64,000 nucleotides of DNA from Minisyncoccota bacterium. GTDB lineage: Bacteria; Patescibacteriota; Minisyncoccia; Phycocordibacterales; UBA9973. The translations under genes were made by a program, and so were the position numbers. Location of the stretch: NCBI GenBank assembly GCA_041664285.1, contig JBAYLA010000001.1:68889-132888 (forward strand), read 5' to 3'. Shown here one piece after another: positions 1 to 64,000 of the stretch. The notes beneath the pieces were generated by a model. The model searched no databases and was not told the DNA's origin. It worked only from the letters and a program-made list of their open reading frames with translations. How positions within the stretch are numbered: the first letter of the stretch is position 1; the number at the start of each line of letters is the position of its first letter.

Positions 1-282
1 TAAATCATAATCAACTTTCACCCAATCTGCTCTTTCTTTTAGATATGCCCTAACTTTTTCATGTTCAGGATTTTTACTGAAACGTTCTATGGCCTCAACA
101 CTTTCAAAGGAAGACACTTGGGCAAAATCATAAAATTTATCTGACTTTTTTCTTTGCACTCCTATCTCCCATTCTATAATTTCAGGGATTTTTTTTAAAG
201 CTTTAAGCATTTCTATCCCTTTATTTTTTTCTTCCTCACTTATTCCTTGTTTAAATTTAAAAAGCAAAATGTGTTTAATCAT
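1..282 (-). CDS. Dabb-type stress-responsive alpha/beta-barrel protein (partial; C-terminus lies beyond the window start)
   Basis: Minus-strand ORF starting at the ATG at 280-282 and still open at position 1. Translation MIKHILLFKFKQGISEEEK...VEAIERFSKNPEHEKVRAYL has the Dabb-like pattern. Confidence 0.45.
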   Translation of the reverse strand, partial: MIKHILLFKFKQGISEEEKNKGIEMLKALKKIPEIIEWEIGVQRKKSDKFYDFAQVSSFESVEAIERFSKNPEHEKVRAYLKERADWVKVDYDL

Positions 283-420
283 AATTTTATTATAACCTAA
301 AAAGTACTAAAGGTGTATTTGAATAAATCATAATTTATGATAAAAAATAGTTTATCGTTATATATGATATAATCATAAAAAATATGGAAATAATAAACGA
401 AAGAATAACAAAATATCCTA

Positions 421-1629
421 ATGAAAAATAAATTTATAATTTCACCAAAGATTATAATCCTTTTTACTGTGTTTTTAGATGTACTTGGATTAGGGGTTAT
501 TATTCCGATTTTACCATTTTACGTTGAGTCTTTTCATGTCTCTGGGATAGTAGTCACTTCTTTGTTTGCAGTTTTTGCTTTATTTTCTTTTTTTAGTGCA
601 CCAATTTTAGGGGCAATTTCTGACAGAAAAGGAAGAAGGCCAGTTCTTTTGATAAGTCTAGCATCAAGTGCTGTTGGTTGGCTTATTTTTGCTTTTTCGA
701 ATACAATTTTTGGACTCTTTTTGGGAAGAATAATTGACGGATCAGCAGCAGGAAATATTTCAACTGCTCAAAATTATTTAGTTGACATAGCAAAAGACCA
801 AAAAGAAAGAACTAAAAACCTTGGACTAATAGGAGCAGTTTTCGGTGTAAGTTTTATTGTTGGGCCTTTAGTTGGTGGAGTTTTGTCGACGATAAGCATG
901 AAATTACCTTTTATCGTTGTTGGGATAATGGCCGTGTTAAATACAATACTTGCTTATTTCTTTTTACCGGAAACTCATCACAAGAGAAACACAGAGAAAA
1001 TTTCTTTAAATCCATTCTCACCGATTCTGAAAGCTTTTAAAAATAAAAATATTTTACCGCTTTACATGGCTTGGCTATTTTTTGGTATTGCAATTTCTCT
1101 CAATCAATCTATATTTGCCTTATATATTGCTAAAGTATTTTCTTGGACAGTCATAACCTCTGGATTTTTGATGGCCTTAGTAGGAGTAATAATATCTATC
1201 AATCAGGCTTTTGCTATTCAAAAAATTTGGCTTAAATATTTTAAGGAATCTTTTTTAATGATTTGGGTATTTATTCCTTTTGCATTTGGATACCTGATTA
1301 TGGCTATACCTTTTAAATTCGCTTTTTTACTCGGACTTATTATAACTGCTTTTGGGCAATCTTTAATGAGAGTAATAATGACTAGCCAGATAATAGGATT
1401 TTCTAAAAAAGAAGAACAAGGTGAAAATATGGGTATTCTCTCATCTATTATTTCTTTATCAATGATTTTAGGTCCATTATTTGGAGGATTTATTTACGAA
1501 ACACATCCCAGCTTTCCATTTATATTATCTGGAATAATTTTATTTATTACCTTTATTTTTATATTGAATACTTACAAAAAAATAAATCCACACGAGCATA
1601 TTGAAGTAGAGCCCGTAGAAGCAGTTTAA
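421..1629 (+). CDS. MFS transporter (DHA1/tetracycline-efflux-like)
   Basis: 402 aa with about 12 predicted TM helices. MFS motif A reads GAISDRKGRRPVLL and a second G-rich motif is present. Confidence 0.8.
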   Translation: MKNKFIISPKIIILFTVFLDVLGLGVIIPILPFYVESFHVSGIVVTSLFAVFALFSFFSAPILGAISDRKGRRPVLLISLASSAVGWLIFAFSNTIFGLFLGRIIDGSAAGNISTAQNYLVDIAKDQKERTKNLGLIGAVFGVSFIVGPLVGGVLSTISMKLPFIVVGIMAVLNTILAYFFLPETHHKRNTEKISLNPFSPILKAFKNKNILPLYMAWLFFGIAISLNQSIFALYIAKVFSWTVITSGFLMALVGVIISINQAFAIQKIWLKYFKESFLMIWVFIPFAFGYLIMAIPFKFAFLLGLIITAFGQSLMRVIMTSQIIGFSKKEEQGENMGILSSIISLSMILGPLFGGFIYETHPSFPFILSGIILFITFIFILNTYKKINPHEHIEVEPVEAV

Positions 1630-1678
1630 AAAATTATTTTTATATCTACAATAATAGATATAGAAATCCGAAAATGTG

Positions 1679-1749
1679 CTGGGAGACTTGGACTCGAACC
1701 AAGATAACATCCTCCAGAGGGATGTGTCCTACCATTAGACGATCTCCCA
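1679..1749 (-). tRNA. tRNA-Gln(CTG)
   Basis: Reverse complement folds as a cloverleaf: acceptor TGGGAGA/TCTCCCA, anticodon stem CATCC/GGATG with loop CTCTGGA (anticodon CUG), T-arm CTTGG-TTCGAGT-CCAAG. CCA is not encoded. Confidence 0.85.
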
Positions 1750-1826
1750 ATGGTTATTCATAAACAATAGTATAAAATTACGTTTTTATCAATTATTATT
1801 TTGATTGTTTATGATATAGTATATTA

Positions 1827-2507
1827 ATGAGCTTTGTTATAAAAACAACCACAAACGCAGAGGATCCTGCGAATTTTATTGTAGCTTCTATTTTTAAGCA
1901 ACTAGAATTAGGTAAACGGGTTTTGTTTTTTGTAACTGGTGGTTCATCTATTGATATTGGGGTGAAGGTTGCCAAACTTTTAGTAGATAATCCACGTCAA
2001 AATCTAACTCAAAACCTAACCATTATGTTGACTGACGAAAGATATGGACCAGTTTATCACCAAGATTCAAACTGGTATCAATTAATTCAAAAAGGCTTTA
2101 GTTTGCCACTGGCTAAAAGTATTCCAATTTTAACTGGTGATAGTCGTGAGATTACAACTGAAAAATTTAAAAAAAATATTGAAAGAGAATTTAAATTAGC
2201 CGAATATAAAATTGGTTTGTTTGGAGTGGGGGCAGATGGACATACCTCTGGAATTTTACCAGAAAGTGGCGCAGTCAATTCTGAGGATTTAGCTTATGGT
2301 TACGATACCCCAACTTTTTCTCGTATTACCACAACCCCTAAGGCTATAGAAAAATTAGATGAAGTGGTAGCTTGGATTCAAGGTAAAAATAAATGGAGCA
2401 TAGTGGAAAACTTACAAGAAAAGGATATTGATATCGCAAAACAACCAGCCCAAGTCTTAAAAAGAGTTTTATTGTTGACAATATTTACTGATTATAAAAA
2501 TAAATGA
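1827..2507 (+). CDS. pgl: 6-phosphogluconolactonase (DevB/Pgl type)
   Basis: GVGADGHTSGILPES matches the lactonase GxGxDGHTAS signature. The TGA stop overlaps the downstream zwf start (ATGA). Confidence 0.7.
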   Translation: MSFVIKTTTNAEDPANFIVASIFKQLELGKRVLFFVTGGSSIDIGVKVAKLLVDNPRQNLTQNLTIMLTDERYGPVYHQDSNWYQLIQKGFSLPLAKSIPILTGDSREITTEKFKKNIEREFKLAEYKIGLFGVGADGHTSGILPESGAVNSEDLAYGYDTPTFSRITTTPKAIEKLDEVVAWIQGKNKWSIVENLQEKDIDIAKQPAQVLKRVLLLTIFTDYKNK

Positions 2508-3538
2508 ATCAAACACAAACAACTTTAATTATTTTTGGAGCTTCTGGTGATTTATCAAGGCGGTATTTAATGCCGGCTATTAATAATTTGCAAAAAATGA
2601 ATTATGTGGATACGGTAGTTCCTATTTCTCGTAAAGATTATGGAAATTTGAGAAATTTAATTAAAGAGAGTGGGGAAAAAATATTTCATCTAGCGATTCC
2701 ACCCGAAGCCGTACCGGATGTTATAGAAATAATTAGCCATAATTTCGGTCAAGATAGAGTAAAAATAATCATGGAAAAACCCTTTGGTCGAGATTTAAAA
2801 TCTGCGCAAAACCTTGTACATCATATTGATAAATATTTTCTCGAGTATCAAATTTATCGAGTCGACCATTATTTGGCGAAAGAGTCTTTGCAAAATATAA
2901 TCAAAGAAAAATGGTCTAAAAATAATATTGCCAGTATTGAAATAATTGCCAGCGAAAAAATAGATATAGAAGGACGAGTTAATTTTTATGAACAAACTGG
3001 GGCATTAAAAGATGTTATACAAAGTCATCTTCTTGAAATGATTTCTGTGGTTTTGGCTGGAAGTTTTGAAACGGGTCGTCGGGAAGTTGCGTTAAAGAAT
3101 TTAGAAATTGTCTGCGACATTAGAAAACACGAGTGTGTCAAAAGAGGGCAGTATGAGGGCTACCGCGAGGAAGTAAATAATCAAAATAGCACAACAGAAA
3201 CATTTGTATCAATTAATTTAGCATCAAATGAACCTGCTTGGCGTGGAGTATCCATAGTTCTTTCTGCGGGTAAAGCTTTTAATGAAAAATTGACCCAGAT
3301 AAAAATTAAATATAAAGATAGTAGTGAAAAGATTTTTAATATTGAACATGAACCAGAAGCCTATGAGCGAGTTATTAGGGCTGCTGTGTCAGGAAATCAT
3401 GATTTATTTATTTCAAGTGGTGAAGTGCTTGAAACTTGGAGAATTTTAGACGAGATACAAAAAATTTGGGAAAAAAATGTAGATGATTTAATAATTTACA
3501 AAAAGGGAAGTACTATAAATGAGGTTATAAAAATGTAA
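2504..3538 (+). CDS. zwf: glucose-6-phosphate 1-dehydrogenase, compact form
   Basis: N-terminal GASGDLSRR dinucleotide fold, MEKPFGRDLKSA, RVDHYLAKE (the RIDHYLGKE active-site motif) and FYEQTGALKDVIQSHLL. It is only 344 aa against the usual ~480 aa. Confidence 0.75.
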   Translation: MNQTQTTLIIFGASGDLSRRYLMPAINNLQKMNYVDTVVPISRKDYGNLRNLIKESGEKIFHLAIPPEAVPDVIEIISHNFGQDRVKIIMEKPFGRDLKSAQNLVHHIDKYFLEYQIYRVDHYLAKESLQNIIKEKWSKNNIASIEIIASEKIDIEGRVNFYEQTGALKDVIQSHLLEMISVVLAGSFETGRREVALKNLEIVCDIRKHECVKRGQYEGYREEVNNQNSTTETFVSINLASNEPAWRGVSIVLSAGKAFNEKLTQIKIKYKDSSEKIFNIEHEPEAYERVIRAAVSGNHDLFISSGEVLETWRILDEIQKIWEKNVDDLIIYKKGSTINEVIKM

Positions 3539-3562
3539 ATTTTTCTTTGGATATTCCCCCGA

Positions 3563-3592
3563 TTTAGAAAAAGACAAAAATCTGTGTTATAA
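3563..3592 (+). promoter_or_regulatory. extended -10 promoter (TGTGTTATAAT) upstream of the leader-poor gene at 3605
   Basis: tctgtgttataatggagaataataATG. A TGnTATAAT box sits about 12 nt before the start codon. Confidence 0.45.
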
Positions 3593-3604
3593 TGGAGAAT
3601 AATA

Positions 3605-4753
3605 ATGAATAAGAAAGTTTGGATTTTTCTAATAATTATATTGTTTGGGTTGTTTTTTTTATTTTTAGCCTTTCCGGGCTTTTTTGGTAATGCTGTTTCT
3701 TACCAAAGGGGTGATCAGGCAATAAATGCTGAAAAAAATGAAAACAAAAAAGGTGAATTAATTATTTTACCACTTGATACCATAGCTTATGATAAAAAAT
3801 TAAATGAAATAGCCAACAATCCTCCTGACCCCATTGTTTATAACACCATTAAAACTATTGAAAAAGACAAGAATGGTAAATCTATAACTAGAATTACTAA
3901 AGTTCCTCTTTCTCCGCAACCAATCAAAACACATCTTTGGCCCGTTAAAACTGTTTATCCGAACGACGGCGCTATTTTGCCGTTTTCTCGTATCATTGCT
4001 TATTATGGGAATTTATATTCGAAGAAAATGGGAGTACTAGGAGAGTATCCTGAAGCAGAAATGCTCCAAAAACTAGAAGCAGAGGTAAAAAAGTGGGAAG
4101 TGGCTGATCCAACAACTCCAGTTATTCCTGCTCTTCACTACATTGCTGTCGTGGCACAAGGTAGTGCTGGAATTGACGGCAAATATAGAGCCAGAATGCC
4201 TTCTTCTGAAATAGATAAAGTTTTAGCTATAGCTGCAAAAATAAACGCAATTGTCTTTTTGGATATACAGGTTGGTTTTTCTAATGTGCAGACAGAAGTT
4301 CCACTTTTGGCAAAATATCTTAAATTACCTAATGTGCATTTAGGTATTGATCCAGAATTTTCTATGAAGAGTGGCATTAGACCTGGTAAGGTTGTCGGCA
4401 CAGTAGACGCAACCGATATAAATTTTGCTTCTAATTATTTAGCCAATCTTGTGCGAGAAAATAATCTTTCTCCAAAAATTCTCATTATCCATCGCTATAC
4501 GCAAAAAATGGTTACAAATTATAAACAAATTAAAACATTACCAGAGGTGCAGATTATAATGCACATGGACGGATGGGGTGGAGAGGCAAAGAAAATTGGC
4601 ACTTATAGAAATTTTATTTATCCAGAGCCTGTACAGTTTACTGGTTTTAAATTGTTTTACAAGAATGATATTTTAACCAAAGGAACAACCTTAATGACTC
4701 CATCTAGCCTTTTAAAATTAAATCCAATACCGATATATATACAATATCAATAG
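3605..4753 (+). CDS. secreted hypothetical protein, possibly a TIM-barrel glycoside-hydrolase-like fold
   Basis: N-terminal TM/signal segment. No motif I can name with confidence. Ends with a TAG stop. Confidence 0.45.
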   Translation: MNKKVWIFLIIILFGLFFLFLAFPGFFGNAVSYQRGDQAINAEKNENKKGELIILPLDTIAYDKKLNEIANNPPDPIVYNTIKTIEKDKNGKSITRITKVPLSPQPIKTHLWPVKTVYPNDGAILPFSRIIAYYGNLYSKKMGVLGEYPEAEMLQKLEAEVKKWEVADPTTPVIPALHYIAVVAQGSAGIDGKYRARMPSSEIDKVLAIAAKINAIVFLDIQVGFSNVQTEVPLLAKYLKLPNVHLGIDPEFSMKSGIRPGKVVGTVDATDINFASNYLANLVRENNLSPKILIIHRYTQKMVTNYKQIKTLPEVQIIMHMDGWGGEAKKIGTYRNFIYPEPVQFTGFKLFYKNDILTKGTTLMTPSSLLKLNPIPIYIQYQ

Positions 4754-4771
4754 AATTGGTTATAATAGGGT

Positions 4772-5020
4772 ATGGACGAATTTAAGAAACAACAATTAAA
4801 TTTAAAAAATACAGAAGAAATACAAACAGAGCTTAATCTTAGGCCTGACGATGAAGTAAAGGAATATTTAAGAAAAGAACTTAGAAAAGCAAGAGATAAC
4901 GGCATAAGCCACAATGATTTTGTTGATGGTCTTAATCCCCAATACAGTAAATTTTTAGCTGAAATTGACGCAGAAGACAGAGAAGGTGATCAGCCTTATC
5001 CTCCTAAAAGAAAAAATTAA
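4772..5020 (+). CDS. hypothetical protein
   Basis: 82-aa charged ORF with good coding look. No recognizable motif. Confidence 0.3.
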   Translation: MDEFKKQQLNLKNTEEIQTELNLRPDDEVKEYLRKELRKARDNGISHNDFVDGLNPQYSKFLAEIDAEDREGDQPYPPKRKN

Positions 5021-5023
5021 AAT

Positions 5024-5425
5024 ATGGATTCTCAAGAAGAAAAAAAGGCGTGGAAGGAAGCTGGACATAGTCAAAGATTTTCAAACATGTTTCGAGGAAT
5101 GTATGTTTTTTGGATGACAACTAATAATTTATTTAGATATATAACACCGATAGCAATTTTAGTCGTGATAATTTTTGGATTTTATTTTCATGTTTCTGGT
5201 GTTGAATGGACTGCATTAGTTTTTGCGATTAGTTTTGTAATTATTTCTGAAGTATTTAATACAGCCATTGAGATAGATATAGATTTAACTTCTCCTGGGT
5301 ATCATCCTTTTGCGCGAGATACGAAAGACGTAGCTGCTGGCGCAGTACTGCTATCAATTATTACCTCAGTGGTGGTTGGACTGATTATCTTTTTACCTAA
5401 AATTCTTTTATATGTTAGAATATAA
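5024..5425 (+). CDS. dgkA: diacylglycerol kinase / undecaprenol kinase (DgkA family)
   Basis: NTAIEIDIDL and ARDTKDVAAGAVLL motifs, with 3 TM helices, typical of prokaryotic DAGK. Confidence 0.75.
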   Translation: MDSQEEKKAWKEAGHSQRFSNMFRGMYVFWMTTNNLFRYITPIAILVVIIFGFYFHVSGVEWTALVFAISFVIISEVFNTAIEIDIDLTSPGYHPFARDTKDVAAGAVLLSIITSVVVGLIIFLPKILLYVRI

Positions 5426-5430
5426 ATAGT

Positions 5431-5817
5431 ATGATGAATGATAAAAGAAATATAAAAATTTTTGTTTTAGTGGTTGGTTTTTTAATTTTAGGAACAATTG
5501 CTGTTGTGTTATTTAGATCAAACAGTAATTCTGTTAATTATGATGCCTTTGCAACTTGTCTAAAAGATAAAGGAGCAATTTTTTATGGGACTTTTTGGTG
5601 TCCACATTGTCAAGCAGAAAAAAAACTTTTTGGTTCTTCTGAAAAATTATTGCCTTATGTTGAATGTTCTACTCCTGATGGACGGAGTCAGATGCAAATT
5701 TGTAAAGATAATAAAATAGAAAGTTATCCGACTTGGACATTTGCAGATGGTTCAGAACTAAAAGGGGAAGTTACGCTTCAGCAATTAGCCGATAAAACTT
5801 CTTGTATATTGCCTTAA
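5431..5817 (+). CDS. membrane-anchored thioredoxin-fold oxidoreductase (DsbA/Bdb-like)
   Basis: N-terminal TM anchor followed by a WCPHCQ CxxC active site. Confidence 0.6.
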   Translation: MMNDKRNIKIFVLVVGFLILGTIAVVLFRSNSNSVNYDAFATCLKDKGAIFYGTFWCPHCQAEKKLFGSSEKLLPYVECSTPDGRSQMQICKDNKIESYPTWTFADGSELKGEVTLQQLADKTSCILP

Positions 5818-6380
5818 AAATAATTATGAGCACAGAATCAGTATATTATTTAAATATTTTTCTTGGAGGAGGGGCCATTGCTCTGCAGGTTTTTTCAGTT
5901 ATTGCTCTAATTTTGCTTTTTTTTAGACCCTCAGAAAATAGGAAAAATTTTTACCTAGATTTTATCAATAAACATTTTTTAATTTTGGTTTTTCTAATTT
6001 CGTTAATGGCTTCAATTTTTCCTCTAGTATATTCTGAAATTATTCGTTTTGTTCCGTGTTATTTATGTTGGTGGCAGAGAGTTTTTATGTTTCCTTTGGT
6101 GTTAATGTTTGGAGTAGCTCTCTGGGATAAAGATAGAAAAATTATTCGATACGCATTACCTCTAGTTTGTGTGGGTTTTCTTATTTCTCTTTATCAGAAT
6201 TTCTTTTATTATTTTGGAGAAAATTCAAATTTACCATGTGATGCGTCTGGAGTATCTTGTTATCAGCATTTAGTTTCTGTCTTTGGTGGGTATATATCAA
6301 TTCCAATGCTTGCATTGACCGCCTTCTTTGCTCTTTTAACTTTATTAGCTGTTGCTCATTTTTATAAAAAAGAGGTATAA
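5802..6380 (+). CDS. disulfide bond formation protein B-like (DsbB/BdbC family)
   Basis: Four TM helices. The first periplasmic loop carries the VPCYLCWWQR Cys pair and a later loop carries CDASGVSC. Confidence 0.6.
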   Translation: MYIALKIIMSTESVYYLNIFLGGGAIALQVFSVIALILLFFRPSENRKNFYLDFINKHFLILVFLISLMASIFPLVYSEIIRFVPCYLCWWQRVFMFPLVLMFGVALWDKDRKIIRYALPLVCVGFLISLYQNFFYYFGENSNLPCDASGVSCYQHLVSVFGGYISIPMLALTAFFALLTLLAVAHFYKKEV

Positions 6381-6580
6381 TTAGATTATTAATTTAACTA
6401 AGATAGCGTCGTGCTTTAGTGGACATTATGCGACGTGATTCTGCAAAATCATATGGGAAAAGGAAATAATTCATATCGAAAGGATGTAAAAAAACCCAAG
6501 AAAGCAAAAAAGAAATAATTGAGAAAGGTCGATTACTGTTTTTTAATTTTTTTAAATATCTCGCTTTTATTAATCGTTGC

Positions 6581-6859
6581 GTGATTTTATTTTATAAAAT
6601 AACTATGAATAAAAATAAAGTTGGTTTGATTGTGGGTTCTTTAATGGGCTTGTTTCATGCAGTTTGGGGATTGCTAGTTCTTCTTGGGTTAGCTCAATCA
6701 TTGTTGGATTTTGTTTTTAACTTACATTCATTAAATAGTCCATTTCTTGTGATGCCTTTTGATTTTGTTCGAACATTAGGCTTAATTGTGTTAACCTTTA
6801 TAGTAGGTTATGTTTTTGGTTTTATTTTTGCCCTAATTTGGAATAAATTTCATCAATAA
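6581..6859 (+). CDS. small hypothetical membrane protein
   Basis: 92 aa with 3 hydrophobic segments, followed by a terminator. Confidence 0.35.
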   Translation: MILFYKITMNKNKVGLIVGSLMGLFHAVWGLLVLLGLAQSLLDFVFNLHSLNSPFLVMPFDFVRTLGLIVLTFIVGYVFGFIFALIWNKFHQ

Positions 6860-6876
6860 ATTTTAAAATAAAGGCT

Positions 6877-6912
6877 CAAAAATCTCGAGTACAAGCTCGA
6901 GATTTTTATTTT
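6877..6912 (+). terminator. Rho-independent terminator
   Basis: aaaaatctcgag-tacaag-ctcgagattttta hairpin with a T-run. Confidence 0.6.
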
Positions 6913-6939
6913 ATAAGAAGATATTGTATAATAAAATAC

Positions 6940-7935
6940 ATGGATTTAGAAGGATTTGGAAAAACAACTAAAGAAAAAGTACATAGCACGCCAGAAAAAT
7001 TTAAAACCAAAGAGGGTGACATTACTTTAAAATGGAATATTTTTAAACCTGATAATTTTAAAAAAGGAGAAAACATAAAGCCTGACCGAGTAGTAATATT
7101 CTTGCCAGGAGTTGGTCTCGATTCTGATTCTTCTTCGGTGGTAGAGTCGGCTCAAGATTTTGCCAATGCATCAAAAACAATTTCTTATTCTATTTCTACT
7201 CGTACAGATAATCCTAAAATTGAAAATTCTCAAGCAGTTCAAGCAGAGGCAATTCGTCAATTTATGATTAGTCATAATTTGCAAGAAGTTACTCTGGTTG
7301 GTAATTCACAAGGCGCTAATAAGGCAATAGAACTAGCTGCTATTTTAGAGAAAGAAGAAGGTGGAGAAGCTAAGATTCAGGTTCGTGGGTTGATTTTGAC
7401 TAATCCTGCTGGTTTATATGAGCAAGATTCTAAAACAATGAAAACAAATTTTACTAAAGATGCCTTAATCAACACCCCTCAAAGTTGGCTAAAGAAGGGG
7501 GGTTCTCTTAGTGCTGTGGGTAGAACCATTCGCGTAGGGGCTGATATAGGTGTTTATATAGCAAAAGAAATAGTTACTGCTCCAGGTGAATTTACTGATA
7601 GGGCTAATAGAGAGGCAAAAGAAGCATCTATGCTTAATAACAATACCGCAGAAATTAAAGCACCAGTTGTTGTAGTTTTGGGTGCTGACGATCTTGTTTT
7701 TGATTCTAAAAAAATTATTCCTGATGATTCACATGGTCTTCATGAAGACCATGATAAAAGATTAGCTTTACAAAATAAAAGAAATGAAGCATTAAAAAAA
7801 ATATTTCCAAATAGTAGTAATATAAAAGTTTTAGAGGCTACTAAATCCTCCACTCATGGATTGCATTATGCCAGAAGTAGAACAGTGGCCAATGCAAGTA
7901 TTGAAATGTTAAAAAGAATGTCTGAGATTAAATAA
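6940..7935 (+). CDS. alpha/beta-hydrolase-like protein
   Basis: VTLVGNSQGANKAIE contains a GxSxG nucleophile elbow. Otherwise unassigned. Confidence 0.4.
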   Translation: MDLEGFGKTTKEKVHSTPEKFKTKEGDITLKWNIFKPDNFKKGENIKPDRVVIFLPGVGLDSDSSSVVESAQDFANASKTISYSISTRTDNPKIENSQAVQAEAIRQFMISHNLQEVTLVGNSQGANKAIELAAILEKEEGGEAKIQVRGLILTNPAGLYEQDSKTMKTNFTKDALINTPQSWLKKGGSLSAVGRTIRVGADIGVYIAKEIVTAPGEFTDRANREAKEASMLNNNTAEIKAPVVVVLGADDLVFDSKKIIPDDSHGLHEDHDKRLALQNKRNEALKKIFPNSSNIKVLEATKSSTHGLHYARSRTVANASIEMLKRMSEIK

Positions 7936-7959
7936 TAATTTAATAGAATTGAAACATAA

Positions 7960-8571
7960 ATGTTAGGGTTTACAAAAAAGGAATTGGTGTTAATGAAGAA
8001 ATTAAATACACCAGCCAAGGTGCAGGACTTTTTGAACAAACTTCAGTTCAATTTCGAAGAAAAAGGGGAAACATTGAAATCTCCGATTTTAGCTCTAAAG
8101 GCACGACAAGCCCATTGTTTTGAAGGAGCGCTTCTGGGGGCTTATATATTGTCTCTGCAAGGTTTTACCCCCTATTTGATGCATTTAAAGGCCACTAAAG
8201 AGGATTTTGACCATGTGGTCGCTCCTTTTAAAGTAGAGAAATATTGGGGTGCTTTATCTAAGACTAATCATGCGGTTTTGCGTTACCGTGAGCCTATTTA
8301 TAGAAATATTCGCGAACTTGCTATGTCTTATTTTCATGAATATTTTTTAAATAATGGGGAAAAAACATTGAGACAGTATTCTGCACTTCTTAATTTAAAT
8401 ACTTTGAAAAAAAATTGGGGCATATCACCAAAAGATCTTTGGTCTATAGATAAAAAATTAGATAAAATACAACATTATAATATCGTGCCACAATCTTATA
8501 TCAAGAAACTCCGAAAATCAGACAAGGTAGAAATAAAAGCAGGGGAGATTACAGAGTTTAAAAAATACTAA
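7960..8571 (+). CDS. hypothetical protein
   Basis: 203-aa ORF whose 3' end overlaps the convergent gene by 14 nt. Confidence 0.35.
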   Translation: MLGFTKKELVLMKKLNTPAKVQDFLNKLQFNFEEKGETLKSPILALKARQAHCFEGALLGAYILSLQGFTPYLMHLKATKEDFDHVVAPFKVEKYWGALSKTNHAVLRYREPIYRNIRELAMSYFHEYFLNNGEKTLRQYSALLNLNTLKKNWGISPKDLWSIDKKLDKIQHYNIVPQSYIKKLRKSDKVEIKAGEITEFKKY

Positions 8572-9376
8572 AAATTTTATCCCAAAATCTTCTCCACCAA
8601 GTATTTTTTGTAGTTTCATTTTGTGCGGGAACAGAAGGAACAGAATTTGCAATTGATGTAGTATTTTTGTCTTTAATTTTGTTTATTTTTTTAGGTTGCT
8701 CTTTAGGGTTTGCAGGCAAGATATCTCCCCCTTCTTCTTCAAAAGTTGTATTTGAAGAAGAAGGGGGAGTAAGTGTTGGATAAACAAGCAAAGGGGAAAG
8801 AATAAAAGAAGTACATGGTTGGCCAGTGGTTATGCTAAATTTTTGTCCTTGTTCGCAGATAGTATTTAATATTATATATCCGCTACCTCCACTATTACTG
8901 TGGGTAGAGGGGGTTTCTGGCTCTGGTTCTGGTATTTTGTTTTCATCTCCAAAATACAAAACAACATTTTCTCCTCCAGATAAAATTTCCGAATCCATTC
9001 CTACGCTTGGGCTAACATTATTTACTTTGTATTGCCAATTATCACACAAATCGGATCCAGAGACGTTGATACATTTCAAATAAAAAGCTCCAAACATATC
9101 ATAATAAATCAAATTAGAGATATTAAAATCTCCACTCAAAGTGTCGGCTGTATTTACTATCGAGAGCACACTGTCGGCCTTTGTATCGTGAGGACTTCCG
9201 CTTGAGTCATTTATACTGATGGTACCAGCTCCGAGCAAGGGTATATTTCCGGAATAAACAACATCACCGTTATTTTTTACAGTTAAATTTACATTTATTC
9301 CATCAGCTAGAGCAAACTCACTTCCTCCTGTTAGTAATATTAAAGCAATCCAAACACTCATTAAAATTTTTTTCAT
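8558..9376 (-). CDS. secreted DUF4430-like (transcobalamin / intrinsic-factor beta-domain-like) protein with Pro/Ser/Thr linker
   Basis: Signal peptide. NLTVKNNGDVVYSG ... DNWQYKVNNVSPSVGMDSEILSGGENVVLYFG matches the DUF4430 pattern (W.Y.VNG...G....l.dGD.v.f.y). The C-terminal half is PEPEPETPS-rich. Confidence 0.5.
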   Translation of the reverse strand: MKKILMSVWIALILLTGGSEFALADGINVNLTVKNNGDVVYSGNIPLLGAGTISINDSSGSPHDTKADSVLSIVNTADTLSGDFNISNLIYYDMFGAFYLKCINVSGSDLCDNWQYKVNNVSPSVGMDSEILSGGENVVLYFGDENKIPEPEPETPSTHSNSGGSGYIILNTICEQGQKFSITTGQPCTSFILSPLLVYPTLTPPSSSNTTFEEEGGDILPANPKEQPKKINKIKDKNTTSIANSVPSVPAQNETTKNTWWRRFWDKIFSIF

Positions 9377-9389
9377 ATTTTAATTTAAA

Positions 9390-9580
9390 AATAAAAAAAC
9401 TCCTACCGAGAGGAGTCGACAAATCAAGACATTAAGACTTGATAATTCCTGCTCGGGACAAATAAAATGATTGGTATTCGGACTTGTTCCTCCAATTTTA
9501 GTTGGAAGGACTTACCGTAGCGGCACTGTACTGGAATTCCTGCCTGCGTAGGCGGGTCACCAGTTTCCCCAATCAATTCT
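9390..9580 (-). ncRNA. candidate cobalamin riboswitch with intrinsic terminator (expression platform) leading into the 8558..9376 gene
   Basis: GC-rich island in an AT-rich intergenic region. The minus-strand RNA reads GGGGAAACUGGUGA...GGAAUUCCAG...GUGCCGCUACGGUAAGUCC...AAGUCCGAAUACC. The closest fit to the remembered consensus is CCGCUACUGUGAG plus the terminal AGUCAGGAAACCUGCC. It ends with the terminator GACUCCUCUCGGUAGGAGUUUUUUU about 15 nt before the ATG. Confidence 0.5.
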
Positions 9581-9592
9581 TATAATTTTCAA

Positions 9593-10084
9593 ATGAACTC
9601 TCTTAGTATATACTTACCTCATATTATGTCAAAGGAAGATGTGGATACTAAAAAAATAGCCAGAGAGAAGCTGGTAAAAATAATGGTTTTTGGAACTTTT
9701 GACGGATTGCATCCTGGGCATATTAATTTTTTCCAACAGGCAAAAAATCTTTCTAAAAGTTCATTTTTAATTGTTTCAATTGCTAGAGATAAAAATATAA
9801 TAAAAATTAAAGGGAAAAAATCAACACTTTCTGAAAACGAAAGATTTAATTTAGTAAAACAAAATAAGTTTATAGATAAGGTTGTTCTGGGAGGGAAGGT
9901 CAAATATTTACCCCATATTATAAAAGAAAAACCAGATATTATTGCCCTTGGTTATGATCAAAAAGATTATGTTGAAAATTTAAAAAAAGATCTTAAAAAA
10001 AATGATATTTTAATAAAAATTATACGTTTAAAGCCTTATAAGCAAAAAATTTTCAAAAATAGCTTACTAAAATCAAAAAAATAA
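9593..10084 (+). CDS. cytidylyltransferase-like nucleotidyltransferase (FAD synthetase N-domain / TagD-like)
   Basis: GTFDGLHPGHINFF is the (H/T)xGH nucleotidyltransferase motif. Confidence 0.6.
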   Translation: MNSLSIYLPHIMSKEDVDTKKIAREKLVKIMVFGTFDGLHPGHINFFQQAKNLSKSSFLIVSIARDKNIIKIKGKKSTLSENERFNLVKQNKFIDKVVLGGKVKYLPHIIKEKPDIIALGYDQKDYVENLKKDLKKNDILIKIIRLKPYKQKIFKNSLLKSKK

Positions 10085-10186
10085 CTTTTTAAGGGTTTAA
10101 TATAGGTAAAAAGTTGGAATTTAGATAATATACTCCATATTCCTTTACATTTTTAGGGTACTTGCTATACTAATTTAACTAAAAAA

Positions 10187-11620
10187 ATGGATAAAGTAAA
10201 AGTTAAAAAATCAAAAAAAATAAAAAATAAAAAAAGACCAAAGAAGAATTGGAAAAAGTTTTGGAAGTTAGGGATGGAAGAGTTTAATACCCAGTATTTT
10301 GACGTTAGCCAGAACGGTGATTTGGTGGTTAAAGAGGGATACTATCAATATAATATTATGGATATTATTAAAAAATACGGCACCGTAACCCGAGTGTTTT
10401 TTCCGTTTATTCTAGAGAACCGGGTGCGAGACTTGATAGAACTTTTTAACGCTTATATTAAAATTTTAAATTACCGTGGAAAATTTTATTATCACTATGT
10501 GATGAAATCCAACCAGAATAGTGATTTTGTTTTGCCGGCTATTGCGGAAGGAGCGCATATTGAAGTTTCCTCCGCCAACGAACTTTTTTTAGTAAAAAGG
10601 ATGCTGGAAAAAGATAAATTTAACCGTAAAATAAGGGTTACCTGCAACGGACCTAAAACTGAACAGTATATAAGTTTAATTGAAGAGCTTCGTGAAAAAG
10701 GTCTAATAGTTATACCCATTATAGAAAACGGAGAGGAACTGGAAAGGCTTAAGAAATTTAAAGGAGAAGTGGGAGTACGAGTAAATCTTAATCTTAAAGT
10801 TGATGCGCACTGGGACAAAAAATATAACCACTTTGGTTTTGCCGAGGAAGAGTTGATTAAAATCAGCAAAATCAGGAACCTTTCCATGCTGCATTATCAT
10901 ATTTCCACGCAAAATGAAAAAATAGAGGGATTTATAAAGCCTCTCAAGCGCGCGATTGATCTTTATGCCAAATTGAGACAGCACAATCCAAATCTGGACA
11001 CGATAAACTTCGGTGGCGGGATGGCTGTGCCTTATGAAAAAAGAAAAAAATTATTTTCCGTGAAAAATTTAGTTCAGCAAATGATTAAAACTGCCAAAAG
11101 AGAAAGCGACAAATTGGGAGTCCGGCATCCGAGTCTGGTTTGTGAATGGGGCAGTTATTTTACCGCTCCTTCTCAAATTACCATTTTTAAGATTTTAGCT
11201 GAGAAAAATATTTTCAAGAAACCTGACACTAAATGGTATTTTATTGACGGGTCTTTTATCGCGCATCTGACCGATACATGGTCTCCTGTTCACCACAAAT
11301 GGCATTTTGCGACAGCCAACCATTTAAATACCCGCCGACTTCAAAAAGTATGGCTTGCTGGGTCTACTTGTGACTCAGATGACCGCTATACCGCTTCCGG
11401 AACTTATGTGTTATTACCGAAATTCACCGAAGATGTTCCAGATTTGTATCTAGTAGTTTTTGACACAGGTTCTTATCAAGACACCTTTGAGAACAACCAC
11501 TGCTTGATTTCCAAGCCGGCGATGGTAATTTGTCAAAATGGACAAGTTAAACTGTCTCGCAAAAGACAAACACCGGAAGAAATCGGTAAACTCTTTGGCT
11601 GGAACGGAGATCATAAATAA
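10187..11620 (+). CDS. PLP-dependent fold-III (Orn/DAP/Arg) decarboxylase, probably arginine decarboxylase
   Basis: YHYVMKSNQN carries the PLP-lysine; GAHIEVSSANEL is also present. An agmatinase gene follows. The real start may be the internal Met (MEEFNTQYF). Confidence 0.55.
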   Translation: MDKVKVKKSKKIKNKKRPKKNWKKFWKLGMEEFNTQYFDVSQNGDLVVKEGYYQYNIMDIIKKYGTVTRVFFPFILENRVRDLIELFNAYIKILNYRGKFYYHYVMKSNQNSDFVLPAIAEGAHIEVSSANELFLVKRMLEKDKFNRKIRVTCNGPKTEQYISLIEELREKGLIVIPIIENGEELERLKKFKGEVGVRVNLNLKVDAHWDKKYNHFGFAEEELIKISKIRNLSMLHYHISTQNEKIEGFIKPLKRAIDLYAKLRQHNPNLDTINFGGGMAVPYEKRKKLFSVKNLVQQMIKTAKRESDKLGVRHPSLVCEWGSYFTAPSQITIFKILAEKNIFKKPDTKWYFIDGSFIAHLTDTWSPVHHKWHFATANHLNTRRLQKVWLAGSTCDSDDRYTASGTYVLLPKFTEDVPDLYLVVFDTGSYQDTFENNHCLISKPAMVICQNGQVKLSRKRQTPEEIGKLFGWNGDHK

Positions 11621-11631
11621 AATAAATTTTA

Positions 11632-12521
11632 TGGTAGATTCAATCATTAATACAAAGAAAATAAATGAAGCAGACGTTATATTGTTGTCTGCAGCTTATG
11701 ATAAAACTGCTTCTAGTCATAAGGGTACAGTCAATGGTCCGAAAGCTATAATAAAAATGCTTGATTCAAAACTTGAGCTTTTTGATCGTACTTATAAGTT
11801 GGAGCCTTGCAAAAAGATAAAAATTGGACAAAAAGATTTAGGCAATTTGAATTCACTTTCACCAGAGAAAACCTTTTTTAAAATTACAAATGAATGTGAA
11901 AAATTTTTAAATAATAATAAATTTGTTTTTTTGTTTGGTGGCGAACATTCAGTTTCGCTTGGACTTTTAAAGGCTCTGGTAAAAAAAGTAAACCCAAAAG
12001 ATGTGACTATTCTTCAAATAGATGCGCACTGTGATTTACGGAATGACGATTCTGATTACAATAATAAACCAACAAAATTTGCACATTCTTGTGTTATGCG
12101 TCGTGCCCACGAACTTGGCTACAATCTTATTCAAGTTGGTATTCGTACCTATTATAAAGATGAGTATAAATATTTTATTAATCCAAAAAATAATATAAAA
12201 GTTTTTGAATGGGGCAATGGTAAGAAAATTCCAATTATTAAGAAAATTTTAAAATCAATTAAAACAAAATATGTTTATATTACAATAGACGTAGATGGCT
12301 TTGATCCTGCTTGTATGCCTGGCACTGGTACACCAGTAGCGGGTGGGCTTGATTGGTGGTATGGCGTAGAGCTTATTAAGCAAGTTGTAAACAAAAAAGA
12401 ATTAATCGGAGCAGATATTGTAGAAGTTTCTCCTATGCGTGATTCAGTACTTACAGAATATAGTGCAGCTCAATTAACTTATACAATAATAGCGCATAAG
12501 TTTCAAAAAAAATTAAGATAA
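11632..12521 (+). CDS. speB: agmatinase (arginase/ureohydrolase family)
   Basis: GGEHSVSLG, IDAHCDLRND and ITIDVDGFDPACMPGTGTP are the Mn-binding motifs. Start moved to the ATG after the upstream stop; the ORF-table start at 11538 overlaps by 83 nt. Confidence 0.7.
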
Positions 12522-13529
12522 ATATTTCTCTATCAATTTATTTGCTTCGGCAGGACTTTTTTTGCATTCCAAAAGGGCAGTTAGTATAAGAGGGGCGACG
12601 ATTGTTGCGTCAGATTCAATAACAAACATCGGAGTGTCTTTGGTAAGTTTATCCCAAGTAATTTTTTCATTTGGGGTGGCGCCTGAGTATGAGCCGTATG
12701 AAGTTGTAGAATCTGAAATCTGGCAAAAATATGCCCATGGCTTGGCAGGAATTTCCATATCATATTTTAATGAGGGTACCACACAAATAGGGAAGTCTCC
12801 AGCGATACCTCCACCAATTTGGAAAAATCCTATACCAGTTCCCTCTGAAAGTTTTTGATATTGATCATAAAATACCCCCATGTATTCTATGCCACTTTTA
12901 GCGATGTTTGCACTTGCATCACCATTTTTTACATGAGAAGCAAAAATATTACCAAAAGTAGAGTCTTCATAACCAGGGACTACTATAGGTATGTTATTTT
13001 CAGCAGCAGCAAGGAGCCAGCATTCTTCTGCTTTGCCTTCGTGTTTTTCTTTATCTATAGCTTGAATTAAATCATAAAAATATTCATGCCAAAATTTACG
13101 GGTATTTTCTTTTGTAGCTTTTTTCCAAACAGGTACAATGAGACTTTCTACAGCACGAAATGCTTCATCTTCTGGAATGCTCGTATCTGTTACTCTGCGC
13201 ATTCTATTTTCTAAAATTTTCGTGTCGTCTTCTTTGGTAAAATATCGATAATCCGGAAAATCTTTATAACTACCATGAGCGACTAGACGAAAAAGCGATT
13301 CTTCAAGATTTGCTCCAGTCACTGACATTCCATGGATTAAACCATTTCTGATTGCTGGTGCTAGGGTAATGCCAAGCTGGGCAGAGCTCATTGCTCCAGC
13401 TACCGCCCAAAACATTTTGCCACCTTTTTCTACATGTCTCCAATACGCTATAAAAGCATCTCGAGTGGCACGAGCGTTAAAGTTTTTGTAATTTTTTAGA
13501 ATGAATTCTAGTGTTGGAAAGTTGTTCAT
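12513..13529 (-). CDS. deoxyhypusine synthase family protein (DHS-like / homospermidine synthase-like)
   Basis: AGAMSSAQLGITLAPAIRNGLIHGMSVTGANLEESL aligns with the DHS core GYTSNLISSGIRE...VTTAGGVEEDL. Confidence 0.65.
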   Translation of the reverse strand: MNNFPTLEFILKNYKNFNARATRDAFIAYWRHVEKGGKMFWAVAGAMSSAQLGITLAPAIRNGLIHGMSVTGANLEESLFRLVAHGSYKDFPDYRYFTKEDDTKILENRMRRVTDTSIPEDEAFRAVESLIVPVWKKATKENTRKFWHEYFYDLIQAIDKEKHEGKAEECWLLAAAENNIPIVVPGYEDSTFGNIFASHVKNGDASANIAKSGIEYMGVFYDQYQKLSEGTGIGFFQIGGGIAGDFPICVVPSLKYDMEIPAKPWAYFCQISDSTTSYGSYSGATPNEKITWDKLTKDTPMFVIESDATIVAPLILTALLECKKSPAEANKLIEKYLS

Positions 13530-13593
13530 AAAAATAGATGATTTAATTTTATAGTAATTTGAGATACTGTCAAGTTTTTAGTATAATGCTTTT

Positions 13594-13938
13594 GTGTCTA
13601 TTAAATATATTTATATAATTCTACTAATTGTTGCATCATCTGCGGTGGCTGTTGCTGATGTTTTTCTTAAAAAAGCATCCAATTCTGTTAATTTTTTTGA
13701 TGTCTTTAAAAATCCTTTAATGATAGGTGCAATTTTATTATATATTTTTCAGATTTTTATTTTTTCTTATCTTTTTTATATAGGAATAAAATTAATAAAT
13801 GTGGGTATTGTTCAAATAATTTTTTATACGCTTATAATTGCGGTTACAAGTATTTTATTTTTTCACGAAACATTAACTTTGATTAAAGTTGTTGGAATAG
13901 TTTTAGGGGTTGTGGGTATTATTTTAATAAACTTTTAA
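13594..13938 (+). CDS. small 4-TM membrane protein (SMR/DMT-like)
   Basis: 114 aa with four hydrophobic helices. Starts with GTG. Confidence 0.35.
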   Translation: MSIKYIYIILLIVASSAVAVADVFLKKASNSVNFFDVFKNPLMIGAILLYIFQIFIFSYLFYIGIKLINVGIVQIIFYTLIIAVTSILFFHETLTLIKVVGIVLGVVGIILINF

Positions 13939-13970
13939 TTTACTTTTTAATATTTTATGGTACAATCTGT

Positions 13971-14308
13971 TTGGCCTTGTATTGGATAGCTACTCCAACT
14001 TCGGTTGGGGAGGAAAGTCCGAACACAACAAAATTTCGCAAGAAACAGGAATGGTAGCGGGTAACGCCCGTGTATAGCAATATATAGGTGCGAGCAGAGA
14101 CGCCGACGCCGAAAGGCTAGGGTTCCGCAAGGAATAGTCTGGTGGAAACATCAGAGTGAAACGGCTAAATCCTTACCTTTGTGCAAGATCGTGCTCCGAT
14201 TTTTATCGGAGAGAATCGCTTGACCCCGAGGGTAATCGAGGGGCTAGATAAATTGCTATCTCTTGACTTACTGTCGAGATACAGAATTCGGCTTATAGAT
14301 ACAAGACC
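13971..14308 (+). ncRNA. rnpB: RNase P RNA (bacterial type A-like)
   Basis: GGAGGAAAGUCCG (P4 5' strand) near the 5' end, ACAGAAUUCGGCUUAUAG (P4 3' strand) near the 3' end, and P1 pairing GGCCUUGUA/UACAAGACC. A GC-rich island, followed by a terminator. Confidence 0.75.
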
Positions 14309-14316
14309 ACAAACAT

Positions 14317-14346
14317 GAAAAATCCTCTCGTAAGAGAGGATTTTTC
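14317..14346 (+). terminator. Rho-independent terminator of rnpB (GUAA tetraloop)
   Basis: aaaaatcctctc-gtaa-gagaggattttt. Confidence 0.65.
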
Positions 14347-14458
14347 TATTTAACACTTTTCTGCTTCTGGGGAGTTGCTTTTTATTTTTTAATATGCTAT
14401 ACTATGTCTGTGAGAGTGTAGGTTGATTCTTACATTTATCGTAAACAACATAAGTGCC

Positions 14459-14494
14459 GCAAAACCCCGCCGTAAGGTGGGGTTTTGTTTTTTG
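14459..14494 (+). terminator. second strong intrinsic terminator (GNRA loop) about 110 nt after the rnpB terminator
   Basis: aaaaccccgcc-gtaa-ggtggggttttgtttttt. Confidence 0.6.
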
Positions 14495-14517
14495 TATGCT
14501 AAAATACATAATAAGAC

Positions 14518-15330
14518 ATGAAGTTAAAGAAATTAAAAAAATTTAAAGTTTTTCTTGTATTAATTGCTTTGTGCTTTGGTGTCATAGTGTCTATCTTGTT
14601 TTATTATAGTTTAGATCCGGCGCTTCTTGCCAAGATTTCTTTTTATTTAGATTTGGCTAACCCCTCAGTTCGAATAATTCGCATCCAGGAAGGCTTACGC
14701 AAAGAAGAAGTAGCGGAAGTGATGGCTAATAAATTAGGTTGGGATGAAAATGCTAAAAATAATTTTATTAATGCGCATCTAGCTCTAAATACCACCAACC
14801 AAGAAGGACATTATTTCCCAGAGACTTATTTGATTAATAAAGACGAAGGGCCATCAGCTGTTAGTGCCATAATGTTTAATGAGTTTTCAAAAAAAACTGA
14901 AAAGATTAAACAACCAAAATCAAAACAGATAATTAATCCAGAGACTGCTCTAAAAATTGCATCTATCATTCAGAGGGAGAGTGATGGTAAAACTGATATG
15001 AAATTAATTTCCGGTATTATTTGGAATCGTATTTGGAGTGGAATGAAATTACAAATTGATGCCACGGTGCAATATGCTAAAGGTAATGAGGAGGATGGTT
15101 GGTGGAAAGAAGTTAACAAAGGGGATACTAAAATAAAATCTCCCTACAATACTTATTTATACCCAGGACTTCCACCAGGTGCTATTGCTAATCCAGGGCT
15201 GGCTGCTATTGAGGCCGCTTATAATCCACAAAAAACAGACTGCATGTTTTATTTGCACGATAAACGTGGGAAAATACACTGCGCTAAGACTTATGAAGAG
15301 CATAAGAAAAATATAGAAACATATTACTAA
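14518..15330 (+). CDS. mltG: endolytic murein transglycosylase MltG (YceG family)
   Basis: N-terminal TM, IASIIQRES, and SPYNTYLYPGLPPGAIANPG (the YceG signature). Confidence 0.75.
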   Translation: MKLKKLKKFKVFLVLIALCFGVIVSILFYYSLDPALLAKISFYLDLANPSVRIIRIQEGLRKEEVAEVMANKLGWDENAKNNFINAHLALNTTNQEGHYFPETYLINKDEGPSAVSAIMFNEFSKKTEKIKQPKSKQIINPETALKIASIIQRESDGKTDMKLISGIIWNRIWSGMKLQIDATVQYAKGNEEDGWWKEVNKGDTKIKSPYNTYLYPGLPPGAIANPGLAAIEAAYNPQKTDCMFYLHDKRGKIHCAKTYEEHKKNIETYY

Positions 15331-15374
15331 ATAAATTTATTTTTTAATAATTACTATAGGCTAATTAATCGATT

Positions 15375-15863
15375 ATGAAACAAAAAAAATTTATAGAAAA
15401 AATAATTACTGGTATAGGATCAGTGCCTTCACTTATTGCACATACATTTTTGTTTGGTTTAGCTTTTATTTTGTCTTTTTATCATGTTATTTCTTGGGAT
15501 GTAATGCTCCTTACTCTAACAACAATTGTGTCATTAGAGGCGATTTATTTAGCTATATTTATTCAAATGTCTGTAAACAAACAAACACAAGAGCTTGCAG
15601 AAGTCAGTGAGGACGTCGATGAAATTCAAAAAGATGTTGATGAGATTCAAGAGGACGTCGATGAAATTCAAAAAGATGTTGATGAGATTCAAGAGGACGT
15701 CGATGAAATTCAAAAAGATGTTGATGAGATTCAAGAGGACGTCGAAGAAATTACTGAAGAAACCGAAGAAGAACGCATAAAAGCCAGGTCAATTAATATT
15801 GAACAGTTGGCACAAGATTTAAGGAAAATACTTACGGACCTAGAACAATTAAAAAACAAATAG
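15375..15863 (+). CDS. DUF1003-like membrane protein with acidic tandem-repeat tail
   Basis: Two N-terminal TM helices followed by repeats of (E)DVDEIQKDVDEIQ. Confidence 0.5.
   Translation: MKQKKFIEKIITGIGSVPSLIAHTFLFGLAFILSFYHVISWDVMLLTLTTIVSLEAIYLAIFIQMSVNKQTQELAEVSEDVDEIQKDVDEIQEDVDEIQKDVDEIQEDVDEIQKDVDEIQEDVEEITEETEEERIKARSINIEQLAQDLRKILTDLEQLKNK
15609..15752 (+). repeat. 42-nt in-frame tandem repeat, 3.4 copies
   Basis: gaggacgtcgatgaaattcaaaaagatgttgatgagattcaa repeated exactly three times, then a diverged partial copy. Confidence 0.85.
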
Positions 15864-16064
15864 TTTTTATATGTGGATCGTACAGGAATCTCTCCCTCGA
15901 CTAAAATTTTTTCGTCAAAAAATTTTATCTGGCACACTCTCATAATTTCGCAAGTTTGCGAAATATATTCTGGGTTTTCTCGTCCTGACGCAAGCAAAGC
16001 AGTTTGCTTGCTTACAGTCTCCTGCAATAAAAAAGCCATCTTACGATGGTCTTTTTTATACACG

Positions 16065-16137
16065 TGGACCGTACAGGACTCGAACCTGCCACCCCCTCAT
16101 TGCAAATGAGGTGCTCTACCAGATGAGCTAACGGCCC
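16065..16137 (-). tRNA. tRNA-Ala(TGC)
   Basis: Reverse complement GGGCCGUUAGCUCA...CCUCA-UUUGCAA-UGAGG...GGUUCGAGUCC...ACGGUCCA with the G3:U70 Ala identity pair. CCA is not encoded. Confidence 0.85.
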
Positions 16138-16187
16138 AATTAAGAACTTTTATATACTACCAAACCAAGCGATTAAATGCAAAACTT

Positions 16188-16943
16188 TTATTTCTTATTA
16201 AGTGAAATTTCTTCAAGTAATTTACTATAAGGACGTGCAGTTAAATGCCATCCACCTGGCTTAAGAGGGTAGTCAAGGTCATCGATGACAAGATAAATCA
16301 CATACGCAAGAATGGACACACTCATTGTGTATGAATAATCAAGCCAAATATTTTTTACACCAATAAACAAGGAAAGGCCTATCATCATGGCTGTTGCCAA
16401 AATAATAATACGTTTGATAGATTGTGGTACGTGATGTGAACTGTAGCGCATTCTTCTAGAACGGTCTTCAATAAGCTTAGTAAAGAAGGCGAATGCATTG
16501 GTGGCAATTTCTGGCTGATTTTTAAACATATCAAACATGGTTGCGTTTAAGGTAGAGAAGGATTCATTGATACGAACACTCGGGATCTTTTGTTCTCCTT
16601 TATAAAGACCGTTATCAGACATTTCTTCTAAATAGGATTTTATTGAATTATAAAATATAGCTCCAGTGTCGGAAGGTAGATATCGAGACCATAACCACAT
16701 TTCTCTAAGAGAATTTATTTCATCGTTAACAGCATCTACAAGGTTGTTCCAGTTTTCCCATTCTTTTTGAATAATAAAGCCAGCTAAGATACTAAACAAC
16801 GTCCCGATAGAAGCATATAGCCAAGGAACACCTCCAAGATCAGCTAAGATTATTTTACTATTATAGAAATCACTTTGGTGAAGAGCATAAAAAGCCAAAG
16901 AAAAAAGTCCCACAAATGAAGCTATTTTAAGTATAAATTTCAT
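16188..16943 (-). CDS. hypothetical membrane protein
   Basis: 251 aa with several TM segments. Confidence 0.45.
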   Translation of the reverse strand: MKFILKIASFVGLFSLAFYALHQSDFYNSKIILADLGGVPWLYASIGTLFSILAGFIIQKEWENWNNLVDAVNDEINSLREMWLWSRYLPSDTGAIFYNSIKSYLEEMSDNGLYKGEQKIPSVRINESFSTLNATMFDMFKNQPEIATNAFAFFTKLIEDRSRRMRYSSHHVPQSIKRIIILATAMMIGLSLFIGVKNIWLDYSYTMSVSILAYVIYLVIDDLDYPLKPGGWHLTARPYSKLLEEISLNKK

Positions 16944-16984
16944 ATTATAAGAATATACAATATATTTTTTATATAAACAAATAT

Positions 16985-17587
16985 TTAATTATTATCTTTA
17001 ACAATTTTTTGGAATTTTTTATTTATAATTTTCCAATCTAGATTTTCAAAAAATGCTTCTATGTATGATTTTTTATCAGAGCCAAAATCAATGAAGTAAG
17101 CATGTTCATACATATCCATCACTAAAATAGGGGATGTTCCCAAGACGCCATAAAGATTGTGTGTGTCTAATAAAAAATTCCTTAATTTACCATCATTAAA
17201 ATCATATCCTAAAACTGTCCATCCACGACTACATAAGCCTAAAGCTTTAAAATCTTCTAACCATGCCTCAAAAGAACCAAAATCTTTTTTAATTATTTCA
17301 ATAATTTCTCCTTCTATCTCTCCATTGCCACCCAGAATATCAAAATAAGCTTCGTGTAAAATTATAGCGTTAGCGGTGAAGCTCTCCTCCACCTTTAACT
17401 CTCTTAAATCTGAAAAAGTAGCATTAGCAGACGACTTATCTATTAATTTTAATTTTTCTTCTATTTCTTGCCATTTTTTAATATATCCATCGTAAAGTTT
17501 GTCGTAATGAATAGTTATAGTCTTTTCAGATATTTTTTTTAATGACTTAGAAAATAATAATTTTTTTAATTCCCCGTAATTTTTCAT
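16985..17587 (-). CDS. sod: Fe/Mn superoxide dismutase
   Basis: C-terminal DMYEHAYF (the D-x-W-E-H-A-Y-Y metal-ligand motif), GWTVLGYD, and N-terminal IHYDKLY. Confidence 0.75.
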   Translation of the reverse strand: MKNYGELKKLLFSKSLKKISEKTITIHYDKLYDGYIKKWQEIEEKLKLIDKSSANATFSDLRELKVEESFTANAIILHEAYFDILGGNGEIEGEIIEIIKKDFGSFEAWLEDFKALGLCSRGWTVLGYDFNDGKLRNFLLDTHNLYGVLGTSPILVMDMYEHAYFIDFGSDKKSYIEAFFENLDWKIINKKFQKIVKDNN

Positions 17588-17644
17588 AGTTTTTTTGATT
17601 TTACGAAATCATGCCGCGCAATCGTCCATTAAAGCGTGGCGCTA

Positions 17645-18163
17645 TTAATTTTTAATATAGGAGATTAATTCATTTAAAAATACTTGCACTTTATTATGAT
17701 ATGATTCATCTTTTATTTTTCCACTTTCATCAAATAAATTTTGAACATTAGAGAAATACATAGCTCCCTGAATTGATATCATGCCATATTGAATACTAAT
17801 TAACCTTAATTGTTCTACTCCTCTTGCTCCGCCCAATCCACCCGCAGAAACACCGCAGAAACCGACTGGTTTATGTGCGTATTGTTTTAAAATCATATCA
17901 AGCATCATTTTTAATTCTCCTGGATAGCCATGATTATATTCAGGGGAAACAATAACTAAAGCGTTAGATTTATTAATTTTCTCAGACAACTTTTGAGCTT
18001 GGGGCAACTTTTCTGTATTGTCTGTAGCTTCAATTCTGTAATCACGAACATCTAAAATTTCACTTTCTATTTTATTTGATTTTAATTCTTCAAGCATAAA
18101 ATTAGAAACCTTTTCAGATTGTCTTCCTACTCTTCCTGTGCCTAAAATAATTGGGATATACAT
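17645..18163 (-). CDS. NAD(P)H-dependent FMN reductase (flavodoxin-like fold)
   Basis: IILGTGRVGRQSE and LVIVSPEYNHGYPGELKMMLD. Start moved to the internal Met (MYIPIILG), because the ORF-table start at 18262 runs into the upstream gene. Confidence 0.65.
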   Translation of the reverse strand: MYIPIILGTGRVGRQSEKVSNFMLEELKSNKIESEILDVRDYRIEATDNTEKLPQAQKLSEKINKSNALVIVSPEYNHGYPGELKMMLDMILKQYAHKPVGFCGVSAGGLGGARGVEQLRLISIQYGMISIQGAMYFSNVQNLFDESGKIKDESYHNKVQVFLNELISYIKN

Positions 18164-18176
18164 ATTTATATTATAA

Positions 18177-18821
18177 TTAAGGACAAATAAATTCACAATT
18201 TGGACCTGAACGTCCGACATAAGAACCATCAGGGCATTGTTTGGCATCCATCGTACAGGCAACCGGTTCTTTTAATCCAGTGCATCTCCAATTTATCTCA
18301 GCTGTTTTTGTTTTTTCATTTACCACACAAGCTGGGTTACATCCTTCACGGGTTGTATTTAAATTAGCATCAAACCACCATGTTTTAGAATTCTCGTTGT
18401 AAGTACCAGTTGATAATGCTTCACCACCTTTTATACAAGATTTTTCAGCAATTATTCGAGCCTCAACTTCTCTTAGGATGCTATCTATTAAATTAATTTG
18501 GACTTCATTATTATTTCTAATATAGCTAAAATTTTTATTGCCTTGGATGTGGCCATCTTCATAGGTCATCGTTCCAGTTTTTAAAGAAGAATCTATATTT
18601 ACAGAAGTTATGTACCATGAACCACCTAAAACAGGTTTTTCTGGGATAATGGTTGTAACATTATCACGAATATATTTTTCAACAACGATTTCATCATTCA
18701 ATCCTGCTCCCGTTGGAAGATTTTCAACTAGGTCTGAATTTTCTTTCTTTGAAAGAAAAACAAAAATCACAACAATTATTATAATAATAGAGATAACTAC
18801 ATAAGTTAGTATTTTTTTCAT
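18177..18821 (-). CDS. membrane-anchored Cys-rich hypothetical protein
   Basis: N-terminal TM and a Cys-rich C-terminal module (CNPACVV...CTGLKEPVACTMDAKQCPDGS...CEFIC). Confidence 0.4.
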   Translation of the reverse strand: MKKILTYVVISIIIIIVVIFVFLSKKENSDLVENLPTGAGLNDEIVVEKYIRDNVTTIIPEKPVLGGSWYITSVNIDSSLKTGTMTYEDGHIQGNKNFSYIRNNNEVQINLIDSILREVEARIIAEKSCIKGGEALSTGTYNENSKTWWFDANLNTTREGCNPACVVNEKTKTAEINWRCTGLKEPVACTMDAKQCPDGSYVGRSGPNCEFICP

Positions 18822-18849
18822 AACTTAATTCTACCACAGATTTAAATTT

Positions 18850-20142
18850 TTATTTATTAAACCATTCCTTTATAACACTTTCTGCAGGTTTGTTGCGAAA
18901 AGTTGAAGCTACAGATAATTTGGGTTTAATTTGTGGGTCAAGTGCATCATCCCAAGCAAAGCTGGCAACATTTATTCTTTCTATGTTGTTCAATGAAGGA
19001 AGAGCATTAAAAAAGATTTCAAATACTTTTGCCTGATAATTAAAATCTGAAATTGCATTTTTTACTTTTTCACTTTTATAATCAAGTACTTCAAGAGGCC
19101 CATATTTCATAGAGTTAACATAAGAAGATGGTGCAAAAAAGATTGAAAGCTTAATTTCTTTTTTCTTGGCAATGTTATTTAGGTCTGTTAAATATTTAGG
19201 TATTTCTTTTTCAATATCTCCATTACGATAATGTTCTAATAAATCATAAATACGAATTTCTACAATATCAGCATTTTTGTAATAATTATATTTTGTCCAA
19301 TCTTCTTTCCCGTCTTTGTCTTCAAAAAACCCATAGAGAGATAGTTCAACATAAACTTTTCCATTAAAAACTTTCCTTACCTCTTCAATTAATTTTTTTT
19401 GTAATTCATTTACCAATAATTCTTCCCCAGCAAAAGTTGGACCCATCCATGTTGGAGTTATGCTCATAATATCAACACCATATTTTTGATAGATTGAGGC
19501 TTTTTCAACTATTCTAGCAGTCCATTTTTCAAAATAATCCTTTATCCATTCTTTAGTATGCAAAGAATTAAATTTTTTATAATCTGTTTCAACTGTTGAC
19601 TGTATTTCTCCAGAAATTCCTGCAATAATATATTTTCCAATATCAACAAAAGACATATTCCTTTTGATTCCAAGCTCAAGACCGTTTTGGTGTGCATTTA
19701 GAACAAGATTTTTTATATCAGACTCAGTCATTGATTCATCTCGCATGTCATTTAAAAAAATTTCGTCACCAATTTTATAACGCGTTGTAGTAAAATCAGC
19801 ATTCTTTTCAAAGATTGCTCGATCGAAATCATGTACATATATTTCACTTGCCCCAAGCTCTTTTACTCTAACAAAAGATGACTCAATGTTCTGTCGAGTA
19901 CTTTCAACCATGCTCATATTATAATTTCTACCCCAAGTGTCGGACATATTAACTGCTTTTATTTGAGGAAGATGTATAGCATTTGTATTTACTAAATATT
20001 CATTACGAATAAAAATACCACTACACCAAGGTGGAGTAGGCCAAGGGCCAACAGGAGGGCAAATTTTTAAAATAAACATAACACTAACTGCAATAATAAG
20101 TATTAAAATAATGCCAATAACAAAAATCAAAAATTTTTTCAT
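18850..20142 (-). CDS. membrane-anchored hypothetical protein (possibly a TIM-barrel hydrolase-like fold)
   Basis: N-terminal TM with a 400-aa extracytoplasmic body. Confidence 0.45.
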   Translation of the reverse strand: MKKFLIFVIGIILILIIAVSVMFILKICPPVGPWPTPPWCSGIFIRNEYLVNTNAIHLPQIKAVNMSDTWGRNYNMSMVESTRQNIESSFVRVKELGASEIYVHDFDRAIFEKNADFTTTRYKIGDEIFLNDMRDESMTESDIKNLVLNAHQNGLELGIKRNMSFVDIGKYIIAGISGEIQSTVETDYKKFNSLHTKEWIKDYFEKWTARIVEKASIYQKYGVDIMSITPTWMGPTFAGEELLVNELQKKLIEEVRKVFNGKVYVELSLYGFFEDKDGKEDWTKYNYYKNADIVEIRIYDLLEHYRNGDIEKEIPKYLTDLNNIAKKKEIKLSIFFAPSSYVNSMKYGPLEVLDYKSEKVKNAISDFNYQAKVFEIFFNALPSLNNIERINVASFAWDDALDPQIKPKLSVASTFRNKPAESVIKEWFNK

Positions 20143-20251
20143 TTCATTTAGTATACACTAAAACTATTTAGATTTGAACTTCTTCTGCCCTTAGAGAGGT
20201 AGGGGAAACAACCATTATAAAATATGGTTTAAATACTTCTAGAAATAATGG

Positions 20252-20698
20252 CTAACTTTGCATCTCAGGAAACATATTTTCCTCCTTGGCTCTTTTGACT
20301 AGAATTGAATAATAAACTAAGTTTTTAAAAATCACTTCTTTATTTTTATCATAATTTATAACCTCATCGATTATTTGTTTTTTTGTTAGGGCATCTACTT
20401 TTTGTTTATGGACAGGAGCAAAAGAATCAGGCACCTTAATAATTTTTTCTTCTTTAGGTCCCTTTAAATGACGATTGGGATTCATAGAATTACTTACAAA
20501 ATCATCGAATTTTTCTAATTTTTTTTTAAATTTCTCCTTTCTTTGTTCTTCTTGTTTCTTTTTTAGGGCTGAAACACTAATCACTTCTCCGCTGCTAAAA
20601 TTATCCTCTAATTTTCTAGGTTCTTCTTTTGGTTTTAATTTTTTTTTAAGATTTTCACCTTTCGAAAAATTGATTATATTATTCAACTTATTTTCCAT
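20252..20698 (-). CDS. Lys/Glu-rich hypothetical protein
   Basis: 148 aa, highly charged. Confidence 0.35.
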   Translation of the reverse strand: MENKLNNIINFSKGENLKKKLKPKEEPRKLEDNFSSGEVISVSALKKKQEEQRKEKFKKKLEKFDDFVSNSMNPNRHLKGPKEEKIIKVPDSFAPVHKQKVDALTKKQIIDEVINYDKNKEVIFKNLVYYSILVKRAKEENMFPEMQS

Positions 20699-20710
20699 GT
20701 TTTAAAGATT

Positions 20711-20872
20711 TTAATTTAAAAGTGAAAAAGTAATACCTAAATAATATGGCCAGAGAATTAATGCCAATACTCCTTTCCAAAAAGTTAAATGTAAAAAACC
20801 TATTGTAAAAAGCCAAGCTGCAAACCAAAAACCTCCGGCAAACATATGATTTTCAATTTTAATTTTTTGCAT
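20711..20872 (-). CDS. small membrane protein, paralog of 20887..21072 (not in the ORF table, 53 aa)
   Basis: Translation MQKIKIENHMFAGGFWFAAWLFTIGFLHLTFWKGVLALILWPYYLGITFSLLN. It shares FWKGVLALI(I/L)WPYYLG with its neighbour. Confidence 0.4.
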   Translation of the reverse strand: MQKIKIENHMFAGGFWFAAWLFTIGFLHLTFWKGVLALILWPYYLGITFSLLN

Positions 20873-20886
20873 AACTTGTTATTTTT

Positions 20887-21072
20887 TTATTTTGATTCTT
20901 CTTTTTGGCTATATTCTTGGTGAAATTTTACTCCCAAATAATAAGGCCAAATTATTAAGGCTAGAACTCCTTTCCAAAAGGAAAGCTTCAAATAACCTAT
21001 CGTAAAAAGCCAACCGATAAACCATATTGAGCAAAAGAAACCCTCTTGATTGTTGATAATTATTTTATCCAT
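20887..21072 (-). CDS. small membrane protein (61 aa), tandem paralog
   Basis: MDKIIINNQEGFFCSIWFIGWLFTIGYLKLSFWKGVLALIIWPYYLGVKF... Confidence 0.45.
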   Translation of the reverse strand: MDKIIINNQEGFFCSIWFIGWLFTIGYLKLSFWKGVLALIIWPYYLGVKFHQEYSQKEESK

Positions 21073-21121
21073 ATTTTTTTTAATTAAAACTACTAATAAT
21101 CAGATTATAGCATATATTTAA

Positions 21122-22507
21122 TTAAAGTTTATCCCACAAAACAATAAAACTGAATACACCAAAGAATATAAAAATAATTCCAATTATAATTTTTCTAATT
21201 AAACTAGGACGGAAAACCTTAGGAAGTTTTTTTAGATTAAGCCAAGAAACAAGAGCCAAATGCACAAACATAGCAAAAGCATTTATTACCGCACCTAAAA
21301 CTATCAAAGTTTTAGGCTCGTATATATTAAATAAAAATAAAGTTATACCAAAAATAATTTGTCCCCACACAAAACTATAGTAAATTTTTGAAAGATTAAT
21401 TTTTGCATCACTTTTTCCATGAACTTTTCTAATGGCAAAATTTTCTGACATAATGCGAGAAGTAGAATCCATTATCCCTAATTGAGTTTGAAATAACATA
21501 ATAGAAACTGCCACCAGGAATATTATGCCTATAACTGGAAAAATAATTTCTCCAATAACCCTTCCTTCATTTATCACAAAATTAATCCCTTGTGTATTTC
21601 CAGCTAGCCCATGAGTAGTCGCATAAGATAAAAGCATAAGAAAAACCATTGAAATAATTCCTAAAAACCAAAAGATAAAAGCATGCTCAATACTAATTAA
21701 TTTCCACCATTTTTTAAAACGAATAACATCCTCTGGTGTGGCTGCACAATCTGTACCATCTAGTACGATTTCTTTTTCTTCTTTTTTCGCAAACAAGCTA
21801 GAAATTTTTTGAGAATAAATTCCCATACCATAACCTTTTTCTTTTATATAAATTGATTGAGTTAAATTTAAATTTCCACCAGCACCAGAATAAGCAAAAG
21901 CAGCGAGAAAAGTTGCGATACTTATTCCTTCTGGTAAAAACCAATAACCTTCTCCTTTACCAAATATTCCATATAATAATGCTGACCAATCAGTTTTTGT
22001 GGCTAAAAATAGAGCTAATAAAAATATAAAAGGAACACCAATTGAAAGAATAACTTTTGTAATTTTTTCCATCATTCCATAAACAGTTTTGCCCATACTT
22101 AAAATTAATCCGATAATTAATAAAAACAAAATAGCAATCCATTTAAAATTAGTAATTCCCAAGATACTGGCCATTACTTGGGCCGAAGCAGCAATAATTC
22201 CAGGAAGTCCAAAACCAATGAAAGTAGAAACAATAAACCAATAAACTGCACCCTTCCACAATTTGTAAATTCCAACAAAAACACTCTCACCCTTTACTAG
22301 TGCATAGCGCTCAATCTCCATATTCATAAAGTACTGAAAGGTAATCCCAAGAATTGCTCCCCATGCAATACCAAGTCCATAATTAGCAGTTAGGTAGGGC
22401 CACAGAATAACTTCTCCAGAACCTAAACCAAGTGCAAGAATAACAAAACTTGGTCCAATAAGTTTTTTAAGAGATACAGGTTCTGGAAATAATTTTTTTT
22501 CTTTCAT
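21122..22507 (-). CDS. polytopic membrane transporter, NRAMP-like (putative divalent-metal transporter)
   Basis: 461 aa with 11-12 TM helices. N-terminal LGSGEVILWPYLTANYGLGIAWGAILGITFQYFMNMEIER resembles the MntH pattern GPG...Y.DPGN...GA..GY.LLW. Confidence 0.45.
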   Translation of the reverse strand: MKEKKLFPEPVSLKKLIGPSFVILALGLGSGEVILWPYLTANYGLGIAWGAILGITFQYFMNMEIERYALVKGESVFVGIYKLWKGAVYWFIVSTFIGFGLPGIIAASAQVMASILGITNFKWIAILFLLIIGLILSMGKTVYGMMEKITKVILSIGVPFIFLLALFLATKTDWSALLYGIFGKGEGYWFLPEGISIATFLAAFAYSGAGGNLNLTQSIYIKEKGYGMGIYSQKISSLFAKKEEKEIVLDGTDCAATPEDVIRFKKWWKLISIEHAFIFWFLGIISMVFLMLLSYATTHGLAGNTQGINFVINEGRVIGEIIFPVIGIIFLVAVSIMLFQTQLGIMDSTSRIMSENFAIRKVHGKSDAKINLSKIYYSFVWGQIIFGITLFLFNIYEPKTLIVLGAVINAFAMFVHLALVSWLNLKKLPKVFRPSLIRKIIIGIIFIFFGVFSFIVLWDKL

Positions 22508-22590
22508 GGAAATAATTATATCAAAAGGTTATAATTTCTACTAAGCTTACCTTTTTTGAGGGTGACGATTCTCGGATAATTACCATGTTA

Positions 22591-22744
22591 GAAAAATAAT
22601 TTATTCACTTAAATACCGCTCTCCTCTATCTGGCAAAATTGTTAACACTCTTTTATATTTTTTACTTAAAGCTAAAGCTGCGAGAATATTAGCTCCCGAA
22701 CTTATTCCTACTAAAATTCCGTTTTTGATAGCTAATTCCTTCAT
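22591..22744 (-). pseudogene. cysteine synthase (CysK/CysM) C-terminal remnant, about 50 aa only
   Basis: [47 protein letters not shown] matches the PLP-enzyme C-terminus (GISSGA ... LPDxGERYLS). No upstream body is present. Confidence 0.55.
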
Positions 22745-22766
22745 TTTACTTATCTTTCTTTTCATA

Positions 22767-23138
22767 TTAATAATTAAAACTTATCCAGAAAAAGAATGCA
22801 CCAATAAGAAAGATAACAGCACCCCAAAGTATCTGGCCCCCCTTAAACATCTGAGCTTTTTTATTAACACGATCAGGAAACCCAATTTTTTCAATTCCTT
22901 TAAATAAAGTAATCCATCCTAAAATAGTTATAGCAACTCGCCAATCAGTAACCCAGATATTATGAGCAACAACAGTAGCCAAACCTAATAAAAAAGTAAT
23001 ATATCCAGTAGATATAGTAATGGTTCTATCTTCGGTATACTCTATAATTCTACCTAATAATTTTGCGCCAATAGACATTGCGCCAAGAACCATAAAAAGA
23101 CTACCCCAAAACTTTGCTAAAAAAATTGTAATTTCCAT
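22767..23138 (-). CDS. small hypothetical membrane protein
   Basis: 123 aa with 4 TM helices. Confidence 0.4.
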
Positions 23139-23338
23139 GATTTTTTAATTATTATTTATAATTATATAATATAACATTTTTTTGTTTTAGCTGGTTTCGT
23201 CGTCTTCATAATTTCCAGTACCGGGATTTTTTCTTTCACTCGCGCTGGTATTGTTTTGGTTGTTGGTTCTGTTTTCATCCTCTTTTTCTTTATCAACAGA
23301 TTTTTCCTCAATATCATTTTTTGTATCCATATAAATGA

Positions 23339-24070
23339 TTATTTTTTATTATCAATGATATCAATAACGTCGCGGGCAGAATGTTCTCCAATAATTCCTT
23401 CAAATAATTCAAGCTTATCAAGTTGTTTTAGTAGAATTAAAATAATTATAACAGAAGTTGAAAAAACTCCTTTTAAAAAAGACTCAACCAATAAATGATT
23501 TGAAGGAATAGCAACAAATAAAGCAAAAAGTAATGTAAAGCTCAAAAAATAAGTTGTAATTAATTGAAAGAATGGAACTCTTTCTTCACATAAGGCAACA
23601 AGGTTTTTTCGTTCAAGTTGAATATTTCCAAGAGAAAGCATAACTCTTGAAGCTGCAATATTTTCAATAGGGGATAATGTTCCTCTTGTTACAGAATCAA
23701 GAAGTTTATGTAAATCTGTTAAAGTGGTTGTTTTGTGAGTTAAATTATAATTCCAAAGCTTACTTTCAAGTATATTTTTATAATAAATTTTTATAAGTTG
23801 CCCCATTTTTTCTTGAGTTTCAATCCCCAGGTGTCCAGACGAGCGATACAAACTAGAAAAATTACCATCAATATTAGAAATAGATTTACGAATCTCACTA
23901 TATCTACTACCTTGTCTTGAAATAAAAAATCCTGCACAAATTGTAAAAACAAAGGTTGAGATAGTTATAAGAGTTTTATCAAAATTACCTTTTATGGGGG
24001 TAAAATAATAAAGACAAACAAAAACAACAAATATGATAATAATTGATAAAATTAGTTTAAAGTTTTTCAT
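23339..24070 (-). CDS. hypothetical membrane protein
   Basis: 243 aa with N- and C-terminal TM clusters. Confidence 0.4.
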   Translation of the reverse strand: MKNFKLILSIIIIFVVFVCLYYFTPIKGNFDKTLITISTFVFTICAGFFISRQGSRYSEIRKSISNIDGNFSSLYRSSGHLGIETQEKMGQLIKIYYKNILESKLWNYNLTHKTTTLTDLHKLLDSVTRGTLSPIENIAASRVMLSLGNIQLERKNLVALCEERVPFFQLITTYFLSFTLLFALFVAIPSNHLLVESFLKGVFSTSVIIILILLKQLDKLELFEGIIGEHSARDVIDIIDNKK

Positions 24071-24150
24071 ATTAAAATTATACCACGATAGTTAGTAATT
24101 TCTAAAATGCACACTGCCTGGGAGTATATTCGAAGGAGTATTATGTTTAT

Positions 24151-25278
24151 TTAACTTTTGTATTTTTCTATATCCTTCTTTGCTTTTTTAATAAATTTTC
24201 CAAATCTATAATCTTTTTCATTTCTTTCAACTTCTGTCATTTCATAATATTCAGCTTCTTTTTTTAAATTAATATAATTAGAATATTTTCCTTCATTTAA
24301 ATTACCAGACTTTAAAGCAAATAATACACTACATTCAGGCTCAGAAGTATGAGAACAATCAACAAATTTGCAATTCATAGCTAATTTAGTTATTTCATCG
24401 AAAACATTATCTACACCATCATTAGTATTAGTCATTCCTACTTCTCTCATTCCTGGATTATCTATGACGATACCTCCATTTTTTAAAAAATACATCTCTC
24501 TACCAGTAGTGGTATGTTTACCTCTGTTGGTGTGAAAACTTATATCGTTTGTTTCTATGGCATTTTCTTCGAGTAATTTATTAATCAAAGATGATTTACC
24601 TACACCAGAGGATCCAAGAAAACAATATGTTTTACCTTTTAATATGTACGTTCTTAATTCTTCTAACCCTACATTAGTTAAAGCACTAGTCAAAATGATA
24701 TCAACATTTTTGAATCTATTTTTTATTTGAGCTAATTTCAAATTTAATTCGTCTTTAGAAATTAAATCAATTTTATTTAAAATAATAGTGGACTGAACTC
24801 CTCCGTCGTTGGCTATAGCAAAATATCTTTCGAAACGATTTAAATTAAAATCTCTATCAATTGACTCTATAATAAAAGCAATATCAATATTAGTTGCAAT
24901 AATTTGAATTCCATTTTTATTATTATATTTTCTTTTGATTAATGTTTGTTTGGGTAATATCTCAGTAATTACCGCCCATTCATTATCTTGCTCTTTTATT
25001 GAGACCCAATCTCCCACAGCAGGGTAATCTTCCCTTGATGAGGCATCGAATATTTTTTTTCCAGTTACTTTTGCAAAATACTCGCCACTTGAATTTTTTA
25101 TCTTATAGGCTCCTTTGTATTCAGCGATAACTCGCGCAACAGAAAATTCATCCAATTTCAATTTCTTTCTATTAGATTCAAAGTATTCATTATAACCAAT
25201 ATCTTCATTTTTTATTTCTTTCACAAATTTAATTTTATCACAAATTCGAACTTTTTTTCTTTCTGAATATACCCACAA
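24151..25278 (-). CDS. rsgA: ribosome small-subunit-dependent GTPase A
   Basis: GSSGVGKSSLINKL P-loop, circularly permuted GTPase order, and a C-terminal Zn knuckle CKFVDCSHTSEPEC. TTG start. Confidence 0.85.
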   Translation of the reverse strand: MWVYSERKKVRICDKIKFVKEIKNEDIGYNEYFESNRKKLKLDEFSVARVIAEYKGAYKIKNSSGEYFAKVTGKKIFDASSREDYPAVGDWVSIKEQDNEWAVITEILPKQTLIKRKYNNKNGIQIIATNIDIAFIIESIDRDFNLNRFERYFAIANDGGVQSTIILNKIDLISKDELNLKLAQIKNRFKNVDIILTSALTNVGLEELRTYILKGKTYCFLGSSGVGKSSLINKLLEENAIETNDISFHTNRGKHTTTGREMYFLKNGGIVIDNPGMREVGMTNTNDGVDNVFDEITKLAMNCKFVDCSHTSEPECSVLFALKSGNLNEGKYSNYINLKKEAEYYEMTEVERNEKDYRFGKFIKKAKKDIEKYKS

Positions 25279-25478
25279 TGCAGATAATCACTACTAGTAA
25301 TCCCATTAACTGTCCGCCAGGACTGTCGTCAATTTCACCATAAACAAACAAAGATATTCCAATCAATATTACAAGACAGAGATGCCATATTTTAATTTTA
25401 TTCATATAAAAATATTACCACAATTATAAAAGATTTTTAATTTAACCTTACTTATTTAGAAGCATAGTTTACAAACCA

Positions 25479-26002
25479 TTAAGTAGTTTGCAAACTATCA
25501 TTATATAAAATTTTAAGCTTCTCTAACCCTCGATGTAACTGCACGGCTACGGTGGCTTTGGAAGTTCCGGTTATTAATGATATTTCTTTTATTGATAAAT
25601 CTTGCACATATTTCATGCGCATTACTTTTTTATACATTTCAGGAAGACGCTCGATTAATAAAAGTGCAACCTTGCCGTCTAAAACATTAAATAATCTTTT
25701 AGGATCTTCTGCTTCTGGTTCGAAGCCTTTCTCCATCATTACATCGAGAGAGGTTGTTTTACGTTTTCGATATTCATCTACAATAAGATTATTTAGTACA
25801 TGATAAAGAAAAGCTCTCATTATTTCTATTTTCCCTCCTTTGACCAGATAAATCCAAGTTTTCATGAAAGTATGTTGTACTAAGTCTTCTCCTGTTTCAT
25901 GGTTACTTAGTTTAAAATAGGCACGAGCATTTAAGCCTTTTTCAAAGTTATTGTGGGCTTTAGTCAGTATCCCGTCAAGTCTTTTTTCTCTTTCGGGGTC
26001 AT
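25479..26002 (-). CDS. ECF-type RNA polymerase sigma factor, interrupted by an apparent frameshift in an A6 run
   Basis: Region 4 HTH VQDLSIKEISLITGTSKATVAVQLHRGLEKLK. Region 2 (GEDLVQHTFMKTW) continues upstream in the same frame with no ATG. The ATG at 26002 (MTPKEKKDLTGY*) is in the adjacent frame, and the two join if the gagAAAAAAgac run (25982-25987) had one more A. Confidence 0.6.
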
Positions 26003-26317
26003 TATATTGAAGCCGTTTGGGGCTCTATTATGTTACCTCTTTATTACAAGAGATATTTTAATAATGGAAATATTCAGTTTTTATAGGGGCAGTAGGGGGA
26101 ATCCGTTTTTGAGATAGTTACAGAGGAATTACGCTTGGGCACTAGATAGTTGTGTTTTTCAAGTTAATTAACTTTAGCACGTATGTAGTCTAATAGCTAG
26201 TCGTAACAATTAGTATTTATGAACGGCATTATAGTTAAGAAAAAGAATAAGGTCGATATTATTCAGGAAACAGTGACGAGAGGTAAATAAAGTTTATTAA
26301 ATAAAATAAAAAATAAT

Positions 26318-28252
26318 ATGAAAAAAATATCAAGTTTAATCAATAAAGCAATGGCTGGATTTATGATCTTGGCTTTTGCGTTCGGCTCTACTGGAGTCGG
26401 CATAGTAAATATAGCGCACGCAATAACAACACCCAATTGGAATACTACGGGAGCTTATGTAATAAATATGGAATATCTAGGAATACAATATCCTCATGAT
26501 CTTAATTTAGTTCAAGATGGCCTTGGCAACTTAACCGGCAACGGTGCAAGTCCCGCTGGAGCAAATATCTATACCTATGACATTACTTCTGGTTTAGTTG
26601 ATGGTGATTCTATAACTTTTACCGCAAACTATACCGCGACCCCAGATGCAGTAATTCCCCAAACGGTATTAAATGTTACTGGCATAATAGCAAATGATGG
26701 CACAATCTCTGGAACTTGGTCTGACAATTATGCAGGAGGTGAAAGATCTGGTGCTATTTCAACTGTAAGCGGTGTAGCAATTTTATTAAACAATGAAGTA
26801 ACTCCTACGATAGCTATTGACCTAGGAACAGCAGCTAATTTTGCCATCTTGGCAGAATCAGCAATTACGGATGCTAATCCTGCTATTTCCAGTATCACTG
26901 GAAATGTTGGAATCAACCCAGCAGCTGGTTCATTTATTACCGGTTTATCTTGTACAGAAGTAGCAGGAACAATCTATGATGACGCTACCTATACAGGTGG
27001 TTATGATTCAAATGTATCCTGCCGAATTACCGACACAACACTACTTGGTATAGCTGTAGGTGACAAGCAAGCAGCTTATACTGCTGCGACAACAGGAACA
27101 CCTGCCGGGGTTGGAGCTACTAACTTAAACGTAGGGGCTGGAACTCTTACTGGGAACAATTTTGTTCCCGGAACTTACACTTGGAATACCCCAGGTGATG
27201 TAAATATCACTGGAGATATAACCCTTACAGGTACAGCGACAGATGTTTGGGTATTCCAAGTAGCTGGAAACTTAGATGTTAGTTCTGCAGTAACTATTCA
27301 TTTAGCTGGCGGAGCATTGCCCGCTAATATTTTTTGGGCAGTGGCAGGAACAACAACCCTAAAATCAACTTCTAGCTTTGAAGGAAATATTCTAGGTGCA
27401 TCGACCATTGCATTGCAAGATGGGGCAAAATTAAACGGGAGAGCGTTATCAAAAACTGATGTCACATTAATTGGTAATTCTATTTCTATTCCAACATCAT
27501 CTCCAATAACAACAAAAGTTGTTACGGGCATAACATCTTCTGACGCAACACTAAACGGTACAAATGGTATCAATGATGCATCTGGACATTCATTCTGGGT
27601 CTCATTAAACACATTTGACACTTCAAGTCCAACAATTCCAGTTGGCGTTTATTCAACTCCTGATTTTGGAGCGATATCTGCCAATACTGATTTTTCGGCA
27701 ACTCTTTCATCAATTGCAGGTCTTCCAGCAATAACTCCAAACACAAAATACTATTTTACAGCTTGGTCTAATGTAGATGGCACATGGTATCCTGGTCAAG
27801 TGTTGAGTTTCACTACTGCTACAACGGGAGGAGAAATTGGTGGAATTGTTGAAGGCGAAGGTGTGCTTGCTGTATCTTCTGTGGAGGTAGTAGACAGCAC
27901 AGCGATAGCAGACGGAACTTTTGGTAATGGTTGGAAATATGTTTTCAATGTTACTATTCCCACAAATGAAACTCATCTAGCTATGAAGTTTGCAAATTGG
28001 ACACAAACTGGAGGAAGTGGATCTATCGCAGTGGCGAACAATATGAGAATCTCTTCTCTTCAAGCAAACAATGGCAATGCGACGATCTTAATAACTGCCG
28101 CTAACACTTACACTACCCCTACATTAAACATGATCAGTGATCTTGATCCTGGATTAGCTGGAATACAAGTACAGGTTACGGTCGAAACAGCTGTTCCTAT
28201 AGGTTCTCTAAATGGGTCTTATACTACCAATTACGGGATATTAACTAATTAA
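26318..28252 (+). CDS. large secreted protein with DUF3494 (ice-binding-protein-like) beta-solenoid domain
   Basis: Signal peptide, then AANFAILAESAITDANPAISSITGNVGINPAAGSFITG, the characteristic DUF3494 opening. Thr/Gly/Ser-rich throughout. Confidence 0.55.
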   Translation: MKKISSLINKAMAGFMILAFAFGSTGVGIVNIAHAITTPNWNTTGAYVINMEYLGIQYPHDLNLVQDGLGNLTGNGASPAGANIYTYDITSGLVDGDSITFTANYTATPDAVIPQTVLNVTGIIANDGTISGTWSDNYAGGERSGAISTVSGVAILLNNEVTPTIAIDLGTAANFAILAESAITDANPAISSITGNVGINPAAGSFITGLSCTEVAGTIYDDATYTGGYDSNVSCRITDTTLLGIAVGDKQAAYTAATTGTPAGVGATNLNVGAGTLTGNNFVPGTYTWNTPGDVNITGDITLTGTATDVWVFQVAGNLDVSSAVTIHLAGGALPANIFWAVAGTTTLKSTSSFEGNILGASTIALQDGAKLNGRALSKTDVTLIGNSISIPTSSPITTKVVTGITSSDATLNGTNGINDASGHSFWVSLNTFDTSSPTIPVGVYSTPDFGAISANTDFSATLSSIAGLPAITPNTKYYFTAWSNVDGTWYPGQVLSFTTATTGGEIGGIVEGEGVLAVSSVEVVDSTAIADGTFGNGWKYVFNVTIPTNETHLAMKFANWTQTGGSGSIAVANNMRISSLQANNGNATILITAANTYTTPTLNMISDLDPGLAGIQVQVTVETAVPIGSLNGSYTTNYGILTN

Positions 28253-28265
28253 AAAAGGAAAAATT

Positions 28266-28814
28266 ATGAAACATAATTTATTATTAAAATCATTATTTGT
28301 ACTTATGTTGACGATTGGCTTATCTTCATATGCATACGCTTCAGAAGTGACAGGAACATTATCTTCAACAAGTACAGGAAATGAAAATAGTACAAGTGTA
28401 AGTGGCTCTATTTCTGGAACAGTATCATCTCCTTCATCAGGAACTGGCGGTGGTTCCTTTAGCAATGGAAGTAGTAATGGTAGTGTTCTAGGTGCATCAA
28501 CGGGCCCAATAATAAGTCCTATTATCTCAACAAATAATACCTTTTCTCCTAACAATACAGCGTTCGTGCCCTCATCTCGTGGTCTGGCAATTAGTTCCGG
28601 AACAGATGATGGAGCAGTCGCTATTGATGGAAATGTATTAGGAGCTGAAGCAAATCCAGATATAACTTCTCCACAAATAGCTGCGGCTACAGGAGGGTTT
28701 ACTGGTTTTAGCGGGATGACTTGGTTTTGGATTATAATTCTGCTTTTATTACTTCTTGCATTTATAATTTATCTTTATAAGCGAGAGGATAAAAACAAAG
28801 TAAAAATCCAATAG
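28266..28814 (+). CDS. Ser/Thr/Gly-rich surface protein with C-terminal TM anchor
   Basis: Signal peptide, low-complexity STG-rich body, then WFWIIILLLLLLAFIIYLYKRED anchor with a basic tail. Confidence 0.5.
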   Translation: MKHNLLLKSLFVLMLTIGLSSYAYASEVTGTLSSTSTGNENSTSVSGSISGTVSSPSSGTGGGSFSNGSSNGSVLGASTGPIISPIISTNNTFSPNNTAFVPSSRGLAISSGTDDGAVAIDGNVLGAEANPDITSPQIAAATGGFTGFSGMTWFWIIILLLLLLAFIIYLYKREDKNKVKIQ

Positions 28815-28861
28815 TTCTAGATTAAAAAATAAATAGCAAAATATTTTTTAACATATTTGGC

Positions 28862-28898
28862 AAAAATCACCCTACACCAGTAGGGTGATTTTTTGTTG
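28862..28898 (+). terminator. Rho-independent terminator
   Basis: aaaaatcaccctac-acca-gtagggtgattttttg. Confidence 0.6.
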
Positions 28899-28931
28899 TA
28901 ATAATTTATAAACAACAACGGCTCCGGTGAT

Positions 28932-29489
28932 ATGAAAACAAAAAAGAAAGCGAATGGAGAAGATTTAGTGGAACACATATGGGAAAAAAGTTGGACTTAT
29001 ATTAAGACGGTTGTAGATGTAGTCAGAGAACCAATTTTAGTTCTAGACAAAGACTTAAGAGTGATGGCAGCCAATGAATCGTTCTATAGAGTTTTTCAGG
29101 TTGAATTAAAGGATACAGAAAATAAGGTGGTATATGAATTGGGAAATGGCCAATGGAATATACCTGATTTAAGGAAACTTCTCGAAGATATTCTGCCTAA
29201 AAACACTTTTTTTAAAGGCTTTGAGGTGACACACAACTTTCCATTTATTGGACGGAAAGTAATGATTTTAAATGCTTGTCAGATTCATTTTAAGGAAGAT
29301 ACAACGTCCAAGTCATTCCCGCCGATTATACTTTTAGCCATGGAGGATATTACGGATATGGTGGTCGTAGCAGAAACATTGGCTGACCACGCCAATAGTG
29401 TGGAAATAAAGTTTGTTAAAAAAACAGAGAAACTAGAAACACACATAAAAGAATTAGAAAGGAAAATAACAAAACTTCAGAAGAAATAA
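28932..29489 (+). CDS. PAS-domain protein with C-terminal coiled coil (no output domain)
   Basis: ILVLDKDLRVMAANESFYRVFQV...GRKVMILNACQI has the PAS-fold pattern. Confidence 0.45.
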   Translation: MKTKKKANGEDLVEHIWEKSWTYIKTVVDVVREPILVLDKDLRVMAANESFYRVFQVELKDTENKVVYELGNGQWNIPDLRKLLEDILPKNTFFKGFEVTHNFPFIGRKVMILNACQIHFKEDTTSKSFPPIILLAMEDITDMVVVAETLADHANSVEIKFVKKTEKLETHIKELERKITKLQKK

Positions 29490-29535
29490 GATACGAAAAT
29501 TGTAATATTTTTTTTACTGCAACGGCATCATAGGT

Positions 29536-30078
29536 ATGAATATGAAAGTAAAAAAAATAGCACTGCTCGTAATACCAGCCCTACTTTTTTCTTTTACTGC
29601 TTTGGCAAATGATACAAACTATCCAATAAATGAATATGATAGTATTTATAGATACAACGCCCTAGAAAATAAAACGTCCTTTATGCCTTCGAATCCAGGA
29701 GATGATTCTGATCAGTCAGATGTGATGTCTCCTGTAAATAATGAATTGACTGATGACATAAAAAAGTTAAAAGACATAATTGAAAGACAAAATAGTTCCA
29801 TAGAACAATCAGAAAATGCCATGAAAAATATAATGAACAGGAATGGAGTGGAAACCTTCTTGCTCGGAAACAACTTAGGAATACTTAAATTCCAAATGGT
29901 TCAAATGGAAGATCAGGGGTACAAGCTTAAAGCCCTCGCTTTTACAACAAAGGATTCTACGCTAGAAATAAAAATAAAAAACCAAATTGATATTCTTAAC
30001 AAAGAAAAAAGTAAGGTCGAAAATTTTATTTATCAGCGAGATAATAATTTTAGTTTATTTGGGTGGCTTGTAAACTAA
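29536..30078 (+). CDS. secreted hypothetical protein
   Basis: Signal peptide with a coiled-coil-like middle. Confidence 0.4.
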   Translation: MNMKVKKIALLVIPALLFSFTALANDTNYPINEYDSIYRYNALENKTSFMPSNPGDDSDQSDVMSPVNNELTDDIKKLKDIIERQNSSIEQSENAMKNIMNRNGVETFLLGNNLGILKFQMVQMEDQGYKLKALAFTTKDSTLEIKIKNQIDILNKEKSKVENFIYQRDNNFSLFGWLVN

Positions 30079-30099
30079 ACTTTATTTAAAAATAAAAAT

Positions 30100-30249
30100 A
30101 TGATTGGAACAATAATAGCTATTTTAATTGTTTTATGGCTTCTCGGTATGTTAACTTCGTTTACCTTGGGAGGATTAATTCACATCCTTCTTGTTATCGC
30201 AGTGATAATAGTTCTTATTCGAATTATTAGGGGTGAAAGAATTTTTTAA
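30100..30249 (+). CDS. lmo0937-family small membrane protein (49 aa; not in the ORF table)
   Basis: MIGTIIAILIVLWLLGMLTSFTLGGLIHILLVIAVIIVLIRIIRGERIF is the family pattern (LLVLWLLG...GGLIHLLLVIAII). Confidence 0.5.
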   Translation: MIGTIIAILIVLWLLGMLTSFTLGGLIHILLVIAVIIVLIRIIRGERIF

Positions 30250-30269
30250 AAATTAACTAAGTAAAAATT

Positions 30270-31031
30270 ATGAAAAACACAACAATAGGAATTATTATAG
30301 CAGTAGTTGTCATCATTGGTGGAATATATCTTTTTACTCGTACATCAAATACGCCTAGTGTCAGCTCTATTCCGTCCCAAAATCAAAACAATAATGCTCA
30401 AGGTCGGGTAGTTTTATCAATTACTGACGCAGCAATTAATATGAGTACTATCAGTCAAATCAATATGACGATAAGTTCAATCGACATCCACAGCCAAACT
30501 AATGGTTGGATAACGACTTCGGGAACGCCCCAAACATATAATTTGCTCGATTTGAATGCAAAGAATGAAAGTAAAATTTTCACAGACTTTCAAGCACCCG
30601 TTGGCACTTATGACATGGTACGTCTTTCAGTGGACAAGGTTGTCGTAGTACCAAAAACTGGAGCAATACAAGAAGCTAAACTGCCTTCAGGCGAATTAAA
30701 AATTAATACTACCCTGGTGGTTAAAGATGGGACAACCTCAAGCATTAGTTTTGACTTTATGGCCGATAAATCACTCCATATGACAGGCAACGGAAACTAT
30801 ATTTTCGCACCGGTTGTAAAAACAGAAACAAGAAGTGAAGCAAACGTAACAGTAAATTCAGATAACACTATTAAGATAAACGGAGGTCATATTGATACCG
30901 ATACGACAGACGGTATGGATATTGACGGTAGTGTTAAAAATAATTTCCAAATCAAAGCCGATGAAAAACTCGATGTTGTTAATGGAGTCATTAAGATTCA
31001 CAGCACGTTAAATACCAATAAGCAAAATTAA
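30270..31031 (+). CDS. secreted hypothetical protein
   Basis: N-terminal TM/signal, Thr/Asn-rich. Confidence 0.4.
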   Translation: MKNTTIGIIIAVVVIIGGIYLFTRTSNTPSVSSIPSQNQNNNAQGRVVLSITDAAINMSTISQINMTISSIDIHSQTNGWITTSGTPQTYNLLDLNAKNESKIFTDFQAPVGTYDMVRLSVDKVVVVPKTGAIQEAKLPSGELKINTTLVVKDGTTSSISFDFMADKSLHMTGNGNYIFAPVVKTETRSEANVTVNSDNTIKINGGHIDTDTTDGMDIDGSVKNNFQIKADEKLDVVNGVIKIHSTLNTNKQN

Positions 31032-31084
31032 AAAACTTATTATCAAATAAGCTCAAAAAAATTAATAGATAATTAAAAAAATAT

Positions 31085-31441
31085 ATGGACTCATATAATT
31101 CTCCCACCACTAAACCGTTATATCGTGGCACTCAAGTTGTTTGGTATATTCTAGGTCTTCTGGAAGTGCTATTGGCATTTCGCTTTGTCTTAAAACTGTT
31201 GGCTGCCAATCCGGGAGCTGGTTTCAGTAGTTTTATTTACAATGTCAGTTATCCTTTTGCCATGCCATTTCTCAGCGTCTTTCATGTTTCGCAGGTTGAG
31301 GGTAATGTTTCTGAATGGACCACTCTTTTAGCTATGTTAGTCTACTGGCTGATTGCCTGGGGCATTGTTAAGCTGTTCTTTATGAGTAAAACAGTTTCTA
31401 CTCCGGAAGCGGCTGCTAAATTGGACACGGAAAATAAATAG
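31085..31441 (+). CDS. small hypothetical membrane protein
   Basis: 118 aa with 2-3 TM helices. Confidence 0.35.
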   Translation: MDSYNSPTTKPLYRGTQVVWYILGLLEVLLAFRFVLKLLAANPGAGFSSFIYNVSYPFAMPFLSVFHVSQVEGNVSEWTTLLAMLVYWLIAWGIVKLFFMSKTVSTPEAAAKLDTENK

Positions 31442-32332
31442 TTATTTAATATTTGATATTATCTTAAGTAATAAAGTAATGGATTCAGAAAGAGAGAACA
31501 TGTGTCCCATATTTTTTATTATTTCTAATTCAGAATTTGGGATATTTTTGTTTAAAAATTGACTGTGTTCTACCGGAAAACAAGGGTCGTTTTCTCCGTG
31601 GAAAATAAAAGTTGGAACATATATATTTTTAACTAGTTCTAATCTATCTTTAGAATTAGCTACAGCTAGACCGTGATTGAAGGGGGAGAATTTATTTTTG
31701 TTTCTTTTGTTTGATAAATCTATTAGTTTAATCAGCTCACCTAGATCCTCGTTGTGCAATTCGTGCCCAAAGAATATTTTCCATCCTTCTATCTGACTTT
31801 TTCTAAATTCTTCATCATTTTCAGGAGGATTATTTTTACTATTTTCTATATAATCAATAAATTTTTGGTCTGGGTAAGGTAATTCATATTTATTATTAAA
31901 ATTACCCATCGTTGCATCCATATATGATCTATGATCTGCAGTTGTTGATATTAGAGTTAAGGTTTTTAATCTATCTGGAAAGTTAACTGCTAATAATTGC
32001 CCAATATATCCACCCATAGATATGCCTACAATGTGAGCTTTAGGAATATTGTATCCATCTAAAATTTCAACGACATCATTTGTTAAATTATCTAAGTTAT
32101 ATGGATGCTTCTGAAAATCAACAACCGAAGAAAAACCAGTATCTCTATGGTCATACCTAATAACAAAAAAATTATTATCAGACAATTCTTTACAAAATGA
32201 ATCATACCAAAAGATACCTTGATTCATCGCTCCCATTATTAAAACAATCGCTGGATTTTTTATATCTCCAATTGATTCTGTAAATATTTCCAACCCGTCT
32301 TTTGTTTTTATATATTTCTCTTTTAAATTCAT
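31442..32332 (-). CDS. alpha/beta hydrolase
   Basis: HIVGISMGGYIG is a GxSxG nucleophile elbow, and IFHGENDPCFP has the Asp/His region. Confidence 0.65.
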   Translation of the reverse strand: MNLKEKYIKTKDGLEIFTESIGDIKNPAIVLIMGAMNQGIFWYDSFCKELSDNNFFVIRYDHRDTGFSSVVDFQKHPYNLDNLTNDVVEILDGYNIPKAHIVGISMGGYIGQLLAVNFPDRLKTLTLISTTADHRSYMDATMGNFNNKYELPYPDQKFIDYIENSKNNPPENDEEFRKSQIEGWKIFFGHELHNEDLGELIKLIDLSNKRNKNKFSPFNHGLAVANSKDRLELVKNIYVPTFIFHGENDPCFPVEHSQFLNKNIPNSELEIIKNMGHMFSLSESITLLLKIISNIK

Positions 32333-32367
32333 AAAAACATTCTATCATTTCTCCCACAATTTTTTGT

Positions 32368-32838
32368 TTATATTTTTCCAACAATTACTACATAATTTTT
32401 ACCATATTTTTTAGCACATTTAGGACAAGTGGTATACCACATATATGTTTTTTGAACTACTATTCCTTTATCTTTGGTATAGCTTTCAAAATCCTTCATC
32501 CATTTTCCTGTATCTTTAAAATTTCCTTCATATACTTTACTTAAAAATTTTCCACTTAAAAATACATTCTCTAAATTCGGGATGTCTTTATCTGTTGCTA
32601 AATATAAATCCATGTTCCATTTTGAAGTGTGGTCACTTAAAAGCATTCCATCAACCATAGTGGCTCCTACTTCTTCAAATTTCTTACACAATCGTGTCAT
32701 CACCGAGCCAAAATTAATAGGCATATAAAATAAAGTAAAAACTTTATTTTTAATGAACTTTTTATTATTCCATTCAAAAACCCTTTCGTCCCAAGGGGCG
32801 GGATCAAATTTTGGACAACAAATTTTTTCTTCGTTCAT
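32368..32838 (-). CDS. hypothetical protein
   Basis: 156 aa, no motif assigned. Confidence 0.35.
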   Translation of the reverse strand: MNEEKICCPKFDPAPWDERVFEWNNKKFIKNKVFTLFYMPINFGSVMTRLCKKFEEVGATMVDGMLLSDHTSKWNMDLYLATDKDIPNLENVFLSGKFLSKVYEGNFKDTGKWMKDFESYTKDKGIVVQKTYMWYTTCPKCAKKYGKNYVVIVGKI

Positions 32839-33037
32839 ATGATTTTTATTTTAAGTTAATAATAAAAATTATATCATAGGTTCGACACTAAATATAAATT
32901 AAAAATTTTGCAATCAACGGATTTACAAATTATTGACAATTAAAAATAATTGTGTTAAAGTTAATCGAAGTTTGTCAGGAGTTGTCCTTTAATAATAAGT
33001 TTTTAATTAAATAAAAATAGCTAAGAAGGAGATAATA

Positions 33038-33751
33038 ATGAAGGGAGCTAGATTGAGACTTAAAGACCACGGAGATTTCTCGCCATATTTAAAGGAAATT
33101 TGTCAATTTCCTCTTTTATCGAGAGATGAAGAAACCGCACTGGCTAAGCATAAAGAAAAAGGAAAAGAAGAAGCCCAGGAGAAAATGACAAAAGCCAATC
33201 TTAAGTTGGTTGTAAGTATCGCAAAGAAATACAAAAATCGAGGATTACAATTCTTCGATTTGGTCCAAGAAGGTAATATCGGCTTGATGAAAGCTGTTGA
33301 AAAATTTGATTGGACGAAAGGATACAAATTTTCTACCTATGCGGTGTGGTGGATTCGGCAGGCCATCCAAAAGGCATTAGCCGATCAATCAAGAACTGTT
33401 AGAGTTCCAGTGCATATGGTTGAAAAGATTAATTGTCTAATTCGTGCTTCTCGTGATTTTGTCCAGGAGTTTGGTCGTGAGCCAACTCCCGAAGAAATCG
33501 CCAAGAAGACGGAATATTCACTAGAAAAAGTGATGGAGATATTAAAAATCTCCAAAGGAACTATTTCTTTTGAGACTCCCATAGGGGAAGAAGAGGACTT
33601 AACCTTAGGAGACTTTGTGGAAGACAAAGAAAGTGGAGATCCGCTTTCTTTGTCTGTCAATGTTGATTTAGAGGAAATTGTTAGAAAAACTCTTTCAACA
33701 TTGAGGACGCCGGAGGAAAAAGTTATTAGACTTCGTTTTGGCATTTGCTAG
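33038..33751 (+). CDS. sigma-70 family sigma factor (regions 1.2-3 and start of 4.1) terminating before the region 4.2 HTH
   Basis: Region 2 [13 protein letters not shown]...[18 protein letters not shown]...[13 protein letters not shown] and region 3 [12 protein letters not shown]. The ORF ends ...[12 protein letters not shown] where homologs continue into the -35-binding helix-turn-helix. A hairpin terminator follows. Confidence 0.65.
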
Positions 33752-33786
33752 GACGAAAGCAAAGAAAGAAAGTTAAACCATCAAAC

Positions 33787-33824
33787 GAGAGCCTACGACT
33801 GAAAAAGCGTAGGCTCTCTTTTAC
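33787..33824 (+). terminator. Rho-independent terminator
   Basis: gagagcctacg-actgaaaaag-cgtaggctctctttt. Confidence 0.55.
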
Positions 33825-33920
33825 ATAAAATCAGAATTTACTAATTTTTTCTACAATATTCCACTAGATAGAGGATGCTAGAACTTGTTTGTTTAAGAGA
33901 AGAATAAGAAAGATTTATAT

Positions 33921-34550
33921 TTAGTTTATTAACTCTAAACGTTCTTCTCGTTTATAAAAATAATAAGTTGAAATTATAATAAATATTAAAAATACTGTAG
34001 ACAGTAAGGTGAAATATGGCAATAAATTGATTTGAGCCATAAACATTACAAGTTCGAGTATTACAATACAAAGAACAAAAATGTTTTTGGTTATAGGTTT
34101 TAGATAACGATGAGCTATTGAAAATTGAGAAATGGAATAAAGAGATAAACTTATTATAACTACAATAAATGTTGCTGTTCTTAAAAATATGTCACTAGTT
34201 ACAGCATTTATTACTAATGGAATTGACAAAACTAATAGATATACTCCAAAATACTCTGATAATACATTTCCAATAAGCATATAATTTTTTGCCTTATTTC
34301 CATTAAGTCTTGTTATTTCTCCTGACGCGTTTGAATATATTATGGATGAGAAAAGAAAACCAAACGTACTAATAATTAAAAAAAGTATTGGTATTTTAAT
34401 GGTTATGTTCATATCTGCAATGCGTGTTATGAGTAACCCTAAAAAGAAAGATGTAACGGCAGTCATAAATGAAGTAAGAGAAACACCAGTTTGAACTTCT
34501 GCTTGGTAAAGATTCAAATCCTCTTTGTTATTTGATGTCATAGTAAACAT
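33921..34550 (-). CDS. hypothetical polytopic membrane protein
   Basis: 209 aa with about 6 TM helices. Confidence 0.4.
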   Translation of the reverse strand: MFTMTSNNKEDLNLYQAEVQTGVSLTSFMTAVTSFFLGLLITRIADMNITIKIPILFLIISTFGFLFSSIIYSNASGEITRLNGNKAKNYMLIGNVLSEYFGVYLLVLSIPLVINAVTSDIFLRTATFIVVIISLSLYSISQFSIAHRYLKPITKNIFVLCIVILELVMFMAQINLLPYFTLLSTVFLIFIIISTYYFYKREERLELIN

Positions 34551-34635
34551 ATTATATATCTTGTAATTGTTTTAAACAAGAAATTTAATATTTATTTTGC
34601 TCCGAACTTGGGAGGATGTTCGAAGGGCGATAATA

Positions 34636-35256
34636 TTAGAAATTGGACAGAATTCTTTTTAGGCTAATTTTTAAATCTTTAACGTTGGTAAACAAAATAC
34701 CATTAATACCCAATGTCTTAGCTGCTTTTACATTTTTTTCTTTATCATCAATAAAAACTACTTCCTTAGACTTTACCCCTAATTGTCTTAAAACTGTTTT
34801 ATAAATATTTAAATTGGGTTTCATTATTTTCATATCTGTTGATATAAAACTTTTTGAAAAAATATCATATAAACCAGCTTCTTTATTAATTTTAGCAATC
34901 TCTATTTCTGTATTTACCAAACACACAACCAAGTATTTTTTCTTTAATTTTTCTATGAGCCTTAAGACATTAATATTTCTTTTTTGACATTTTTTATACA
35001 GTTCAATATGTTTTTGAACTAATTCAGATGATGTTATTTCTTTTTCAACTTTAATTTTTTTTAGAATTTTAGAATAAAATTGACCAAGACTAACTTCTCC
35101 TTTTGTAAGTTTATTGTTTATATTTTTATATAATTTTCTTAGGTTATTTTTTGTAATCTTCAGTAATCTAGAAATATGGTCGTCTATAAAATCTCTTTTT
35201 TCAGGAACTAATACGCCCCCTAAATCAAAAATTATAACTTTTATATTACTTTTCAT
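34636..35256 (-). CDS. HAD-superfamily hydrolase (subfamily IA-like)
   Basis: VIIFDLGGVLV (motif I DxDG...) and VVFIDDKEKN (motif IV region). Confidence 0.65.
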   Translation of the reverse strand: MKSNIKVIIFDLGGVLVPEKRDFIDDHISRLLKITKNNLRKLYKNINNKLTKGEVSLGQFYSKILKKIKVEKEITSSELVQKHIELYKKCQKRNINVLRLIEKLKKKYLVVCLVNTEIEIAKINKEAGLYDIFSKSFISTDMKIMKPNLNIYKTVLRQLGVKSKEVVFIDDKEKNVKAAKTLGINGILFTNVKDLKISLKRILSNF

Positions 35257-35311
35257 AAAAAAATTATATCATAGGCTCGAACTTCTACTAAGACAGGGGA
35301 AACCTAATTGA

Positions 35312-35716
35312 TTAAATATTATTAATATTTTCTTCAATGTTTTTCCAATTCCAAGCAGTCCAAACAATGAATAAGACACACGCGATTTCTACAACTGAGA
35401 AAAATACATAATAAATAGTCGGTATTCCAATAAATAACGTTAAAATCTGAACAGCAACCATTATTGTACCAGCAATGATATTTGCCCAGCGATTTATTTT
35501 ATATTTCAATATACGAGAAAGGAGAATCATAACTATCGGAATTTCCATCAGTATGGCAGCCCCTAATAAAAATCCTTGAGTGAGCTGTGGACCTGTTTGT
35601 TTAATAGGGTCTATTAGTGTTATAACATCACAGTAAAGATAATTGAACATTACAAATACCCATAACAACGAGAATTTCTCTTCAATATTTTTTAATTTAT
35701 TCATGTTATTTATCAT
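35312..35716 (-). CDS. hypothetical membrane protein
   Basis: Start moved to the internal Met (MINNMNKLKN). The longer ORF-table start would translate the tRNA-Asn gene. Confidence 0.4.
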   Translation of the reverse strand: MINNMNKLKNIEEKFSLLWVFVMFNYLYCDVITLIDPIKQTGPQLTQGFLLGAAILMEIPIVMILLSRILKYKINRWANIIAGTIMVAVQILTLFIGIPTIYYVFFSVVEIACVLFIVWTAWNWKNIEENINNI

Positions 35717-35769
35717 ATCACAGGTTCGAACTTCTTCTAAGGTAGGGGAAATAAGGTTATTTTCGTTTG

Positions 35770-35841
35770 CTCCGGGGGTAGGGATCGAACCTACGACCAA
35801 TCGCTTAACAGGCGACCGCTCTACCGCTGAGCTACCCCGGA
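35770..35841 (-). tRNA. tRNA-Asn(GTT)
   Basis: Reverse complement UCCGGGGUAGCUCAGCGGUAGAGC...GUCGC-CUGUUAA-GCGAU...GGUUCGAUCCCUACCCCGGAG with a 7-bp acceptor stem. Confidence 0.85.
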
Positions 35842-35993
35842 ATGTATTTTAATTTCGAAAGAACTTTAACTATCTTAACAGAAATTATCCAAAAAACAAC
35901 ATAAACGAACCAATTACTAAGAAAAAATATTGTTATTTATAAAAAATTAGAGTATAATAAGACTTAACTTATTAATAATTTTAAATTAAATTT

Positions 35994-36125
35994 ATGGCAA
36001 AAAGAGCAACTACACTTAGTCCAAAAAAGAAATCTAGACGTTCACACAAGACTGCAAAAAGACTTGCAGTGAAGAGAGTTATGTTAGCTAAAAAGGGAGC
36101 TAGAAATAAGGCTAAATTCGGATAA
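35994..36125 (+). CDS. small basic protein (43 aa), possibly a ribosomal protein (bL32-like?)
   Basis: MAKRATTLSPKKKSRRSHKTAKRLAVKRVMLAKKGARNKAKFG, with a tataat box upstream. Not in the ORF table. Confidence 0.3.
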   Translation: MAKRATTLSPKKKSRRSHKTAKRLAVKRVMLAKKGARNKAKFG

Positions 36126-36214
36126 AATTACTAAATATCCCTTACTTCCATATAAGCTAGGATTTATTCTAGCTTATTGTTTTATTTAGTCCTAATTTAT
36201 GGTATAATAGGAGT

Positions 36215-36889
36215 ATGGAAAACATAAAAAACTATAGTATTTGGATTATTGGTGGAGTATTATTAATTTTTTCTTTGCTTTGTTTTTTTGCTGCAAGAGA
36301 TTTCTCTAAACAACAATCTTATGTAGAAGTAAAAGGTTTGTCTGAAAAAATAGTGAAAGCGGATGTCGCTATTTGGTCAATTAATTTTGAAGTTAAATCA
36401 AACAATGTTGATTCCCTTTATGCTGACATAGAAAAAAATGTTACAACTATTAAATCTTTCTTGAAAGAAAAAGGTTTTGAAGATAGTGAAATAAATATTG
36501 CTCCAGTTAATACTTATCAAGACACATACAAAGATGCACTGTTCAGATATAATTCTAATACTCAATTATCTGTTTATACTAAAAAAGTAGATTTAGTTAA
36601 ATCTGCCTCAAAGGCTACTTTAATTTTAGTGAAGAGTGGAATTGTTATGAATCAGAATTCTGTGTCTTTTGAATTTTCAGATATTAATAGTGTTAAACCA
36701 GAAATGTTAGCGGAAGCAATAAAAAATGCGAAAGATACAGCTGCCCAATTTGCTAAAGAATCTGGGTCCAGTTTAGGGAGTGTGTCTCGAGGGAATCAGG
36801 GTGTGTTTGACATTACTGACAAAGACCCTGGCTCTCCAGAATTTAAAAAAATTCGAGTAGTTTCCACCCTTAGATTTTTGTTAAAATAA
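36215..36889 (+). CDS. SIMPL (DUF541) domain secreted protein
   Basis: N-terminal TM; VEVKGLSEKIVKADVAIWSINFEVK fits the SIMPL pattern. Confidence 0.45.
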   Translation: MENIKNYSIWIIGGVLLIFSLLCFFAARDFSKQQSYVEVKGLSEKIVKADVAIWSINFEVKSNNVDSLYADIEKNVTTIKSFLKEKGFEDSEINIAPVNTYQDTYKDALFRYNSNTQLSVYTKKVDLVKSASKATLILVKSGIVMNQNSVSFEFSDINSVKPEMLAEAIKNAKDTAAQFAKESGSSLGSVSRGNQGVFDITDKDPGSPEFKKIRVVSTLRFLLK

Positions 36890-36905
36890 ATTTTATAAAA
36901 ACAAA

Positions 36906-37436
36906 TTGATGTCCAAGAAGTCTTTATCCCAAAAACCCCTCGGCCGTAGACCTATGGGCGAGGCAAAAAAGAAAAATAAAAAAATCGTAATGGTTAGCGG
37001 GGGATTTGATCCAGTGCATGTTGGTCATGTAAGGTTGTACAACGAAGCAAGGAAGCTTGGTGATGAGCTTGTGCTTTATCTTAATAATGACAATTGGTTG
37101 CGTGCTAAAAAAGGATTTGTTTTTATGCCTGAACAAGAAAGAAAAGAAATTCTTGAGTCGCTTGAAGCAGTTGATAGAGTTATCATAAGTGATCATCCGA
37201 AAAATACGAAAGACATGAGTGTTTGTAATGGTTTGATGAAAATAAAACCGCATATTTTTGCGAATGGAGGGGACAGAGATGAAAAAGATGCAAATGATCC
37301 AAATTCTTCTTTGTACAAAGAAAGAGAAATACATAAAAAACTTGGCATCAAGATGGTATACAACGTAGGACATGGCGGGAAAGTTCAAAGCTCGTCAGAT
37401 TTAGTAAAAAAAGCAAAATTAAAAAAGAAAAAATAA
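36906..37436 (+). CDS. cytidylyltransferase-family nucleotidyltransferase (RfaE domain II / TagD-like sugar-phosphate adenylyl/cytidylyltransferase)
   Basis: MVSGGFDPVHVGHVRL is the HxGH motif, and ISDHP is present. Confidence 0.6.
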   Translation: MMSKKSLSQKPLGRRPMGEAKKKNKKIVMVSGGFDPVHVGHVRLYNEARKLGDELVLYLNNDNWLRAKKGFVFMPEQERKEILESLEAVDRVIISDHPKNTKDMSVCNGLMKIKPHIFANGGDRDEKDANDPNSSLYKEREIHKKLGIKMVYNVGHGGKVQSSSDLVKKAKLKKKK

Positions 37437-37437
37437 A

Positions 37438-39045
37438 ATGTTGCCAAATCCTAAACTTTCACCTCTTCGTTTTGGTACTAGCGGTGTTCGCGCTCTAGTT
37501 ACCGATATGACTGACATGGAGTGTTATATTAATACTCGTGGTTTTATTCGGTATCTCTATACAATAAAAGAAATTAAACCTGGCGACAGTATTGTTTTGG
37601 GTGGAGATTTAAGGTCTAGCACTCCACGTATTATATCTGCTGTTCATAAAGCTATATTAGACGAAGAATGCCAGACTATTTACTGTGGCTTTGTGCCGAC
37701 TCCAACCTTAAGTTATTATGCTTGGAAAAGACACCTACCCGCAATAATGATTACTGGTAGTCATATTCCTGAAGATCGAAATGGGATAAAATTTATAAAA
37801 TCTAAAGAAGAAGTATTGAAAAATGACGAAAAAGACATACTTTTTCAAGTTGCTATAGTTCGCAAAGAAGAGAATTTAAGAAATGAAAATGAATCCTTGT
37901 TTGATATTGATGGATTTTTTAAACAATCAATTAATTTACCATCCGAATCAGAAGAACAAAATGTTTTATCAGAATTTAAAAAACGTTACACCGATATTTT
38001 CCCCCCTAATACATTAACCGGTAAAAAGATTGTTCTCTATGAACAATCTGCCGTTGGGCGGGATGTTTTCAAAAGTATTCTAACTTCTCTTGGTGCCGAA
38101 GTCATTTCTTTTGGAAGAAGTGATAAATTTATTCCCATAGATACGGAAGAAATGTCGAATGCCGTAATTAGTTCATTAAAACAATTAGCTCAAGAATTTA
38201 AACCATTCGCTATTGTTTCTACTGATGGTGATTCTGATCGTCCTATTCTTACTGACGAAAATGGCTCTTTTCTTTCAGGAGAACGTCTCTGTGCCCTTGT
38301 GTCTCTCTATCTTAAGCCTGATTTTGCTTCAATGACGGCTACTTGTGGCGATGATAAAACCTTAATTACTCTTTTAAAAAAATCAAACATTGAAGTTGTT
38401 TTGACAAAGATTGGTTCTCCTTATGTTATTTTTGCAATGAATGAAAAACTAGCAAAAAATTCAAATACCAAAGTTGTATCTTGGGAAAGAAACGGAGGTT
38501 ATCTTACGGGAAGTAATTTTACTATAAATAATAAAATACTAGATGCGCTTCCTACTCGTGATTCAATTTTACCTCTTTTAATTGCTTTAGTTTTCGCCAA
38601 AGAAGAAGGTGTTCCTCTTTCCGTCTTAATTAACAAAAAACTTTCTAATCGTTTTTCTAGTTCTAGCTCTGTCAATAATAAAACTAAAGGCTGTGAACCT
38701 TACACAGTTGAGCTTGGTAAAAAAATTATTAGTTCTTTTTCACTAAAGGATCCTAATATAGAAGAATTTGATTTTAGTTTTAAAAATATAAACCAGGAAG
38801 CAAAGAATATTAAATCAAAATTAGAACCATACTTTAATCCTACTTTCTATGGTTCAATTATCTCGCTGGGCTACCTTGATGGTGTTCGTATTTCTTTTTC
38901 AAATGGTGATGTTGTGCATTTTCGCCCCTCTAGTAATGCTCCAGAATTTAGATTTTACATTACCTCTGATACCAAAGAACGGGCAGATAAAATTCTTGCT
39001 GACTGTTTTGTTATTATTCCCAAAATGATTGCTGATATTAACTAG
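37438..39045 (+). CDS. alpha-D-phosphohexomutase (phosphoglucomutase/phosphomannomutase family)
   Basis: ITGSHIPEDRNGIKF is the active-site Ser loop (TASHNP-type), plus VSTDGDSDRP (the Mg-binding DGDGDR loop). Confidence 0.75.
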   Translation: MLPNPKLSPLRFGTSGVRALVTDMTDMECYINTRGFIRYLYTIKEIKPGDSIVLGGDLRSSTPRIISAVHKAILDEECQTIYCGFVPTPTLSYYAWKRHLPAIMITGSHIPEDRNGIKFIKSKEEVLKNDEKDILFQVAIVRKEENLRNENESLFDIDGFFKQSINLPSESEEQNVLSEFKKRYTDIFPPNTLTGKKIVLYEQSAVGRDVFKSILTSLGAEVISFGRSDKFIPIDTEEMSNAVISSLKQLAQEFKPFAIVSTDGDSDRPILTDENGSFLSGERLCALVSLYLKPDFASMTATCGDDKTLITLLKKSNIEVVLTKIGSPYVIFAMNEKLAKNSNTKVVSWERNGGYLTGSNFTINNKILDALPTRDSILPLLIALVFAKEEGVPLSVLINKKLSNRFSSSSSVNNKTKGCEPYTVELGKKIISSFSLKDPNIEEFDFSFKNINQEAKNIKSKLEPYFNPTFYGSIISLGYLDGVRISFSNGDVVHFRPSSNAPEFRFYITSDTKERADKILADCFVIIPKMIADIN

Positions 39046-39080
39046 CTAAAAAATACTTTAGTTGTATAATATAGATAAAT

Positions 39081-40295
39081 ATGGTCGCGCTTAAATTTGC
39101 CCGCCGTGGCGGGAAGAAAAAAGTAATAAAGAAAGTTAAAGCTGTTAAAAAAACAGTAGTAAAAAAAATAGTTAAAAAAGCTACAAAGAAAGTAGTAAAA
39201 AAAGTTGCGAAGAAAAAAGTTGTAAAAAAAATCCCATACCCGATTAAAAAATTTAAGGGTAATCCAATTGCTGGTCCAGTTCCTAATTCATTTTGGCAAT
39301 CAGAAGCGGTATTTAATCCAGGGGCGGTAGTGCACGATGGACGTATACATCTTTTTTATAGAGCGCTTGGAGGTGATGGTCTGTCGCGTATTGGTTATAC
39401 TTCAAGCAAAGATGGTATTCATTTTGATGAAAGACTTTCTTATCCAGTTTTTGTGGCAGAAAATATAAACGAAGCACAAGACCATTATCCATATACTTCT
39501 CCAGCTCGTCTTGTTTATAATCCTGTACTTTACGCTTCTGGTGGTGGGTGGGGTGGATGCGAAGATCCACGAGCAGTAAAAATTGATGGCCGAATATATC
39601 TTACCTTCAATATGTTTAATGGGTGGGAATCTATGCGAGTAGCTTTTACTTCAATTGACGGGAAAGATCTATTGGAAAAAAAATGGAACTGGAGTCAATT
39701 TGCTTATTTGTCTCGTCCTGGTGATAGGCAAAAAAATTGGGTTTTATTTCCAGAAAAATTTAATGGTAAGTTTGCGCTTTTTCATAATCTGGATCTGGGA
39801 GATTCTTCTCGAGTGCACATTAAGTATTTGGATGAGCTTAATATGTACAAAACACCAACAAGACAAACAGGAGCACCAGACGTACAGATTTTACCAGATC
39901 ACGTAGTTGCTTGGCATAATCGTACTCGTAGTGCCTCAGCGCCACCAATAAAAACTAAAGATGGCTGGCTTTTATTTTATCATGCGATGGATAAGGATGA
40001 CCCAAATCGTTACAAGGTTGGAGCACTTTTACTTGATCTTAAAGATCCAACAAAAATTCTTTATCGAGCTTCTCGTCCGATTTTAGAACCAGATGAGTGG
40101 TATGAAAATGATTATAAACCAGGAGTGGTGTATGCTAGTGGTGCGGTCGTGAAAGACGGAACATTGTTTCTTTATTATGGCGGGGGAGACAAACATATCG
40201 CTGTAGCATATGTTAATTTAAAAGAATTTCTTAATAAATTAAAGAGTGGTGGAAATGCGGTTTTTTCAAAGAAAAAGGCTGCTTTGAAAATATAA
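39081..40295 (+). CDS. GH130 family glycoside phosphorylase / DUF377 (beta-1,4-mannoside phosphorylase-like) with Lys/Val-rich N-terminal tail
   Basis: FNPGAVVHDGRIHLFYRALG, GCEDPR, APPIKTKDGWLLFYHA and YYGGGD. The first 55 aa are a KKVxKKV repeat. Confidence 0.7.
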   Translation: MVALKFARRGGKKKVIKKVKAVKKTVVKKIVKKATKKVVKKVAKKKVVKKIPYPIKKFKGNPIAGPVPNSFWQSEAVFNPGAVVHDGRIHLFYRALGGDGLSRIGYTSSKDGIHFDERLSYPVFVAENINEAQDHYPYTSPARLVYNPVLYASGGGWGGCEDPRAVKIDGRIYLTFNMFNGWESMRVAFTSIDGKDLLEKKWNWSQFAYLSRPGDRQKNWVLFPEKFNGKFALFHNLDLGDSSRVHIKYLDELNMYKTPTRQTGAPDVQILPDHVVAWHNRTRSASAPPIKTKDGWLLFYHAMDKDDPNRYKVGALLLDLKDPTKILYRASRPILEPDEWYENDYKPGVVYASGAVVKDGTLFLYYGGGDKHIAVAYVNLKEFLNKLKSGGNAVFSKKKAALKI

Positions 40296-40299
40296 TTTT

Positions 40300-41262
40300 A
40301 TGTACGTAGTAAAAAGATCTCATCGCAATCCAATTTTTGTTCCATATAAAGACCATTACTGGGAGGATTTTGCCACTTTTAATATGAGTGTCATTAAAAA
40401 AGGTAAAATGTTATATGGCGCATATCGTGCTATTGGCGCATCCGATATATTACGTACACCACAGCAGATTTCCGTTATAGGTTTGGCGAAGAAAGGTGAA
40501 GGTCATAACTATTTTAAAAATGCTGTGCCTTTTATCGTCCCAGAAGAAGAATGGGAAAAATACGGATGTGAAGATCCTAGGATTACTTTTTTTGAAGGTA
40601 ATTATTATATATTTTATACTGCACTTTCAAAATATCCATTTGAAGCTAGTGGAATTAAGGTTGCCGTAGCAATTTCAAAAGATTTTAAAAATATTAATGA
40701 ACGTCATTTAATAACACCTTTCAATGCTAAGGCAATGACACTTTTTCCTGAGCGTATTAATGGAAAAATTACAGTAATCGTGACTGTAAATACAGATATG
40801 CCTCCGTCGAAAATTGCCGTAGCACAAGTTGATAAGATAGAATAGTTATGGAATCAAAAATTTTGGGAAAAATGGTATGCAAAAATAGACGAGCACGCTG
40901 TCGATTTTAAAAGATTTCCATCTGACCATGCTGAAATTGGTGCTCAACCTCTTAAAACTCGCTATGGTTGGCTTCTTCTTTACTCCCATATCCAAAATTA
41001 TTTCTCTGGAGGGAATAATTCTAATCGTATATTTGGGATTGAAGCAGTTCTACTTGATTTAAATAATCCACTTAAAATTATCGGTCGGACGAGCGGTCCT
41101 ATTTTAGTACCTCGAGAGTCATATGAACTTTTAGGCCATGTTCCTAATATAGTTTTTCCTTCAGGCGCAATTTTAGAAAAAGATACACTTTTTATATATT
41201 ATGGAGCAGCAGATACTACGACCTGTTTGGCTCATGTAAATTTAACTGATCTTATAGGAACG
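40300..41262 (+). pseudogene. GH130 paralog 2, interrupted by an in-frame TAG at 40843-40845 and lacking its own stop
   Basis: The N-half is HRNPIFVP...GCEDPRITFFEGNYYIFYTA. After the TAG the same frame continues with WYAKIDEH...PLKTRYGWLLLYSH...IFIYYGAADTT, the C-half of the same domain. It then runs directly into the third GH130 copy. Confidence 0.55.
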
Positions 41263-42255
41263 ATGAGACCAGAAACAAGTGCCCGATGGCATTTTAATCG
41301 TTCTTTAAAGAATCCAATTATTTTACCAGACAAAACTCATCCGTGGGAAGCTAAAGCTACTTTTAATCCAGCAGCCTTGAGGATAGGAGAAACAATCCAT
41401 ATATTATATCGAGCACTTTCGGAAGATAATACATCTACTCTTGGCTATGCATCAACTAAAGATGGTTTTACTATTGACGAAAGAAGTTCTTCGCCTATTT
41501 ATGTTCCAAGAGAAGATTTTGAGTTAAAAAAAATTGCCAATGGAAATTCGGGTTGTGAAGATCCGCGATTAACGAAAATAGGGAGTACCATTTATATGTG
41601 CTACACGGCCTTTGATGGTATTGGTCCGCCACGAGTTGCTGTTACTTCTATCACAGAGAAAAATTTCTTATCAAAAAATTGGCAGTGGGAAAAACCGGTG
41701 ATCATAACGCCAGCTGGCTTTGATGATAAAGATACTTGTATTTTTTCCGAAAAAACCAATGGAAAATATTTTATTTTGCACAGAGTAGGTAATGAAATTT
41801 GTGGAGATTACATAAAAACACTTAATTTTAAAACCGAAACCATCCGAAAGTGTATTAGAATTATAGGACCTAGAATAAATAAATGGGATAATGCAAAAGT
41901 TGGGATTTCTGCGCCACCCATAAAAACAAAATATGGATGGTTGCTTCTTTATCATGGTATTTCAAAAAGTAGTAATACTTATCGTCTCGGAGCTGTCTTG
42001 CTTGATCTTAATGATCCATCTACTGTTCTTTCCCGTACTTCTGATCCCATATTTGAACCAGAAGAATCATATGAAAAAATTGGAATAATTAATAATGTTG
42101 TTTTTCCGTGCGGAATGGTTGTTAAACCTGCCAGCCGTGGTGGGGACGATTTGCTTTATATATATTATGGTGGAGCGGATACTGTTGTTGGAGTTGCGAC
42201 CATAGAACTTGATATTCTACTTCGAGCTCTTACTCGAGATATTAAGAAAACATAA
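41263..42255 (+). CDS. GH130 family glycoside phosphorylase, paralog 3 (start set at ATG 41263)
   Basis: FNPAALRIGETIHILYRALS, GCEDPR, APPIKTKYGWLLLYHG and YYGGADT. The ORF-table start at 41227 is a TTG inside the preceding domain's C-terminus. Confidence 0.65.
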   Translation: MRPETSARWHFNRSLKNPIILPDKTHPWEAKATFNPAALRIGETIHILYRALSEDNTSTLGYASTKDGFTIDERSSSPIYVPREDFELKKIANGNSGCEDPRLTKIGSTIYMCYTAFDGIGPPRVAVTSITEKNFLSKNWQWEKPVIITPAGFDDKDTCIFSEKTNGKYFILHRVGNEICGDYIKTLNFKTETIRKCIRIIGPRINKWDNAKVGISAPPIKTKYGWLLLYHGISKSSNTYRLGAVLLDLNDPSTVLSRTSDPIFEPEESYEKIGIINNVVFPCGMVVKPASRGGDDLLYIYYGGADTVVGVATIELDILLRALTRDIKKT

Positions 42256-42319
42256 TCATTACAAGACTGCGATTTTAACAGCTTTTGCTAAGCTAAAAAA
42301 TCGGGAGTATAATAAACGT

Positions 42320-42718
42320 ATGCAAATAAAATTACAAGGAAAGGGTATTGAATTGACGGAATCTATTAAAGATTATGTTTTAAAAAGAGTTACAAACTTA
42401 GAAAAATTACTTTCCAAGCTTGAGAGAGAGAAAGGTGAAGCTAGAGTTTCATTTGAAATTTCAAAAATTACCAATCATCATAAAGCAGGTCAGATTTTTC
42501 ATGCTGATTGTTCTATTAATATAGACGGAAAGAAGTTTTATGGGAGTAGTGATCACGAAGATTTATATGGCGCAATAGATGAAGTAAAAGAAATTCTTTT
42601 TAATGATATTCAAAAAAATAAAGATCGTGCCCAGGCACTTTTTAAACGTGGTGCTATGAGTGTTAAGAAAATGCTTAAAGGCCTTTCTAAAAGAAATCCT
42701 TTTACTTCGAAGTATTAG
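42320..42718 (+). CDS. hpf: ribosome hibernation promoting factor (HPF/RaiA)
   Basis: MQIKLQGKGIELTESIKDYVLKRVTNLEKLL is the HPF N-terminus. Start is at the internal ATG right after a tataat box. Confidence 0.7.
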   Translation: MQIKLQGKGIELTESIKDYVLKRVTNLEKLLSKLEREKGEARVSFEISKITNHHKAGQIFHADCSINIDGKKFYGSSDHEDLYGAIDEVKEILFNDIQKNKDRAQALFKRGAMSVKKMLKGLSKRNPFTSKY

Positions 42719-43574
42719 ATCTCGTAAATTCTTGCCATTTTATTTCTTTTTTGCCTTCAGGTAGAACTTTTTCTATAATCAATTCTCCATTTAGAAAAGT
42801 TGCTTCCGTTATCTTTACTCTCTTTTCATTTTTTATAAAATATATTCCAGGCCAGCCATAAAGTGCACAATATTTTATGTAAATTTCTTTTGGTGAATCT
42901 TTCAATAGGTCTACCAAGCCATCTCCCTTTTTAATTTTTTCACAATAGGTTGCCTTTGATTCATCCTGAGGCTTGGAAATAATTTTGCCTTTAATATAAT
43001 TTTCTACTACTTGAACTAATAGTTTTCCACCTTGGCGAAAAAGCTTTTCTTCTAAAATTGGCAAGAGGGGAGGCCAATCTTTATCTTTTAGATTGATATT
43101 TTCTTGGATAACAATAGGACCATGGTCCATTTTCTCGTCTAAAACTATTATCGTTGTTCCTGTGTCTCTTTCATTGTTCAGGATTGCCGATCTTACCGGA
43201 GAAGGACCACGTAGTCGAGGTAACATCGAAGGATGAATATTTAATATTCCATACTTTGGAATATTGAGGATTTCTTTTGGCAATATTTTCCCATAAGCAG
43301 TTAGAACAAAAACGTCATGTTTTTTTTCTTGCAAAATATTTACAAAAGATTCATCAATAACTTCTGGCTGAAGTACTGGTATATTGTGAGCTTCTGCCCA
43401 TTTCTTGACTGGAGGAGAATCATAGTATTGACCTCGTCCTATTTTTAAATCTGGAGAAGTTACAACGAGTGTTGGAAAATATCCAGCTTCTGCAAGCTCT
43501 TCTAGCACATAGACGGCCAGTTTCGGGGTACCAAAAAATACGAATTTTAAGTTTTTGCCTAAGGATTCTTTCAT
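42702..43574 (-). CDS. fmt: methionyl-tRNA formyltransferase
   Basis: FFGTP N-terminus, HPSMLPRLRGPSP (the SLLP formyltransferase motif), and a C-terminal Fmt domain. Confidence 0.85.
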   Translation of the reverse strand: MKESLGKNLKFVFFGTPKLAVYVLEELAEAGYFPTLVVTSPDLKIGRGQYYDSPPVKKWAEAHNIPVLQPEVIDESFVNILQEKKHDVFVLTAYGKILPKEILNIPKYGILNIHPSMLPRLRGPSPVRSAILNNERDTGTTIIVLDEKMDHGPIVIQENINLKDKDWPPLLPILEEKLFRQGGKLLVQVVENYIKGKIISKPQDESKATYCEKIKKGDGLVDLLKDSPKEIYIKYCALYGWPGIYFIKNEKRVKITEATFLNGELIIEKVLPEGKKEIKWQEFTRSNTSK

Positions 43575-43664
43575 GATATAATTAAAAAGTAGGGTCGATG
43601 GACGATTATAGTATTATATCATAAGCAAAATATTTTTTATAAAGATAATTTTTAAAGAAAAATT

Positions 43665-43886
43665 ATGAGAAATGATATAGAAAAACCAATGGTCAAGGAA
43701 AATAGTCTTAATAACATACATCCGGAACTTCAACCTGGAGAAAAATTTTTTACTAATGCAAACAAAGACAACGTAGAGATTTTTAGGAGTCAAGGGAAAA
43801 GAATTGGTGATATTGCTTATGGCCCAGATGGTAAAATATTAGAAGGTTATTTTCCTGTTTTTACCATAGAATCTACATTAAACTAG
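43665..43886 (+). CDS. hypothetical protein
   Basis: 73 aa. Confidence 0.3.
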   Translation: MRNDIEKPMVKENSLNNIHPELQPGEKFFTNANKDNVEIFRSQGKRIGDIAYGPDGKILEGYFPVFTIESTLN

Positions 43887-43926
43887 GATGTAGTCACAAT
43901 TAAATAAATTATCAAAATATTTTTTA

Positions 43927-44403
43927 TTGAACGCAAATATGGTTGATACTATTTACACTTCGAAAACGCATATTTTCACTTCTTGGATACTTGTTGTATT
44001 TGGTGTGATCGCAACAATATTTGCACTCTTTGCGTTGTTTGTCTTGACCTTACGTGTTTTTATAAGTGTGGTATCTTTTTGTACTTCTCAGTTTTGTTCA
44101 ACTGAGCTATTTATTTTTTTACTACCTATCATTTCTTTTATTTTTGGTCTTCACGGTTTTTGGAAAGCCGGTAAATTAAAGTTTGTTTCTTGGGTATTAA
44201 TTATCTTTGGTTTAATTATATCTTGTTTCACTCTTTTCCTTTTATTTATTGTTTTACCTTTTATTACTAACCATATTTATGTTGGTGTTGGATTATCACT
44301 TCTATTTATTTTTTCCCTTTCTTGTCTTCTTTTTGGTCTTCGAGAGCTTAGTAAAATAAAAAATTTAAATAATAAATTTACCCATATTAACTACGAGATA
44401 TGA
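43927..44403 (+). CDS. hypothetical membrane protein
   Basis: 158 aa with 4 TM helices. Confidence 0.4.
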   Translation: MNANMVDTIYTSKTHIFTSWILVVFGVIATIFALFALFVLTLRVFISVVSFCTSQFCSTELFIFLLPIISFIFGLHGFWKAGKLKFVSWVLIIFGLIISCFTLFLLFIVLPFITNHIYVGVGLSLLFIFSLSCLLFGLRELSKIKNLNNKFTHINYEI

Positions 44404-44430
44404 AAAATTTTTTAATAACAATAATTCCAC

Positions 44431-44973
44431 CTAATTTTTTACAGGTGGTAACTCCTCCTTTATCTCCTTAGCGTGATCAATAAAAAGTATGCCATTTAAG
44501 TGGTCAGTTTCGTGTTGAAAAATTTGGGCTAGGAGTCCTGAAGCGCCACGGATAAACTTTTTACCTTTTTCATCATAAGCTGTAATTGTTGCTTTTTTTG
44601 ATCTAAAAGTATTACCATAAAGCCACCTCACCGAAAGGCATCCTTCTGGTACCCACTCTTTTTCACGAGAAAGTTTTGAAATTTTTGGATTGATAAAAAC
44701 TAAGTCTTTTGGAACTTCTTTTTTTGGAATTTTATCAAATTCTTTTCCTCCTCTGACAAAATCTTTATGAAAAATCTTTCCAGAAACGACAAAAATAGGC
44801 AAAGAATATCCAATTTGTGGAGCTGCTATTGCTACTCCGTCTTCTTGACCTCTTAAGGCAAGCGACATTTCTTTCAAGACCCTTCTTATTTTAGGAGTGG
44901 TAATTTCTTTTATTGGTATTTCTTTTGCAATTTGACGTAAAACCTTATCATTTTTTTGAACTATTTCTTTCAT
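44431..44973 (-). CDS. def: peptide deformylase
   Basis: GVAIAAPQIG, EGCLSV and HETDHLNG are PDF motifs 1-3. Confidence 0.85.
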   Translation of the reverse strand: MKEIVQKNDKVLRQIAKEIPIKEITTPKIRRVLKEMSLALRGQEDGVAIAAPQIGYSLPIFVVSGKIFHKDFVRGGKEFDKIPKKEVPKDLVFINPKISKLSREKEWVPEGCLSVRWLYGNTFRSKKATITAYDEKGKKFIRGASGLLAQIFQHETDHLNGILFIDHAKEIKEELPPVKN

Positions 44974-44980
44974 TGATATT

Positions 44981-46276
44981 TTATAATTCTTTTAAATATT
45001 CTAAAAGTTTAGTTAACTTAACAGTTTCTTGAGATCTATTTCCCATGTCTCGCACAATAACAGAATTCTCCAGAGCTTCTTTTAATCCAAAGATTATGGC
45101 ATGGGGGATAGAGAGCTTTTCAGCTACAGCTAATTGAGATCCCAAACTGTCCTTAGAGAGAGATTGAGCGATGGGGATGTGCGCTTTTCGTAATATCTCA
45201 ATTATGTTTAAACTCTTTAACTTTGCTTCAGGACCTAATTGAATAAAATAAATTTTTGGTTTCTTCAAGATACGAGGTGAAAGCTTTTTATACCAAGATG
45301 CCCCAATTATTCTATCTACTCCAATAGATATTCCTACAGCTGGCACATCACGCTTGCTCCCAACATTTCGAGCTAGATAATCATAACGTCCACCACCAGC
45401 GAGTGCGAGCGGGGTACCGTCTTCGCCTCCTTCTTGTTCTATTATTTCAAAAACAGTGCGAGTGTAATAAGAAAGTCCACGGACTAAATTTTTGTTTACG
45501 TTATAGGCTATATCCATTTCTTCTAAGTATTCTAAAACTTCTTTGAAATGTTTTTTACAAGAAGGACAAAGAAAGGAGACTGAATCCGGGGCATTTTCAT
45601 TTATTTGTTTTGTTTTTTCTTCTTTAGAATCTAAAATGCGAAGTGGGTTTGTTTTTAAACGTTCACGATCAACGGAGGGTAGACTACTAATGTTTTTTTT
45701 ATAATAACTTGTAAGTTCTTTAAGATATATATTTCGACATTCTTTGTCACCAATGGAGTTTATGTCGATTGTTAAGTTAGTAGCTCCTGCTTCTTCCAAA
45801 ATGCTCATTCCAGCTTTTATTACTAATGCATCCATAATACTTTTATCGTTCCCGAGACAATCTAAATCGAATTGCCAAAATTGTCTGTAACGTCCACGTT
45901 GAGGTTTGTCATGTCTAAAGACTGGACCGTATTGATAAAACATTACAGGTTGGGGCATTGATTGCATTCCATGCTCTATATATGCACGCATTAATGCAGC
46001 AGTATGTTCAGGTCGAAGAGCTAAATGGTCTCCACCTTTGGTTTTAAGTGTGTACATTTCTTTATCTATAATATCTGTGTCACAACCGATGCCTCCAGTA
46101 AAAACTTCTTCCTTTTCTAAGATGGGAGTATCTATTGGTTTAAAACCATAATATATTGCTACTTCTTGCGCTTTCTCGAAAAATCCTTGAAATCCATAAT
46201 AATCTTCATTCATTAAATCTCTCATTCCTTTAGGTGATGATACTTCCGTTACTTTATTTTTATTTGTTTTTTTCAT
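44981..46276 (-). CDS. hisS: histidine--tRNA ligase
   Basis: Class II motifs, HisRS GGGRYDYL, and a C-terminal anticodon-binding domain. Confidence 0.9.
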   Translation of the reverse strand: MKKTNKNKVTEVSSPKGMRDLMNEDYYGFQGFFEKAQEVAIYYGFKPIDTPILEKEEVFTGGIGCDTDIIDKEMYTLKTKGGDHLALRPEHTAALMRAYIEHGMQSMPQPVMFYQYGPVFRHDKPQRGRYRQFWQFDLDCLGNDKSIMDALVIKAGMSILEEAGATNLTIDINSIGDKECRNIYLKELTSYYKKNISSLPSVDRERLKTNPLRILDSKEEKTKQINENAPDSVSFLCPSCKKHFKEVLEYLEEMDIAYNVNKNLVRGLSYYTRTVFEIIEQEGGEDGTPLALAGGGRYDYLARNVGSKRDVPAVGISIGVDRIIGASWYKKLSPRILKKPKIYFIQLGPEAKLKSLNIIEILRKAHIPIAQSLSKDSLGSQLAVAEKLSIPHAIIFGLKEALENSVIVRDMGNRSQETVKLTKLLEYLKEL

Positions 46277-46346
46277 GTTGATTTTGCAAAATCATGTCGC
46301 TCAATTGATTCTGGTGAATCATGTCGCATTCTCTTGTAAATGCGAC

Positions 46347-47039
46347 CTAAGACGTGACGTCTTCACTCTGTTTATAATCGCCTGGCCATATATCTATTTG
46401 ATTTATTGGTAGTAATCGCAAGAAAGCTTTCCCTGCAAAAAATTCTCTTTTTACTGGTCCCCAAGCCCTAGAATCAGAACTACCACTTCTGTTGTCACCC
46501 ATTACAAAATATTCATCACTTTTTAGCACAATGTGTATATCGTTGTTTGCAACATTTTTTACAAAGGGTTGTTCTAGTTTGAAACCTTCAGGATGTGCAG
46601 AATTTGTGATAGTTACATCATTACCTTTGATATCAACTGTTTCGTTTGGTAAACCAATAACACGTTTTATAAAAAACCTTCCAGGATCAAAAAATCTCAA
46701 TAAGAAATTTCTTTTAGGATTATTTTTAGGATCGCCTGGATATTGAAATACCACAACATCATCTCTTTGTGGATTACCTAATTCATAAGATAGCTCATCT
46801 ACTATTATATAATCTCCGTTTTCAAAAGTGGGAATCATAGAAGGACCTGAAACTATAAATGGATCTGCGATTAGCCAACGGATAAGAAAAACTATAATTA
46901 AAGCTATAAATGCAAAACGTGCAAGCTCCCAAAATGATTGGGATTTAGTCTTTATTTGTTCCATATTTATAATAATAGCACATAATGTCCTTGACAATAT
47001 AGAATAATTTGTTTTGTAATATATAAAAAATATATACAA
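46347..47039 (-). CDS. lepB: signal peptidase I
   Basis: VSGPSMIPTF (Ser box), VMGDNRSGSSDSR (box E) and GKAF. Confidence 0.85.
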   Translation of the reverse strand: MYIFFIYYKTNYSILSRTLCAIIINMEQIKTKSQSFWELARFAFIALIIVFLIRWLIADPFIVSGPSMIPTFENGDYIIVDELSYELGNPQRDDVVVFQYPGDPKNNPKRNFLLRFFDPGRFFIKRVIGLPNETVDIKGNDVTITNSAHPEGFKLEQPFVKNVANNDIHIVLKSDEYFVMGDNRSGSSDSRAWGPVKREFFAGKAFLRLLPINQIDIWPGDYKQSEDVTS

Positions 47040-47052
47040 TTAATTTTTTTTT

Positions 47053-47122
47053 GGTACAGAATTTTTGAAGCTTAAAAATTCTTGAAGTTCTCGGCTCGTC
47101 AGCCTCGAAACCCCGCAAAAAG
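47053..47122. repeat. about 70-nt conserved element, copy 1 (second copy at 61638..61708)
   Basis: ggtacagaatttttgaagcttaaaaattcttgaagttctcggctcgtcagcctcgaaaccccgcaaaaag. About 85% identical to copy 2 after two single-base indels. Confidence 0.5.
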
Positions 47123-47156
47123 TTATTGTATATATTTTTTAATTCTGTGTTATTAT

Positions 47157-47705
47157 ATGGACATGAAACTAGTAGTTGGTTTAGGAAATCCAGGAGAAGA
47201 TTATGAAAACACCAGACATAATACTGGGCGAATTTTAGTTGAAATGATTGAGAAAAAACTCGACAAAGAAAACAGCAAGCAAAAGATAAAATTTATCACC
47301 CCTGATACTTTCATGAATAATTCTGGAAAAGCCGTAGCCCCTTTAATAAAAACAAAAAAAGATTTAAAAGATTTAGTGATAATTTATGATGATATTGATT
47401 TGCCACTTGGAAAAATGAAAATTTCTTTTAACCGATCTTCTGGTGGACATAATGGATTGGGTTCAGTTATTAAACATTTAAAATCTGAAGAATTTTTACG
47501 TATCAGAATTGGTATTTCTCCATCAACTCCGAAAGGAGTAGTAAAAAAACCAAAAGGAGAGAAAGCAGTTTTAAAATTTTTGCTTGGTGAATACAAAAAA
47601 TCAGAGTTAGAAACTCTAAAGAAATTATCTAAAAAAGTCGCCGAAGCAGTGGAAATAATATTCTTGGAAGGCTCAGGTAAGGCTATGAGTATATTTAATA
47701 ATTAA
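47157..47705 (+). CDS. pth: peptidyl-tRNA hydrolase
   Basis: MKLVVGLGNPGEDYENTRHNTG signature. Start set at the ATG following a tattat box. Confidence 0.85.
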   Translation: MDMKLVVGLGNPGEDYENTRHNTGRILVEMIEKKLDKENSKQKIKFITPDTFMNNSGKAVAPLIKTKKDLKDLVIIYDDIDLPLGKMKISFNRSSGGHNGLGSVIKHLKSEEFLRIRIGISPSTPKGVVKKPKGEKAVLKFLLGEYKKSELETLKKLSKKVAEAVEIIFLEGSGKAMSIFNN

Positions 47706-47750
47706 AAGCAATGCCTACCCGCCCTTGGCGGGAGTTTGTATAATTAAATA

Positions 47751-50700
47751 TTAAATCTCTTTTACTGCCTCGATGATGATGCTTTTTTCGCCGTTTTTAT
47801 TGGAGACTTTACCCGAGAGAGCTATGCATTTTTCTGGAACTAGGACATCTATGCATTCTTTAAAAATAGAAGGGAAAACAACAACTTCTATTGAGTCTGT
47901 TAGGTCAGCAATTTTCAAAAATGCCATACGTTCATTATTTTTTGTGACTACTTGTCTGACTGTTTCTATTATTCCAGCAATAGTTATTTGCATACCATTA
48001 CTAAATTCTTCTTTTATTTTTTTTATATTAACTGTTCTTTTTTCAAGCTTTTCTCGTAAGCGGTCAAGCGGATGGCCGGAAATATAAAGTCCTAAAAGTT
48101 CTTTTTCCCAAAGTAATTTTTCTGCTTGAGTTGCTTCTTTTCCTTTTTGTAATTTAAATTCTGGAGCTTTAATGGAAACTTCACCACCAAAAAGAGAAAC
48201 TTGATTTTCATTTTGTTTAGAATTTTCGTGATTATATTCAAGCATAGCCTCTAAATTCATGAGAAGTATTCCACGATCGCTCCAATCATCCATACATCCT
48301 GACTTGATTAATGCTTCCATTGATTTTTTATTTAAATTTTTGTGTTTAATTCTATCCAAGAAATCAGTAATTGATTTAAATTTTCCGTTTAATTTTCTTT
48401 CAGAAATAATTGCGTCAGAGATATCTGTTCCTAAGTTTTTAATAGTATAAAATCCAAATCTGATTTTCTCGCTTTTATTTTGAATGTTTATTTCTGTATC
48501 TTTTTCGTGTGGCAGGCAAGTAAAACCCCCATAACTTTCATTAATATTTGGAGGAAGAATTGGGATGTTCATCTTTTTGCACTCTTCTATGATAGTAGAT
48601 ATTTTTTCTACATCACCGGATTCAGCGGTCAGGATTGAAGCCATATATTCCACAGGGTAATGTGCTTTCATATAAGCTGTTTGATAGGCGACCTTACCAT
48701 ACGATGCTGCGTGTGCTTTATTGAAACCATAAGCTTGAAATGGTTCAAAAAGTTTCCAGAGTTTTTCGGCGAACTCCGGTGTTTGGCCATTGGTTATGAT
48801 GCCTTTTGTAAACTTTTCTCTCTGAGCGGCCATTTCTTTTGGAATTTTTTTACCGACAGCCTTACGAAATTTATCTGCTTCTTCCCAGTTGTAGCCAGCA
48901 AGTTCTATTGCAGAGAAAAGTAAATCATCTTGATAAACAATTAACCCATATGATTCTTCTAAGAATTTTTTCATTCGCGGATCTAAATATTTCACCAGTT
49001 TGGAGTTATGTTTACGTTTAATATATTCTGGAATCGATTCCATTGGACCCGGACGATAAAGTGCGACCATTGCATTTATGTCATGAATAGAAGTAGGTTT
49101 TAATTCTTTTAGAAATCTTGTCATTCCACTTCCATTTAATTGAAACAAACCTTCTGTTTGACCATTGGCCAAAAGTTCAAAAGTTTTTTTGTCATTAAGG
49201 GGGATACGTTCTATGTCTATATTTATATTGTAGAATTTTTTGACTAAAGTTATTGCATCGGAGAGAATAGCTAAATTTCTAATTCCCAGAAAGTCGAATT
49301 TAAGCAATCCTGCATCCTCAGCGCTATACATATCATATTGGGTAATTATCTTTCCACCCTTAGGGTCAAATTGAGTGGGCATGTATTCATAAATTGGATG
49401 GGGGGCGATAACCACCCCAGCAGCATGCACCGAAATGTGTCTAACACAGCCTTCTAATTTTTTTGCTAAATCTATTATTTCTCTGGTGTCTTTTTCTTTT
49501 TGATATGCATCTTTCAATTCTGACACTATTTCCATTGCATGGTCTATCGTCATGGGCATACCCTGTGAACCTAGTGGAATCATTTTTGAAATTCTATCTC
49601 CAATAGCATAAGGATGAGCCAGGGCTCGAGCGACATCACGGATGGCACCCCTTGCCATCATCGTGCCGAAAGTTCCAATCTGAGCAACTTTATCTTCACC
49701 ATATTTTCTTTTTACATATTCAATCATTTCATCACGTCTATTGTCGGCATAGTCCATGTCGATGTCGGGAGGGGAAGGACGAAATGGATTTAAAAATCTT
49801 TCAAAGGGAAGCTTGTACTCAATTGGGTTTATGTTGGTGATACCTAAAAGATAAGTAACCATTGATCCCGCAACTGAACCTCGAATGGCGCTTAAAATAC
49901 CATTTTCTTTGGCGTAACGAAGTAGATCACCGACCACTAAGAAATATGGAGAATATCCCTTTTCGCAAATAATTTTTAATTCGTATTCTATTCGTTCTTT
50001 AATTTCTAGAGTTTCTTTTATTTCCAGTCTTTTAAATCCAGCATAAGTAAGTTCGCGTAGTTTTTCATCATAAGTTTTTCCATCTTCTATTTTAAAATCA
50101 GGGAAGACCCAACGACCCAATTTTAATTCTAAATTACATAAATCTGCAATTTTTGCTGTATTAGTAATGGCTTCTGGTATATCTTTAAAAAATTCTTGTG
50201 CTTGCTTTGTGTCTATAAAAGAATAGTCATCATCACCAAAAGAAAATTTATTTTCATCTTTTATGTCGGAGTTGGTTTGGATAGCTAGTAATGTTTCGTG
50301 TGCTTTACTATCTTCAGCACAAGGATAGTGTGAATCAATCGTGGCAACTAGCTGAATGTTAAATTTTTTACTCAATTTGATTATACCTTTACGTACTTCT
50401 TCATCGTCTGGTACTGTTGGATGTTTCATTATTTCTAAAAAATAATTTTCTTTACCAAAAATTTCCTGATGTTCAATTATTATTTTTTCAGCTTTTTCTT
50501 CGTCTTTGTTGGCCAGGGCGCGGGAAAGTTCTCCACCCAAACATCCAGAAAGTGCTATGATGCCCTCAGAATATTTTCTCAATATTTCTTTATCCATTCG
50601 AGGTTTATAATAAAATCCTTCTAAATGAGAAATTGTTACCAGTCTCATTAAATTTTTGTAACCGACAATATCTTTTGCCAGTAAAGTAAGGTGGTATCTT

Positions 50701-50969
50701 TTATTATCTATACCGGGATCTTTATCAAGTCTGCCACGGTTTGAGATGTAAGCTTCTACGCCAATAATTGGTTTAATTCCGGCTTTTTTAGCTAATTTAT
50801 AAAATTCAATAGCTCCATACATGTTGCCATGGTCCGTTAGAGCCATAGCTTCCATCCCTCTCTTTTTTGCTAAATCAACTAAATCTTCAAGCTTAGAAAG
50901 CCCATCTAGTAACGAATAGTGAGAGTGGGTATGGAGGTGAATGAATTGTACTTTTTTGTTTTCTGGCAT
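47751..50969 (-). CDS. dnaE: DNA polymerase III alpha subunit
   Basis: PHP domain HLHTHSHYSLLDG, 1072 aa, with the polymerase core and a C-terminal OB fold. Confidence 0.9.
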   Translation of the reverse strand: MPENKKVQFIHLHTHSHYSLLDGLSKLEDLVDLAKKRGMEAMALTDHGNMYGAIEFYKLAKKAGIKPIIGVEAYISNRGRLDKDPGIDNKRYHLTLLAKDIVGYKNLMRLVTISHLEGFYYKPRMDKEILRKYSEGIIALSGCLGGELSRALANKDEEKAEKIIIEHQEIFGKENYFLEIMKHPTVPDDEEVRKGIIKLSKKFNIQLVATIDSHYPCAEDSKAHETLLAIQTNSDIKDENKFSFGDDDYSFIDTKQAQEFFKDIPEAITNTAKIADLCNLELKLGRWVFPDFKIEDGKTYDEKLRELTYAGFKRLEIKETLEIKERIEYELKIICEKGYSPYFLVVGDLLRYAKENGILSAIRGSVAGSMVTYLLGITNINPIEYKLPFERFLNPFRPSPPDIDMDYADNRRDEMIEYVKRKYGEDKVAQIGTFGTMMARGAIRDVARALAHPYAIGDRISKMIPLGSQGMPMTIDHAMEIVSELKDAYQKEKDTREIIDLAKKLEGCVRHISVHAAGVVIAPHPIYEYMPTQFDPKGGKIITQYDMYSAEDAGLLKFDFLGIRNLAILSDAITLVKKFYNINIDIERIPLNDKKTFELLANGQTEGLFQLNGSGMTRFLKELKPTSIHDINAMVALYRPGPMESIPEYIKRKHNSKLVKYLDPRMKKFLEESYGLIVYQDDLLFSAIELAGYNWEEADKFRKAVGKKIPKEMAAQREKFTKGIITNGQTPEFAEKLWKLFEPFQAYGFNKAHAASYGKVAYQTAYMKAHYPVEYMASILTAESGDVEKISTIIEECKKMNIPILPPNINESYGGFTCLPHEKDTEINIQNKSEKIRFGFYTIKNLGTDISDAIISERKLNGKFKSITDFLDRIKHKNLNKKSMEALIKSGCMDDWSDRGILLMNLEAMLEYNHENSKQNENQVSLFGGEVSIKAPEFKLQKGKEATQAEKLLWEKELLGLYISGHPLDRLREKLEKRTVNIKKIKEEFSNGMQITIAGIIETVRQVVTKNNERMAFLKIADLTDSIEVVVFPSIFKECIDVLVPEKCIALSGKVSNKNGEKSIIIEAVKEI

Positions 50970-51013
50970 TTTTATGATTATACACTTTTTTTAATTTTTG
51001 GTATAATTAAATT

Positions 51014-52039
51014 ATGAAAAAAATACGAGTGGGCATTAATGGTTTTGGGAGAATTGGTAGAGCTTTTTTAAAAATTGCTTGGGATAGACCAGAAATTGAA
51101 ATTGTGGCAGTGAATGATTTGGGGGATATTGCCAATATGGCTTATTTGCTGAAATACGATACAGTTTATCGACAATGGAATCATGTCATTAAAACAGAAG
51201 AGGGGTTTTTGGTAATTGATGGTAAGAAAATAAAAATTTTAGCCCAGAAAGATCCGAGTGTTCTTCCTTGGAAAGGTTTGGAAGTGGATGTGGTAGTAGA
51301 ATCGACTGGACTTTTCACCACTTATGAAAAAGCAAAAGTGCACTTAGATGCAGGCGCTAAAAAAGTTGTTATTTCTGCACCGGCTAAGGACGAAGATGGT
51401 GTAGTGAAAGGGGAAACAATCTTACTCGGTGTAAATGAAGAAAAATTTGGTACTTGCGATATTACTTCCAATGCGTCTTGCACGACTAATGCAGCTTCAC
51501 CACTGATTGCAATTTTAGATGAAACTCTTGGAATTGAAAAAGCACTTTTAAATACTGTACACGGATATACTGCCAGTCAGTCGATTGTGGATGGTCCAAA
51601 TAAAAAGGATTTTCGTGAAGGTCGCGCAGCCGCACAAAATATTGTACCGTCTTCGACTGGCGCAGCTATCGCCGTAACTAAAGCATTTCCAAAACTCTCT
51701 GGGCTTTTTGATGGTATTGCTATCCGGGTACCAGTACCAGCGGGGTCAATGGTAGATATTACTTTTATTTCTAAAAAAGATACCAATGCAAAAGAAGTGA
51801 ACGAGATTCTCAAACAAGCGTCCAAAGACAAAAGATGGAAAACTATTTTTAATGTGACTGACGAGTGTCTTGTTTCTAGTGATATTCTAGGAAGTCATTA
51901 TGGATGTATAGTTGATTTGAAAATGACTCGAGTGGTTGGAGGTAATTTGATTAAAGTAATGGGTTGGTATGACAACGAAATGGGATATACTCATACCCTT
52001 GTTGAACACGTAGTTAAGACAGGTAATACTATAAAGTAA
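51014..52039 (+). CDS. gap: glyceraldehyde-3-phosphate dehydrogenase
   Basis: INGFGRIGR and SNASCTTNA (catalytic Cys). Confidence 0.9.
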   Translation: MKKIRVGINGFGRIGRAFLKIAWDRPEIEIVAVNDLGDIANMAYLLKYDTVYRQWNHVIKTEEGFLVIDGKKIKILAQKDPSVLPWKGLEVDVVVESTGLFTTYEKAKVHLDAGAKKVVISAPAKDEDGVVKGETILLGVNEEKFGTCDITSNASCTTNAASPLIAILDETLGIEKALLNTVHGYTASQSIVDGPNKKDFREGRAAAQNIVPSSTGAAIAVTKAFPKLSGLFDGIAIRVPVPAGSMVDITFISKKDTNAKEVNEILKQASKDKRWKTIFNVTDECLVSSDILGSHYGCIVDLKMTRVVGGNLIKVMGWYDNEMGYTHTLVEHVVKTGNTIK

Positions 52040-52061
52040 TTTGTTGTAGTATATTTAATAT

Positions 52062-52250
52062 ATGTTCATGATTATTTTTAAAATTTGGTATACAGTAGCT
52101 GTTTTACCTTTTTTTATCTTTCTTGCAGGGAGTAAAAAGTTCGCAAAATTTTTAAAGGAAAAGAACATATATATGTACTGGGATCTTTGGCATTCTTATG
52201 TTGTTCTTTTGATTGTTATAGTTATTATTTTGTGGTTGAATGGATTCTAA
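52062..52250 (+). CDS. small hypothetical membrane protein
   Basis: 62 aa with 2 TM helices; weak. Confidence 0.2.
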   Translation: MFMIIFKIWYTVAVLPFFIFLAGSKKFAKFLKEKNIYMYWDLWHSYVVLLIVIVIILWLNGF

Positions 52251-52381
52251 AATTTACTCAAGAATATTTAAATTATTATAAGTAAATTTTTTATGTTAAA
52301 ATAAATTTATTACTTGTCCCGTTAGAAATTCAACAAAAGGGACATAAAAATAGAAAATTATTAATTAAAATTTTTAATGGG

Positions 52382-52858
52382 ATGAAAATATATATTGGCA
52401 CAGATCACGCAGGGTATGTTTTAAAACAAGCACTTGTTGCTTATTTAAAAGGGCAAGGATATGAAGTTATAGACAAAGGTGCTTTTGAATATAATGAAGA
52501 TGATGATTATCCAGATTTTGTTGCTCCAGTAGCGCGAGAGATTTCTAAAGATCCGGACAATTCGAAAGGTATTATTCTTGGTGGTACTGGTCAAGGAGAA
52601 GCAATTACGGCTAATAGATTTCCACATGTTCGAGCTATTGTTTATTACGGTAGAGTGAAACCAGTAGTAGAAAATGAGTCAGGTATTTTAATTAGATCTA
52701 GAGAGCATAATAATGCTAATATTATTTCTTTGGGGGCTAGATACTTTACAGAAGAAAGCATGATAGAAGTAGTTAATTTTTGGCTGAAAGCTCCGTATAG
52801 TGGAGACGAAAGACATGTGCGTCGTTTAGCAAAAATAGATGCTCTTAAAATAGACTAA
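52382..52858 (+). CDS. rpiB: ribose-5-phosphate isomerase B
   Basis: MKIYIGTDHAGYVLKQAL is the RpiB/LacAB family N-terminus. Confidence 0.8.
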   Translation: MKIYIGTDHAGYVLKQALVAYLKGQGYEVIDKGAFEYNEDDDYPDFVAPVAREISKDPDNSKGIILGGTGQGEAITANRFPHVRAIVYYGRVKPVVENESGILIRSREHNNANIISLGARYFTEESMIEVVNFWLKAPYSGDERHVRRLAKIDALKID

Positions 52859-52860
52859 TT

Positions 52861-53559
52861 ATGGCTCTTATAGTTCCAGCAATTTTAGAAAAAGATTTTA
52901 GGGAAATAAAAAACAAACTTACTTTTTTACGCGGACTAACGAAGTGTGTGCAAATAGACTTTTGTGATGGTGTTTATGTTTCAAGTCAAACTTGGCCTTT
53001 TACTTCTGGTGGTTTTGATGATGCCGATTTTCTTAAAATTATGAATGAAGAAGAGGGGATGCCGTACTGGGAAGATTTTGATTTTGAATTTGATTTAATG
53101 GTGGCAGACGCGGTTGAGAATTTTAACGTTTACATGAAATTAGGACCGAAGAGAATTATTTTTCACTTAGGGGCACAGAAAAATCTTGAAGAATTTGAAC
53201 ATTTTTTAGAAGGGTTAGATATGTATATACGAGATAATGTAGAAATAGGTCTTGCTTTCAAGCCTAGTGATGATTTATCTATTGTGTCTAGGCTTTCTCA
53301 TAAAGTGGATTTCTTGCAATGTATGGGTTCTGATAAGATTGGTATTCAGGGGGAGACTTTTTCTGATAAAGCTTTAGAAGATATAAAATTTCTAAAAAAA
53401 GAATTACCAGGAATTGTAATATCTGTAGATATTGGTGTTAGTTTAGAGAATGTAAAAAATATCTTAGAGGCTGGTACAGATAGACTTGCTGTGGGTTCTA
53501 GTATTTGGAAAAGTCCGGATCCAATTGGTGCGCTCCAAGATTTTCAAAGTTTAGTATAA
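52861..53559 (+). CDS. rpe: ribulose-phosphate 3-epimerase-like TIM-barrel protein (divergent)
   Basis: IVPAILEKDF...VQIDFCDGVYV parallels Rpe IAPSILSADF...IHVDVMDGHFVPN. Confidence 0.55.
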   Translation: MALIVPAILEKDFREIKNKLTFLRGLTKCVQIDFCDGVYVSSQTWPFTSGGFDDADFLKIMNEEEGMPYWEDFDFEFDLMVADAVENFNVYMKLGPKRIIFHLGAQKNLEEFEHFLEGLDMYIRDNVEIGLAFKPSDDLSIVSRLSHKVDFLQCMGSDKIGIQGETFSDKALEDIKFLKKELPGIVISVDIGVSLENVKNILEAGTDRLAVGSSIWKSPDPIGALQDFQSLV

Positions 53560-53567
53560 TCAATATA

Positions 53568-54410
53568 ATGTTACTTACTGATGAAAAAATTTCAGAGCTA
53601 AAAGAGAAAGCAAACGATATTCGGATATCTATTATTGAAATGTTAGTAGAAGCTAAGTCTGGGCATACGGCTGGATCTCTTGGCATGGCGGATATTTTTA
53701 CACTTTTTTATTTTCATATTTTAAAACAAGATCCTAAAAATCCATCTTGGGAGGAACGAGATAGAGTAGTACTTAGCAATGGTCATATTTGTCCAGTTCT
53801 TTATGCAACCATGGCGCATGCGGAGTATTTTCCGGTGGAAGAATTGAAAACTTTAAGAAAATTCGGGACTCGACTTCAAGGTCATCCGCATCGAGAATAT
53901 TTGCCCTATGTGGAGACATCTTCTGGTCCGCTTGGTTCGGGCTTATCGCAAGCTGTTGGTATGGCACTTGCGGATAAAATGAATAAAAAAGACAAAGATA
54001 GATTTATATATTGTTTTATGTCTGATGGTGAACTTGATGAAGGAAATACTTGGGAAGCAGTCATGCTAGCAGGGAAAAATAAACTAAGAAATTTAATAGC
54101 TATTATTGATAGAAACAATATTCAAATTGAGGGAATGACAGAAGAGGTGATGCCTCTTGAACCGTTACATAGTAAATGGAAATCTTTTAACTGGCATGTG
54201 ATAGAAGTTTCTGGTCATAATTTTAATTCCTTAAATGAAGTTATAGAAGAAGCTCAAGCAATTAAAGATAAACCGACTGTTATTATTGCGCATACTATCC
54301 CTGGTAAAGGAGTTAAAGAATTTGAGAAAAATTATAAATGGCACGGTAAAGCCCCAAATAAAGAAGAAGGGGAGATGGCGATAGAAGAATTAAGAAATTA
54401 CAGGCCTTAG
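53568..54410 (+). CDS. transketolase, N-terminal (TPP-binding) subunit of split enzyme
   Basis: SGHTAGSLGMADIF and GHPHREY... Start at the ATG after the rpe stop. Confidence 0.85.
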   Translation: MLLTDEKISELKEKANDIRISIIEMLVEAKSGHTAGSLGMADIFTLFYFHILKQDPKNPSWEERDRVVLSNGHICPVLYATMAHAEYFPVEELKTLRKFGTRLQGHPHREYLPYVETSSGPLGSGLSQAVGMALADKMNKKDKDRFIYCFMSDGELDEGNTWEAVMLAGKNKLRNLIAIIDRNNIQIEGMTEEVMPLEPLHSKWKSFNWHVIEVSGHNFNSLNEVIEEAQAIKDKPTVIIAHTIPGKGVKEFEKNYKWHGKAPNKEEGEMAIEELRNYRP

Positions 54411-54435
54411 GTTTTAGGCATTAGCAAAGAATCAA

Positions 54436-55434
54436 ATGTTAAATCCAAAATTAAAATTAAATCCAAAAATTTTCAACAATGACGTGGAGCAAGCCCCGAT
54501 CCGTAAAGGTTTCGGACAAGGTTTAGTGGAGGCGGGGGAAATAGATTCTAATGTTGTCGGGCTTAGTGCTGATTTAACAGAGAGCACACAGATGAATTTA
54601 TTTGCGGATAAATTTAGAGAGAGATTTGTGCAAGTCGGAGTGGCTGAACAAAATTTAGTAACCGTGGCTTCAGGGATGGCAGCAATGGGGAAGATTCCTT
54701 TTTGTTCTTCTTATGCGATGTTCTCACCAGGGAGAAATTGGGAGCAAATTAGGACAACTATATCTTACAATAACCAGAAAGTCGTAATGGCGGGTTCACA
54801 TTCAGGGGTTTCTGTTGGTCCCGATGGGGGATCACATCAAGCCTTAGAAGATATTGCTTTAATGCGAGTGATGCCAAATATGGATGTTGTTTCTCCCTGC
54901 GATGCTATTGAAGCAAAAAAAGCAACTTTAGCTGTTGCTAAAACAAGTAATCCTGCGTATTTACGGCTAGTTCGCGAGAAAACTCCTATCATTACTACAG
55001 AAGAAACTCCTTTTGCCTTAGGTAAAGCCGAAATTTATTGGATGCCAGATGTTGGACTTGCCCAAGTGGGGATAATTGTTACTGGTGGGTTGATGCATCG
55101 TGCATTGCTTGCTGCGAAAGAATTGGAAGCGGAGGGCATAAAAACAAAAGTGATGAATTTATCTTCTATTAAACCAATGGACAAAGATGCTGTGATTGCT
55201 CTCGCCAAAGAATGTAAAAAAATTGTAACTGTTGAAGAACACCAGATTGCTGGTGGAATGGGTTCGGCTGTGGCAGAAGTTTTTGCAGCGAACTATCCAA
55301 TCATGATAGAATTTGTCGGAGTTCAAGATAAATTTGGTCAATCTGGCACCCCAAACGAACTGATTGAACATTATGGTATGGGTAAAAATTCTATTAAAGA
55401 AGCTGTGAAGAAAGTGTTAAAAAGGAAAATCTAA
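54436..55434 (+). CDS. transketolase, C-terminal (pyrimidine-binding) subunit
   Basis: Pyr and C-terminal domains, with FVQVGVAEQNLV and GSHSGVSVGPDGGSHQ. Confidence 0.85.
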   Translation: MLNPKLKLNPKIFNNDVEQAPIRKGFGQGLVEAGEIDSNVVGLSADLTESTQMNLFADKFRERFVQVGVAEQNLVTVASGMAAMGKIPFCSSYAMFSPGRNWEQIRTTISYNNQKVVMAGSHSGVSVGPDGGSHQALEDIALMRVMPNMDVVSPCDAIEAKKATLAVAKTSNPAYLRLVREKTPIITTEETPFALGKAEIYWMPDVGLAQVGIIVTGGLMHRALLAAKELEAEGIKTKVMNLSSIKPMDKDAVIALAKECKKIVTVEEHQIAGGMGSAVAEVFAANYPIMIEFVGVQDKFGQSGTPNELIEHYGMGKNSIKEAVKKVLKRKI

Positions 55435-56432
55435 ATTTTTTTCGCTTTGTAATCTGCTGGGGCGTTTTTGAGATATTCTTCAATTTTTTCTTTTGAGAGA
55501 AGACCTTTTTGAGCGCCAACTTCTTGAACCACAGACATAGAATTGATTGGTCCCCAAGTAAAGGCTTCTAAGGGAGTTTTACCTAAAGCTAATGCTGCTA
55601 CAAAAGTAGAGGAGAAAGCATCTCCGGCGCCAGTTCGGTCTAAGGGGGGAGCGATGTCAGGATAAATAGGAATATGCCAAAGTTCATTATTCAAATAGAG
55701 ATAAGCACCTTTTGGTCCATCACTGATAACAACTATCTTTGGACCTAAGGTATTAATTCCTTTTGATAAGGTTAGAATATCTTTACTTTTTATCTTTAAA
55801 ATTATTTCTGCTTCTTCGACATTGCAAAAGAATATTTCTGTTTTTTGGTAAATATTTTTTAATGCTTCTGTGCCAAATTTTATTTGAAAAGTTCCAGGCT
55901 GGAAAGCGAGTTTGGTATTAGGATAACTTTGTAAATATTTTGATATCTCATCGTGATACTCTAAAGAATTTTCAGCCATTGAACTTAAATAAACCCAATT
56001 TGCTTCTTTTAATTTTGGAAATTCATAATTAAATTTTGTATGTTTGATTAAAATTGTTCGGTCAACGTTATACCAGAGAACATAATGATAATTCGTAATT
56101 TTATCTTTTTCTGTTACTACGTAATCCGTTATAACTTTATCTTTGTTCAAGCTTTCTAGGCAATCTTTTCCATGTTTATCATCTCCAATGTGAGTAATAA
56201 TAGCAGAACGTAAACCTAGTCGAGCAGAAGACACAACAGCGTTGGGGCTGTTGCCGACTGCTGGAATTACAGTTACTGATTCATAAGGCACCTTATCTCC
56301 GAAACGTACACATAGCTCAAGGGTGCCATGATTTACCAATTCTTCTGCGTCTTTTAGTTTAATAAATGCGTCTATCACTATATCCCCAATTGCTAAGAAA
56401 TCTATTTTTTCTTTGTTTTCATTTTCGCTCAT
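55431..56432 (-). CDS. PfkB-family carbohydrate kinase (ribokinase-like)
   Basis: DRTGAGDAFSSTF is PfkB signature 2, and the N-terminal GG-containing signature 1 region is present. Confidence 0.75.
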   Translation of the reverse strand: MSENENKEKIDFLAIGDIVIDAFIKLKDAEELVNHGTLELCVRFGDKVPYESVTVIPAVGNSPNAVVSSARLGLRSAIITHIGDDKHGKDCLESLNKDKVITDYVVTEKDKITNYHYVLWYNVDRTILIKHTKFNYEFPKLKEANWVYLSSMAENSLEYHDEISKYLQSYPNTKLAFQPGTFQIKFGTEALKNIYQKTEIFFCNVEEAEIILKIKSKDILTLSKGINTLGPKIVVISDGPKGAYLYLNNELWHIPIYPDIAPPLDRTGAGDAFSSTFVAALALGKTPLEAFTWGPINSMSVVQEVGAQKGLLSKEKIEEYLKNAPADYKAKKI

Positions 56433-56472
56433 GATATTATTGTAGCATATTATAAAATATTAAAAAATCGTA

Positions 56473-57924
56473 ATGTCTAAAAAATTAATTTTAGTTCTGG
56501 GATTAGTTTTTTTCTTTTTAGGGGCTAATTTGGCAAAAGCGGATGTAATTATAAATGAAATTCAAATAAATCCCACCGAAGGAAGATTTATAGAACTTTA
56601 TAATGGAAATAGCTCAGAAGTTGATTTAACTGATTGGTATATTCAAAGAAAAACCGCGACTGGAAGTGATTTTGGGTCTTTAGTTTCCAAAACATATTTT
56701 GAGAATAAGACGATTGAGGCTGGTGGTTATTTTTTAATTTCCAAAAATACAATAGAAAATGCTGATATTGTTCTAGGTAGTTTAACTCTTACAGAATCAA
56801 ATACAATTCAATTAAAAAATGGAAACCAAGAAGTAGTAGATAAAGTTGGTTGGGGAAGCGGGGAATCTTCTGTGGGTGATAATCCTGCTGAAGGACAAAG
56901 TATCCAAAAAACTGAAAGTGGTTCCTGGATATCTTCGATTCCGACACCCGGAACAGCAAATGAAACAAATGCAATTCCTTCACCAACATCTTCCACTGAC
57001 GCTAACAGTGTCAGTTCTCTTACTAGTAGCACTAGTTCTTCTAGTAGTATTTCTTCATCTAGTACAAATACTACAGAAATAAAAACAAAAGCAATTGAAA
57101 ATCCTACTATGAAAGTAAAAATTTTAACGGGCACTCTAGCTTTTACGGGGCAACCTTTTGAAATACAAACTAGTGTTACAGGTTTTTTAAATGAAAAAGT
57201 TGTTCTAGGTAAAGCTTATTGGAATTTTGGTGACGGTAGTTCCTTTGAACAAATAAATAATTTTGAAAAGTTTTCCCATATTTATTATTATCCAGGTGAA
57301 TATATTCTCTTTTTAGAATATTATCGAAATAATTTTTCAAAAGTTCCAGAAGCGACAACCAAAACAACAATTAAAGTTTTACCCACGACTGTTTCTATTT
57401 CTAAGGTTGGAGATGCAAAAGATTTTTTTATTGAACTTTCGAATAATGCTAGTTCAGATATGGATATTTCTAATTGGGTTATTAAAGCAAGCGGAAAAGT
57501 TTTTATTTTACCTAAAAATAGTATCATTATGTCTAAAAAACAAATGACTATTTCTAGTAAAATAACAGGTTTTTCCTATGGTGATCAATTTAACTTGAAG
57601 CTTTATTCAGGAACAGATGAATTGATTTTTGATTATTCATCTTCTCTTGTTTTAGCAAAAACACATAGAATGGCTTCATCGACTCTTTCTTCGATTCCTC
57701 CCATTGATGAGGGAGAGACGCCAAAGGTAGAAAGGCTATTTTCTGATGTTACGCAAGCTTCAGCTATTTCTAGCGGAGTAATGGATAGTAATATAAATAA
57801 TTCATATTTACCTATATTGGGATCAATTATTTTTATTGGAGCTTCGGCTTCCGCCGTTTATTTTATTCGTCGAAAAAAAATTTCAAGAGAAGAAGCGAAT
57901 GACTTTGAAATTTTAGACGAATAA
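56473..57924 (+). CDS. surface protein with lamin-tail domains (LTD) and C-terminal TM anchor
   Basis: Signal peptide. VIINEIQINPTEGRFIELYNGNSSEVDLTDWYI is the LTD pattern, with a second LTD-like segment at FFIELSNNASSDMDISNWVI. A Ser/Thr linker is followed by a C-terminal TM and RRKK tail. Confidence 0.55.
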   Translation: MSKKLILVLGLVFFFLGANLAKADVIINEIQINPTEGRFIELYNGNSSEVDLTDWYIQRKTATGSDFGSLVSKTYFENKTIEAGGYFLISKNTIENADIVLGSLTLTESNTIQLKNGNQEVVDKVGWGSGESSVGDNPAEGQSIQKTESGSWISSIPTPGTANETNAIPSPTSSTDANSVSSLTSSTSSSSSISSSSTNTTEIKTKAIENPTMKVKILTGTLAFTGQPFEIQTSVTGFLNEKVVLGKAYWNFGDGSSFEQINNFEKFSHIYYYPGEYILFLEYYRNNFSKVPEATTKTTIKVLPTTVSISKVGDAKDFFIELSNNASSDMDISNWVIKASGKVFILPKNSIIMSKKQMTISSKITGFSYGDQFNLKLYSGTDELIFDYSSSLVLAKTHRMASSTLSSIPPIDEGETPKVERLFSDVTQASAISSGVMDSNINNSYLPILGSIIFIGASASAVYFIRRKKISREEANDFEILDE

Positions 57925-57987
57925 AAACAACGTATTTAAAGCTTTGAAATAAAGGTTTTTTTTGCTAGAATAAAAATTAGGCATAAA

Positions 57988-59772
57988 TTGTCTTGTTTTT
58001 ATATGGAAAAAGATTATTCAAACTTGCACCTTAAATTGGTGCTTAAATATTTTTGGCAAGTGATTAGACGCTTTAAGTGGTCATTTTTCACAGTACTTAT
58101 TGCTACTACGCTCTTTTCTGTCCTAGATGTTTATATCCCATTTCAATTCTTAAAACTCTGGAATGTCTTAAGTACTAATAATTTTTCTTTTATCTCAACG
58201 GCTAGATCGATAATTATTTTAATATTTATTTTAGGATTCTTCCGTTTTATTCTTGCTAGAATTTCCGGATTTTCTCTTGCATATTTTGAAGCAGAAACTA
58301 TGGCTGGTCTCAGAGAGCAAGCTTTCTCTTATATGATTGGCCATCCTTATTCTTTTTTTGCAAATAATTTTGTAGGGTCATTAACTCAAAAGATAAACAA
58401 ATATGCTCGTGCCTTCGAAAGGCTAACTGACCGAATGGTTGCCGATGGTTTACCGCTTGTTGTTCGCAGTGCCAGTATGTTTATTGCTGTTTATTCCTTG
58501 TTTCCCAAATATGCCTATATTTTAGGAATTTTCTGTTTAGTTTTTTTATTGACTGCACTTATTTATATTAAATTTAAAATTAAATATGATGTGATTGCTG
58601 CTTTAGCTGATACTAGAACTACCGGAGTTTTAGCGGATGCCATCGGCAACCATTCTTCCATTCAAATTTTTACTGGTCATAAGTATGAAGAAGATCGTAC
58701 TGGAGAAATAATTCAAAAACAAAGAAAGGCGACTGTCTTCAATTGGTTTTTGTGGGAGGGTCTTAACGCTATCCAAAGCTTTTATTCGTTAGCTATCGGG
58801 CCTCTAGTTTTATGGATTGCTTTGAATGATTGGGAACTTGGTATTGTTACTGTACCTTTCATGGTGCTTTTGCAAAGTTACCTAGTTCGCTTGATTGATA
58901 ATTTATGGAGTTTTGGGGGCATAGTTCGCACTTTTTATGATAGTTTTGCTGATGCTCAAGAAATGGCCATTATTCTCAACACACAGTATGAGATTATTGA
59001 TAAAACAGAAAAAGTTGCTAAAAGTATAAAAGGGGAAGTTGCTTTTAATAATGTAACCTATGTTTATAAAAACAATAATAATAAAATATTAAACGATTTT
59101 TCTCTAACCATACCACCCGGACAAAAAATCGCTATTGTCGGTTCATCTGGTTCCGGAAAAACTACCATCGTTCGTCTTTTGATGAGATTTTTTGATATTA
59201 CTTCTGGGGAAATTACAATTGATAGAATCAATATCAGTAAAATTTCTCAAAAAAATCTTCGAGAACAAATTGCTTTTGTTCCACAAGACCCAGTGCTCTT
59301 TCACCGTACGCTAATGGAAAATATACGTTATGGTAGGAGAGACGCTACCGATGAAGAAGTTTTAAAAGCTGCTACTCTTGCGCACTGTGATGAATTTATT
59401 GATTCTTTGCCATTTGGTTATGAAACGTATGTAGGAGAACGTGGAGTAAAGCTCTCTGGTGGCGAGCGCCAGAGGGTGGCTATTGCTCGTGCCATTATTA
59501 AAAATGCTCCAATTCTGATTTTAGATGAAGCAACTTCTTCGCTTGATTCTCATTCTGAAGCTTTGATTCAAGATGCCTTAACAAAACTGATTGCTGGTAA
59601 AACAACTATTGTCATTGCTCATCGACTTTCTACTATTAGACAAATGGATAGAATTATTGTGCTCGATAAAGGAAAAATAGTTGAAGATGGAGTTCATGAC
59701 GAATTGGCCAATAAAAAAGATGGATTTTATAAAAAATTATGGGATCTTCAAGCAGGAGGATTTTTAGATTAA
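57988..59772 (+). CDS. ABC exporter, fused permease/ATPase (MsbA-like)
   Basis: Six TM helices, Walker A GSSGSGKTT, signature LSGGERQRVAIARA, and Walker B ILILDEATS. Confidence 0.85.
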   Translation: MSCFYMEKDYSNLHLKLVLKYFWQVIRRFKWSFFTVLIATTLFSVLDVYIPFQFLKLWNVLSTNNFSFISTARSIIILIFILGFFRFILARISGFSLAYFEAETMAGLREQAFSYMIGHPYSFFANNFVGSLTQKINKYARAFERLTDRMVADGLPLVVRSASMFIAVYSLFPKYAYILGIFCLVFLLTALIYIKFKIKYDVIAALADTRTTGVLADAIGNHSSIQIFTGHKYEEDRTGEIIQKQRKATVFNWFLWEGLNAIQSFYSLAIGPLVLWIALNDWELGIVTVPFMVLLQSYLVRLIDNLWSFGGIVRTFYDSFADAQEMAIILNTQYEIIDKTEKVAKSIKGEVAFNNVTYVYKNNNNKILNDFSLTIPPGQKIAIVGSSGSGKTTIVRLLMRFFDITSGEITIDRINISKISQKNLREQIAFVPQDPVLFHRTLMENIRYGRRDATDEEVLKAATLAHCDEFIDSLPFGYETYVGERGVKLSGGERQRVAIARAIIKNAPILILDEATSSLDSHSEALIQDALTKLIAGKTTIVIAHRLSTIRQMDRIIVLDKGKIVEDGVHDELANKKDGFYKKLWDLQAGGFLD

Positions 59773-59786
59773 AAATAAAAAACTTT

Positions 59787-61613
59787 ATGGATTTAAAACA
59801 CATTAGAAATTTTTCAATCATTGCTCATATAGACCATGGTAAAAGTACTTTGGCGGATAGAATGCTTGAGATTACCCACACAATAGAAACTCGTAAAATG
59901 CGAGATCAAGTATTGGATTCTATGGACCTTGAACGTGAAAGAGGAATTACCATTAAAATGCAACCTGTAAGAATGGAATACGAATTTAATGGAGAAAAAT
60001 ATATTTTAAATCTTATCGATACTCCGGGGCATATAGACTTTTCTTATGAGGTTTCTCGAGCTTTAAAGGCTGTAGAAGGCTCTATTTTGCTTGTAGACTC
60101 AACTCAGGGGGTACAAGCACAGACGCTTACAACACTCGCTATGGCACGCAGTAGTGGTCTTAAAATCATTCCTGTGCTATCTAAGATCGATTCTCCTTTG
60201 GCTAGGGTGGAAGAAATAAAAGAAGAAGTTGTAAATCTTTTGAATTGTGATCCAGATGAAATTTTACTAGTTTCTGGGCGAACAGGTGAAGGAGTATCTA
60301 AACTTTTACAGGAAGTTATAAAACAAGTACCAGAACCAAAAGAAACATGCTCACAAAAGGAAAATGAAATGGGTCAAGGCACTAGTAGCTTACGTGCATT
60401 AGTATTTGATTTTAAATATTCAAATCATCGAGGAGTAATAGTTTTTGTGCGGGTGTTTGATGGGAAAGTTAGGAAGGGCGATAATTTAGTTTTTGCAGTT
60501 TCTGGCGAGAAATTCATTGCTCTTGAAGTGGGAACTTTTTCTCCAGAAGAAACTTCTCGCGACTTCCTTTCCTCTGGAGAGACAGGGTATATCGTGACTG
60601 GTATCAAGAAACCTGGTATTGCCTCGGTCGGAGATACTATCACCATGTTCAAAAATCCATTACCAGCTTTTCCAGGTTATATGCAACCGATGCCAGTAGT
60701 CTGGGCTTCTGTTTTTCCAGAAGATGCAGATGATTTTGCGGAATTAAAACTTGCTTTAGGAAAATTAAAACTTTCCGACTCAGCTTTTTCTTATGAAGAA
60801 GAATCAAGTGGATCTTTAGGTCGGGGATTTAGGTGTGGGTTTTTAGGAATGCTTCATTTAGAAATTATTACCGAGAGGTTGAAGCGCGAATTTAATTTGG
60901 AATTGGTTATTACCACACCTTCCATCACTTATGAGGTTTTATTAAAAAATGGGAAAAAAGAAAAAGTTTACTCTCCATTTCATTTCCCTGATGATGGTCT
61001 AATAGAGAATGTTTTTGAGCCTTGGGTAAACTTGAAGATTATTACTCCTGTTCAATATGTAGGGAACGTTATGCAACTTCTTTTTGATCACGAGGGAGAG
61101 GTGGGTGATACAGAGAATTTTGGAGATAGTCGTTCTACTATTTCTGTGAAAATGCCCCTTCGAGAGCTGATGCGAAATTTTTTCGATGAATTGAAAAGTG
61201 TTTCTTCTGGTTATGCTTCTATCTCTTATGAAATAGGGGAATTACGGGAGGCCAATGTTACCAGACTTGATTTGCTAGTAGCGGATGAAGTGGTGCCGGC
61301 TTTTTCTCGGGTGGTGGCTAAAAAAAGAGCCGAAGTTGAAGCAGAGAATGCAGTTTTAAAATTGGACGAATTATTACCGAGACAAATGTTCACTTTAAAA
61401 ATCCAAGGTCGTGCACTTGGACGTATTATTTCTTCTCGCACGAAATCCGGTATGAAAAAGGATGTGACTCAGCATATGTACGGAGGTGACATCACCCGTA
61501 AAATGAAACTTCGAGAAAAGCAGAAAAAAGGAAAGAAAAAGATGAAGGAAAGAGGTAGAGTAAATATTCCTCAAGATGTATTTTTGAAAATGATGCGTGC
61601 TGGAGATAAATAG
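59787..61613 (+). CDS. lepA: elongation factor 4
   Basis: IRNFSIIAHIDHGKSTLADR, DTPGHIDF and the LepA-specific C-terminal domain. Confidence 0.9.
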   Translation: MDLKHIRNFSIIAHIDHGKSTLADRMLEITHTIETRKMRDQVLDSMDLERERGITIKMQPVRMEYEFNGEKYILNLIDTPGHIDFSYEVSRALKAVEGSILLVDSTQGVQAQTLTTLAMARSSGLKIIPVLSKIDSPLARVEEIKEEVVNLLNCDPDEILLVSGRTGEGVSKLLQEVIKQVPEPKETCSQKENEMGQGTSSLRALVFDFKYSNHRGVIVFVRVFDGKVRKGDNLVFAVSGEKFIALEVGTFSPEETSRDFLSSGETGYIVTGIKKPGIASVGDTITMFKNPLPAFPGYMQPMPVVWASVFPEDADDFAELKLALGKLKLSDSAFSYEEESSGSLGRGFRCGFLGMLHLEIITERLKREFNLELVITTPSITYEVLLKNGKKEKVYSPFHFPDDGLIENVFEPWVNLKIITPVQYVGNVMQLLFDHEGEVGDTENFGDSRSTISVKMPLRELMRNFFDELKSVSSGYASISYEIGELREANVTRLDLLVADEVVPAFSRVVAKKRAEVEAENAVLKLDELLPRQMFTLKIQGRALGRIISSRTKSGMKKDVTQHMYGGDITRKMKLREKQKKGKKKMKERGRVNIPQDVFLKMMRAGDK

Positions 61614-61620
61614 GGTAAAT

Positions 61621-61719
61621 AAAAAAACACCTTTTTAGGGTACAGATTTTTTGAAGCTTAAAAAATCCTGAAGTTTGCTCGCCGACGCTCGCAAAACCCC
61701 CAAAAAAGGTGTTTTTTTA
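61621..61719. repeat. copy 2 of the ~70-nt element, here bounded by perfect 16-nt inverted repeats
   Basis: aaaaaaacaccttttt ... aaaaaaggtgttttttt enclose gggtacagattttttgaagcttaaaaaatcctgaagtttgctcgccgacgctcgcaaaaccccc. Confidence 0.55.
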
Positions 61720-61847
61720 TTTACCTAAAAATCGGAGAGTAAAGCAAGATCATACTGATAATAATTAGCACACTGACTACTGCCCAAGTGATTTGTATTT
61801 TCTTTTGATGTTTTTTATTAAAAAGCATACAATAAGTATAACACAAA

Positions 61848-62222
61848 ATGAGAAATTTAGAAAAGAAAAGGGGTTGGAGAAATATAGTACAATCAAAACC
61901 ATTTTTGATACTTTTTGGCGTGGTTCTCGTAATTTTTTCCTGGAATGTTTTTAATTTTTGGAATAAAATGCAAGAAACTAGTAAAAATAAAAAAATAATT
62001 GAAGATAAAGTTACTACTCTAAAACAACAAAAAGAGAATATTTCAGAAGAAATAAATAGTTTAAATACTGATCAAGGCAAAGAGAAATTCTTTAGGGAAA
62101 ATCTAGGTTTAGTAAAAGAGGGAGAAAATGTAACGATAGTTGTAGAGGACAAAAATCCACTCGAAGCTCCAAAAGAGGCCTCCTCTTCGTTTTTCTCCTT
62201 TTTAAAGAATTTGTTTAAATGA
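61848..62222 (+). CDS. septum formation initiator-like protein (FtsB/DivIC family)
   Basis: N-terminal TM followed by a coiled coil (TTLKQQKENISEEINSLN). Confidence 0.4.
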   Translation: MRNLEKKRGWRNIVQSKPFLILFGVVLVIFSWNVFNFWNKMQETSKNKKIIEDKVTTLKQQKENISEEINSLNTDQGKEKFFRENLGLVKEGENVTIVVEDKNPLEAPKEASSSFFSFLKNLFK

Positions 62223-62239
62223 TATGTTATAATTTTTAT

Positions 62240-63160
62240 ATGGATAATAAAAATAGTTTAAAACAAAAGATTGCAGTAATTGGGGCCGGGGCAGTGGGTT
62301 CAACCGTGGCTTATACGCTAATGGTTAAAAATTTAGCATCTGAAATTATCTTGGTAGATATAAATGAAGAAAAGGTTAAGGGTGAAGTTATGGATATTAA
62401 TGATGGGTTGTCTTTCTCTGAAACACAAAACGTAAAAATTGGAAGTTATAAAGATGTTGCCGATGCGGACATTATAATTTTAACAGCTGGGGTGGCACAA
62501 AAACCAGGAGAAACTAGACTTGATTTAGTAGCAAAAAATAAAAGTATTATTACTTCAATTTTTAAAGAAATAGGACAAATAAAATCATCAACTATTATAA
62601 TTGTTGTCAGTAATCCAGTGGACATTATCGCTTATCTCGTGCAGGAAATTTCTGGATTACCAAAAAATCAAGTTTTTGGAACTGGGATGGGATTAGATTC
62701 AGCTAGACTGCGTTCCAATTTAGCTAAACGTTTTAATATTGAAAGTGAGCAAGTTGAAGGTTTTGTTATTGGTGAGCATGGCGATAGTGAATTTGTAGCA
62801 TGGAGTACTGTTAGTATCGGAGGAAAGATGGTCAAAGATATGCTTCAAGAAGAAGAAATGAATAGTATTGAAGAAACTGTAAAAAAAGAAGCTTATGAAA
62901 TAATCAATCGAAAAGGAGCAACTTATTATGGGATAGCGATGGTTGTGGCAGATGTTGTTGAAGCTATCATATTTAATCAGAATAAAATTATTCCTGTTTC
63001 TTCTCGTTTAAATAACTGGAACGAAGTTGATAATATTTGTTTAGGAACTCCAGCAGTTATTGGAAACACGGGGGTGGTTAAACTTTGGCCCATAGAATTA
63101 AATCCAATAGAAAAAGAAAAATTAAAAAAATCAGCCGAAATAATCAGACAATATCTTTAA
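62240..63160 (+). CDS. ldh: L-lactate dehydrogenase
   Basis: KIAVIGAGAVGST, AGVAQKPGETRLDL (Gln at the substrate-specificity position), IVVSNPVD and IGEHGDSEF. Confidence 0.8.
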   Translation: MDNKNSLKQKIAVIGAGAVGSTVAYTLMVKNLASEIILVDINEEKVKGEVMDINDGLSFSETQNVKIGSYKDVADADIIILTAGVAQKPGETRLDLVAKNKSIITSIFKEIGQIKSSTIIIVVSNPVDIIAYLVQEISGLPKNQVFGTGMGLDSARLRSNLAKRFNIESEQVEGFVIGEHGDSEFVAWSTVSIGGKMVKDMLQEEEMNSIEETVKKEAYEIINRKGATYYGIAMVVADVVEAIIFNQNKIIPVSSRLNNWNEVDNICLGTPAVIGNTGVVKLWPIELNPIEKEKLKKSAEIIRQYL

Positions 63161-63161
63161 A

Positions 63162-64000
63162 ATGGAAACGAGATGGATTAAAAACTTTGACGATTTAGCG
63201 ACGACCGTAAATCGTAAAATGGCTTTAGAAATAGCTGAAGCTGGATTTGAGTCTATCAGTACTGGAATAGTAATAAAAGATAAAATAAAACTGGATAATA
63301 ATATTTTATTCATCAATAATGAGAGTTTCGATTTAACTAAATTTAAAAATATAAAAGTAGTTGGCTTTGGAAAGTCTTCTGGAGAGGCAGCCTTAGCCCT
63401 AGAGAATATTTTAGAATCTAGAATTAAAGAAGGGGCGGTGATTGGTTTAGACAAAGTCTCTACCAAATACATTGAAACTTTTGCTGGTACGCATCCGCGA
63501 GCGTCTGAAGCCAATGTGGCTGCGGGAAATAAAATATATGAAATAATCAAAGATTCTACTGAAGAAGATTTAATCATTGTGCTAGTTTCTGGTGGGGGAT
63601 CAGCCCTGCTGTGCTATCCAGAAAGTGAATACAAACAAGGGGCAAAACTATACGAAGCCTTTTTGAAAACAGGCGGAACAATTTCTGAAATGAACACAAT
63701 TAGAAAACATTTATCTTTAGTAAAAGGTGGTGGTTTGGCGAAAATCGCTTATCCTGCGACCGTTATTGGGATTATTTTTTCAGATGTTCCTGGGGATGCT
63801 TTTGAAGATGTGGCTTCTGGTCCGACTTATAAGGACATCACGACCATAGAAGAGGTCAAGAAAATTATCAATAAAAATAATTTAGGGGAATTTGATTTAA
63901 TAGAAACACCTAAAGAAGATAAATATTTTGAAAAAGTGCATAATTTTGTTTTAGTTTCCAATAAAACAGCCGTCGAAGCGATGGCAAAAAAAGCAGAAGA
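63162..64000 (+). CDS. glycerate kinase, MOFRL family (partial, continues past window end)
   Basis: IIVLVSGGGSALLCYP is the MOFRL/DUF4147 G-loop, plus VKGGGLAKIAYPA. Confidence 0.65.
   Translation, partial: METRWIKNFDDLATTVNRKMALEIAEAGFESISTGIVIKDKIKLDNNILFINNESFDLTKFKNIKVVGFGKSSGEAALALENILESRIKEGAVIGLDKVSTKYIETFAGTHPRASEANVAAGNKIYEIIKDSTEEDLIIVLVSGGGSALLCYPESEYKQGAKLYEAFLKTGGTISEMNTIRKHLSLVKGGGLAKIAYPATVIGIIFSDVPGDAFEDVASGPTYKDITTIEEVKKIINKNNLGEFDLIETPKEDKYFEKVHNFVLVSNKTAVEAMAKKAE

Follow-up and report, generated by a model that had tools for sequence, protein, structure and literature searches.

On its sequence, the minus strand of the 64-kb window (the whole stretch of DNA that was analysed) carries a cobalamin riboswitch at 9578-9447, ahead of a gene for a 272-aa protein with a transcobalamin-beta-like domain, and we propose that the riboswitch represses this corrinoid-capture protein when B12 suffices. 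We put the probability of the whole model at about 0.8. Patescibacteria (CPR) have tiny genomes with hardly any cofactor synthesis and are thought to depend on other cells, and to our knowledge their acquisition of vitamins is poorly documented. Cobalamin riboswitches are common ahead of B12-uptake genes. The locus suggests that one Patescibacteria lineage retains a dedicated, B12-repressed, surface-exposed transcobalamin-like binder; it is the expected type of vitamin-scavenging module, and current understanding is not overturned.

The leader belongs to the cobalamin riboswitch family

The original prediction had named three sequence blocks of a cobalamin-riboswitch-like leader, with a small hairpin between the first two. 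We found all of these motifs on the minus strand, including the hairpin, which is 18 nt long (Table 1). The covariance-model search agreed with the family assignment: RF00174 matched at 9618-9452 with 36.2 bits, over the Rfam curated gathering score of 31.5 bits (E is 1.5e-5 when the whole window is searched and 9.6e-8 when only the local region is). Of 69 related Patescibacteria loci, at least 57 have a homologous leader on the same strand, upstream of the homologous gene, and 36 of the 40 related loci that were scanned gave a cobalamin-clan match above gathering. We found nothing specific in the literature on cobalamin riboswitches in Patescibacteria/CPR.

The margin of the RF00174 match in the window is just 4.7 bits, and the 5′ portion of the alignment is spurious. 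The P1/P2 that Rfam aligned at 9618-9600 was rejected, since these first ~20 aligned positions overlap the promoter; they lie on the -10 box and form many non-canonical pairs, and the real closing helix covaries. The promoter-like site matches the consensus at 11 of 12 positions, and its TATACT/TAAAAT box keeps an equal distance across the related leaders (alignment A2). The 5′ end of the leader RNA is probably near 9598, downstream of this predicted promoter. The regulated unit is monocistronic, and the next gene is convergent. The intergenic stretch had also been described as conspicuously GC-rich. Its G+C content is indeed 0.40-0.46 at 9400-9600, compared with 0.25-0.27 on the near downstream side of the element (9300-9449) and 0.17-0.34 on the upstream side (9650-10250), but the contrast with the surroundings is only modest because stretches of coding sequence likewise reach 0.46.

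Table 1. Features of the riboswitch locus. Positions are those of the window; all features lie on the minus strand.
Feature	Positions	Sequence or detail	Basis
Promoter-like site	9605..9632	TTGACA 9632-9627, 16-nt spacer, TATACT 9610-9605	11/12 consensus matches
Cobalamin riboswitch region	9578-9447		Rfam RF00174 match, homologous leaders, covariation
Aptamer	9465..9578		RF00174, covariation on 48 distinct homologous leaders, invariant core blocks
P1/P3 helix	9578-9569 with 9474-9465		Covariation
First core block	9570-9557	GGGGAAACUGGUGA	Read from sequence
J3/4	9568-9565	GGAA	Aptamer model
P4	9564-9560 with 9534-9530		Aptamer model
Optional hairpin inserted in L4	9556-9539	CCCGCCUACGCAGGCAGG (CC-GCCU-ACGC-AGGC-A-GG), 18 nt	Insertion in the Rfam alignment
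P5	9527-9526 with 9520-9519	L5 UGCCG 9525-9521	Aptamer model
Second core block	9523-9511	CCGCUACGGUAAG	Read from sequence
P6	9517-9515 with 9481-9479	Short P6 hairpin 9511-9486	Aptamer model
Third core block	9485-9473	AAGUCCGAAUACC	Read from sequence
J6/3	9478-9475	AAUA	Aptamer model
P13/L13	9447..9458	UCC-CGAGCA-GGA	CCGAGCAG invariant in 48/48 distinct leaders
Spacer hairpin, P13 to terminator	9423..9443	AUCAAGUC-UUAAU-GUCUUGAU	Variable sequence
Antiterminator	9406..9414	UCCU-CUCGG (terminator 5′ arm plus loop) with CCGAG-C-AGGA (9456-9447)	Duplex energy
Intrinsic terminator	9393..9417	GACUCCU-CUCGGU-AGGAGUU; stem 9417-9411 with 9404-9398, loop CUCGGU, U7 9399-9393	
Coding sequence, 272 aa	8558..9376	Stop codon 8560-8558	Open reading frame
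Signal peptide, residues 1-24	9305..9376	MKK, hydrophobic core, ALA/DG cleavage	Sequence, alignment A1
Transcobalamin-beta-like domain (divergent DUF4430/SLBB), residues 27-145	8942..9298	C102, C111, W114, Y92 and Y99 invariant	
Cys-bracketed motif, residues 172-191	8804..8863	TICEQGQKFSITTGQPCTSF, inside the Pro/Glu/Ser-rich spacer	Alignment A1
C-terminal tail, residues 257-272	8561..8608	KNTWWRRFWDKIFSIF, putative membrane anchor	Conserved

A compact aptamer of the class-II type

Compensatory changes support a four-way junction of P3-P6 that is closed by the continuous P1/P3 helix. Across 48 distinct leaders, 93.8% of the cells were paired, compared with 29-45% when the partners were slid by 1-3 columns, and 15 pairs were altered on both sides. 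By helix, both-side changes affected 8 of the 10 P1/P3 pairs, two pairs in P4, one in P5 and three in the P6 hairpin. None of 500 shuffles matched the covariation score, the percentage of cells paired or the number of both-side changed cells, and 6 of 500 matched the count of both-side changed pairs. The P1-P6 architecture on which the original prediction hung is thus backed by covariation for its P1/P3-P4-P5-P6 junction. The hairpin in L4 is shared by the window and L009, L011, L018, L019, L028, L033 and L048, and is missing in close relatives such as L003.

These changes also bear on whether the leader is a decaying, non-functional remnant in a reduced genome, ahead of a gene that is expressed constitutively. 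The marginal RF00174 score, an unremarkable fold z-score of the leader (-1.77), the insertion in L4 and the lack of B12 users or transporters in the window would suit such a remnant. However, conservation extends to all core nucleotides, to both L5 and L13 and to the terminator, helices change in a compensatory manner across proteins that are just 35-66% identical, and relatives score as high as 45.9 (RF00174), 43.4 (RF01689) and 56.2 bits (RF01482). We regard decay as highly improbable, since a conserved core together with compensatory helices indicates purifying selection on the structure of the riboswitch.

In its layout the aptamer belongs with the compact class-II types and not with the long class-I architecture. 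P1 and P3 form a single continuous 10-bp helix with one U-U mismatch, P6 bears a hairpin of just ~26 nt, and the Rfam alignment squeezes 58 model positions into 15 nt. We identified no Cbl-I traits (a P2 loop-stem-loop, or a P7-P11 extension of P6) in the aptamer structure of the window. Among the compact classes, Cbl-IIa (the env8 HyCbl/MeCbl type) joins P1 to P3 through a bulged J1/3 T-loop and caps P6 with a simple loop, and Cbl-IIb (the short AdoCbl type) has a short mismatched or paired J1/3 and a short P6 hairpin (PMC7367189, Fig. 1). The window aptamer departs from Cbl-IIa in that the J1/3 bulge is missing and P6 carries a hairpin extension. Its architecture resembles Cbl-IIb in these features, and by analogy it may be selective for adenosylcobalamin.

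An invariant loop is the preferred partner of L5

L5 (UGCCG) and L13 (CG(A)GCA) can form five Watson-Crick pairs with A9453 bulged, and all five pairs were standard in 48 of 48 distinct leaders. Because both loops are unvarying in these leaders, this contact draws no support from covariation; the P13 stem shows one compensatory change, in L059. In published work, the L5 consensus is UCCCG, CCG:CGG pairs are functional, and at least one kissing-loop nucleotide is left unpaired (PMC10327014, PMC5028336). By comparison, the L5/L13 complementarity in the window appears consistent with this consensus and with the bulge rule. Kissing of L5 with CGGUA in the terminator loop, attractive in the window, was rejected as an alternative: CGG is missing from many type-B terminator loops (L029, L030, L033), and the invariant CG(A)GCA loop is therefore preferred as the partner of L5.

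The expression platform has the layout of a transcriptional OFF switch

The terminator hairpin and U7 tract described in the original prediction are both present; the tract has exactly seven U, and 16 nt separate the end of the terminator from the ATG (9376). A hairpin with a U run was called in 49 of 50 distinct leaders (L061 was mis-called, and L048 is without a run of at least five U). The spacer hairpin remains self-complementary despite sequence change among type-A leaders (alignment A2), as in CAAGAC/GTCTTG versus AAACAC/GTGTTT.

The alternative pairing, in which the 5′ arm and loop of the terminator join the L13/P13 strand, has a duplex energy of -13.6 kcal/mol in the window. Its mean over the 50 leaders was -11.7 kcal/mol, compared with -5.6 +/- 0.3 for shuffled arms, and 0 of 200 shuffles were as low as the observed mean. 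The 5′ arms of the terminators fall into the families GACUCCUCUCGG, AAAUUCUGCUC, AACCUGCU and ACUUCUGCU, each of which is complementary to the invariant GAGCAGGA. For the platform alone, the MFE structure is the antiterminator fold, at -19.4 kcal/mol versus -15.3 for P13 plus terminator. The P. megaterium metE model, which was worked out by experiment, likewise requires an antiterminator as the platform MFE (PMC10327014). The layout of P13, antiterminator and terminator is, as read from the sequence, that of a transcriptional OFF switch, in which cobalamin would be the repressing signal.

It is unlikely, in our judgement, that a genuine riboswitch works here chiefly through translation or mRNA stability, with the hairpin and U7 being incidental or serving as a terminator for the convergent or divergent neighbours. 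A masking role for L13/P13 finds no target, as the 15 nt next to the ATG hold nothing resembling a Shine-Dalgarno sequence and the closest AGGAG, 23 nt upstream, is within the terminator. Translational cobalamin riboswitches are nevertheless numerous, for example btuB and env8 (PMC5028336, PMC10327014), and a simple terminator scan gave 1 site against 1.0 expected from shuffled sequence. Against this reading, a hairpin with a U run follows the aptamer in almost every one of the 50 distinct leaders, and its 5′ arm changes in sequence and yet stays complementary to the invariant L13/P13 strand.

The regulated gene encodes a protein with a transcobalamin-beta-like domain

The 272-aa protein is 100% identical to the NCBI hypothetical protein WCW93_00475 of Candidatus Paceibacterota bacterium, and for 45 further relatives the organism names given by the source were all Paceibacterota/Pacebacteria MAG. 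Its signal peptide is conserved in alignment A1 and modelled as a helix at residues 2-17. The structure model is confident over residues 27-145 (pLDDT ~95), where an extra N-terminal beta-hairpin (residues 28-46) precedes a beta-grasp fold whose closest structural matches are B12 carriers (the TC/IF/HC beta domains). The protein had been assigned to DUF4430, and this held in part: the Pfam DUF4430 match (PF14478) is below threshold, at 22.4 bits versus a gathering score of 23.8, and spans only the C-terminal half of the profile (positions 40-71 of 72), but hhalign against canonical DUF4430 proteins gave 90% probability, and 22 of 30 family members matched DUF4430 at E <= 0.01 (best E 1.4e-6). 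Judged by the modelled fold and the profile-profile comparison, the protein probably belongs to DUF4430. Searching the PDB with the family sequence profile gave noise only, with no match to transcobalamin, and NCBIfam yielded nothing useful for the protein or its neighbours.

Beyond the domain, the Cys-bracketed motif occurs in some homologues only and is modelled with two short strands (pLDDT ~80). In the C-terminal tail, W260 and F269 are nearly invariant and a helix is modelled at 260-270; long homologues carry at this position either the same tail or a hydrophobic transmembrane segment of the classical kind. Together with the signal peptide, the tail suggests that the protein is a surface receptor.

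Related loci suggest a link between the protein and B12

The alpha toroid of transcobalamin supplies half of the B12 pocket. In 47 of 69 relatives, an alpha/alpha toroid that matches Cobalamin_bind (PF01122) and SQHop_cyclase_C is fused to the domain, and in most relatives a second DUF4430 protein and a transcobalamin-like alpha toroid accompany it. In 20 loci, the gene directly upstream on the same strand encodes a class II (B12-type) ribonucleotide reductase, and an ECF-S-like gene adjoins the cluster in five related CPR loci. The position of the module just behind the class II reductase gene in sister lineages links vitamin scavenging there to the synthesis of DNA precursors. To look for a class II reductase in the window's own genome, homologues of a related NrdJ were searched, which returned more than 8000 near-identical matches without locus tags.

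We found a different setting in the window. Searches of the 64-kb window with phmmer/hmmsearch for the toroid, the small DUF4430 protein, the ECF-S-like protein, DUF6580, DUF2231 and NrdJ matched only the riboswitch-controlled gene itself, and a Pfam scan of ~50 window ORFs identified no other B12-related gene; its only transporters were an MFS transporter and an ABC exporter-type protein. The original prediction had pointed to B12 transporters as a check on scavenging, and none (BtuCDF, ECF-CbrT, BtuM) was recognisable in the regulated unit or the 64-kb window. As neither a B12 transporter nor a B12-dependent enzyme was found in the window, the scavenging logic leans on the related loci. A DUF6580 protein from one of them (L065), compared with PDB sequences for a link to CbrT or BtuM, gave no match, and we found nothing on DUF6580 in the literature.

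The ligand of the protein might also be heme, another tetrapyrrole or an incomplete corrinoid (cobinamide), or the domain might be adhesive or structural, with B12 regulation being indirect. The family is divergent, with its sub-threshold Pfam score and no PDB sequence match to transcobalamin; the toroid half of the B12 pocket is missing, and an N-terminal beta-hairpin and a long low-complexity spacer are added. For transcobalamin-like alpha/beta proteins of Lactobacillus sakei, heme has been proposed as the ligand (bioRxiv 10.1101/864751), and ligands in the SLBB superfamily are diverse (PMC1796856). However, a cobalamin riboswitch precedes the gene in at least 57 related loci, the nearest structural matches are specifically B12 carriers, relatives are fused to Cobalamin_bind-like toroids and adjoin the gene of a B12-dependent reductase, and the beta domain of human transcobalamin binds cobalamin and cobinamide in isolation (PMC5599065). 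We consider a ligand other than B12, or none, to be rather unlikely, and capture of B12 remains the preferred reading.

Proposed mechanism

We propose that the sigma-70-type promoter (9632-9605, minus strand) initiates the leader RNA, whose first ~130 nt would fold into the compact class-II-type aptamer with its P3-P6 four-way junction closed by P1/P3. When cobalamin is bound, L5 UGCCG would kiss L13 CG-A-GCA and stabilise the weak 3-bp P13 stem; because P13 is held in this way, the terminator (9417-9398) and its U7 could form, and transcription would end 16 nt ahead of the ATG. When cobalamin is absent, the 3′ half of L13/P13, CCGAGCAGGA, would pair with the 5′ arm and loop of the terminator, UCCUCUCGG. 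The antiterminator is the more stable fold, so that polymerase is proposed to read through without cobalamin.

The protein would then be exported through its Sec signal peptide and tethered to the membrane by the short C-terminal amphipathic tail, with the long Pro/Glu-rich spacer separating the tail from the displayed domain. This beta-grasp domain, with a putative disulfide and homologous to the beta domain of TC/IF/haptocorrin, may capture external corrinoid for uptake across the membrane. The corrinoid is probably used by an adenosylcobalamin-dependent class II ribonucleotide reductase. We advance only tentatively, and with more doubt than confidence, the idea that corrinoid capture in this lineage has been reduced to one tail-anchored beta-type domain with neither a toroid nor a recognisable transporter nearby, which would imply an undescribed membrane hand-off or episymbiont theft from the host surface, and that the invariant L13 with its adapting terminators is a clade-specific modular platform.

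Relation to known systems

Descriptions of transcobalamin-like domains in bacteria go back to 2007 (PMC1796856). Compared with the transcobalamin, intrinsic factor and haptocorrin beta domains and with PF14478, the window domain is distinguished by its sub-threshold score, the beta-hairpin at 28-46 and the invariant C102/C111. It also differs from the transcobalamin-like clade in standing alone in the window lineage, where neither a toroid nor a second DUF4430 protein accompanies it, and in having a Pro/Glu-rich spacer and a short Trp/Phe-rich tail instead of an LPXTG or lipid anchor. Firmicute ECF-type operons such as lsa1836-1840 of L. sakei likewise encode secreted transcobalamin-like binders, there as separate alpha-like and beta-like proteins, with a proposed hand-off of tetrapyrrole to a membrane transporter (bioRxiv 10.1101/864751). 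However, no ECF components were identified in the window or across the majority of the related loci, and heme is the ligand proposed there, whereas the cobalamin riboswitch here points to corrinoids.

The RNA shares with Rfam clan CL00101 (RF00174; RF01689, AdoCbl-II/AdoCbl-variant; RF01482, AdoCbl) the core GGAA, GCCGC-ACGGUAA and the AGUCCGA-ACC B12 box, together with the P3-P6 four-way junction, a near-UCCCG L5 and a putative L5-L13 kissing loop with one unpaired nucleotide. The window passes RF00174, and sister leaders pass RF01689 or RF01482. Unlike the longer members of the clan, the window aptamer is compact, with no P2 arm and no P7-P11, and its 18-nt L4 hairpin is sporadic among close relatives. 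As in the metE riboswitch of Priestia megaterium (PMC10327014), the kissing loop is proposed to stabilise P13, and the antiterminator beats P13 alone. The leader in the window differs from metE in that the predicted P13 has only 3 bp, its 6-nt loop would be wholly used in kissing, and a covarying spacer hairpin stands between P13 and the terminator; moreover, the L13 strand is invariant clade-wide and it is the terminator that adapts. These leaders provide about 50 naturally occurring versions of a very small cobalamin riboswitch, in which the kissing-loop strand is fixed and the terminators are interchangeable; they could be used as a compact model or an engineering part.

The leader carries a cobalamin riboswitch

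Scanned against all of Rfam, the window gave three tRNAs and one match to RF00174 (Cobalamin), which lies on the minus strand at 9618-9452 and scores 36.2 bits (E 1.5e-5) against a gathering score of 31.5. This agrees with the original prediction of a B12 riboswitch, and all sequence blocks quoted there were found on the minus strand, together with the terminator hairpin and seven U; its observation is confirmed and its interpretation supported. The Rfam assignment of P1/P2 in the first ~20 alignment positions was rejected, as this segment, with many non-canonical pairs, is promoter DNA instead. Because a promoter-like site is present here and its -10 box is kept across related leaders, the leader RNA most likely starts near 9598, judging from the sequence. 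The window DNA is AT-rich; G+C is 0.40-0.46 in the leader (9400-9600), 0.25-0.27 directly downstream (9300-9449) and 0.17-0.34 upstream (9650-10250). We also observed a divergent cytidylyltransferase-like ORF at 9593-10084 (+). With the listed ATG at 9593, the 5′ end of this ORF would overlap the promoter and leader of the riboswitch; the internal starts at 9626 or 9683 (MVFGTFDGLHPGH, the family's usual N-terminus) look more likely.

Pattern scans recovered 69 related Patescibacteria loci, 13 in reference genomes and 56 in metagenomes. With the window leader as query, nhmmer identified homologues of it in 57 of these 69 loci, each upstream and in the same orientation, and a motif search added a few further leaders. 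Independent Rfam scans of 40 loci gave a cobalamin-clan match above gathering in 36, with RF00174 reaching up to 45.9 bits; 13 loci matched RF01689 (AdoCbl-II) and two matched RF01482. Together with the aptamer structure and platform described below, these results identify the window RNA as a genuine cobalamin riboswitch of the compact class-II type, with a predicted canonical repressing terminator platform. The riboswitch and the protein both belong to well-known kinds; we found no paper describing a module of the two in Patescibacteria.

Features of the leader, the regulated protein and the neighbouring genes (window positions unless a related locus, L, is named)
Feature	Position	Strand	Basis or remark
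Promoter-like site TTGACA-16-TATACT	9632-9605	-	sequence; near-consensus
Conserved block GGGGAAACUGGUGA	9570-9557	-	read in sequence
Inserted hairpin, 18 nt, loop L4	9556-9539	-	read in sequence
Conserved block CCGCUACGGUAAG	9523-9511	-	read in sequence
Conserved block AAGUCCGAAUACC	9485-9473	-	read in sequence
Terminator hairpin	9417-9398	-	leads into exactly seven U, 9399-9393
ATG of regulated gene	9376	-	sequence
Signal peptide, ALA|DG cleavage	residues 1-24	-	sequence reading/alignment
Conserved domain, invariant C102, C111, W114, Y92, Y99	residues 27-145	-	alignment
Pro/Glu/Ser-rich spacer	after the 27-145 domain	-	sequence
Cys-bracketed motif TICEQGQKFSITTGQPCTSF (C-x2-G-x-KFS-x-TTG-x-PC), optional	residues 172-191, 8804-8863	-	in the low-complexity spacer
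Conserved C-terminal tail KNTWWRRFWDKIFSIF	residues 257-272, 8561-8608	-	alignment
Thioredoxin-like + DsbB-type disulfide oxidoreductase pair	5431-5817 and 5802-6380	+	
Thioredoxin-like + DsbB pair, related loci	L049/L050 4830-5964; L058 4749-5913; also L017, L027, L031, L015, L003, L030		
Class II reductase gene	L004 2-1963; L005 3-2141; L011 2-2272; L037 16-2292; 16 further loci	same as cluster	ATP-cone and B12-dependent RNR insertion domain
ECF-S-like gene	L049 1467-1988; also L050, L048, L057, L058		weak match to ECF riboflavin S-component family
DUF6580 gene, downstream of cluster	L065 5004-5522		E 6e-48; one locus

Covariation supports a short aptamer

The structure was written from the window sequence (31 pairs) and tested on 48 distinct leaders. 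Standard pairs filled 93.8% of the cells, falling to 29-45% once the 3′ partners were slid by 1-3 columns, and both sides had changed at 15 of the 31 pairs; none of 500 shuffles reached the observed covariation score. Covariation was found at 8 of 10 pairs of the closing helix (9578-9569 with 9474-9465), as well as in P4, P5 and the P6 hairpin, while the three base pairs of P6 and the nucleotides of the core junction were invariant. P1 and P3 make up a continuous helix whose sole mismatch is U-U, with no P2 arm between them, and the P7-P11 extension is absent, P6 bearing a ~26-nt hairpin. By the scheme of PMC7367189 (Fig. 1), Cbl-I and the J1/3-bulged Cbl-IIa were excluded by the lack of P2 and P7-P11 and by the continuous P1/P3. 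The aptamer matches the Cbl-IIb description of that figure, a short adenosylcobalamin-type form with a small P6 hairpin, from which the ligand selectivity is inferred.

The L4 hairpin is optional, being present in the window, L009, L011, L018, L019, L028, L033 and L048 and absent in the close relative L003. L4 is usually a T-loop docking on P6. The insert occurs sporadically in close relatives with a length of ~17 to 36 nt, and most leaders bearing it keep a CC-GCC...GGC-GG stem; that of L048 differs.

The expression platform is predicted to act by termination

Directly 3′ of the aptamer, every leader carries CCGAGCAG (window 9458-9447), which sits in UCCCGAGCAGGA except in three leaders (ACC in L046, GGU in L052 and UUCCGAGCAGAA in L059). 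This element can adopt a P13 stem of 3 bp (UCC/GGA) with a CGAGCA loop, which could form five Watson-Crick pairs with L5 (UGCCG, 9525-9521), leaving A9453 bulged. The proposed pairing fits the published L5 consensus UCCCG (PMC10327014, PMC5028336), the CCG:CGG kissing-loop pairs critical for function (PMC10327014) and the rule that cobalamin kissing loops always have at least one unpaired nucleotide (PMC5028336). No covariation for this contact was seen among the 48 leaders because neither loop varies in them.

The 3′ half of the P13 element, CCGAG-C-AGGA, is complementary to the terminator 5′ arm and loop, UCCU-CUCGG (9414-9406). The terminator arms of the 50 distinct leaders compared belong to different sequence families, yet all are complementary to the invariant strand, with a mean duplex energy of -11.7 kcal/mol, compared with -5.6 +/- 0.3 for shuffled arms (0 of 200 shuffles as low). 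When the window platform is folded by itself, the antiterminator has the lowest energy (-19.4 kcal/mol), and P13 plus terminator reaches -15.3. Ligand binding would favour the kissing loop and stabilise P13, so that the terminator forms; without ligand, the antiterminator would form and transcription would read through. A translational mechanism, in which P13 would hide the ribosome-binding site, ranks low because there is no Shine-Dalgarno-like sequence near the ATG for it to hide, including at 9377-9392 (-), AUUUUUAAAUUAAAAU-AUG, directly before the start. The sole AGGAG near this start lies 23 nt before it, as part of the terminator stem.

The regulated protein is a transcobalamin-beta-like domain, probably tail-anchored

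The regulated gene encodes 272 aa, with 100% identity to the NCBI entry 'hypothetical protein WCW93_00475, Candidatus Paceibacterota bacterium' of a 203-kb contig, which assigns the window to an uncultured member of the Patescibacteria/CPR. The protein has 46 database relatives, counting the identical P0001, and the organism names given by the source are all Paceibacterota/Pacebacteria MAGs. For the predicted DUF4430 identity, the Pfam score of the protein falls just below the cutoff (22.4 bits, E 1.7e-4, against 23.8), with a match limited to the C-terminal half of the model. A profile-profile alignment to small, canonical DUF4430 proteins of sister loci gave 90% probability (E 1.7e-6, 85 columns). 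Among 30 family members, 22 matched DUF4430 at E <= 0.01. The sequence profile alone did not reach transcobalamin in the PDB. In structure comparison, the closest matches were the B12 carrier proteins (transcobalamin, intrinsic factor, haptocorrin), with generic MoaD/SAMP beta-grasps behind them at 7.2 or lower; a separate Foldseek search had these carriers as its top 19 matches. From the structure matches, the profile-profile result and the sub-threshold DUF4430 match, we conclude that the conserved domain belongs, as a divergent member, to the transcobalamin-like SLBB clade, which was described in 2007 (PMC1796856); an additional beta-hairpin stands at its N-terminus.

Long homologues bear either the same C-terminal tail or a classical hydrophobic transmembrane segment at this position, so that the tail probably anchors the protein in the membrane. 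The protein as a whole is a secreted, probably tail-anchored transcobalamin-beta-like domain. The Trp/Phe/Lys-rich tail (K-x-W-F-x-R-F-x-x-x-I-F-S-x-F) is found in the large proteins of L009, L024, L026, L029, L061 and L064, and the interchangeable helix in those of L010, L033, L039, L036 and L065, an exchange that suggests a tail anchor. Among window proteins, only the regulated one ends in this tail. The Cys-bracketed motif, which gave no family match, was modelled as two short strands (pLDDT ~80); it occurs in about a third of homologues, others having Pro-rich sequence there.

Related loci suggest a link of the protein to corrinoids

Two architectures were identified. In type A, that of the window, the riboswitch is followed at once by a 250-300-aa protein. 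In type B (47 of 69 loci), the gene after the riboswitch encodes a canonical DUF4430 protein of ~145 aa with a membrane anchor (44-50 bits), and the next one a protein of 570-990 aa with an N-terminal domain homologous to the window protein (phmmer E 1e-35) and a C-terminal alpha/alpha toroid that matches SQHop_cyclase_C and Pfam Cobalamin_bind (PF01122). Type B therefore codes for both transcobalamin halves in permuted order; the window lineage keeps only the beta-like half. Because the isolated human transcobalamin beta domain binds cobalamin and cobinamide unaided (PMC5599065), the lone domain could plausibly be a lower-affinity corrinoid binder.

In 20 of the 69 loci, among them the type-A loci L004, L005, L011, L020 and L023, the cluster is directly preceded on its own strand by a gene for a class II ribonucleotide reductase (nrdJ) with ATP-cone and B12-dependent RNR insertion domains. 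This reductase is extremely conserved and abundant (87-93% identity across >8000 database entries of the clade). The main rival reading, that the protein binds another ligand, draws on the heme proposed for L. sakei homologues (bioRxiv 10.1101/864751), but it is disfavoured by the cobalamin riboswitch over the gene and, in relatives, by the toroid fusions and the nrdJ synteny.

The ECF-S-like protein, encoded between nrdJ and the riboswitch in five loci, and the DUF6580 protein are candidates for the missing corrinoid transporter, and we found no PDB or literature link for either. Both are small polytopic membrane proteins adjoining the cluster. A thioredoxin-like/DsbB pair lies near the B12-binder genes in 7-9 loci and may be tied to the invariant C102/C111 pair; in L049 and L058 the pair lies 3′ of these genes in the same orientation, and in the window and its close relatives it is convergent with them.

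Targeted searches of the 64-kb window revealed no toroid protein, second DUF4430, ECF-S-like, DUF6580 or class II reductase. Among ~50 window ORFs scanned with Pfam, none matched an adenosyltransferase or a known B12 importer. The regulated gene forms a monocistronic unit, and the gene that follows it is convergent. Next to the riboswitch unit lies a polyamine/hypusine-type cluster, encoding a PLP-dependent arginine/ornithine decarboxylase, an agmatinase/arginase-family protein and a deoxyhypusine-synthase-family protein (PF01916, E 1.5e-38), at 10187-11620 (+), 11538-12521 (+) and 12513-13529 (-). Other window genes encode an ice-binding-like domain protein (PF11999, E 3e-43), a lamin-tail-domain protein and two bestrophin-like proteins, at 26318-28252 (+), 56473-57924 (+), 16188-16943 (-) and 23339-24070 (-).

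Follow-up and report, generated by a model that had tools for sequence, protein, structure and literature searches.

A one-base deficit in a 5′ poly-A run of a conserved ECF-type sigma factor gene from a Minisyncoccota bacterium

The window, that is, the whole 64,000-nt stretch of DNA that was analysed, carries on its minus strand a gene for an ECF-type sigma factor (25479..26002) with a 1-nt deletion near its 5′ end. The repaired product of 174 aa is composed of two domains only, Sigma70_r2 (residues 28–82; 25758..25922, minus strand) and Sigma70_r4_2 (residues 115–163; 25515..25661, minus strand), with no r3 in Pfam, an arrangement that fits the definition of group IV ECF sigma factors as sigma2/sigma4 proteins of about 160–220 aa without region 1.1 or region 3. 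The repaired protein passes the sigma70-ECF model TIGR02937 (57.2 bits; cutoff 42.9) but none of the equivalog-level models at their own cutoffs, and its best PDB matches are SigW, SigH, SigL and SigE. The ECF identity proposed in the sequence-only reading is thus borne out by both Pfam domains and by TIGR02937.

On the minus strand, the reading frame from the ATG at 26002 is ATG ACC CCG AAA GAG AAA AAA GAC TTG ACG GGA TAC TGA. This residual ORF (25964..26002; MTPKEKKDLTGY) ends after 12 codons at a TGA (25966–25964) that overlaps the CTG of the conserved Leu13 codon (CTGA), and sigma regions 2 and 4 lie in the −1 frame relative to it. Adding one A to the A6 run at 25982..25987 (T6 on the plus strand), the inferred site of an A7-to-A6 deletion in codons 6–8 of the ancestral ORF, yields the continuous 174-aa protein; both the early stop and this repair had been read from the letters, and our reconstruction agrees. 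The gene had been described as split by the frameshift, which is real, while “split” overstates the lesion because just 7 codons precede the shift: this is a 5′-end frameshift. The sigma frame itself is open from a TAG 24 nt 5′ of the ATG at 26002 to the stop at 25479, and from that TAG to the first canonical in-frame ATG (25863..25865, minus strand; codon 47 of the repaired protein) there is no ATG, GTG or TTG. The earlier statement that the sigma frame has no start codon therefore holds for canonical starts 5′ of region 2, but not further: the internal ATG opens a 128-aa ORF (25479–25865), called by other pipelines and without the N-terminal part of region 2, and a non-canonical ATA and CTG, next to each other in the sigma frame (25965..25970, minus strand), are the sole conceivable re-initiation points upstream of that region. 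The NCBI PGAP model, MFA6353420.1, is 163 aa long from the ATA (MLTKAH...) and is annotated as intact. One gene has thus received three models (128 aa, 163 aa from ATA, and a frameshifted 174 aa), a routine annotation problem; properly described, it is a conserved ECF sigma gene that is one nucleotide short at codons 6–8. The 12-residue zero-frame peptide has no conceivable role. An alternative genetic code, with TGA read as Gly or Trp, was rejected, as the ATG frame meets a TAA a few codons on.

More than 100 Paceibacteria homologs of 168–176 aa begin with MTPK... at the position of the ATG at 26002 (ortholog N-termini: MTPKEKKRL...). The closest ortholog, P0002 (86% identity), is identical in its first 17 residues and has an in-frame A9 run, and its N-terminal codons differ synonymously (GAA/GAG, TTG/CTG, ACC/ACT, CAT/CAC); the sister lineage L004 reads GAA AAA AAA AGA (A9) in frame and encodes the identical peptide. 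By this comparison, the in-frame 174-aa reading is the ancestral one, and related genomes bear out a 1-nt poly-A deficit relative to it. A tblastn-anchored survey of N-termini at orthologous loci, which took the best 80 per scan, shows the plain in-frame arrangement in about 95% of orthologs. The rest of the sigma gene has no further stop or frameshift, and its dN/dS against L004 is 0.13. The species is known from one sample in the collections, and the ON state has been seen only in other species: exact matches to the DUF3494, PAS, 55-aa and 128-aa proteins came only from the same ENA contig and from Logan contigs 100% identical to the window, and no second sample of the species was found among JGI metagenomes (at most 79% identity at the closest) or GTDB representatives (at most 73%).

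An ECF-type promoter motif, GTAAC-N16-CGGC (26012..26036, minus strand), lies directly upstream of the sigma gene, with its end 9 nt from the ATG. The same motif is found three times on the plus strand: at 26203..26227, 91 nt upstream of the gene for a 644-aa secreted DUF3494/Ice_binding-like protein (26318..28252, plus strand); at 28898..28922, 9 nt upstream of the gene for a 185-aa PAS-domain protein (28932..29489, plus strand); and at 29502..29526, upstream of the gene for a 180-aa secreted coiled-coil protein with a signal-like N-terminus (29536..30078, plus strand). A 182-aa Ser/Thr/Gly-rich protein without a Pfam match, with a signal-like N-terminal and a hydrophobic C-terminal segment, is encoded at 28266..28814 (plus strand) and is, judging by the 13-nt gap, probably co-transcribed with the DUF3494 gene upstream. 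The four exact copies in the window, all intact, compare with 0.24 expected, and 0 of 100 shuffles reach 4; sigma-70-type promoters around the gene show no excess (7 versus 6.0 in shuffles).

In its general form, GTAAY-N16-CGGC, the motif precedes the sigma gene in 95 of 137 unique orthologous regions, 82 of which have the 16-nt spacer, lies at most 250 nt ahead of the DUF3494 homolog in 27 of 36 related loci, and is placed 9 nt before the start in 39 of the 52 orthologous PAS genes that have it. This pattern implies that the sigma gene is autoregulated, the motif presumably being recognised by its own product, and because the motif ends 9 nt before the ATG the sigma mRNA would be leaderless or near-leaderless. 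The DUF3494 and 180-aa proteins are putative members of the regulon, and the earlier suggestion that the sigma factor may control the divergent DUF3494 gene gains support from the motif at both genes and in related loci. Intact regulon promoters together with strong purifying selection are also features that fit a still-expressed gene equally well, be it a true A7 or a gene with low-level rescue.

The PAS-domain protein is a conserved partner of the sigma family, present in 110 loci (best matches 72–80% identity) and encoded divergently upstream of the sigma gene in 104 of the 109 related loci carrying both; here the two genes are about 2.9 kb apart, with the DUF3494 and 182-aa genes between them. 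A PDB sequence search with it gave no match. An adjacent anti-sigma gene is typical, not universal, for ECF sigma factors, and no cognate one was recognised next to this gene; the downstream 55-aa membrane ORF, tried as a mini anti-sigma factor, has no Pfam match and no homolog in 160 related loci. To call the partner missing, as had been done, is thus correct for an adjacent anti-sigma factor and misleading otherwise. Across Paceibacteria this sigma/PAS-protein module is highly conserved. Its promoter motif can be recognised, its architecture is probably leaderless, and its small regulon seems to include DUF3494 surface proteins.

The poly-A run is a consequence of the A-rich first 12 codons of the sigma family (Lys, Gln, Glu), with 45.5% A in codons 2–12 against 31% in the gene body, and this makes the 5′ end the mutational weak point of the gene. 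Runs in the 5′ segment are A5 or shorter in 116 of 140 unique orthologs, A6 or longer in 24 and A7 or longer in 11. Other lineages have acquired similar lesions independently: among 143 unique loci (best 80 per scan), three other lineages need an extra A in the 5′ run, L005 and L011 having A7 where the frame needs A8 and L147, an ambiguous case, A8 where it needs A9, and L142 has a T7-to-T6 lesion in the gene body. L005 comes from SRR28062869, L011 from Ga0209083, and L147 and L142 from the AlinenLipids bins. All five homopolymer lesions in the sigma family are 1-nt deficits, and in L005 and L147 the stop of the corresponding short ORF overlaps a TTG (TTGA). Taken together, lesions affect 9 of the 143 sigma loci and 0 of about 87 complete copies of the conserved PAS gene (Fisher p = 0.015); 6 of the 9 fall within the first 12 codons (binomial p = 8e-6). 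Part of this concentration reflects ascertainment, the survey having retained the best 80 loci per scan from a family of roughly 2,600 members.

A sequencing or consensus artefact, with A7 and an intact 174-aa gene in the real genome, is unlikely, although several observations fit it. The sigma factor otherwise looks fully functional, given its dN/dS and the intact promoters of the regulon; the uniform direction of the homopolymer lesions is what run-length under-calling would yield; and some of the lesioned MAGs are poor in this region: the adjacent PAS gene of L113 contains an N-gap, and a scaffold gap falls within the sigma gene of L164. Metagenome assemblies contain a few indel errors per 100 kb, so several lesions could come from error alone in the approximately 73 kb of sigma genes surveyed. 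Assembler artefact, on the other hand, is unlikely: a MEGAHIT (k141) contig and Logan contigs agree completely (100% identity) over the site, both reading A6, and PGAP's resort to the ATA start means that the shift must be present in the NCBI MAG as well. The two assemblies probably share the same reads, all assemblies of the species probably deriving from one sample, which would allow a systematic read error or an A6/A7 mixture; contig names, however, point to short-read assembly, where a consensus seldom confuses A6 with A7. The window has no general homopolymer problem. It contains 256 A6/T6, 85 A7/T7, 29 A8/T8 and 3 A9/T9 runs, and no pair of long ORFs is joined at any of the 117 runs of seven or more; the single pair of adjacent ORFs that overlap at an A6 turned out to be separate genes. 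The lesion-free PAS genes also argue against an artefact. Were the reads to show A7, the locus would illustrate how a miscalled homopolymer in the consensus can lead MAG annotation to a spurious non-canonical start.

We believe, with moderate confidence, that the A6 reflects a real and recent A7-to-A6 deletion in a conserved and until recently functional ECF sigma gene, in other words an ordinary homopolymer frameshift. We infer that the lesion is real at the read level, the genome or the dominant sequenced population carrying a single-base deletion at codons 6–8, and that the allele is most likely a loss-of-function or strongly hypomorphic one in a slippage-prone tract. Transcription from the gene's own ECF-type promoter would give a leaderless or near-leaderless mRNA. 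Ribosomes on such an mRNA would begin at the 5′ AUG (26002) and translate 12 codons up to the UGA, leaving little or no full-length sigma factor. Since the promoter seems to be under autoregulation, the effect would extend to the local regulon, namely the DUF3494 surface protein, the PAS partner and the secreted protein. The inactivation, if the gene is inactive, appears from the single lesion, the low dN/dS and the intact promoters to be recent, and the A6 state would in principle be reversible by slipped-strand mispairing.

It is also conceivable, though improbable, that the A6 allele is real and nevertheless rescued, enough sigma factor being made by one of three routes: RNA polymerase adding an extra A at the run, ribosomes slipping −1 on G_AAA_AAA, or re-initiation after the UGA at the overlapping CUG or the adjacent AUA to give a protein lacking 11–12 N-terminal residues, of which the PGAP model is a special case. 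Tolerance of 5′ lesions would yield just the clustering in the first 12 codons described above, once more with the caveat of ascertainment; the deficits all lie in the direction that transcriptional slippage corrects; the stop of the short ORF overlaps a possible restart codon, CTG in this gene and TTG in L005 and L147; and family models and solved ECF sigma factors align only from residues 13–28 onward. Compensatory frameshifting at “savior” indels has been described at low levels (PMC5009743), and transcription errors at A/T runs are insertions whose frequency climbs exponentially with run length (PMC5574713). Productive slippage, however, needs a run that fills most of the 9-bp RNA:DNA hybrid, about 8–9 or more, and the known cases use about 9 A/T, so that A6 falls short and should give very little (PMC5009743, PMC5574713). 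A programmed −1 frameshift was rejected: the zero-frame register, G_AAA_AAA_G, is not the canonical X_XXY_YYZ, P-site re-pairing would be from AAA to GAA, sequence 3′ of the run folds no better than shuffles into a stimulatory RNA structure (z = −1.2 and −1.8), and with about 95% of orthologs in a single frame nothing is programmed. As for re-initiation, AUA and CUG initiate poorly and no Shine-Dalgarno sequence is present. For the intact ortholog P0002, an AlphaFold model built with 69 homologs (mean pLDDT 61, pTM 0.38) is too poor to judge disorder or dispensability of residues 1–12.

Similarly doubtful is a broader reading of the recurrent lesions, in which the A-rich 5′ end would be a reversible ON/OFF point used repeatedly across Paceibacteria. 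One-base losses in the poly-A would silence a surface and secreted regulon (DUF3494, the PAS partner and others), and only deficits would persist because insertions by RNA polymerase give a trickle of in-frame mRNA that positive autoregulation could amplify. Members of the candidate phyla radiation are thought to live attached to host cells. Mixed tract lengths in the reads would make this gene a first candidate for regulator-level phase variation in that radiation.

Still less likely is an evolved phase-variable switch, in which a maintained poly-A tract flips the autoregulated sigma factor and its surface-protein regulon ON and OFF. It has the appeal of a 5′-end homopolymer in a regulator whose motif precedes genes for surface and secreted proteins, of OFF-type alleles recurring in four lineages with A7–A9 ON alleles elsewhere (A9 in L004), and of a precedent in the short poly-A tracts of flgR and flgS, which phase-vary in Campylobacter jejuni, an organism without mismatch repair (PMC3928116). 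The comparison of ortholog homopolymers nevertheless turns against the switch that the sequence-only reading had raised: the tract is not maintained across relatives, A6 or longer being confined to the 24 of 140 unique orthologs noted above, and such a non-conserved tract argues against an evolved switch. Furthermore, a GAG codon here shortens the A9 of the sister lineage, composition accounts for the A-richness, and no ON/OFF polymorphism was observed within any one species. A6, ancestrally A7, is at the short end of known phase-varying tracts, tracts of such length being known to vary only in organisms without mismatch repair, and A6/A7 is short for high-frequency switching.

Finally, a pseudogene had been listed among the causes, and while the ORF is indeed disrupted relative to all close orthologs, an old, decaying one is effectively ruled out by the single lesion, the dN/dS of 0.13, the intact sigma promoter and three intact regulon promoters, and an N-terminal peptide identical to that of the sister lineage despite synonymous changes.

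A recent loss-of-function deletion, which we prefer, can be set beside several known systems, although nothing relevant on ECF sigma factors of Patescibacteria turned up in a literature search. As in the frameshift signals of dnaX (A_AAA_AAG) and IS1 (A_AAA_AAC), an AAAAAAG is present and a −1 shift is needed, and the zero frame of L005 and L011 even reads A_AAA_AAC as in IS1; here, however, the run is read as G_AAA_AAA, no stimulator follows it and the out-of-frame arrangement is not conserved. The slippage-rescued poly-A genes of Buchnera and Blochmannia likewise combine an AT-rich reduced genome, purifying selection and a slippage-correctable deficit, but their tracts have about 9 or more A's, and with only A6 slippage should be very rare (PMC5009743, PMC5574713). 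In Campylobacter jejuni flgR and flgS, a 1-base poly-A change in the coding region of a regulator similarly silences a regulon that includes surface structures; there reversible switching is shown at measured rates, whereas here one state is seen and the tract is not conserved (PMC3928116). With the group IV ECF sigma factors (SigW, SigE, SigH, SigL; PDB 5wuq, 6jcy, 6dv9) the gene shares the sigma2/sigma4 architecture of about 170 aa and, in the upstream motif, the AAC-type −35 element, the 16-nt spacer and a CG-containing −10. The −35 element here is GTAAT/C, in comparison with GGAAC in known autoregulated ECF sigma factors, and unlike those systems the present one has, in place of a recognisable anti-sigma gene, a conserved divergent PAS-domain partner, and a promoter that abuts the start codon, implying a leaderless mRNA.

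The sigma gene (25479–26002, minus strand) opens with ATG ACC CCG AAA GAG AAA AAA GAC TTG ACG GGA TAC TGA, a residual ORF of 12 codons (MTPKEKKDLTGY) running from the ATG at 26002 to a stop at 25966–25964, while the sigma reading frame itself lies in the −1 frame relative to this ATG and stays open between a TAG 24 nt ahead of it and the stop at 25479. Within this frame, no ATG, GTG or TTG is found upstream of the internal ATG at 25865. Adding one A to the A6 run at 25982–25987 gives an uninterrupted protein of 174 aa (the repaired protein), and the rest of the gene is free of further lesions. The sequence-only reading had described the frameshift accurately, from the 12-codon ATG frame to the one-A repair that yields a 174-aa ECF sigma, but its picture of a gene split in two has to be given up: only seven codons precede the shift, and the lesion is therefore a frameshift of the 5′ end.

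By architecture and model score the gene belongs to the ECF sigma family. Pfam places Sigma70_r2 at residues 28–82 and Sigma70_r4_2 at residues 115–163 of the repaired protein, with region 3 absent; with 57.2 bits the protein clears the 42.9 cutoff of the ECF superfamily model TIGR02937, and its best solved relatives are SigW, SigH, SigL, and SigE. A second sigma gene, RpoD-like, is found at 33038–33751 (plus strand), with regions 1.2, 2, and 3; it ends in RLRFGIC and a stop codon at the very start of region 4, which is absent downstream in any frame, and is followed by a GC-rich terminator-like hairpin with a T-run (~33790–33825). P0124, a protein of another lineage (69% identity, 238 aa), has the identical RLRFGIC end, which suggests a sigma factor conserved in this region-4-less form rather than one truncated locally. 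The window, from a reduced Paceibacteria-type genome, also holds a cobalamin riboswitch at 9452–9618 (minus strand; Rfam RF00174, scoring 36.2 bits where the gathering threshold is 31.5).

A homolog search of a large protein collection with the sigma returned 2,591 relatives. The best 120, from which N-termini were taken, are nearly all 168–176 aa long and come from Paceibacteria/Parcubacteria (Patescibacteria) MAGs; almost all begin with M-T-P-K and reach an invariant L-T-x-A-H after about eight residues rich in Lys, Gln, and Glu. The N-terminus of P0002, the closest relative among the matches listed (86% identity, 174 aa), is exactly as the repair predicts (MTPKEKKRLDGILTKAH). Its DNA, locus L004, reads ATG ACC CCG AAA GAA AAA AAA AGA CTT, with an A9 run in frame, and differs from the window synonymously (GAA/GAG, TTG/CTG, ACC/ACT, CAT/CAC). 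This match and these synonymous differences indicate that ATG 26002 is the ancestral start, the window having A6 where A7 is needed; the N-terminal peptide has evidently been under selection. JGI, ENA, and Logan carry a 128-aa minus-strand gene model (P0039) from the internal ATG 25865, while NCBI PGAP has a 163-aa model (P0001 = MFA6353420.1, MLTKAH...) on the same strand from an ATA start at 25970–25968; that PGAP had to use ATA means that the NCBI copy of the contig carries the same shift.

Sequences upstream of the sigma gene from 137 unique orthologous loci, lined up at the L-T-x-A-H anchor, showed the motif G[TG]AA[CT]-N15–18-CG[GT][CT] in 95 cases, with a spacer of exactly 16 nt in 82. 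With an AAC-type −35 and a CG-type −10 set 16 nt apart, it is arranged like an ECF promoter. The window copy (GTAAC-N16-CGGC, 26012–26036, minus strand) ends 9 nt before ATG 26002, leaving no room for a leader or Shine-Dalgarno sequence, and from this proximity we infer an autoregulated sigma mRNA that is leaderless or nearly so. Orthologous loci often have a second copy of the −35-like TGTAAT box about 10 nt upstream, and the box sometimes forms an inverted repeat (TATTACAG...CTGTAATA).

The 64-kb window has four exact matches to GTAAY-N16-CGGC where 0.24 would be expected (that number was reached in 0 of 100 shuffles), and all four copies lie inside 3.5 kb, each directed into a gene. Besides the sigma gene, these are the DUF3494/Ice_binding gene (motif 26203–26227, plus strand, 91 nt before ATG 26318), the gene of a 185-aa PAS-domain protein (28898–28922, plus strand, 9 nt before ATG 28932), and that of a 180-aa secreted coiled-coil protein (29502–29526, plus strand). 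Together they appear to be a local regulon of the ECF sigma. Across related loci, the strict motif precedes 52 of 108 PAS genes (in 39 of them the ATG follows at exactly 9 nt) and the motif precedes a YggT-like gene in 17 of 37. The earlier guess that the sigma controls the DUF3494 surface protein gains support from the motif before this gene and, within 250 nt upstream, before 27 of 36 DUF3494 homologs near a sigma gene.

The sigma gene has no identifiable anti-sigma factor, as the sequence-only reading had noted, yet it hardly lacks a partner, as a conserved PAS protein is encoded about 2.9 kb away (28932–29489, plus strand; 185 aa, with a coiled-coil tail). This protein, for which PDB holds no sequence relative, was found in 110 related loci (within L006–L165; best matches 72–80% identity), and its gene is upstream of and divergent from the sigma gene in 104 of the 109 loci with both. 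The protein may serve as a sensor or regulator for the ECF sigma. In the window, the DUF3494 gene and a gene for a 182-aa Ser/Thr/Gly-rich membrane-anchored protein (together 26318–28814, plus strand) separate the two; the spacing in most related loci is only 70–340 nt. The ORF that immediately follows the sigma gene (25238–25405, minus strand) encodes 55 aa with two hydrophobic segments and overlaps the rsgA start; it may not be a real gene, because none of the 160 related loci has a homolog.

Lesions recur in the family. We anchored 160 fetched loci (143 unique sequences) by tblastn and inspected the 5′ segment and the gene body. The 5′ poly-A run is short by one in the window, in L005 (GAA AAA AAC GG: A7, needs A8), in L011 (CAA AAA AAC AG: A7, needs A8), and in L147 (A8, needs A9, or alternatively a 2-nt insertion after the ATG). 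L142 has T6 for T7 in the body (A-F-F-K), L113 an ATG in another frame (with an N-gap in the PAS gene of the same MAG), L130 a TAA at codon 9, and L164 a scaffold gap. A TGA replaces an invariant Trp in L066/L099 (FMKT-stop-KYLV, near locus position 3120) and a conserved Gly in L131 (HR-stop-LKKL, near 3476); each could reflect a nonsense mutation, an error, or a reassigned TGA in its lineage. Six of nine lesions fall within the first 12 of ~172 codons (binomial p = 8e-6), a contrast inflated because each scan was limited to the best 80 matches and a body frameshift lowers a locus's score. Of ancestral tracts of at least A7, the 5′ segment has 4 of 12 shifted and the gene body 0 of 11 (p = 0.056), and lesions affect 9 of 143 sigma genes against none of ~87 complete PAS genes (p = 0.015). 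The 5′ runs are not a conserved element: among 140 unique loci, 116 have A5 or less, 13 A6, 9 A7, and one each A8 and A9. Codons 2–12 are 45.5% A and 9% T across the family (gene body 31% A), so the runs are a by-product of an A-rich coding end. Such ends generally favour initiation on unstructured or leaderless mRNAs.

We lean, with moderate confidence, toward a real A7-to-A6 deletion that recently produced a loss-of-function or hypomorphic sigma allele. Slippage during replication would have removed the A at this mutational weak point of the gene; the leaderless mRNA would still be initiated at AUG 26002, translation would end after 12 codons, and with full-length sigma lost or strongly reduced the autoregulated local regulon would be turned down.

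As homopolymer frameshifts go, the lesion is ordinary and of a familiar type, and it may even be an artefact at read level, which we consider unlikely. All five homopolymer lesions are deficits (p = 0.03), as under-called run lengths would give, but a mutational bias toward deletions, or preferential survival of alleles that can be rescued, would explain them equally well. At the site and for 8 kb beyond, the window is matched at 100% identity by the ENA MEGAHIT contig k141_1450224 and by two Logan contigs (SRR6484324), so A6 is not one assembler's quirk; such identity nevertheless suggests one shared read set, not an independent sample, which leaves room for an artefact. The species is absent from both the JGI metagenomes and the GTDB representatives scanned, where the best matches have 79% and 73% identity, respectively. 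Homopolymers abound in the window (256 A6/T6, 85 A7/T7, 29 A8/T8, and 3 A9/T9), and a scan of it for long ORF pairs joined at one gave nothing convincing, so the assembly shows no general homopolymer problem. One A6-joined pair proved to be two distinct genes, for a cytidylyltransferase and a phosphoglucomutase.

Functional rescue of the A6 allele seems improbable. Transcription errors at A/T runs are insertions, the direction needed here, but their frequency climbs exponentially with run length and productive cases have about 9 A/T (PMC5574713, PMC5009743), so that the A6 run fails as a productive slippage site. It fails as a programmed ribosomal frameshift too, the heptamer register being non-canonical (G_AAA_AAA) and stimulatory structure being absent downstream of the run (z = −1.2 and −1.8). 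Since the UGA that closes the short ORF shares bases with the Leu13 CUG (with a UUG in L005 and L147), termination followed by re-initiation, with a product lacking the first 12 residues, is conceivable. The PGAP model from the ATA is one form of this, but initiation at AUA and CUG is poor. An AlphaFold model of an intact ortholog (mean pLDDT 61) is too uncertain to tell if the protein can do without residues 1–12.

We give still less credence to an evolved phase-variable switch: in Campylobacter jejuni, which has no mismatch repair, phase variation through poly-A tracts of regulators does occur (PMC3928116), but the sigma tract is short and not conserved, and the species' copies, apparently all from one read set, show no tract polymorphism. 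An old pseudogene is ruled out for practical purposes by the lack of any other lesion and a dN/dS of 0.13 against L004 (dN 0.080, dS 0.63), which make any inactivation recent; a recent mutation, an artefact, or continued expression of the gene would each fit.

Useful by-products are the recurrence of lesions in the family and the sigma/PAS/DUF3494 module with its motif. Compared with the ECF sigma family, the gene is unusual in its conserved PAS partner and in a promoter that abuts the start codon. The lesion itself comes closest to the phase-variable Campylobacter regulators flgR and flgS and to those poly-A frameshifts of endosymbionts that polymerase slippage partly rescues.

Follow-up and report, generated by a model that had tools for sequence, protein, structure and literature searches.

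P0001 is an RpoD-like sigma factor of 237 residues that ends before region 4.2, and its gene lies in the 64-kb stretch of DNA analyzed here (the window). Its sequence matches GenBank MFA6353430.1 (a 'Candidatus Paceibacterota bacterium' MAG) exactly. Region 4.2 counts among the defining parts of primary-type sigma factors; through it the -35 box is recognized and the beta flap contacted, and many activators and anti-sigma factors act on it. With slightly better than even confidence, P0001 is read as a natural, functional derivative of RpoD that has neither region 4.2 nor region 1.1 and works as a sigma factor without -35 recognition. It would bind core RNA polymerase through regions 2 and 3 and the retained 4.1 helices, melt the -10 element with its intact region 2.3/2.4, and initiate at promoters that need no -35 contact. 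Such promoters would be of the extended -10 type (TGnTATAAT), which dominates in the window, and those served by P0001 would often sit directly on the start codon (leaderless).

The P0001 protein contains regions 1.2, 2, and 3 (Table 1), as the sequence-only reading of this DNA had proposed, and its region 2 places it in the sigma-70 family. Judged as a group 1 (RpoD/SigA) protein, it has regions 1.2 and 3 but lacks 4.2 and 1.1 and falls short of the equivalog cut-offs. Its best sequence matches are RpoD/SigA proteins, with 56-62% identity over regions 1.2 to 4.1, and Foldseek matches its AlphaFold model to SigA/RpoD chains from holoenzyme structures. RpoD equivalogs rank first among the NCBIfam models, yet under every equivalog cut-off (NF004208, 350.7 bits vs a cut-off of 555; TIGR02393, 277.6 bits vs 354). 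A Pfam scan of the protein found neither region 4 (PF04545) nor region 1.1 (PF03979), and only 16 residues precede region 1.2.

The C-terminus of P0001 reads RLRFGIC, followed by the stop codon TAG. Against PDB sequences, residues 44-236 align to E. coli sigma70 373-565 and residues 14-236 to B. subtilis SigA 102-324, where SigA has a length of 371. The end point is thus the equivalent of sigma70 I565 plus one Cys, and because the alignments end there, about 47 C-terminal residues are absent, which correspond to the 4.2 helix-turn-helix. ORF reading, Pfam, and these alignments all agree with the earlier statement that the frame stops at RLRFGIC without region 4.2. The same reading had left P0001 only the first helix of region 4.1. 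A 4.1 remnant is indeed there, but the AlphaFold model (mean pLDDT 72; sigma-2 and sigma-3 domains confident; 3.2 linker, aa 174-209, disordered) places two helices after the linker, at 204-219 and 224-234, so that both helices of 4.1 are kept. When three group-1 region-4 peptides were searched by tblastn against the 64 kb, no frame, whether downstream of the gene or elsewhere, yielded a region 4.2, in line with the earlier remark that the downstream frames encode no region-4-like peptide.

The -10 recognition motif WWIRQAI is present, with W104, W105, and Q108 invariant in the alignment, and neither the melting residues nor the 3.2 finger is missing. H126 and E129 are the kept equivalents of E. 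coli H455 and E458 of region 3.0, which we take to be the TG-recognition residues. P0001 is substituted at several near-invariant positions, among them the equivalents of T440, R441, S517-H518 (finger), and R554.

Table 1. Coordinates of the truncated sigma gene, its domains and signals, and related features in the window.
Feature	Position	Strand	Basis and details
Second sigma gene, ECF type, carrying a region 2 and a region 4 of its own	25479..26024	-	Pfam, TIGR02937; about 7 kb from the truncated sigma gene
Leaderless promoter-like sites, TGATATAAT	32848-32856, 35266-35274	-	Predicted
Promoter-like site, TTGACA-17 nt-TGtTAAAGT	32933..32961	+	Consensus scan, predicted; perfect -35, TGn, 4/6 -10; 76 nt 5' of ATG
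Shine-Dalgarno sequence AAGGAG	33026..33031	+	Read from sequence; 6 nt before ATG
Truncated RpoD-like sigma gene (P0001)	33038..33751	+	237 aa, then TAG
Region 1.2, aa 17-45	33086..33172	+	Pfam PF00140 Sigma70_r1_2, E 9e-8
Region 2, aa 52-120	33191..33397	+	Pfam PF04542 Sigma70_r2, E 5e-23; confident helices (model)
Region 3, aa 129-202	33422..33643	+	Pfam PF04539 Sigma70_r3, E 2e-24
Residual region 4.1, predicted helices aa 204-219 and 224-234	33647..33739	+	AlphaFold model; end = E. coli I565 equivalent
Terminal Cys codon and stop, conserved	33746..33751	+	TGC TAG here, TGT TAA in L001/L002
Block 1: A-rich tract, hairpin, TTTT, then TACATAAAATCAGAATTTA	33752..33840	+	Conservation vs L001
Hairpin, 11-bp stem, 10-nt loop, TTTT at 33819-33822	33787-33797/33808-33818	+	Base pairing
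Block 2, conserved non-coding		33860..33890		28/31 identical to L001 1348-1378; unique in window

The exact P0001 protein occurs in at least three assemblies, on contigs of 203 kb (NCBI MAG), 134.6 kb (ENA), and 5-10 kb. Since the identical protein recurs in several assemblies, an assembly artefact is rejected. Its closest relative is P0004, a protein of 238 residues with 69% identity that is encoded inside two short contigs, L001 (ENA) and L002 (JGI). P0004 also ends in RLRFGIC and a stop, with a synonymous Cys codon and another stop codon, so that the ortholog alignment which the earlier reading called for yields a protein with the same terminus and not a full-length one. Identity between the two is spread across all regions (22/32 in 4.1), and P0004 has Q at the H455-equivalent position. 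With dN at 0.21 and dS at 1.41, dN/dS is 0.15. The common terminus together with this ratio indicates that the truncation is older than the split between P0001 and P0004 and that purifying selection has acted since. The reading frame, the end point, and the presence of a stop are kept under strong purifying selection in a second lineage.

About 15 billion proteins yielded only a tiny P0001 clade of two close lineages and one sister, P0126. No further family member was returned when 5.8 billion sequences were searched with a word index. A profile search with P0001 and P0004 added none either, the next matches scoring 335 bits vs 505-510 for the two, and in a HMMER scan run exhaustively over 1.84 billion cluster representatives, likewise without a further member, every top alignment ends at query residue 236. 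A scan of genome contigs with the P0001 protein returned generic Firmicutes rpoD only, and viral relatives reach only 34-46% identity. Several apparent region-4-less relatives were discarded: P0088, P0150, P0163, P0229, P0233, and numerous partial genes from JGI carry long-read frameshifts or are cut off at contig ends, and P0002 and P0003 come from chimeric short contigs.

P0126 (566 residues, locus L084) is the sole case among the top 150 representatives, whose C-terminal tails were inspected, in which the lack of 4.2 is not due to a frameshift or a contig end. It departs from all canonical sigma factors directly after RLRFGI; 37 residues of unrelated sequence follow, then a stop and a hairpin. 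A neighbour-joining tree built from 146 sequences places it as sister to P0001 and P0004, which sit on a long branch, and it shares with them seven otherwise rare residues (E48, L114, S118, Y160, V194, S206, and D210). This suggests one older loss of 4.2 common to all three proteins; with three sequences, convergence would also fit. P0126 also carries an N-terminal extension of 290 residues, one segment of which resembles a sigma-4/LuxR helix-turn-helix by eye only and serves as a lead at most. The extension has no Pfam match, no PDB match, and no database homologue, and no counterpart was found in the 64-kb window.

The DNA after the stop codon is conserved at the nucleotide level. Between two sequences, the window and L001, block 1, which runs from the stop codon to ...AATCAGAATTTA, has identical bases at 72 of 85 aligned positions, vs 29 of 61 four-fold degenerate sites within the gene (Fisher p = 3e-6). 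The 13 mismatches of block 1 are distributed 3/4/6 across codon positions, and with conservation far above that of synonymous sites, this spread marks block 1 as a nucleotide-level element and not coding. Its A-rich tract, hairpin, and T-run fit a bidirectional terminator for convergent genes, and about 20 bases past the T-run are also conserved with L001. Block 1 probably combines an intrinsic terminator, which may be bidirectional, with something else. The terminator proposed from the sequence alone is present as a hairpin, with a stem of 11 bp in place of the 10 bp first given; a consensus terminator scan passed over it because its loop is longer than 8 nt.

A second conserved block lies further downstream, and in L001 an ORF of 163 codons' worth of protein (163 aa; no Pfam match at E <= 0.01) is inserted between the two blocks. 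Neither block has a second copy in the 64-kb window, Rfam has no match (introns included) in the post-stop region, and the DNA downstream of P0126 shows no similarity to block 1 or 2. Scans of metagenome and viral DNA with the block-1 pattern returned the already known contig only. Recoding or readthrough was considered, since the zero frame is partly open in L001, where TGA aligns with TGG, and was excluded by the spread of substitutions and by conservation greater than at synonymous sites. The TAA stop of L001 excludes pyrrolysine at this position. An intron, an intein, and bypassing were rejected, with no second exon in the 64 kb, no Rfam match, and too little space. A dif/att site was likewise set aside: block 1 shows no dif-type inverted pair by eye, and the 9-nt direct repeat TGCTAGGAC/TGCTAGAAC is no more than expected by chance.

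The P0001 gene is monocistronic: a promoter-like site precedes it and a terminator hairpin follows. Its downstream neighbour differs between the 64-kb window and L001. The L001 and L002 contigs hold at most 19 nt 5' of the sigma gene. Its neighbours include accessory genes (alpha/beta hydrolase, Bact_hydrolase, DUF6326, HAD, ice-binding-like, and PAS), and the flanks also hold housekeeping genes such as tRNA-Asn and dnaE. The GC3 of the gene, 0.35, is the second highest among 39 genes (mean 0.24, sd 0.04), and the same pattern is found in L001. Given the accessory neighbours and the high GC3, the P0001 gene may be an acquired accessory gene.

The window encodes a second sigma-family protein of the ECF type. 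Its called product (25479..25865, minus strand) has 128 residues from an ATG at 25865 and matches Pfam Sigma70_r4_2 with E about 7e-14. Upstream, 53 open codons in the same frame encode the first half of an ECF region 2 (...GEDLVQHTFMKTW...), and with this extension Pfam Sigma70_r2 matches at E 1.4e-5. The sigma70-ECF superfamily model TIGR02937 is passed with 48.2 and 57.2 bits vs a cut-off of 42.9. The extension contains no ATG, GTG, or TTG; a nearby ATG at 26002 lies in another frame that stops after 12 codons, with an A6G run between the frames. The ENA and Logan assemblies agree on this sequence, and the gene is either damaged, or frameshift-dependent, or expressed from the internal ATG. 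A separate ORF with the missing region 4, which the earlier reading had named as a possible refutation, is formally supplied by the 128-residue protein. However, this protein is of the ECF type, comes with a region 2 and a 4.1-like helix (PEMYKKVMRMKYVQ) of its own, and has no BLASTP similarity to group-1 region 4, and it is therefore not the detached 4.2 of an RpoD-like gene. No further region-4-like ORF was found in the 64-kb window.

Promoter statistics for the window come from a computational analysis of a crude set of 68 ORFs in 64 kb. The motif TGnTAnnnT occurs 4.4 times per kb upstream of genes in sense, vs 1.6 in antisense and 1.3-2.0 in coding DNA. Strong sites (TGn plus at least 5/6 matches to TATAAT) precede genes 26 times, for 68 genes. 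In nine of these 26, only 6-7 nt separate the end of the site from the start codon, so that leaderless mRNAs are implied, and many genes of the window accordingly look leaderless by sequence. At spacers of 16-18 nt, the best TTGACA match averages 3.0/6 vs 2.1-2.8 at control offsets, and the aligned -35 columns are slightly rich in T but carry neither a G nor a C signal. For the -35/-10 type of site, sense enrichment is absent (10 sense vs 13 antisense). The predicted promoters of the window thus have TGn and lack a -35 consensus. The earlier description of local promoters as extended -10 with weak -35 boxes stands for the 64-kb window, but not for the sigma gene's own promoter-like site. The perfect TTGACA and 17-nt spacer of that site are a hint that some sigma factor in the cell reads -35 boxes.

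Laboratory truncations of E. coli sigma70 are among the closest known systems. Sigma70 1-553 (delta-4.2) and 1-529 (delta-4) are inactive on lacUV5 and retain reduced activity on the extended -10 promoter galP1cons (PMC7948647). Deletion of 4.2 in E. coli lowers initiation efficiency and increases early pausing (PMC7948647), and because it impairs initiation, a 4.2-less sigma factor may be a poor initiator. Like the two fragments, P0001 lacks the -35-binding helix-turn-helix and keeps regions 2-3, and the 1-553 fragment also keeps a 4.1 helix. Unlike these truncations with their initiation defects, P0001 is natural, is kept by selection, ends at the 565 equivalent, lacks region 1.1, and is altered at the T440, R441, and S517-H518 equivalents. 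Its identity to RpoD/SigA likens it to the group 1 and 2 proteins RpoD, SigA, and RpoS, from which it differs by the lack of 4.2 and 1.1.

Phage T4 gp55 is a sigma-family protein without a -35-binding domain, for which a -10-like element suffices. It consists of a region-2-like core only and needs gp33 and the sliding clamp, whereas P0001 keeps regions 1.2, 2, 3, and 4.1 at about 60% identity to RpoD and has no known co-activator. Reduced genomes lose parts used for the -35 and UP elements, reliance on -10 or extended -10 elements has been predicted for them, and loss of alpha-CTD is reported for Parcubacteria (PMC8321222). The losses in that paper concern core subunits, and loss of sigma region 4.2 is not described there.

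The truncated gene has several other possible explanations. A pseudogene, a recent truncation, or an assembly or sequencing artefact is suggested by the frequency of fragmented rpoD genes in metagenome assemblies, such as P0088, P0150, and P0163, and by the disrupted 5' end of the neighbouring ECF-type gene. It is contradicted by the identical product in several assemblies, with the stop deep within long contigs, by the end point common to a 69%-identical homologue at a dN/dS of 0.15, and by the ordered Shine-Dalgarno sequence, ORF, and terminator at the locus. The assembly break and the truncated paralog or pseudogene that had been raised from the sequence are accordingly given up, the latter as very unlikely, and this whole class of explanation is highly improbable. 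A gene in two parts, restored by sigK/skin-type excision, an intron, translational bypassing, or a split intein from the terminal Cys, would account for the conserved Cys exactly at the break, for the strongly conserved non-coding DNA after the stop, and for the ORF inserted between the two blocks in one lineage. In B. subtilis, the chromosomal copy of sigK stops mid-protein (skin element), and its C-terminal half, tens of kb off, is joined to it by a recombinase. The P0001 gene also stops mid-protein, but the 30 kb to each side contain no second exon or gene half, the junction sequence has no repeat, and Pfam scans show no recombinase among the annotated ORFs of the 64 kb. Rfam offers no intron, the next gene is only about 170 nt away from the stop, a single residue cannot be an N-intein, and the flanks carry the housekeeping genes tRNA-Asn and dnaE. 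Restoration of a split gene is largely refuted and has hardly any probability left.

Two further explanations accept the short protein as real and give it a different role. P0001 could be one piece of a two-piece sigma factor, with -35 and flap binding supplied in trans by a 4.2 fragment elsewhere or by an unrelated helix-turn-helix protein, as in B. subtilis SigO-RsoA or T4 gp33/gp55. By itself, the retained 4.1 helical hairpin is not enough for a sigma-4 domain, P0126 has a segment in its extension that looks like a helix-turn-helix by eye only, and a 128-residue region-4 protein is encoded 7 kb away. Yet no 4.2 fragment exists anywhere in the 64 kb, that neighbouring protein is an ECF-type sigma with half a region 2 and a 4.1-like helix of its own and no BLASTP similarity to group-1 region 4, and the P0126 extension is without Pfam or PDB match or homologues. 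The P0001 gene is monocistronic with different downstream neighbours in the two lineages, and it has no adjacent or co-transcribed conserved partner gene of the SigO-RsoA kind, so that a partner in trans is distinctly unlikely. P0001 could instead be a regulatory competitor that binds core and initiates poorly, acting as a brake or decoy beside a full-length RpoD encoded elsewhere. The crippled initiation of the E. coli 4.2 deletion (PMC7948647) would fit such a role, as would a perfect -35/TGn promoter-like site that canonical RpoD could read, the accessory-gene surroundings with atypical GC3, and the absence of region 1.1, which recalls the non-essential group-2 sigma factors. However, the melting residues, the TG-linked residues of region 3.0, and the 3.2 finger are under purifying selection. 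A mere decoy needs no such constraint, which disfavours a core-binding decoy, and the promoters of the window fit a 4.2-less sigma. A competitor role is thus unlikely, if less so than a partner in trans.

A naturally region-4.2-less sigma factor, one of the options raised from the sequence, is the one that the evidence favours. All promoter features that can be recognised in the window fit a 4.2-less sigma, and this is the main argument against a second, canonical sigma factor. The points for such a second sigma elsewhere are the gene's own perfect TTGACA, its accessory neighbours, its GC3 of 0.35, and its lack of region 1.1. A bolder version holds that the truncated protein is the sole RpoD-type (housekeeping) sigma of this Paceibacterota lineage and that the conserved 3' blocks are a dedicated regulatory RNA or DNA element of the gene; this is rather unlikely.

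A natural RpoD-like sigma factor without region 4.2 is a variant with a very small clade, and it is supported over an assembly break and a pseudogene. If P0001 is such a naturally selected sigma, evolution has used the minimal mode seen in laboratory truncations, and P0001 would offer a ready-made system for how the loss of 4.2 is compensated. If it were also the sole housekeeping sigma, the whole basal transcription of a cellular organism would do without a -35-recognition domain and start from extended -10 promoters, many of them leaderless, and what counts as the minimal bacterial promoter-recognition apparatus would be redefined for CPR bacteria.

The truncated RpoD-like sigma P0001 (237 aa; 33038-33751) and its 69%-identical relative P0004 on contig L001 are each followed by conserved non-coding DNA. 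Two blocks 3' of the sigma stop codons maintain 85-90% identity between the window and L001, although synonymous sites are saturated between these lineages. L001 differs by an inserted 163-aa ORF, which separates block 1 from block 2.

Composition distinguishes the truncated sigma genes from their surroundings. GC3 is 0.35 in the window gene and 0.38 in the L001 gene (2-718), clearly above that of the neighbours (window mean, 0.24; the 163-aa ORF of L001, 0.19), and this elevation could result from horizontal origin or codon selection. The window gene also contains a 16-nt inverted repeat within its coding region (33622-33655, 94% complementary), only part of which is kept in L001 when judged by eye.

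P0004 and P0001 are both present in a single ENA metagenome assembly, ERZ27249449, on contigs k141_1242061 (L001) and k141_1450224 (L086), respectively. They likely represent two related organisms, and the less probable reading is that they are two paralogues of one genome. Both contigs that carry P0004 break near the 5' end of the gene.

The sister sigma P0126 has a 37-aa unrelated tail where region 4.2 would be. Its 290-aa N-terminal extension is first basic and then Pro-rich, and a search for homologues of this extension found none. One segment of the extension resembles a sigma-4/LuxR helix-turn-helix, by eye only.

The ECF-type sigma gene has an irregular 5' end, with the start of the called 128-aa product falling within region 2. 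The remainder of region 2 is encoded by 53 in-frame codons upstream of the called start, none of which is ATG, GTG, or TTG. The nearby ATG at 26002 lies in a different frame and reads MTPKEKKDLTGY-stop, and an A6G run is located between it and the in-frame upstream codons. The same sequence is found in three assemblies. Possible readings of the locus are a pseudogene, a gene that depends on a frameshift, and a gene whose product is shortened at the N-terminus.

Coordinates of the features (window positions unless a contig or locus is named)
Feature	Position	Strand	Details
Conserved block 1	33752-33840; L001 719-803		non-coding; contains terminator hairpin
Conserved block 2	33860-33890; L001 1348-1378		non-coding
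Sister sigma P0126	L084 571-2271		orphan N-terminal extension; C-terminal tail
ECF-type sigma gene	25479-26024	-	irregular 5' end
~110-nt element	61613-61726; 47030-47135	+	two copies
Cobalamin riboswitch (Rfam RF00174)	9452-9618	-	36.2 bits; gathering score 31.5
Tandem repeat	15588-15773		7 in-register copies, 21 nt start to start; within ORF 15375-15863
GH130 (mannooligosaccharide phosphorylase-like) paralogues	39081-42255		3 adjacent
Direct repeat	20736-20827; 20933-21024		92 nt; 76% identity
Starts with close -10 boxes (examples)	1827, 6940, 9593, 36215, 51014	+	
Starts with close -10 boxes (examples)	22507, 24070, 35256, 50969, 56432	-	

The ~110-nt element contains the conserved core GGTACAGAwTTTTTGAAGCTTAAAAAwTCyTGAAGTT...AAACCCC. 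Its inner hairpin and long closing stem still pair despite sequence differences between the copies, which have fold z-scores of -7.9 and -4.1. Comparison with Rfam returned no family, only generic hairpin matches. Candidate identities for the element are an unclassified small RNA and a MITE-like repeat.

The cobalamin riboswitch is located upstream of a 272-aa ORF (8558-9376, -) with no match in Pfam. The ORF containing the tandem repeat encodes a coiled-coil-like product with weak DUF948-type Pfam matches. The three GH130 paralogues have an 89-nt block in common, and the middle paralogue is short, at 181 aa. The direct repeat sits in the gap separating two (-) ORFs of unknown function.

In many window genes, a TATAAT-type -10 box, mostly with the extended TGn motif, ends 6-7 nt upstream of the start codon; the 26 strong TGn sites include 9 with this spacing. 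Such close -10 boxes before many starts imply, from sequence, that leaderless mRNAs would be widespread in this Paceibacterota genome.

Follow-up and report, generated by a model that had tools for sequence, protein, structure and literature searches.

The question raised by this locus is why the intergenic sequences in front of genes with no common function should share a block that runs up to the promoter, and whether this marks a regulon, as the original prediction proposed, or is the remnant of some other process. Copies, motifs, and gene starts were counted within the window, the 64-kb stretch of the genome that was analysed, which has a G+C content of 33%. Each of the six proteins checked is alone or with one other sequence in its 90%-identity cluster, and therefore no close relative is known.

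The two best copies of the repeat are on the minus strand on either side of a gene for a DUF6326 membrane protein (PF19851). Copy A (35712–35751) has the block TTTCCCCTACCTTAGAAGAAGTTCGAACC at 35723–35751, starting 17 nt past the 3' end of a tRNA-Asn gene, followed by the extended -10 sequence TGTGATATGAT, 7 nt, and the ATG of the DUF6326 gene (35312–35704), a start codon that is backed by homologues of 129–131 aa covering 98–100% of the query. Copy B (35263–35302) begins 9 nt past the DUF6326 stop codon with the block TTTCCCCTGTCTTAGTAGAAGTTCGAGCC, which continues into TATGATATAAT, 6 nt, and the ATG of a HAD phosphatase gene (PF00702; 34636–35256), the closest homologue of which, at 70% identity, is equal in length (206 aa). 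When the block is written in IUPAC form as TTTCCCCTRYCTTAGWAGAAGTTCGARCC, it has exactly these two matches, on the minus strand at 35274–35302 (B) and 35723–35751 (A), and none in 100 shuffles of the sequence. With the -10 box included, A and B are identical at 34 of 40 positions, or 85% over 40 nt (repeat family D11).

Copy C (20170–20208, minus strand) is 5' of a gene for a 430-aa protein without a Pfam family (18850–20142) and consists of TTTCCCCTACCT, a 9-nt insertion, and then AGAAGAAGTTCAAATCT. The insertion aligns as CTCTAAGGG and the flanking T of TAG has become C, while GTTCAAATC in C stands where A has GTTCGAACC. Copies C and A have in common the exact 12-mer TTTCCCCTACCT and the exact 11-mer AGAAGAAGTTC. 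Going by base composition, we estimate that the intergenic DNA of the window should contain such a pair, an exact C-rich 12-mer and a colinear exact 11-mer after it, about 1e-4 times, and C is therefore taken as a homologue rather than a chance match. The claim that the block is common to three upstream regions thus stands, with A and B as exact matches to the IUPAC pattern and C as a true relative, save that C carries the insertion. Copy D (32868–32885, minus strand), upstream of a Bact_hydrolase gene (32368–32838), has the 3' half only, GTCGAACCTATGATATAAT, and is identical to B at 23 of 24 positions over TCGARCCTATGATATAATTTTT (repeat family D8). It had been described as keeping just GTTCGA, when it actually retains GTCGAACC, and as having its -10 sequence 6–10 nt before the ATG, when TGATATAAT is 29 nt from the ATG there and a second -10-like box, TAAAAT, is found 9 nt before that ATG.

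Two further candidates, sites E and F, were rejected as members of the family, having scores below the shuffled maximum. When 61 upstream regions were compared all against all, only the pairs A–B (25) and D–B (19.5) were above the best shuffled score of 16.5. Site E (22515–22546, minus strand; CTTAGTAGAAATTATAACCTTTTGATATAAT) is the promoter of the Nramp gene, typical of this genome, and its match to B (E = 2.1; pair score 16) is no better than chance. Site F (25236–25253, minus strand; AAAAGTTCGAATTTGTGATAAAAT), upstream of the RsgA GTPase gene, has only the head AAGTTCGAA in common with the repeat, and was not significant in two comparisons (E = 2.8 and E = 0.37), with a score of 13.5 against A. 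Within the window the tally is two full copies, one gapped copy, and one half copy.

Copies A, B, and C start at the same base and the sequence before it is unrelated between them. That they share this first base, together with the 34/40 identity of A and B and the exact 12- and 11-nt runs of A and C, argues for common descent rather than a mere motif. Every copy is found between genes and reads in the sense direction of the gene that follows; as expected by the original prediction, the copies follow gene direction and none is within coding sequence.

The 3' part of the repeat is not specific to it. Of 61 gene starts, 33 have a TATAAT-like box 4–10 nt upstream of the ATG, compared to 7.2% of control ATGs, these being the other, non-start ATGs; the TG extension is present at 13 of the 61 starts and 0.5% of the controls, and a Shine-Dalgarno-like 4-mer at 3 of the 61. 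Since there is almost no Shine-Dalgarno sequence, leaderless mRNA appears to be the rule here, and TGnTATAAT with an immediate ATG is therefore how promoters and leaderless starts are normally laid out in this organism. Both proposals made for the -10 part of the repeat are supported, namely that it is the promoter consensus of the genome and that the genes appear leaderless. The exact sequence TGATATAAT, of which there are 6 occurrences in the window versus 2 expected, had been given as the -10 throughout, which is correct for B, whereas A has TGATATGAT and C has GTGTATACT; in its context the C box reads TGTATACT. All three are TATAAT-like with a TG one base upstream, and the spacers from hexamer to ATG of 7 nt in A, 6 nt in B, and 7 nt in C fit the expected transcription start at ~6–8 nt. 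In a generic scan for -35/-10 promoters of the window, sites were no more frequent than in shuffled sequence. Extended -10 (TGn) sigma-70 promoters of leaderless mRNAs are a close likeness, in having TRTGnTATAAT 6–7 nt before the ATG, no conserved -35, and no Shine-Dalgarno sequence. The -10 part does not differ from that known architecture; it is the extra 29 nt upstream that are outside it.

Two sigma factor genes in the window are themselves unusual. The sigma-70 family gene at 33038–33751 (plus strand) has regions 1.2, 2, and 3, stops at RLRFGIC* in region 4.1, and has a terminator-like hairpin next to it; since it ends inside region 4.1, the -35-binding region 4.2 is missing, which may be relevant to promoters with no -35. 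The same 237-aa sequence is present in NCBI, where it is named a sigma-70 family factor, and in JGI/IMG, Logan, and ENA. At 25479–26010 (minus strand) an ECF-type sigma gene is apparently split, with region 2 residues (HETGEDLVQHTF...) upstream of the first in-frame ATG and a short ORF, MTPKEKKDLTGY*, in another frame, which suggests a frameshift or pseudogene. Apart from these two damaged genes, no DNA-binding regulators were found in the window.

The block upstream of the -10 does not keep a constant geometry. From GTTCRA to the -10 there are 7 nt in A and B, where the block runs directly into the box, and 19 nt in C, where the similarity ends after GTTCAAATCT and the -10, TATACT (20150–20155), lies beyond GTTCAAATC. 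As the -10 of C sits 12 nt further off, GTTCAAA occupies the -35 position in this copy (TTCAAA-17-TATACT). TTCCCCT and AGAAGAA, the two conserved halves, are imperfect inverted repeats of each other (5/7), separated by N5 in A and B versus N14 in C, and both TTTCCCCT and AGAAGTTC are invariant across the three copies. The 8-bp palindrome that had been put forward as a common feature, GTTCGAAC, is perfect solely in A; B reads GTTCGAGC and C reads GTTCAAAT, and with up to one mismatch it has 14 matches in the window versus 14.9 expected, which is its chance frequency. In A and B the block covers about -46 to -18, of which -46 to -39 is TTTCCCCT, and its 5' half is C-rich in a genome of low G+C; UP elements are A/T-rich, which is against the proposal that the block is one.

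Several other identities for the block were considered and rejected. As an RNA element it lacks an Rfam family, compensatory changes, and unusual fold energy: there is no match over the block at gathering thresholds in Rfam 15, copy C is overlapped by only a few matches at E up to 10, with scores far below threshold, and in the predicted fold 74% of cells pair, with zero compensatory changes and z-scores from +1.2 to -1.6. An intrinsic terminator was rejected, as no terminator-like sites were called at A, B, or C. For an ECF-sigma promoter, GAAC as the -35 would place the -10 within coding sequence. The LexA 'Cheo box' has the consensus GAAC-N4-GTTC, where the block instead has GTTC-GAAC. Integron attC sites have RYYYAAC/GTTRRRY cores and a 57–141-nt imperfect hairpin, and here GTTCGAA misfits GTTRRRY, with no partner core and no conserved pairing.

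The window has several further features apart from the repeat. The 16-bp palindrome TGATTTYGYAAAATCA is present at 6436–6451, 17596–17611, and 46279–46294. At two of these sites it lies over a -10 box, of the SOD gene and of the HisRS gene, and the third is intergenic. It has 7 strand-hits versus 0.97 expected, related GATTCCGCAGAATC repeats are found upstream of hisS in the relative L126, and to judge by sequence it looks far more operator-like than the repeat block. An intergenic element of ~80 nt is present at 47046–47127 and 61632–61713 (74% identity) and at 11399–11490 of L126, upstream of pth. It is predicted to form two hairpins with 4–6 pairs showing compensatory changes, has no Rfam match, and could represent a small RNA or regulatory structure not yet described. 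There is a cobalamin riboswitch at 9452–9618 (minus strand; 36.2 bits, above the gathering threshold) upstream of gene 8558–9376, which has a weak DUF4430 match. At 39081–42255 (plus strand) there are three consecutive GH130 (mannoside phosphorylase-like) ORFs, one of them truncated (40300–40845), where L126 has two.

Sites A to F are all within one part of the window, 15331–35960. In L126, which has identities to the window of 75% for PGM, 76% for YceG, and 78% for SIMPL, 212 nt separate the YceG gene from a small basic ORF and the SIMPL gene, while the aligned junction encloses ~20.6 kb in the window; it is on the basis of these spacings that 15331–35960 is regarded as a lineage-specific segment, not present in this relative. 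Outside of it the window contains housekeeping genes. Inside the segment the genes are accessory, with many for stress functions, and code for two bestrophin-like proteins, an FMN reductase, SOD, Nramp, hydrolases, and an ice-binding-like protein; the two damaged sigma genes are also there. At 15588–15773 (plus strand) a tandem repeat with a period of 21 nt (~9 periods, seen as 7 overlapping copies of 60 nt) lies in a coiled-coil DUF948-like gene (15375–15863). Two 92-nt copies (20736–20827 and 20933–21024; 76% identity) lie in 20699–21121, a stretch with no ORF of at least 90 aa, possibly a membrane-protein gene, short or decayed, that is duplicated internally.

The edges of the segment are tRNA genes, tRNA-Ala on the left (16064–16137, minus strand) and tRNA-Asn (GTT) on the right (35769–35841, minus strand). 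The tRNA-Ala gene and a direct repeat of its 3' end together span 15873–16137: TCCTGTACGATCCAC (15873–15887) matches the tRNA-Ala 3' end TCCTGTACGGTCCAC (16064–16078) at 14 of 15 positions, ~190 nt downstream and with a similar trailer, scoring 18 against a null maximum of 13.5, and this repeat looks like an integration-type scar. On the other side, downstream of the HAD gene, there is a degenerate tRNA-Asn fragment running from the T-loop to the 3' end with its trailer (34596–34624, minus strand; TTCGAACATCCTCCCAAGTTCGGAGCAAA), which has CGGAGCAAA in common with the end of the tRNA-Asn of the window (p = 0.0065). The tRNA-Asn gene and this fragment thus bracket 1.17 kb with the order [A, DUF6326][B, HAD]. 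A blind scan of the window for a second tRNA-Asn scar, being of low sensitivity, missed the fragment, which was found through the profile of a repeat family in relatives, described below. No Pfam families of recombinases, transposases, or integrases were found in any ORF of the window. A variable site at the same tRNA-Gln in other contigs has a large serine recombinase in L125 (482–2020) versus a restriction-modification cluster in L123 and L124; the L125 contig is from the same ENA sample as the window.

A strand-specific, unstructured element of ~35 nt, AAATAAGTTCSAACATCGNCC...CCAGC or ...CGGAGCA, is present between co-directional accessory genes on several Paceibacterota contigs, with examples in L016 (3280–3317, 3892–3928, 4422–4460, 7340–7378) and L014 (1712–1750, 3351–3389, 4913–4951). 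In L016, a series of co-directional genes, DUF6326 included, follows tRNA-Asn, with TAAGTTCGAACATCGTCCATTGCTCGGAGCA in the intergenic regions, each of which holds a fragment like the T-loop to 3' end of a tRNA. Three copies there share ~135 nt including the TGATATAAT promoter (nhmmer E = 1e-36 to 1e-42), and two units can be aligned, from the T-loop on and for ~135 nt, with the real tRNA-Asn 3' end and its downstream promoter. One subset of these repeats is demonstrably a duplication of the tRNA-Asn T-loop-to-3'-end and the promoter downstream of it. With a profile built from 11 elements of the family, more copies were found in L014, others in L123, and an independent one in L121 (E = 3e-8), but none in the housekeeping locus L126. 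All of these repeats are intergenic and on the sense strand; how far they lie from the preceding stop codon and from the -10 varies, and they lack a consensus fold. The only significant member in the window, on searching the intergenic DNA of the segment, is the fragment after the HAD gene (E = 9e-4).

The relation of this family to the block itself is more tenuous. The part of the block that reads AGAAGTTCGARCC corresponds to the head of the family, with 10 of 10 positions matching L016, and the promoter of DUF6326 reads TATGATATGATTAAC in L016 and TGTGATATGATAAATAAC in copy A, with the head AAGTTCGAAC identical, but this head of 10–13 nt is the link between the two and alone it is not significant (E = 0.6). 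Block B aligns with the variable loop and T arm of tRNA-Asn at 15 of 19 positions (p = 0.05); for C the comparison is not significant. This alignment and the likeness to the T-loop consensus are suggestive only of an origin of the block itself from a tRNA fragment.

Outside the window, the block was sought in other genomes. A pattern scan of GTDB representative genomes gave 7 single hits, about the chance number, six in contigs at about 50–67% G+C and one in a contig of 41.5% G+C from an uncultured bacterium; those with titled records are from unrelated taxa. In JGI metagenome contigs there were 103 hits, all of them single and never as an A/B pair, the one look-alike, L089, being without a downstream gene; IMG/VR had 4 single hits, and phage BLAST nothing meaningful. 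No genome with multiple copies of the block was found among the GTDB representatives, JGI contigs, and IMG/VR, where the hits are isolated and at chance level, and the source genome is evidently not among them. For an extension of the contig, two ORFs had no record elsewhere and two others matched just short Logan contigs. Nor is the block present upstream of the HAD orthologue (70% identity) in L123–L125, or upstream of the DUF6326 homologues (78–87% identity) in L011, L014, L016, and L121. The neighbourhoods of these DUF6326 homologues vary, and often they share an operon with DUF333 or DUF4386 genes.

These observations bear on what the block is. In our view it is unlikely to be an operator or activator site, made up of TTCCCCT-N5-AGAAGAA and/or the palindrome, that co-regulates the DUF6326, HAD, and 430-aa genes. 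Such a site would be well placed in A and B, since repressors and class II activators bind in the zone that the block occupies there, and the strictly intergenic sense-strand location, the sharp boundaries between unrelated flanks, and the two invariant sequences are all in keeping with it. However, C is shifted by 12 nt relative to its -10 and its half-site spacing goes from 5 to 14 nt, the palindrome is intact in A alone, and 30 nt of conservation is a lot for a single site. Homologues in relatives also lack the block upstream, there is no regulator gene nearby, and the 16-bp palindrome over -10 boxes elsewhere in the genome is the better operator-like motif. The partial copies are complementary, C having kept the 5' part and D the 3' part, which fits decaying duplicates and not a single protein-binding site. 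Neither, then, does the "small regulon of envelope and hydrolase genes" of the original prediction find a basis in the genes downstream of A to C, which share no function, and with few copies, shifting geometry, and none in front of orthologues in relatives, the same applies to a transcription factor site that defines it.

The readings that take the block as a hairpin repeat or as a 3'-end signal have little support. Were it a short dispersed repeat in its own right, of the REP, MITE, or IS200-end type, with a hairpin mobilised in trans and promoters adjoined incidentally, it would be expected to show just such identical 5' ends within unrelated flanks; the copies are all on one strand, AAATAAC is found on either side of copy A, and the insertion in C sits in the hairpin loop and adds two G-C pairs to the stem. 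Yet the hairpin is weak, as the fold statistics above indicate, there is no consistent target-site duplication at B or C, the window has no transposase or RAYT gene, and no multi-copy genome came from the database scans, so that this origin seems quite improbable. REP/BIME sequences are stable imperfect palindromes in many copies per genome; the hairpin seen here is weak and without covariation. Least probable of all is a signal for the 3' end of the upstream transcript, acting in termination, processing, or Rho loading. In its favour, the copies start 9–43 nt past upstream co-directional genes (tRNA-Asn, DUF6326, and gene 20252–20698), tRNA-Asn is without the canonical terminator that is seen after tRNA-Ala and tRNA-Gln, and the block is C-rich in its 5' half, G-poor, and T-loop-like (GTTCRANYC), but there are neither terminator calls at A, B, and C nor an Rfam match or conserved fold, and sequence-specific Rho-loading sites are not the rule.

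The explanation we prefer, tentatively and at somewhat less than an even chance, is that the repeat represents a small family of copied promoter/junction modules within a variable, tRNA-flanked segment of accessory genes in a Candidatus Paceibacterota genome. The 3' part, TRTGnTATRAT, would be an ordinary extended -10 promoter of the organism, from which RNA polymerase would start ~7 nt downstream at the A of the ATG, going by the geometry, to give a leaderless mRNA. The 5' part, TTTCCCCT-RY-CT..AG-AAGTTCRANYC, would be passenger sequence of promoter-bearing single-gene modules, probably with no dedicated regulator, which were inserted or duplicated beside tRNA-Asn, presumably by recombination. 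Insertion of the DUF6326 gene may have left one copy on each side, A and B, with C and D as older, partly eroded copies, and the AAGTTCGARC portion would be what resembles the head of the intergenic repeat family in relatives.

Copying of modules is supported by the confinement of the repeat to a segment that is missing in L126 and that has the tRNA-Ala duplicate and the tRNA-Asn-like fragment, by the position of A and B on either side of DUF6326, whose homologues change context, and by the generic nature of the -10 together with the repeats in L016, L014, L121, and L123 and the similar DUF6326 promoter in L016. Against it weigh the absence of a recombinase or transposase in the window, the non-significant head of 10–13 nt, and the marginal similarity to tRNA-Asn. 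The block is well kept in A, B, and C while their flanks show no similarity at all, a pattern that would imply selection on the block if longer duplications were involved. The three substitutions in GTTCRANYC are all at its degenerate positions, which hints at constraint.

Such modules have parallels in known systems. Putative mobile promoters are highly similar non-coding DNA directly upstream of non-homologous genes in one genome; most families have two members, the upstream neighbours are also non-homologous, and among the mechanisms proposed are mobile elements and duplication through recombination (Matus-Garcia, Nijveen and van Passel 2012, PMC3488235). The repeat described here likewise has non-homologous neighbours, DUF6326 and HAD downstream and tRNA-Asn and DUF6326 upstream. 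It differs in that 40 nt at 85% identity is short of the criterion of that study, at least 50 nt aligned at 80% identity or more, and in the link of the module with a variable tRNA-flanked segment and with leaderless extended -10 promoters.

The second parallel is with the att scars that are left at tRNA 3' ends, the T-loop being a classical crossover sublocation of integrases at tRNA genes. The tRNA-Ala 3' duplicate, the tRNA-Asn-like fragment after the HAD gene, and the L016 repeat, which runs from the T-loop of tRNA-Asn through its 3' end, are all of this kind, although there is no integrase, the bracketed units are only of 1–2 genes and 0.5–1.2 kb, and the block resembles the T-loop region alone (GTTCRANYC), with the marginal alignment in B and none of significance in C. 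Integron cassettes, lastly, are also co-directional single-gene units with a recurring short element between them and differing contexts across genomes; here there are no R''/R' cores, no attC hairpin or consensus fold, and no integron integrase, and the units carry their own promoters. A more far-reaching reading, which we consider improbable, is that Paceibacterota have arrays of promoter-carrying single-gene cassettes beside tRNA genes, joined through short, strand-specific junctions derived from the T-loop to 3' end, TAAGTTCSAACATCG... in relatives and TTTCCCCT...AAGTTCGARCC here, by an integron-like capture without a known integrase, in which genes would arrive with, or receive, a leaderless extended -10 promoter.

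If the repeat is indeed a family of copied promoter/junction modules, it would be a clear example, on a small scale, of a CPR bacterium with a reduced genome and few regulators supplying promoters to newly placed accessory genes by reusing a 40-nt module, in place of evolving promoters or regulators for them. It would also urge caution, in that shared upstream sequence in such genomes need not mean a regulon. The tRNA-linked variable segments with strand-specific intergenic elements, seen on several Paceibacterota contigs, could mean that there is an undescribed gene-capture mechanism in the Patescibacteria.
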